Virus record (IMG/VR): IMGVR_UViG_3300028991_000027
Coordinates: 1-10,266 of that record
DNA length: 10,266 nucleotides
DNA from: a virus
Taxonomy: Duplodnaviria > Heunggongvirae > Uroviricota > Caudoviricetes
Strand: one strand, 5' to 3'
The notes beneath the pieces are model-generated. The model made no database searches. It was not told the origin of the DNA and saw only the letters and a program-made list of their open reading frames with translations. Both the position numbers and the translations under genes were made by a program. Position 1 is the first letter of the stretch, and the number at the start of each line of letters is the position of its first letter. Positions 1-10,266 of the stretch are shown here, one piece after another.

Positions 1-496
1 CGAAAGTAAGCAATCAGCGGGGCCATCACATGCTGTTTCAGTGCCCTGCCCTTCGCCTCACAGCCATCATCTTTCGGGCGATACGGCCCCTGATAATGTT
101 CCGCGAACAGAATGCGCTCTGTGGCCGGAAAATACGCCCGCAGGCTTTCCTTGTTACACCCGTTCCAGCGTCCGGGCGGCTTTGCCCAGATGATATGGTT
201 CAGCACGTTAAACCGCTCACGCATCATGATTTCGGTGTCAGATGCCAGGCGATGCCCACAGAACAGGTATAGACTTCCTGCAGGTTTCAGCACCCGCCAG
301 AACTGCGCAAGACACTGGTCCAGCCACTTCAGGTAATCTTCATCACCCGCCCACTGGTTATCCCAGCCTTCGGGTTTCACTTTAAAGTATGGTGGGTCTG
401 TGACTATCAGATCGACAGAGTTTTCCGGTAAGGTCTGGATACCAGGCAATCAGCGTTGATTAACTCACAACTGGATATTTTTACAGTGTTAGCCAT
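1..496 (-). CDS. DNA methyltransferase, beta-class N6-adenine/N4-cytosine type; 3' end beyond window; N-terminus interrupted by an apparent -1 frameshift
   Basis: Minus-strand translation from ATG at 496-494 gives MANTVKISSCELINADCLVSRPYRKTLSI then TGA at 409-407. The -1 frame opens after a TGA at 452-450 and reads LPGIQTLPENSVDLIVTDPPYFKVKPEGWDNQW... with no stop down to position 1. DPPY (motif IV) near the N-terminus, preceded by an xxDCL and SVDLIVTDPPY context, is the beta-class arrangement. Not in the ORF track because it runs off the edge. Confidence 0.6.
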
Positions 497-646
497 AGAT
501 CAATAAGCACTTCTCTGATAGGCTCATACCGCTTTTGCGCAAAGCAGATGGGCCTGAGGTTTGCTTGTGACCCCAACGCATGAGCAGATGGCTGGCAGGT
601 GCCGCTAACACCCACCAGCCGCCCATTACCACAAATAAAAAAGCCT

Positions 647-823
647 TCACTGAGGAAGGCGTCTGTAACAACCGAACTGATAATCTGCCAGACCCGCCAT
701 AACCAGCTGGGTCAGTATTAACTGACAACGTTCGCGTGAAAGGTAAGTATTCTGCGCAATTTCCCCGACAGTCGCCGGTTCGGTGACGCTCAATTCATTA
801 AACACCACTCTGGCAGTTTCGGT
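647..823 (-). CDS. small hypothetical protein (59 aa from ATG at 823), possibly winged-helix DNA-binding
   Basis: Part of ORF 647..844. From the first ATG it reads MTETARVVFNELSVTEPATVGEIAQNTYLSRERCQLILTQLVMAGLADYQ, an HTH-like pattern. The AGGA directly abuts the ATG, so the ribosome-binding site is poor. It is the first ORF after the tR'-like terminator. Confidence 0.3.
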   Translation of the reverse strand, partial: TETARVVFNELSVTEPATVGEIAQNTYLSRERCQLILTQLVMAGLADYQFGCYRRLPQ

Positions 824-905
824 CATATCCTGCTGTTTTAGCAAGCTGAAAGACCGGTATTCACCGCCACCAGCGCGTTTACTGTACTGACGCGATTTCA
901 GTCAT

Positions 906-928
906 AAAAAACCCGCCTGGCGGCGGGG
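906..928 (-). terminator. rho-independent terminator (tR'-like) closing a short transcript from the late promoter
   Basis: Minus strand reads CCCGCC-gcca-GGCGGG followed by TTTTTTAT (plus-strand stem arms 912-917 and 922-927, A-run 906-911). About 65 nt downstream of the putative late promoter. Confidence 0.6.
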
Positions 929-975
929 TGTAAAAAATCTTCTAACGTCAGGCATAAAACGCCCATCGTTAGGGG

Positions 976-1003
976 GATTTACCACAGATTCGGGAAAAAT
1001 CAA
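976..1003 (-). promoter_or_regulatory. putative late promoter PR' (with expected Q-utilisation region) just downstream of the Q-like gene
   Basis: Minus strand: -35 TTGATT (plus 998-1003), 16-nt spacer, extended -10 TGgTAAATC (plus 976-984). It begins 5 nt after the Q-like stop codon and is followed by the terminator at 906-928, as in lambda PR'-tR'. Confidence 0.4.
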
Positions 1004-1008
1004 CAAAG

Positions 1009-1830
1009 CTATCTGGTCACCTTTTTCAGTTGTTGTTCTGCCCATGCTTCTTCAATATCAAACTGCACCACCAGCGTATCGTAAAAACGTTTAACTGTTT
1101 TTTTCCATGTATCAAGAGATATGGCATCGGTTACATTACATATGGCATTAAATGCCTCCGTTGAAGGTAATCTTTCATAGCCACGCCCACCACAACGCTG
1201 ACAGTTTCTGAAAACCGGCACACCCTGTTTTTCCGACTCTTCACGATGAATGGCAACACCGCGCCCACGACAATCTTTACAGGCTGTGGAAACCTCCCCC
1301 TTTCCGCTACACTCCGGACAGGCAACTTTTACCACCTCCCTGACTTTTTTCCATTCCTCCCAGTAAGACGGATACACGCCTTTTGTGCACTTTGCCCATA
1401 CTGGCGGCTTACCATCCGGATACTGGATCTTGTTTGTAAAAATCTCGCTTTCAATAAATTTTTTTCCGTGACAGCAGGGGCACTGTTTTTTGCTCGCCGC
1501 GCTACGGGCATAATCTTCAAACGCATACGAAGCCATAATGCGCATCACTGCCGGTTTTATTTCTGCCGGGAGTTTTCTTAACGCCGCCACGCAATCACAC
1601 CGACTGAGTGCATATTCTGTCAGCAATTCTGTTGCCCGCTCTCTGTCATTCATACTAATGCCCATTTTCCCAAGGAACGCAGAAAACCCCATCTCAGCCC
1701 GATTCTGTGTCATGCCCTGCGCTGCCATCACATCAGTGATACTCAGCGCATCTTTTGACGTCGAGGCAGAGGCATCTGTCAGGCCGGGGGATTTTGGTGA
1801 ATAGTACTTCGGTAAATCTTCCAGTTTCAT
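1009..1830 (-). CDS. late-gene antiterminator Q-like protein (273 aa) with four DnaJ-type CxxCxGxG zinc-finger repeats
   Basis: Complete ORF. Lies between rusA (ATGA stop/start overlap at 1827-1830) and the PR'/tR'-like pair. Cys repeats CPCCHGKK, CPECSGKG, CKDCRGRG, CQRCGGRG at aa 117-217. The Q assignment is mainly positional. Confidence 0.55.
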   Translation of the reverse strand: MKLEDLPKYYSPKSPGLTDASASTSKDALSITDVMAAQGMTQNRAEMGFSAFLGKMGISMNDRERATELLTEYALSRCDCVAALRKLPAEIKPAVMRIMASYAFEDYARSAASKKQCPCCHGKKFIESEIFTNKIQYPDGKPPVWAKCTKGVYPSYWEEWKKVREVVKVACPECSGKGEVSTACKDCRGRGVAIHREESEKQGVPVFRNCQRCGGRGYERLPSTEAFNAICNVTDAISLDTWKKTVKRFYDTLVVQFDIEEAWAEQQLKKVTR

Positions 1831-2201
1831 TTTTGGGCCTGTCCTTCATGCGTTATTTGGTAAATCTTCACACCCAGTCGTCCACCAGATACTGGCCGAC
1901 CACGTACAATATTGATTTCATCAAACTGCTCATCGTCCATTAACAGCCCTGCATGCGTCAGCGCATCCAGCGGCGCTTTCAGGATATTGTCCAGGTCACG
2001 ACGGCGCTTATCCGGTGGCTCTGCAATAATCCTGATTACCAGCCTTCCGGACAGGCTTAATTTCAGCCGCTGCTGGCGAACAATAAGCGCCACAGCCCGG
2101 CGATAACGCTTTCCCTCCTCCGAGATAAAATATGTACTGCCACGACGACGCCAGTAGGTGTTCACCGTTGGCGGGTAAGGTAAAACCAAATCTATGGGCA
2201 T
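1827..2201 (-). CDS. rusA: RusA-family Holliday junction resolvase (124 aa)
   Basis: ORF track protein contains RRRDLDN and surrounding sequence recalled as typical of RusA. ATG at 2201 is preceded by GAGGTG; its stop overlaps the Q-like start (ATGA). Confidence 0.85.
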   Translation of the reverse strand: MPIDLVLPYPPTVNTYWRRRGSTYFISEEGKRYRRAVALIVRQQRLKLSLSGRLVIRIIAEPPDKRRRDLDNILKAPLDALTHAGLLMDDEQFDEINIVRGRPVSGGRLGVKIYQITHEGQAQK

Positions 2202-2213
2202 CAGTCACCTCTT

Positions 2214-3263
2214 TTACCCAAGCACGCCTGTTGCGAAGGCGTGATCAAGAAAATGAAAAATTAACTCAACCTGGGAGCCGTACTTTTTCTCAAACTCCAG
2301 CGGGTCAGCATGAAGTTCGTTGTGGTGCTCCCGGCACAACGGTAGTGTGAAAATATCGTGGGCCTTTGTTCCCATTCCGCCCTGCCCATGGCCAATCAGG
2401 TGATGCGGATCATCAGCTGGCTTTCCACAACATGCGCACGGCTGCGTCTTAACCCAGCGTGTGTACTTTTCATTAACCCAGCGACGACGTTTAGGCCGTT
2501 TCATGAAAGATTCCGGAGACTCCGGATCAACGGCGATGCTTACTACCGTCTTTTCCTGTGGCGTGGTTTGTGGCTGGTGGGCGTGAAGCGGTAGCGCTAT
2601 GTTTTTTGTGCGCTGCTTCAGGATGCCGGTGGCGGTCTGCTCTCCCGGTATGATGTCGCTCTCACGGTATACGGAGCGGATTTTTTCCACCGGTAATCCC
2701 AGCGAACGACGCAATACAGACCCCGGAAGCGCATCAGCCACCTGATTGCAGACCGCCCACCAGGATAATTCGGCCAGCGATAACTCCCTCTCCTGCGTGC
2801 CATTCATTGCGTGACGGATGACGTCAATCATCCAGGCAGCCAGATTCTGCTGAGCAAGTTGCTCCAGTGAATCAGATGTCTGCTCCCGCAACTGGTTGTC
2901 GCAGTGCCAGCACAACACCATCGCGCCGGTACCGTAACGGTGAATGACGGTTTCGCTGTGATGATAATCGCCATGTGGCCACTGGCAGGATTTCACTTGA
3001 CGTAATAACCAGTCAGACAGTGCACCAGCACCACCTGCAGCACGGATCACCCGCTCATCACTGAAAAATGGCAGTAATGATTTATCCTCCACCAGCGGCT
3101 GGCGAACAGTGGGAACCGCTCCGGATGGCAGCGCCCGCATGTTTTTCGGTTCCGGCTCCACCAGCACCCTGCCGCAATGAAAAACCGGCAGTGATTCGCG
3201 ACCGGGCTTAAGGACCACCAGCCCGAGCTCCGGTACCAGAACAGGTCGAAGTAATACCCGCAC
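2214..3263 (-). CDS. DUF968-family phage protein (YdfU-like, 349 aa) with C-terminal HNH-type motif
   Basis: GTG start at 3263 preceded by GGAGG at 5 nt. C-terminal CACCGKPADDPHHLIGHGQGG...LCREHHNELH resembles an HNH zinc-binding nuclease motif. Length matches the DUF968 proteins of E. coli cryptic prophages as recalled. Confidence 0.75.
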   Translation of the reverse strand: MRVLLRPVLVPELGLVVLKPGRESLPVFHCGRVLVEPEPKNMRALPSGAVPTVRQPLVEDKSLLPFFSDERVIRAAGGAGALSDWLLRQVKSCQWPHGDYHHSETVIHRYGTGAMVLCWHCDNQLREQTSDSLEQLAQQNLAAWMIDVIRHAMNGTQERELSLAELSWWAVCNQVADALPGSVLRRSLGLPVEKIRSVYRESDIIPGEQTATGILKQRTKNIALPLHAHQPQTTPQEKTVVSIAVDPESPESFMKRPKRRRWVNEKYTRWVKTQPCACCGKPADDPHHLIGHGQGGMGTKAHDIFTLPLCREHHNELHADPLEFEKKYGSQVELIFHFLDHAFATGVLG

Positions 3264-3264
3264 G

Positions 3265-3537
3265 TTACCTCCAGATGCGTTGCTGGAATGTGCGGGACGG
3301 ACGCGGAGGGCGTTCGGAATAAGGAAGCCTGACAGAGATTATCCAGTGACGATAATCGAGACTGAGGGCTTTCTTAACCTCGTATCCGCGCCTGCGGTAA
3401 CACTGAATCAGCCATTCGGCCTGTTCTTCAGTGCATGGGGGATGCAGGTACCAGTGGGTTTTAAATACGTACGAATGCCGCCCCCGCTTAATGGCCGGGA
3501 CGGCTTCAGAATTGTGGGATTTTATATGTTGCGCCAT
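3265..3537 (-). CDS. hypothetical nin-region protein (about 90 aa from ATG 3537; ORF track extends to a TTG at 3585)
   Basis: ORF 3265..3585. Its stop lies 1 nt before the DUF968 GTG start, suggesting coupling. The TTG at 3585 sits almost inside the upstream terminator T-tract, so the internal ATG at 3537 (MAQHIKSHNSEAV...) is preferred. No family recognised. Confidence 0.4.
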   Translation of the reverse strand: MAQHIKSHNSEAVPAIKRGRHSYVFKTHWYLHPPCTEEQAEWLIQCYRRRGYEVKKALSLDYRHWIISVRLPYSERPPRPSRTFQQRIWR

Positions 3538-3600
3538 CGCAGCAGGTGTCAGTTGTTCAGGCTGACGGCGCGAATTGTAAGGCAATACGCCGGAATGTAC

Positions 3601-3628
3601 AAACAGAAACCCCGTCAGTAAGACGGGG
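3601..3628 (-). terminator. rho-independent terminator downstream of the OB-fold gene
   Basis: Minus strand: CCCCGTC-ttact-GACGGGG followed by TTTCTGTTT (plus stem arms 3610-3616 and 3622-3628). Confidence 0.5.
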
Positions 3629-3645
3629 ATAACCTGAACCGATTA

Positions 3646-3990
3646 CTATAATAATTTCAGAGTTTTTACATCCAGTTCAACACTGTTCAGGTCTTTATCA
3701 AGTTCCCCCTCAATTATTACCTTGTCTTTCGGAGAAACATTCTGCCCGGCCCATACACTTTTATCGATATCCGTGACAATGGTTCCGCTACTGTCGCGAA
3801 ACTCATAACGATCATCACCCAATTTTTTAACGATGTGCCCTTCAAGGATAACCCATGCCTCGTCCTTCTGTTCTTTTGCCTGCACTACTGTTGTTGAACG
3901 CTCTGCTTCAGACCCCAGAAAACCTCCCTGTTGTGCAAAAACGCCAAAAGACACGCAGGAAAAAAGGGCTGCGATTAATACTTTTTTCAT
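3646..3990 (-). CDS. YgiW/YdeI-family (BOF) OB-fold periplasmic protein with signal peptide (114 aa)
   Basis: Start taken at ATG 3990 (MKKVLIAALFSCVSFGVFAQQGGF...), preceded by GAGGA; the ORF-track N-terminal extension is not supported. QGGF, DDRYEFRDSSGTIVTDID and GELDKDLNSVELDVK match the YgiW/YdeI pattern as recalled. Flanked by its own terminator. Confidence 0.8.
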   Translation of the reverse strand: MKKVLIAALFSCVSFGVFAQQGGFLGSEAERSTTVVQAKEQKDEAWVILEGHIVKKLGDDRYEFRDSSGTIVTDIDKSVWAGQNVSPKDKVIIEGELDKDLNSVELDVKTLKLL

Positions 3991-4078
3991 TATCGTCCTC
4001 TTCAAGAAATTAACATGAACACTTGCATTGCAGCATATAAAATGCGGGTGCGTTGAGGATGCCTGACACATCAGAGGT

Positions 4079-4100
4079 GGCGAGGGATTTCTCCCTCGCC
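4079..4100 (-). terminator. stable GC hairpin at the 3' end of the hok transcript
   Basis: GGCGAGGGA-tttc-TCCCTCGCC, 8 nt past the hok stop codon. No clean U-tract on the minus strand, so it may be a 3' stabilising or fold-back element rather than an intrinsic terminator. Confidence 0.35.
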
Positions 4101-4107
4101 TGGTCTC

Positions 4108-4263
4108 TTACTTCTCAGATTCGTAGTCTACGAAGACAGCGACCTCCGTCTGGCCGGTTCGGATTCGTACCTCGCAGAGGTCTTTCCTCGTTACCAGTGC
4201 CGTCACTATGACGGTTAAACAGATGACGATCAGGGCGATTAACATCGCCTTTTGCTGCTTCAT
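4108..4263 (-). CDS. hok: Hok/Gef-family type I toxin (51 aa membrane peptide)
   Basis: Translated by hand from the minus strand: MKQQKAMLIALIVICLTVIVTALVTRKDLCEVRIRTGQTEVAVFVDYESEK. It is shorter than the ORF-track cutoff. Hydrophobic N-terminus and the TRKDLCEV...GQTEVA core match the Hok family. Confidence 0.9.
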   Translation of the reverse strand: MKQQKAMLIALIVICLTVIVTALVTRKDLCEVRIRTGQTEVAVFVDYESEK

Positions 4264-4321
4264 AGTCTGCTTCTCCTTGACCTTTCGGTCCGTAAGAGGC
4301 TAACCTACGTTTGTGAAGCAT
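4115..4321 (-). CDS. mok: mok-like overlapping reading frame (68 aa) upstream of and overlapping hok
   Basis: ORF 4115..4321 begins with ATG 58 nt upstream of hok and overlaps it in another frame, as mok does in hok/sok loci. The protein itself is low-complexity; the call is positional. Confidence 0.4.
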   Translation of the reverse strand: MLHKRRLASYGPKGQGEADYEAAKGDVNRPDRHLFNRHSDGTGNEERPLRGTNPNRPDGGRCLRRLRI

Positions 4322-4380
4322 AGATTGGGCCTCAGATTAATGTTAAGCGTCTTGCAGGACGCGTAATGTTAACTGGGGCT
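4290..4380 (+). ncRNA. sok: possible sok-like antisense RNA region (position inferred, boundaries not defined)
   Basis: In hok/sok loci the antisense RNA overlaps the mok start on the opposite strand. Here I find only a weak plus-strand promoter candidate (TTGACC 4277-4282, poor -10) and a small hairpin GCGTC-ttgcag-GACGC at 4347-4362. It may be degenerate. Confidence 0.2.
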
Positions 4381-4439
4381 TTTCTCTGTCTGCCTTACGG
4401 CGGCATGCCCGAGGCAGACAGCCTCAGGCACCCGCAGCA

Positions 4440-4467
4440 ATTCTACTTTACTCTCGTTTTACTGCAA
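4440..4467 (-). promoter_or_regulatory. putative sigma70 promoter for hok/mok mRNA
   Basis: Minus strand: TTGCAG (plus 4462-4467), 16-nt spacer, TAGAAT (plus 4440-4445). This gives a leader of roughly 110 nt before the mok-like ATG. Confidence 0.45.
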
Positions 4468-4571
4468 ACCTTTTATCCCGGGCGCATATTACCCGATATG
4501 GGAACTCACACATCGAAATGAATTCGCTTCCATTGCCCCCTCAATCACATAACCAGACACATAAAATGTAC

Positions 4572-4601
4572 TTGCCATCTGAAGAGACAATAATCTAAAC
4601 T
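4572..4601 (+). promoter_or_regulatory. putative promoter for the plus-strand DUF1640-like gene
   Basis: TTGCCA (4572-4577), 18-nt spacer, TAAACT (4596-4601), followed by SD AAGGA (4623-4627) 9 nt before the ATG at 4637. Confidence 0.3.
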
Positions 4602-4636
4602 CAGAAGATCCCTCAATAGCATAAGGAATTGATATT

Positions 4637-4924
4637 ATGGGTCACGTCTATTTTGACACATTAAAATTTGCCGAAGCACTGGAAAAAGCTGGCATGCCAG
4701 CTGAACAGGCGCGCGCCATTTCCTCCGCAATAAAAGATGCCCATGAGGCAATTGAAGTTGCAACTAAAAATGACCTTCACTACGCAAGCTCAGAACTTAA
4801 GCGCGATATTCTGTCAATTAATGAGAAAATTGACCACCTCATATTTCAAGTAACTTTTCGGTTAGGGGTAATAATTTCTATATGTATAGTAGTTGTATTT
4901 GCCATAATTAAAATGAATATGTAA
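4637..4924 (+). CDS. small coiled-coil protein with C-terminal transmembrane helix (DUF1640-like, 95 aa)
   Basis: Complete ORF with a good SD. Protein MGHVYFDTLKFAEALEKAGMPAEQARAISSAIKDAHEA... ends in the hydrophobic LGVIISICIVVVFAIIKM. Opposite strand to all neighbours, with its own terminator. Family name is from memory. Confidence 0.65.
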   Translation: MGHVYFDTLKFAEALEKAGMPAEQARAISSAIKDAHEAIEVATKNDLHYASSELKRDILSINEKIDHLIFQVTFRLGVIISICIVVVFAIIKMNM

Positions 4925-4937
4925 CAACCAGCCATAT

Positions 4938-4976
4938 AACGGGCTGATATTTATTATATCAGCCCGTTGTCTTTTT
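4938..4976 (+). terminator. rho-independent terminator after the DUF1640-like gene
   Basis: AACGGGCTGATAT-ttatt-ATATCAGCCCGTT followed by GTCTTTTT. The minus-strand copy lacks a U-tract. Confidence 0.7.
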
Positions 4977-5000
4977 AAATAAGACAAGGCGTAACAGTTG

Positions 5001-5456
5001 TCAAAGAAATATTAATTGCTTCATTCTGCATGACATTACCGCCCTTTCTGTCGCCCTCATGATATATTTAAGGTGTAGACACGCCTCCGCCATTCTGATA
5101 ATCGGGTCTTCTGAAGTCATCTTTTCTGGCGAATCGCAGTCAGCACCACATTCAGTAATGCGTTCATAATCAAAACGAGCGGTGATTTTATGTGCACCAA
5201 TCATTTGCGTAAGCGCATCTGTCAACTCTGCAATGCGCTTATCTTTGGCTTCCAACTCGCCCGGCAGCACCAGTGCTACCTTTAGATTAAAGGTAGCAAT
5301 GAAGTCCGCGTTATTTTTCAGAATATGGTGCACAATAAGTACACCATTGAGTTTTACCTTGTAACCTCGTGCGCCACAATGCGGTCTATATGAGCTCCAG
5401 TCTCCCCCACGTTGCTTTTTCTGAAGCGTCACGCATCTTCCGGTAATTAATTTCAA
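5001..5456 (-). CDS. hypothetical protein (up to 151 aa); last gene of the minus-strand operon before the moron island
   Basis: ORF 5001..5456. The start is a TTG overlapping the DUF4406 stop (TTGA), with AGGAGA 10 nt upstream; the first in-frame ATG is far downstream, so the true start is uncertain. Six Cys and an R-x6-H near the C-terminus (RMAEACLH). No family recognised. Confidence 0.5.
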   Translation of the reverse strand: MKLITGRCVTLQKKQRGGDWSSYRPHCGARGYKVKLNGVLIVHHILKNNADFIATFNLKVALVLPGELEAKDKRIAELTDALTQMIGAHKITARFDYERITECGADCDSPEKMTSEDPIIRMAEACLHLKYIMRATERAVMSCRMKQLIFL

Positions 5457-5752
5457 TCACTGGTTGTCTCCTGGAAAATAACTGCATGCCCCAATTTCTC
5501 CGCCAGTGCCAGCTCTGCCTTAGCGCCCGCTGACCGCTGCCAGCCTTTCAGCATGTAAATCGCATCCACACAACGAATCATTGCCATGCAAATATCCATG
5601 TAATGTGGCTGAGTCAGCCCGTCCGGAAGTACTGCCGGGTTTAAAACGGTATGCCCTTCCCGTTTCAGCGCTTCTTCCGCCTTGTGAAACGCATCACGGT
5701 TGAAATTTTCATATCCCGTCATCGGACCAGCGATATAAATTCTCACCCTCAC
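5453..5752 (-). CDS. DUF4406-family protein (nucleoside 2-deoxyribosyltransferase-like fold, 99 aa)
   Basis: GTG start preceded by AGGAGG at 8 nt. N-terminal RIYIAGPMTGYENFN...VLNP matches the remembered DUF4406 signature. Confidence 0.7.
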   Translation of the reverse strand: MRVRIYIAGPMTGYENFNRDAFHKAEEALKREGHTVLNPAVLPDGLTQPHYMDICMAMIRCVDAIYMLKGWQRSAGAKAELALAEKLGHAVIFQETTSD

Positions 5753-6003
5753 TCCATCACCTCCTGAAAATTACCCTGACAGAACGCCAGTACACGCTGC
5801 ATGACTTCGCTATTTCGGCACTCACAGCAAATTATGTTCTTATGCCTGTCATAGCGGCGTATTTCTCCGTCTGGTAACTTTCGAATCAATGTCTGGTCAG
5901 TTGTTTTCTCCGGTGTCTTACGCCATACGCGATACACCTGTTCAGATGCAAAAACACCGTATTTACCGGACATGTATAAATCGCCACAAGCCAGTACATC
6001 CAC
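5749..6003 (-). CDS. hypothetical ORF, possibly the C-terminal part of a frameshifted gene whose N-terminus is ORF 5886..6143
   Basis: ORF track. Its stop overlaps the DUF4406 GTG start (GTGA), but neither the GTG at 6003 nor the ATG at 5973 has a recognisable SD, and it overlaps ORF 5886..6158 by about 118 nt in another frame. Confidence 0.3.
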   Translation of the reverse strand: MDVLACGDLYMSGKYGVFASEQVYRVWRKTPEKTTDQTLIRKLPDGEIRRYDRHKNIICCECRNSEVMQRVLAFCQGNFQEVME

Positions 6004-6143
6004 AAGGCAACGTCTGACTGAATGCCAGCCTGTCCCGTCGCTCTCTCCAGTTGTGATATCGTCATGCGTTCATTTTTGCGTACCAACCCGATAATTCGGG
6101 CCTTCAGTTCTTCACGCTGTTCGTGTGTAAAAGGTTTCGCCAT
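5886..6143 (-). CDS. small hypothetical protein with HTH-like N-terminus (85 aa from ATG 6143)
   Basis: ATG at 6143 is preceded by GGAGG and follows the upstream stop by 15 nt. N-terminus MAKPFTHEQREELKARIIGLVRKNERMTISQLERATGQ looks like real protein; the C-terminal 40 aa are W/Y/C/H-rich and resemble out-of-frame translation. Confidence 0.4.
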   Translation of the reverse strand: MAKPFTHEQREELKARIIGLVRKNERMTISQLERATGQAGIQSDVALWMYWLVAIYTCPVNTVFLHLNRCIAYGVRHRRKQLTRH

Positions 6144-6158
6144 AAGCGCCTCCGGCAA

Positions 6159-6884
6159 TCACTTTTCCGACACAATACGACCGGATGAATCGACAATCTG
6201 CCGAACAATATCCCGGTGCTTGTTCAACTCCCGCAACGCGGCACAGACTCGTTCCCACTTCTGGACATCACTTTTCGCCCGGCGCAGCTCGCGGTTAGCC
6301 ACATGCAGCGATGGTAGAATCAGGTCATCTGCTTTCGTTTCGGTGACCGATGGCTGTAACTTCACAATGTCTTCCACGATTTCTGTTTTCATTTCTTCCT
6401 GTGTCGTCGTTTCCTGGACTGGTAACGCAACACCTGCTGGCTGAGGAAAGGCTTTACCATCGGTTTCCGCTACGGATGCCGCTTCCGGCTCTGCCGGTAA
6501 ATCAGCGCCCGGTATGCAGTAACGAAATTTACCGCCCTGATTCACGCGAATCAGACGCCCTTTGCTGATTGCCATTGCCAGCGATGAATTCGCCCGGCGG
6601 GAGGTAATTCCGAACATCAGTGCCAGTTCATCCGCCGTTTGTGGGCCATGTTGTTCAATCGCCTCTGTCAGCATTTGCGCTGTCACTTTCGGTACCGGTG
6701 ACACCGGTTCACTTTCACCAGCCTGAGTCAGCCACCACATCGACCCCTTGTTATCCGCTTCACCGCGGCGCTTCAGTTTCCACAGTTCGTTGACCGCCTC
6801 TTCACGGCTGATTCCAAGGCGCGATGCCACTACCTGTGAAGAGGCTTTTTTCAGTGCTTTCAGTGCGTCAAATACGGTTTCCAT
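6159..6884 (-). CDS. phage protein with two N-terminal winged-helix-like domains, acidic linker and C-terminal coiled coil (241 aa from ATG 6884)
   Basis: ORF 6159..6902; the ATG at 6884 with GGAGG upstream is preferred over the TTG at 6902. Two HTH-like segments ([27 protein letters not shown] and [28 protein letters not shown]). Sits directly after the DnaC-like gene. Function unknown. Confidence 0.6.
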
Positions 6885-6905
6885 TAAAACGTCCTCCGAC
6901 AAAAA

Positions 6906-7652
6906 TTACTTCACAACCCTCTGATTGCTGACATTTGGACGCCAGCTATCCCAGTTAAACGTCACCCATCGACCACCGTTCATGGTCATGCGGTCCATAA
7001 TCCTCTCACCGAGAAGCGTACTCATTGCGGCATGATTCAGGTTTGTTAACATCCCGACACTGCACAGTGATGCTGTCCGGCGATCAATTATCTGGTGCAA
7101 TACCACCTGCTCGTTTTTCGTCTCACGCTGAACGCCTATTTCATCCAGGACCAGCAAATCAACCCCGCAAAGCTCCTGTAAAAATTTTTCCCCGGACTGG
7201 CCGTTGTCGTAGCTGTCATGCAACACACTCATGACGTCAGACACGGTGACGATAATCACGCTGCTCCCCTTCGCCATCAGCCGGTTGCCCATCGCCGCTG
7301 CAAGGTGATTTTTCCCGGTGCCGGTTTTACCGCTGAACACAAAATTCGTGCACCCGGTCATCAGTTCGTCAGCGATGGATTTTGCCTGGCTCAGCGCGTG
7401 TTTTTGCCCGTCGTTCTGCACCTGATAATTCGCAAACGAGCATTTGCTGTGCAGAGGCTGGATGCCCGAACGATTCAGGATTTTTTCCACCCGCAACTGG
7501 CGATTCTGGCGGTTAATCTCCTCGCTGCGTTTTCGTCCTTCAGCAAGCTGCCATTCCCGCCACTCCTCCACCGTCCGGTACGGTGGAACCGCCCCCTGTG
7601 GTGCAAGTCTGCGAATACGTTCAAGAACCCCGGCTGCCGCAATGTTTTTCAT
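6906..7652 (-). CDS. DnaC-family helicase loader (phage replication protein P analogue, 248 aa)
   Basis: Walker A FVFSGKTGTGKNHLAAA, Walker B DLLVLDEIGVQ, and a C-terminus (MLTNLNHAAMSTLLGERIMDRM...FNWDSWRP) close to E. coli DnaC as recalled. ATG at 7652. Confidence 0.9.
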   Translation of the reverse strand: MKNIAAAGVLERIRRLAPQGAVPPYRTVEEWREWQLAEGRKRSEEINRQNRQLRVEKILNRSGIQPLHSKCSFANYQVQNDGQKHALSQAKSIADELMTGCTNFVFSGKTGTGKNHLAAAMGNRLMAKGSSVIIVTVSDVMSVLHDSYDNGQSGEKFLQELCGVDLLVLDEIGVQRETKNEQVVLHQIIDRRTASLCSVGMLTNLNHAAMSTLLGERIMDRMTMNGGRWVTFNWDSWRPNVSNQRVVK

Positions 7653-7658
7653 GCCACG

Positions 7659-8627
7659 TCACCCCCTGAATCCAGGCGGTATTTCAGTGTCCGGTTCAGA
7701 AATGTGATTCACGCAACGCTGCGCGGGCGAACGCCCCAGGCGGATAACCAGTTCATCCCATTTTTCCCGGAGTTTTGCCGGACTCATGATGTTTTTTACC
7801 CAGAACGAATCCCGCTGGACACGCCCAAACATTTCACAAATCTGCCGGTGACTACGTCCATCCAGCATACGCATCATGCGCACATCATTCGCCCAGGTCG
7901 TCCAGTTAGGTTCTCGGGGGCGTGACACCTCACCATCATCACTGGCGGCCTGTTCATACAACGCCACAACCCGTCCCCAAATCCACTGCGCACAGGCGAC
8001 ATCCTCACGGGTACCCCACTGTCGCTTCGGTACATTCCAGGTATGCGCATCCGGGTGTTTCTCCAGAAATCGCTCAACTGGTGATGATTGTTTTTCGTCC
8101 GGCAGTGAAACGTCCGGACAAGAAGATCTTTTATCTGACGGATCAGGTTTTAATACTGACGGATCGGGGTCAATCATCGCCCCCCTAATCGGCAGTTTTT
8201 TATCAACCGTTGATCCATCAAAATTTGACGGGTCAACCGTTGAGGGGTCAATATTTGACGGGTCAACTGTTAACGGGTCATTTTTTGCCGGGCTAATTTT
8301 TCTTTTCGGTTTATATGACTCACGCGCCGCCGCCGCAGCTGCTTCGAGTTTTTCCACATTAAGCCGATAGATATTGCTTACATTACGCCCACCGACCTTA
8401 CGCTCTTCCTTCGTCAGCCAGCCCTCTTTCGCCAGTTCTGCAATAGCCGATTTCACGGTGGATTCACTTCTTGCACCGATCTGACGCCGGATAGTTTCAA
8501 TGGCAGGCCATGACACGCCCTCGTCATTGCTGTAGTCTGCTAGACGGGCCATCACTGCCACCCGGGATAAGATCATGCCGGTGAAGGCGCATCCTTCCCA
8601 GACAAGACCATGAAGCTTGCTGCTCAT
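7659..8627 (-). CDS. replication initiator, lambda O-like (N-terminal winged-helix domain, repeat-encoded linker, C-terminal domain; 322 aa from ATG 8627)
   Basis: ORF 7659..8642; the ATG at 8627 preceded by GGGGG is preferred over the GTG at 8642. It lies immediately upstream of the DnaC-like gene, and the iteron repeats fall inside its linker (DPLTVDPSNIDPSTVDPSNFDGSTVD), as in lambda O. Confidence 0.75.
   Translation of the reverse strand: MSSKLHGLVWEGCAFTGMILSRVAVMARLADYSNDEGVSWPAIETIRRQIGARSESTVKSAIAELAKEGWLTKEERKVGGRNVSNIYRLNVEKLEAAAAAARESYKPKRKISPAKNDPLTVDPSNIDPSTVDPSNFDGSTVDKKLPIRGAMIDPDPSVLKPDPSDKRSSCPDVSLPDEKQSSPVERFLEKHPDAHTWNVPKRQWGTREDVACAQWIWGRVVALYEQAASDDGEVSRPREPNWTTWANDVRMMRMLDGRSHRQICEMFGRVQRDSFWVKNIMSPAKLREKWDELVIRLGRSPAQRCVNHISEPDTEIPPGFRG
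8137..8320. repeat. iteron-like direct repeats plus AT-rich tract: putative origin of replication inside the O-like gene
   Basis: A 20-bp repeat TTTGACGGGTCAAC(C/T)GTT(G/A)A at 8224-8243 and 8254-8273. The GGGTCA core recurs at about 15-bp spacing (around 8166, 8230, 8244, 8260, 8275), with GACGGATCA variants at 8137 and 8158. An AT-rich stretch follows at 8281-8320. Confidence 0.6.
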
Positions 8628-8649
8628 AAAACCCCCGAACACCGTGCTT

Positions 8650-9075
8650 TTAGTGCATCACCACAGCATTCCCTGCCGGGCCGCCGCGATTCATCTGGTC
8701 ATACAAAACAACCGCTGACGCAACAAAATCGTCGACATCCTTCACCAGCCGATCCCGCCGTTCGACGATCTCACGGTAATACTCAGAACTGTGGCTGCGC
8801 ATACGGGCCACCAGCAAAGGCGGCATCGCCTTTTCGATCGCTGGTAACAGAGCCTGAATTTTTTCAACAGCATCAGGGGTGTCTTTATCCAACCAACGGA
8901 AAATTTTCTGGGTATTACGGGCCAGGGCTTCCGGATGACTGTCGTCGTACAGTTCCGGGAACGTCATCCCCAGCTCGAAATACGCTTTGGTAATTTTCGC
9001 AGCCGGTACTTTTTCGCCGTCCGGATGCGCCCAGGCATTCATCGCCATGCGGATGTGCTCATGCTTGATTTTCAT
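8650..9075 (-). CDS. YdaT-family protein (141 aa), second gene of the cro-side operon
   Basis: Complete ORF beginning MKIKHEHI...; ATGA overlap with the cro-like stop. Family assignment is from remembered similarity to Rac YdaT. Confidence 0.65.
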   Translation of the reverse strand: MKIKHEHIRMAMNAWAHPDGEKVPAAKITKAYFELGMTFPELYDDSHPEALARNTQKIFRWLDKDTPDAVEKIQALLPAIEKAMPPLLVARMRSHSSEYYREIVERRDRLVKDVDDFVASAVVLYDQMNRGGPAGNAVVMH

Positions 9076-9299
9076 GAATCACTCTTCCTTTCGCTCTGAG
9101 TGGTATCCTTCTTTTTGTAAAGCTCTGGGTTCAAAGATAATTTTCCCTTGGAGTATGCAGCAGCTTCCGCAGCTCTCCCTTTCGGAACTATTTCACCGGG
9201 GCGCTTACGCCACATGTAAATAGCTTCGCGGGTTATCCCATAAAAATCAGCGACCCTCTGAACAGAGCCAAAAAACTGAACAAGTTCATCAACTCGCAT
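9072..9299 (-). CDS. Cro-like HTH regulator, YdaS family (75 aa)
   Basis: ATG at 9299 preceded by AGGAGG. HTH segment VADFYGITREAIYMWRKR. Divergent from the CI-like gene across the operator region. Confidence 0.75.
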   Translation of the reverse strand: MRVDELVQFFGSVQRVADFYGITREAIYMWRKRPGEIVPKGRAAEAAAYSKGKLSLNPELYKKKDTTQSERKSDS

Positions 9300-9312
9300 T
9301 TCATCCTCCTAA

Positions 9313-9379
9313 AATCTAAGTATTTTTAGATTACAGGATAATTTTTTTTAGGTCAATGCAATCTAAAATAATTTATATT
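9313..9379. promoter_or_regulatory. OR-like operator/promoter region between the cro-like and cI-like genes
   Basis: O1 AATCTAAgtatttTTAGATT (9313-9332) and O2 AATCTAAaataatTTATATT (9360-9379). Minus-strand PR candidate: -35 TTGACC (plus 9351-9356), 17-nt spacer, -10 TAATCT (plus 9328-9333) overlapping O1. Plus-strand PRM candidate: -10 TATATT (9374-9379) overlapping O2, with a poor -35. Confidence 0.6.
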
Positions 9380-9395
9380 CAACTCGCGGGAGAAA

Positions 9396-10043
9396 ATGAT
9401 GGAAAGCCTTGGCATCAGGCTTAAGAAACTCAGAAAAGATAAGGGACTCACCCAAGTAGAACTGGGTAAGCTTTCAGGCGTGACCGGGGTTACTATAGGG
9501 TACTGGGAGAAAGATCTAAACGAACCCGGCAGCAAAGCTCTAAGTAAGTTAGCCCAAGCATTAGGAACTACTGAGTCCTATCTCCTGTATGGAGTATCGT
9601 CTCCTGAACTATCTTTTGTGCAGAGCAATCCAGGCACCAAGATCCCCTACTTTTCGTGGGGTGACGCGATTTCTTTCCTAATCTTAGAAGGAGAGAAAAC
9701 AATGGGAAATGTCGATAGGATCACCACATTCTTTGATGTAGTGGAAGGTGATTTTGCCGTTTCAATGCCTGATGACACTATGCATAACCCCTCAGGGTCG
9801 CCAAGTATCCCAGTTGGTGCCACTGTGATCCTAAGACCAGGAGAAAGTTATAAAAATGGCAGTATCGTCGCTGTAATAGTTCCAGATCCTCTTACAAATG
9901 AACCGTCTATGACTATAAAAAAATTAGTTATTGATGGAAAACTTGTGTATTTAAGCCCTCTCAATCCGCGCTATCAATCATCCTTGCTTACGCCAGAGTG
10001 TAAAATTGTTGCCGTAGCAAAAGGTGTACAGTTCAACCTATAA
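9396..10043 (+). CDS. CI-type prophage repressor (N-terminal HTH, C-terminal S24 LexA-like peptidase domain, 215 aa)
   Basis: HTH GLTQVELGKLSGVTGVTIGYWEKD. C-terminal domain contains candidate Ser and Lys motifs (GDFAVSM, IKKLVIDGKLVYLSPLNPRY). Divergent from the cro-like gene and flanked by operator-like sites on both sides. Confidence 0.85.
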   Translation: MMESLGIRLKKLRKDKGLTQVELGKLSGVTGVTIGYWEKDLNEPGSKALSKLAQALGTTESYLLYGVSSPELSFVQSNPGTKIPYFSWGDAISFLILEGEKTMGNVDRITTFFDVVEGDFAVSMPDDTMHNPSGSPSIPVGATVILRPGESYKNGSIVAVIVPDPLTNEPSMTIKKLVIDGKLVYLSPLNPRYQSSLLTPECKIVAVAKGVQFNL

Positions 10044-10064
10044 CCCTGCCATGTTCTTGAACTT

Positions 10065-10092
10065 AAGGTCGGTTATGTCGACCTTTTTTTTA
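10065..10092 (+). terminator. rho-independent terminator after the cI-like gene
   Basis: AAGGTCG-gttatgt-CGACCTT followed by TTTTTTT, 22 nt after the stop codon. Confidence 0.65.
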
Positions 10093-10110
10093 AATTAATT
10101 TAGATTCCTC

Positions 10111-10139
10111 TTGACTATAAAACTAAATACTTTTAGATT
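10111..10139 (+). promoter_or_regulatory. PL-like promoter with OL-like operator, directed rightward out of the window
   Basis: -35 TTGACT (10111-10116), 17-nt spacer, -10 TAGATT (10134-10139). Operator AAACTAAatacttTTAGATT (10120-10139) matches the OR consensus at 6 of 7 and 7 of 7 half-site positions; another TTAGATT sits at 10100-10106. Confidence 0.5.
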
Positions 10140-10235
10140 TGTTGTATACCAACCCACCCCGCTCCACAGAACGTCGGGCAATACCTCGAGTTACCCGGCA
10201 GTGGTCAGGGGTTAAGTAGCCAGCCCGAGGCGTAT

Positions 10236-10266
10236 GAACATGACGGCGGGAACACTTTGTATAACA
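10236..10266 (+). CDS. 5' end of an unidentified plus-strand gene running off the right edge
   Basis: ATG at 10236 preceded by GAGG 4 nt upstream, about 95 nt after the PL-like promoter. Only 10 codons (MNMTAGTLCI) are visible. Confidence 0.2.

What the first reader, a model, noticed from the sequence alone, without database searches (positions are those of the whole stretch)
9300..10140. Immunity region with a shared operator half-site on both sides of the repressor gene
Operators matching AATCTAA-N6-TTAGATT occur twice between the divergent cI-like and cro-like genes, overlapping the promoter elements, and again in the PL-like promoter downstream of cI. This defines a lambda-like OL/OR architecture for a repressor with a LexA-like autocleavage domain, implying SOS-inducibility. 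I could resolve only two clear OR sites, where lambda has three.
Basis: seen in the sequence. Interest (0 to 1): 0.4.

Follow-up and report, generated by a model that had tools for sequence, protein, structure and literature searches.

The report
Prophage immunity switch, non-cleavable repressor
This is the on/off switch of an E. coli prophage, built like that of phage P22, with five repressor-binding sites around the repressor gene; the repressor has lost the residues needed to cut itself after DNA damage, so it is probably not directly SOS-inducible.

Summary
AATCTAA-N6-TTAGATT matches lie at 9313-9332, 9360-9379, 10120-10139 and, more weakly, 10087-10106 (4 found, 0.4 expected). All four flank the repressor gene.

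Comparison with 10 related loci from six other genera refines them to 18-bp, P22-type operators (ATCTAAG-N4-CTTAGAT). It also reveals the "missing" middle site, so OR1, OR2 and OR3 are spaced 22 and 25 bp apart (23 and 25 in P22). OL1 and OL2 bracket the -35 of a PL-like promoter. OR1 and OR2 cover a conserved PR (TTGACC-17-TAATCT). A YdaT (cII-analogue) site with a PRE-like promoter sits at the cro/ydaT junction. The lambdoid OL/OR reading therefore holds.

The inference of SOS-inducibility does not hold. The C-terminal domain keeps the S24 fold and the Lys. However, the nucleophile Ser is Thr (DDTM instead of GDSM), and the Ala-Gly scissile bond is Ala-Ile. All 19 members of this clade (49-100% identity) share both losses, whereas 23 of 24 more distant relatives keep both Ala-Gly and Ser. 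No LexA-controlled antirepressor was found.

This is an ordinary lambdoid switch with a pseudo-protease repressor. It occurs in about 9% of complete E. coli genomes.

The parts
9399..10043 (+). Repressor gene (214 aa; an alternative in-frame ATG lies at 9396). It has an N-terminal HTH_3 domain of the P22 C2 / DicA type and a C-terminal S24-fold domain.
   Evidence: ORF list. Pfam HTH_3 E=1.5e-12 and Peptidase_S24 E=1.5e-10. RefSeq places the start at the position equivalent to 9399. By Foldseek, the C-terminal domain matches lambda cI CTD 1f39 (TM 0.86, rmsd 1.7 A) and the N-terminal domain matches P22 C2 at 36% identity.
9777..9779 (+). Codon ACT = Thr127, at the position of the S24 nucleophile Ser (lambda cI Ser149, LexA Ser119). 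The motif reads DDTM instead of G[DN]SM.
   Evidence: phmmer alignment to the lambda cI C-terminal domain; multiple alignments; codon checked.
9666..9671 (+). Codons GCG ATT = Ala90-Ile91, at the position of the Ala-Gly scissile bond (WGDAISF versus VQAGMF).
9918..9923 (+). Lys174-Lys175, retained at the position of the general-base Lys (lambda cI Lys192, LexA Lys156).
9072..9299 (-). cro-like gene (75 aa, P22_Cro family, related to DicC).
   Evidence: Pfam P22_Cro E=1.2e-9; NCBIfam DicC 32.5 bits, below its cut-off.
9314..9331 (.). OR1: ATCTAAG TATT TTTAGAT. It overlaps the -10 and the start site of PR.
   Evidence: 22.8 bits, rank 2; conserved in 11 loci.
9336..9353 (.). OR2 (weak): GGATAAT TTTT TTTAGGT. 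It fills the PR spacer and overlaps the PR -35 by 3 bp.
   Evidence: 8.1 bits, rank 5 of 10,249. The equivalent sites in L033, L008 and L007 match better (3-4 mismatches). Column conservation is 0.80 against 0.57-0.60 in the flanks. Taken alone it is not significant: 11.6% of shuffles of the OR region reach its score.
9361..9378 (.). OR3: ATCTAAA ATAA TTTATAT. It covers both candidate PRM -10 hexamers.
   Evidence: (25.4 bits, rank 1).
9328..9356 (-). PR: -35 TTGACC (9356..9351), 17-bp spacer, -10 TAATCT (9333..9328). It drives cro, ydaT and the replication genes.
   Evidence: Read from the sequence. The same hexamers and spacing occur in L033, L031 and L004 (TTGATC/TTGACC/TTGATG and TAATCT/TAATAT). 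The consensus scan did not list it because its -10 matches only 3 of 6.
9364..9369 (+). Candidate PRM -10, TAAAAT (the alternative is TATATT at 9374-9379). There is no good -35, so the promoter is probably activator-dependent. This is inferred, not shown.
   Evidence: CTAAAAT is invariant in 11 loci. It sits at the same position within OR3 as the annotated P22 PRM -10, TAAGAT.
10065..10093 (+). Intrinsic terminator of the repressor gene (9-bp stem plus a T run). The T run overlaps OL2.
10088..10105 (.). OL2: TTTTAAA TTAA TTTAGAT, lying 5 bp upstream of the PL -35.
   Evidence: 18.4 bits, rank 3. Equivalent sites lie 33-35 bp from OL1 in L033, L004, L006 and L007.
10121..10138 (.). OL1: AACTAAA TACT TTTAGAT. 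It fills the PL spacer and overlaps the -10.
   Evidence: 18.2 bits, rank 4.
10111..10139 (+). PL-like promoter TTGACT-17-TAGATT. In the 99.8%-identical prophage it is followed by a DUF1391 (ydfA-like) gene, a DicF-like RNA, dicB, an exonuclease gene, xis and int.
   Evidence: downstream genes; DicF-like match.
8650..9075 (-). YdaT-family gene, the functional analogue of lambda cII.
   Evidence: Pfam YdaT_toxin E=8e-11; PHROG 163, CII-like activator, E=3.5e-48; PMC9986795.
9065..9109 (+). PRE-like element. It consists of a YdaT-type inverted repeat, TTGATTTTCATGAATCAC (9065-9082), and an extended -10, TGGTATCCT (9101-9109). It points towards the repressor gene, antisense to cro. This is inferred.
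   Evidence: One mismatch to the TTGATT-N6-AATCAA motif footprinted for YdaT (PMC9986795). The site is conserved at the same junction in L033 and L036, with a -10 20-21 nt downstream.
10147..10251 (+). Conserved untranslated leader of the PL transcript (core TAAGTAGCCAGCCCGAGGCGTATGAACATGACGGC). Its function is unknown.
   Evidence: Shared at 88-96% identity with other E. coli phages of different immunity, and recognisable in Symbiopectobacterium, Arsenophonus and Yersinia loci. No Rfam match in the whole window. Consensus fold weak.

Best explanation
The interval is the immunity region of a Qin/Rac-like lambdoid prophage of E. coli, organised like immC of phage P22.

Operators. A 214-aa repressor has a P22 C2/DicA-type HTH domain and an S24-fold C-terminal domain. 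It is inferred to bind as dimers to five 18-bp operators of consensus ATCTAAG-N4-CTTAGAT.

Control at OR. OR1 and the weak OR2, presumably filled cooperatively through the C-terminal domain, occlude PR. This silences cro, the cII analogue ydaT and the replication genes. OR3 covers the -10 of the repressor's own maintenance promoter, giving negative autoregulation.

Control at OL. OL1 and OL2 bracket the -35 and cover the spacer and -10 of PL. This silences the ydfA-dicF-dicB-exonuclease-xis-int operon.

Establishment. A YdaT site with a PRE-like promoter at the cro/ydaT junction would provide establishment-phase transcription of the repressor gene.

Induction. Unlike lambda cI and P22 C2, this repressor has lost the determinants of RecA-stimulated self-cleavage: Ser to Thr, the neighbouring Gly to Asp, and Ala-Gly to Ala-Ile. 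Its S24 domain therefore most likely serves only for oligomerisation. The prophage is not induced by repressor autoproteolysis. Any induction must go through another route, such as an antirepressor or another protease, or through loss of repressor synthesis.

Status of the steps. Shown here: the sites, their positions relative to the promoters, their conservation, the fold and the residue substitutions. Inferred: binding, cooperativity, the PRM and PRE assignments, and non-cleavability.
For: Motif statistics.

Operators.
- A weight matrix trained only on other genera picks exactly the five sites as the top 5 of 10,249 positions.
- An 11-locus alignment (E. coli, Salmonella, Yersinia, Symbiopectobacterium, Arsenophonus/Phlomobacter, Xenorhabdus) conserves OR1, OR2, the PR -35 and OR3 in register.
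- Intergenic substitutions in 97%-identical variants avoid all five operators.

Promoters. PL is found by the consensus scan. The PR hexamers and their spacing are conserved.

Comparison with P22. The annotated P22 operators are 18 bp with the same TAAG/CTTA core. Their OR spacings are 23 and 25 bp. P22 OL1 and OL2 lie 35 bp apart, around the PL -35.

Domains. Pfam and structure matches.

Loss of cleavage determinants.
- Alignments to lambda cI and LexA.
- A table of 47 homologues: all 19 clade members have DDTM and a non-Gly P1' residue; 23 of 24 distant relatives have both AG and G[DK]SM, and one has Ala-Asp.
- Among 88 representatives of 50%-identity clusters, 19 of the 21 that lack Ser also lack an A/C-G in the linker. 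By contrast, 40 of the 62 with Ser and Lys have one.

Absence of a LexA-controlled partner. No antirepressor is annotated, and no LexA box lies next to a candidate gene, in the whole UTAK-6 prophage or in the stretches read of two other prophages with this repressor. Two diverged loci, L031 and L033, also have no LexA box.

Occurrence. The repressor is found in 474 of 5,426 complete E. coli genomes. It is in only 2 of 50,697 phage records. I take both of those to be predicted prophage regions, from their names and 'partial genome' titles.
Against: - Nothing here is experimental: repressor binding, cooperativity and non-cleavability are all inferred.
- DDTM and KK are invariant across the clade. 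The pocket is therefore still under selection, and a Thr-Lys dyad is chemically conceivable.
- OR2 is weak in this window (8.1 bits), and 11.6% of shuffles of the OR region reach that score somewhere.
- The training sites for the weight matrix were chosen by similarity to the same consensus, so the test is not fully independent.
- The PRM -10 is ambiguous (TAAAAT or TATATT).
- Small unannotated antirepressors, or ones supplied by another prophage, cannot be excluded.
- The rarity among phage records could reflect sampling rather than non-inducibility.
Confidence: 0.72

Rival explanations
1. One reading: the repressor is a functional LexA-like autoprotease. RecA filaments formed after DNA damage stimulate self-cleavage, so the prophage is directly SOS-inducible, as lambda and P22 are. 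This would need a Thr-Lys dyad cutting a non-canonical bond.
For: - The S24 fold is intact and the Lys is retained.
- Ala at P1 is kept in 18 of the 19 clade members.
- DDTM is invariant in the clade, which shows continued constraint on the pocket.
Against: - The Ser nucleophile is replaced by Thr in every clade member.
- The P1' Gly is replaced by variable bulky or charged residues (I, M, T, K, V).
- The Gly two residues before the nucleophile is Asp.
- From my recollection of the published Ind- mutants of LexA (G85D, S119A) and lambda cI (G112E, S149F), substitutions at these positions abolish cleavage. PDB entry titles list LEXA G85D and S119A mutants, but not their phenotypes.
- The determinants are lost together, both in this clade and across the wider family. 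That pattern is expected when cleavage has been abandoned.
Confidence: 0.1
2. The repressor is non-cleavable, but the prophage is still SOS-inducible indirectly. A LexA-controlled antirepressor, encoded elsewhere in this prophage or by a co-resident prophage, binds and inactivates the repressor. Precedents are Gifsy-1/2/3, coliphage 186 (Tum) and N15 (AntC).
For: - The mechanism is established for non-cleavable repressors, including action in trans between prophages (PMC3121763).
- UTAK-6 has matches to the query region at seven places in its chromosome, consistent with several lambdoid prophages.
- A truncated DinI-like pseudogene lies at the far end of this prophage. In the Gifsy prophages, dinI heads the antirepressor operon.
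- A LexA-like box occurs in the window at 469-488 (about 0.0045 expected per window).
Against: - No antirepressor is annotated in the whole UTAK-6 prophage or in the stretches read of the other two prophages.
- The only LexA-like box lies inside codons 3-9 of a DNA methyltransferase gene, not upstream of a small ORF.
- The 36.7-kb prophage record with the identical repressor has no LexA box at all.
- No third gene is consistently linked to the repressor and cro across the clade.
Confidence: 0.3
3. The repressor is a permanently locked silencer of a domesticated prophage, comparable to DicA of Qin, RacR of Rac or PaaR2 of CP-933P. It keeps toxic early genes (dicB, dicF, ydaT, kil-type functions) off and has no dedicated induction pathway. 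Derepression happens only stochastically or on transfer to a naive cell.
For: - The left operon carries dicB and a DicF-like RNA.
- The HTH domain is most similar to DicA among NCBIfam models, and the cro-like protein to DicC.
- PaaR2, a cI analogue without the peptidase motif, does not respond to mitomycin C (PMC8630535).
- The immunity type is common in genomes but absent from isolated phages in the collection.
Against: - The UTAK-6 and 503025 prophages look largely complete: integrase, excisionase, replication, Q, lysis, terminase, portal, capsid and tail genes.
- The clade persists in many genera on different phage backbones. This argues for active, transmissible phages.
Confidence: 0.2
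4. The motif matches are not operators. They are chance palindromes in AT-rich intergenic DNA, or merely promoter elements.
For: - The intergenic regions are AT-rich.
- The half-site TTAGAT resembles a -10 hexamer.
- OR2 alone is not significant.
Against: - One site is a perfect 14/14 palindrome, and 4 sites are found where 0.4 are expected.
- The same five positions are conserved in register across seven genera, while the flanks diverge.
- The geometry matches the experimentally defined P22 operators.
- Substitutions avoid the sites.
Confidence: 0.03

Closest known systems
Phage P22 immC region (c2 repressor, OR/PR/PRM, cro, c1; OL/PL)
   Same: - The repressor has the same two-domain architecture and nearly the same length (214 versus 216 aa).
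- The HTH domain is the best PDB sequence match (E=3.3e-7) and shows 36% identity in the structural alignment.
- The operators are 18 bp, 7-N4-7, with a TAAG...CTTA core.
- There are three OR sites, with centres 22 and 25 bp apart (23 and 25 in P22).
- OL1 fills the PL spacer and -10, and OL2 lies 33 bp away on the other side of the -35 (35 bp in P22).
- An establishment promoter with an activator site lies at the start of the cII-analogue gene.
   Different: - The half-site sequence differs (ATCTAAG versus P22 A[TC]T[AT]AAG), as do recognition-helix residues, so the two phages are expected to be heteroimmune.
- Only two OL sites could be found, against three in P22.
- The repressor gene has a Shine-Dalgarno leader of about 20 nt.
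- The activator is a YdaT-family protein, not C1/CII.
- No N/gene-24 antiterminator follows PL. Instead there is a conserved leader and then the ydfA-dicB genes.
- P22 C2 has Ala-Gly and GDSM (visible), whereas this repressor has Ala-Ile and DDTM.
Lambda cI with OR/OL
   Same: - Divergent cI and cro genes with a tripartite OR. I calculate 47 bp from the OR1 centre to the OR3 centre in both.
- A second operator cluster at PL, downstream of the repressor gene.
- The C-terminal domain superposes on the lambda cI C-terminal domain (1f39: TM 0.86, rmsd 1.7 A).
   Different: - Lambda operators are 17 bp and the lambda HTH domain is of a different subfamily.
- Lambda has three adjacent OL sites.
- Lambda's PRM transcript is leaderless.
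- Lambda cI is cleaved at Ala111-Gly112 by Ser149/Lys192. Here the aligned residues are Ala90-Ile91 and Thr127/Lys174-175.
DicA/DicC of prophage Qin, and RacR/YdaS/YdaT and PaaR2/YdaS/YdaT of Rac-like prophages
   Same: - The prophage backbone is the same: ydaT, DnaC-like gene, DUF1627, hok/sok, DUF968, rusA and Q on one side, and ydfA, dicF, dicB, exonuclease, xis and int on the other.
- The HTH domain hits the DicA model and the cro-like protein hits the DicC model.
- A YdaT site lies at the cro/ydaT junction, as footprinted in CP-933P (PMC9986795).
- Repression is not linked to repressor self-cleavage (PMC8630535).
   Different: - DicA (model length 135), RacR and PaaR2 are short proteins without an S24 domain. 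Here the full S24 fold is retained as a pseudo-protease.
- The scores to the DicA and DicC models are far below their cut-offs (44.7 versus 101, and 32.5 versus 130).
- The operator sequence differs from the GTTTAGTAA repeats reported for PaaR2.
Antirepressor-controlled non-cleavable repressors (Gifsy GfoR/GtgR/GfhR; 186 CI-Tum; N15 CB-AntC)
   Same: The repressor lacks the signature for autocatalytic cleavage. This is a plausible model for how such a prophage could still respond to SOS (PMC3121763).
   Different: - Those repressors lack the S24 domain altogether.
- Their LexA-boxed antirepressor operon is identifiable in the prophage, whereas none was found here.

Membership tests
Lambdoid (lambda/P22-type) immunity region with OR and OL operators | Divergent repressor and cro genes separated by a short intergenic region that carries repeated palindromic operators. 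| tested here: met
   A 99-bp intergenic region lies between cro (9072-9299, -) and the repressor gene (9399-10043, +). OR1 and OR3 score 22.8 and 25.4 bits.
Lambdoid (lambda/P22-type) immunity region with OR and OL operators | A tripartite OR, with a third, intrinsically weaker middle site. | tested here: inconclusive
   The site at 9336-9353 scores 8.1 bits and ranks fifth in the window. Its position is conserved in 11 loci and it matches better in L033, L007 and L008. Alone it is not significant: 11.6% of shuffles reach its score. Occupancy needs a footprint.
Lambdoid (lambda/P22-type) immunity region with OR and OL operators | Operators overlap the core elements of the two early promoters, PR and PL. 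| tested here: met
   OR1 overlaps the PR -10 by 4 bp and covers the start site. OR2 fills the PR spacer and overlaps the -35 by 3 bp. OL1 fills the PL spacer and overlaps the -10 by 5 bp.
Lambdoid (lambda/P22-type) immunity region with OR and OL operators | A second operator cluster at a promoter downstream of the repressor gene, reading in the same direction. | tested here: met
   OL2 (10088-10105) and OL1 (10121-10138) lie around TTGACT-17-TAGATT, after the repressor terminator. The 33-35 bp spacing is conserved in five loci.
Lambdoid (lambda/P22-type) immunity region with OR and OL operators | The repressor and Cro bind these sites, and the repressor binds cooperatively. | not testable with these tools
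   This needs EMSA or DNase I footprinting with purified proteins.
Self-cleaving S24 (LexA / lambda cI / P22 C2 / UmuD) family | A C-terminal S24 beta-fold domain. | tested here: met
   Pfam Peptidase_S24 at 41.2 bits against a cut-off of 23.3. Foldseek matches to the lambda cI C-terminal domain, LexA and UmuD', all with probability 1.00.
Self-cleaving S24 (LexA / lambda cI / P22 C2 / UmuD) family | A serine nucleophile in the G-x-S-M motif. | tested here: not met
   Thr127 (ACT, 9777-9779) aligns with lambda cI Ser149 and LexA Ser119. The motif is DDTM in all 19 clade members.
Self-cleaving S24 (LexA / lambda cI / P22 C2 / UmuD) family | A lysine general base. | tested here: met
   Lys174-Lys175 align with the FKKL motif of lambda cI and the VKRL motif of LexA, and are invariant in the family.
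Self-cleaving S24 (LexA / lambda cI / P22 C2 / UmuD) family | An Ala-Gly or Cys-Gly scissile bond in the linker. | tested here: not met
   Ala90-Ile91 is found where relatives have VQAG. No clade member has Gly at P1'.
Self-cleaving S24 (LexA / lambda cI / P22 C2 / UmuD) family | RecA-stimulated or alkaline autodigestion. | not testable with these tools
   This is a biochemical assay.
P22 C2-type repressor/operator specificity group | An HTH domain homologous to that of P22 C2, and 18-bp 7-N4-7 operators with a TAAG/CTTA core. | tested here: met
   The P22 C2 N-terminal domain is the best PDB sequence hit, E=3.3e-7. The operator form was compared with the annotated P22 OR1-3.
P22 C2-type repressor/operator specificity group | The same immunity specificity as P22. 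| not testable with these tools
   The outer half-site positions and the recognition-helix residues differ, so heteroimmunity is expected. It needs a cross-immunity test.
Antirepressor-induced prophages (Gifsy, 186, N15 type) | A LexA-box-controlled antirepressor gene in the prophage. | tested here: inconclusive
   No antirepressor is annotated, and no LexA box lies upstream of a small ORF, in the whole UTAK-6 prophage (L001, L034), in L002, in L039 or in L031 and L033. The only LexA-like box lies inside a methyltransferase gene. Unannotated antirepressors, or ones acting in trans, are not excluded.

The most novel reading that the evidence does not exclude
A clade of full-length P22/lambda-type repressors is present in about 9% of complete E. 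coli genomes and in at least six other genera of Enterobacterales. It has turned its S24 self-cleavage domain into a pseudo-protease, but keeps an invariant DDTM...KK pocket under selection. On this reading the pocket is not a fossil. It would be either the sensor surface for an inducer not yet described (a dedicated antirepressor, a host protease or a small molecule), or a Thr-Lys catalytic site with a new cleavage specificity. These prophages would then have an induction trigger different from the RecA-autocleavage paradigm.
Probability: 0.2. Interest if true: 0.65.

Novelty: new variant of a known kind. Interest (0 to 1): 0.35.

Why it matters
The alignment shows that this conclusion cannot be drawn from the presence of the domain. 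Here the nucleophile and the scissile bond are both gone. In a sample of 88 relatives representing 50%-identity clusters, about a quarter lack the Ser.

This immunity type guards a dicB/dicF cell-division-inhibitor operon and sits in roughly one complete E. coli genome in eleven. Whether DNA-damaging antibiotics wake it therefore bears on predictions of prophage induction and of gene transfer.

The five-operator map, with its P22-like geometry, gives ready-made targets for footprinting and reporter assays.

Tried and rejected
- **Put-like antiterminator RNA.** I asked whether the conserved leader downstream of PL (10147-10251) is a put-like RNA or a known RNA family. Rfam at gathering thresholds gives no hit there. 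RNAalifold on five sequences gives only -6.6 kcal/mol, and 3 of 14 predicted pairs have compensatory changes. blastn against the phage collection does not recover HK022. The idea is not supported.
- **LexA-controlled antirepressor.** Scans for CTG-N10-CAG boxes in the window, the whole UTAK-6 prophage, two other E. coli prophages and seven diverged loci found only one box type, inside a methyltransferase gene. PHROG and Pfam scans of the window's small ORFs found no Ant, Rha, KilA-C or Tum family.
- **Modelling the cleavage-site linker.** AlphaFold2 models were made of this repressor and of a canonical Ala-Gly/Ser relative, to see whether the linker is remodelled. Both predict a short helix there, so the comparison is uninformative.
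- **Literature on the two phage records.** Searches for the two phage records that carry this repressor (689R5, 606R7) found nothing. Their names and 'partial genome' status suggest predicted prophage regions, so they are not evidence of inducibility.
- **A third OL site.** The only candidate (10061-10078, 5 mismatches) lies in the terminator stem and scores poorly with the weight matrix.
- **PR in the promoter scan.** The consensus scan does not list PR, because TAATCT matches only 3 of 6 positions. I accepted PR on the basis of its conserved hexamers and spacing.
Full report
**What the window is.**
The window is part of a lambdoid prophage of E. coli. Bases 9000-10266 are 99.8% identical to a prophage inserted at ompW in E. 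coli UTAK-6. The same 1.27-kb stretch is present over at least 80% of its length in 474 of 5,426 complete E. coli genomes.

The gene order on the minus strand is as follows:
- cro-like gene (9072-9299)
- YdaT-family cII analogue (8650-9075)
- O-like and DnaC-like replication genes
- DUF1627, DUF977, DUF4406
- hok/sok
- DUF968, rusA and Q

The repressor gene (9399-10043) lies on the plus strand. In UTAK-6 it is followed by a DUF1391 (ydfA-like) gene, a DicF-like RNA, dicB, an exonuclease gene, xis and int. This is the Qin/Rac type of backbone.

**The observation.**
The pattern AATCTAA-N6-TTAGATT, with up to 3 mismatches, occurs four times in the window:
- 9313-9332 (perfect)
- 9360-9379 (1 mismatch)
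- 10120-10139 (1 mismatch)
- 10087-10106 (3 mismatches)

The expectation is 0.40, and none of 200 shuffles reached four. Five of the seven exact TTAGATT heptamers lie in the two intergenic regions that flank the repressor gene.

**Refining the operators by comparison.**
I collected related loci as follows:
- One scan of representative genomes with a family alignment gave 28 loci.
- Look-ups of individual homologues added Salmonella (66% identity), an unassigned contig (68%), Symbiopectobacterium, Yersinia and others.

In 11 loci the region between cro and the repressor gene aligns in register. It shows three conserved blocks of the form ATCTAAG-N4-CTTAGAT; the Xenorhabdus locus L008 has the perfect palindrome. 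Between the second and third block lies a conserved TCAAT, which reads as TTGA on the other strand.

In the window the three sites are:
- OR1, 9314-9331
- OR2, 9336-9353 (GGATAAT TTTT TTTAGGT, weak)
- OR3, 9361-9378

Their centres are 22 and 25 bp apart.

Downstream of the repressor terminator (10065-10093) lie OL2 (10088-10105) and OL1 (10121-10138). Their centres are 33 bp apart, and 33-35 bp apart in four other loci.

A weight matrix built only from sites in other genera ranks these five positions as the top five of all 10,249 18-mers in the window. The scores are 25.4, 22.8, 18.4, 18.2 and 8.1 bits, and the next best is 5.1. OR2 alone is weak: 11.6% of shuffles of the OR region reach its score. 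Its support comes from conservation of position (column conservation 0.80, against 0.57-0.60 in the flanks).

In the 97%-identical variants L002 and L003, nine substitutions fall in the two intergenic regions and none falls in the 90 nt occupied by operators. I calculate (112/202)^9, about 0.005, for that outcome.

**Promoters.**
PL is TTGACT-17-TAGATT (10111-10139, +). It is the only intergenic promoter found by the consensus scan. OL1 fills its spacer and overlaps its -10, and OL2 lies just upstream of its -35.

PR, on the minus strand, is TTGACC (9356..9351), a 17-bp spacer and TAATCT (9333..9328). The same hexamers and spacing recur in L033, L031 and L004. OR1 overlaps the PR -10 and start site. 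OR2 fills the spacer and touches the -35.

The maintenance promoter of the repressor gene is not resolved. There are two candidates for its -10:
- TAAAAT (9364-9369) is invariant in all 11 loci. It occupies the same position within OR3 as the annotated P22 PRM -10.
- TATATT (9374-9379) is the alternative.

Neither has a good -35, as expected for an activator-dependent promoter, and OR3 covers both.

At the cro/ydaT junction, TTGATTTTCATGAATCAC (9065-9082) differs at one position from the TTGATT-N6-AATCAA repeat footprinted for YdaT at the same junction in CP-933P (PMC9986795). It is conserved in L033 and L036. An extended -10 follows 20-21 nt downstream and points towards the repressor gene. 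This is a PRE-like arrangement, and it is inferred.

**Closest known system.**
The HTH domain's best match among solved structures is P22 C2 (E=3.3e-7; 36% identity in the Foldseek alignment).

The annotated P22 operators read ATTAAAGAACACTTAAAT, ACTAAAGGAATCTTTAGT and ATTTAAGATGACTTAACT. These are also 18-bp, 7-N4-7 sites with a TAAG/CTTA core, and their centres are 23 and 25 bp apart. P22 OL1 and OL2 lie 35 bp apart, on either side of the PL -35. The geometry here is therefore P22-like rather than specifically lambda-like, although I calculate the OR1-to-OR3 distance of 47 bp to be the same in all three. NCBIfam also shows sub-threshold similarity to DicA and DicC of Qin.

**The repressor's C-terminal domain.**
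Pfam places a Peptidase_S24 domain at residues 115-207, but the match starts at profile position 31. The AlphaFold2 model (mean pLDDT 77.5) superposes on the lambda cI C-terminal domain (1f39: TM 0.86, rmsd 1.7 A), and on LexA and UmuD'. The fold is therefore intact.

The cleavage determinants are not. The table compares this repressor with lambda cI (phmmer alignment; multiple alignments with lambda cI, LexA and homologues).

| Feature | Lambda cI | This repressor |
|---|---|---|
| Nucleophile motif | FWLEVEGNSMTAPTG | FAVSMPDDTMHNPSG |
| Nucleophile | Ser149 | Thr127 |
| Residue two before the nucleophile | Gly | Asp |
| Cleavage-site region | VQAGMF (Ala-Gly) | GDAISF (Ala90-Ile91) |
| General base | FKKL | IKKL, retained |

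The 47 homologues fall into three groups:
- All 19 sequences of the clade containing this protein have DDTM and a non-Gly P1' residue (I, M, T, K or V). They span 49-100% identity and come from E. coli, Salmonella, Yersinia, Symbiopectobacterium, Sodalis and Arsenophonus/Phlomobacter.
- Four Xenorhabdus sequences have lost Ala-Gly but keep Ser.
- Of 24 more distant relatives (29-46% identity), 23 have both Ala-Gly and G[DK]SM, and one has Ala-Asp.

The pattern holds in the exhaustive search of representatives of 50%-identity clusters. Of 88 full-length relatives, 67 have Ser and 21 do not (7 Thr, 6 Ala and others). Nineteen of those 21 also lack an Ala/Cys-Gly in the linker, whereas 40 of the 62 with Ser and Lys have one. 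Joint loss is what one expects once cleavage is abandoned.

From my recollection of the published work on Ind- mutants, substitutions at the scissile Gly and at the Ser abolish cleavage in LexA and lambda cI. I therefore judge self-cleavage unlikely, at about 10%.

The invariance of DDTM and KK within the clade shows that the pocket remains constrained. I cannot explain that, and it keeps a more novel reading open.

**How the prophage might be induced.**
I looked for the known alternative, a LexA-controlled antirepressor (Gifsy, 186, N15; PMC3121763).
- No antirepressor is annotated in the complete UTAK-6 prophage or in the stretches read of the prophages in strain 503025 and record 689R5.
- No antirepressor family is hit by the window's ORFs.
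- LexA-box scans find a single site type: CACTGTAAAAATATCCAGTT on the minus strand at 469-488. About 0.0045 such sites are expected per window. It lies in codons 3-9 of a DNA methyltransferase gene, and is conserved there in two other prophages.
- The 36.7-kb record with the identical repressor has no LexA box.
- A truncated DinI-like pseudogene sits at the far end of the UTAK-6 prophage.

An antirepressor supplied in trans, or an unannotated small one, remains possible.

Only two of 50,697 phage records carry this repressor, and I take both to be predicted prophage regions; the next best hit is 42% identical. That rarity is weak evidence, and it is consistent with poor inducibility.

Published work already recognises that many cI-like repressors are not autoproteolytic. 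Silpe et al. predicted this for 210 of 271 (PMC10432266). PaaR2 is another example (PMC8630535). The concept is therefore not new. What is specific here is a full-length S24 pseudo-protease in a common E. coli immunity type.

**Verdict.**
- The lambda-like OL/OR interpretation is supported, and is better described as P22-like.
- The inference of SOS-inducibility from the S24 domain is not supported.
- The region is an ordinary lambdoid switch with a non-canonical repressor. Interest is moderate to low.

Noticed in passing
window 469-488 (minus strand CACTGTAAAAATATCCAGTT); also L001 11553-11572 and L039 9352-9371: A good LexA-box-like sequence (CTGT-N8-CCAG, 4-5 mismatches to the 20-bp consensus) lies in codons 3-9 of a DNA methyltransferase gene that runs off the left end of the window, downstream of Q. 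About 0.0045 such sites are expected per window. It is conserved in three prophages, with only synonymous changes. It might put the methylase, or a promoter internal to the late region, under SOS control, or it might be a by-product of the coding sequence.
   Followed up: partly
window 10147-10251: A conserved non-coding leader of about 105 nt lies just downstream of PL (core TAAGTAGCCAGCCCGAGGCGTATGAACATGACGGC). It is shared at 88-96% identity with E. coli phages of other immunity types, at about 80% with an Actinobacillus phage, and is recognisable in Symbiopectobacterium, Arsenophonus and Yersinia loci. No N-like gene follows PL, so an RNA-based antitermination or processing element is conceivable. 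There is no Rfam hit, and only a weak consensus fold.
   Followed up: partly
window 9065-9109: A YdaT-type inverted repeat (1 mismatch to TTGATT-N6-AATCAA) lies exactly at the cro stop / ydaT start. An extended -10 (TGGTATCCT) follows 18 nt after its end and faces the repressor gene. This is a PRE-like establishment promoter, conserved in L033 and L036.
   Followed up: partly
window 5749-6158 (minus strand): The DUF977/Ren-like gene is split into two overlapping ORFs (5749-6003 and 5886-6158). Each matches a different part of PHROG 142. In UTAK-6 the gene is a single 396-nt CDS. This is probably a frameshift in the window's copy.
   Followed up: no
window 4108-4433 (minus strand): A hok/sok type I toxin-antitoxin module: a Hok/Gef ORF at 4108-4263, and sok RNA (Rfam RF01794, 103.9 bits) at 4261-4433.
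   Followed up: no
L001 21138 (equivalent to window 10137): The UTAK-6 copy, otherwise 99.8% identical, has A>G in the right half of OL1, which is also the PL -10 (TAGATT becomes TAGGTT). This single change should weaken both the promoter and the operator.
   Followed up: no
L003 (JAIHTM010000357.1, labelled Collinsella sp. MAG): A 1.8-kb contig binned as an actinobacterial Collinsella MAG encodes a repressor 100% identical to this E. coli prophage repressor, and its DNA is about 97.5% identical. It is almost certainly a binning contaminant.
   Followed up: no
proteins P0021-P0167, relatives of the repressor: Loss of the S24 nucleophile is recurrent in HTH-S24 repressors. Of 88 full-length representatives of 50%-identity clusters, 21 lack Ser (7 Thr, 6 Ala, 2 Val and others), usually together with loss of the Ala/Cys-Gly. 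The same search also returned very long proteins with many tandem HTH_3 repeats, for example P0021 (2,332 aa, 18 matched stretches).
   Followed up: partly
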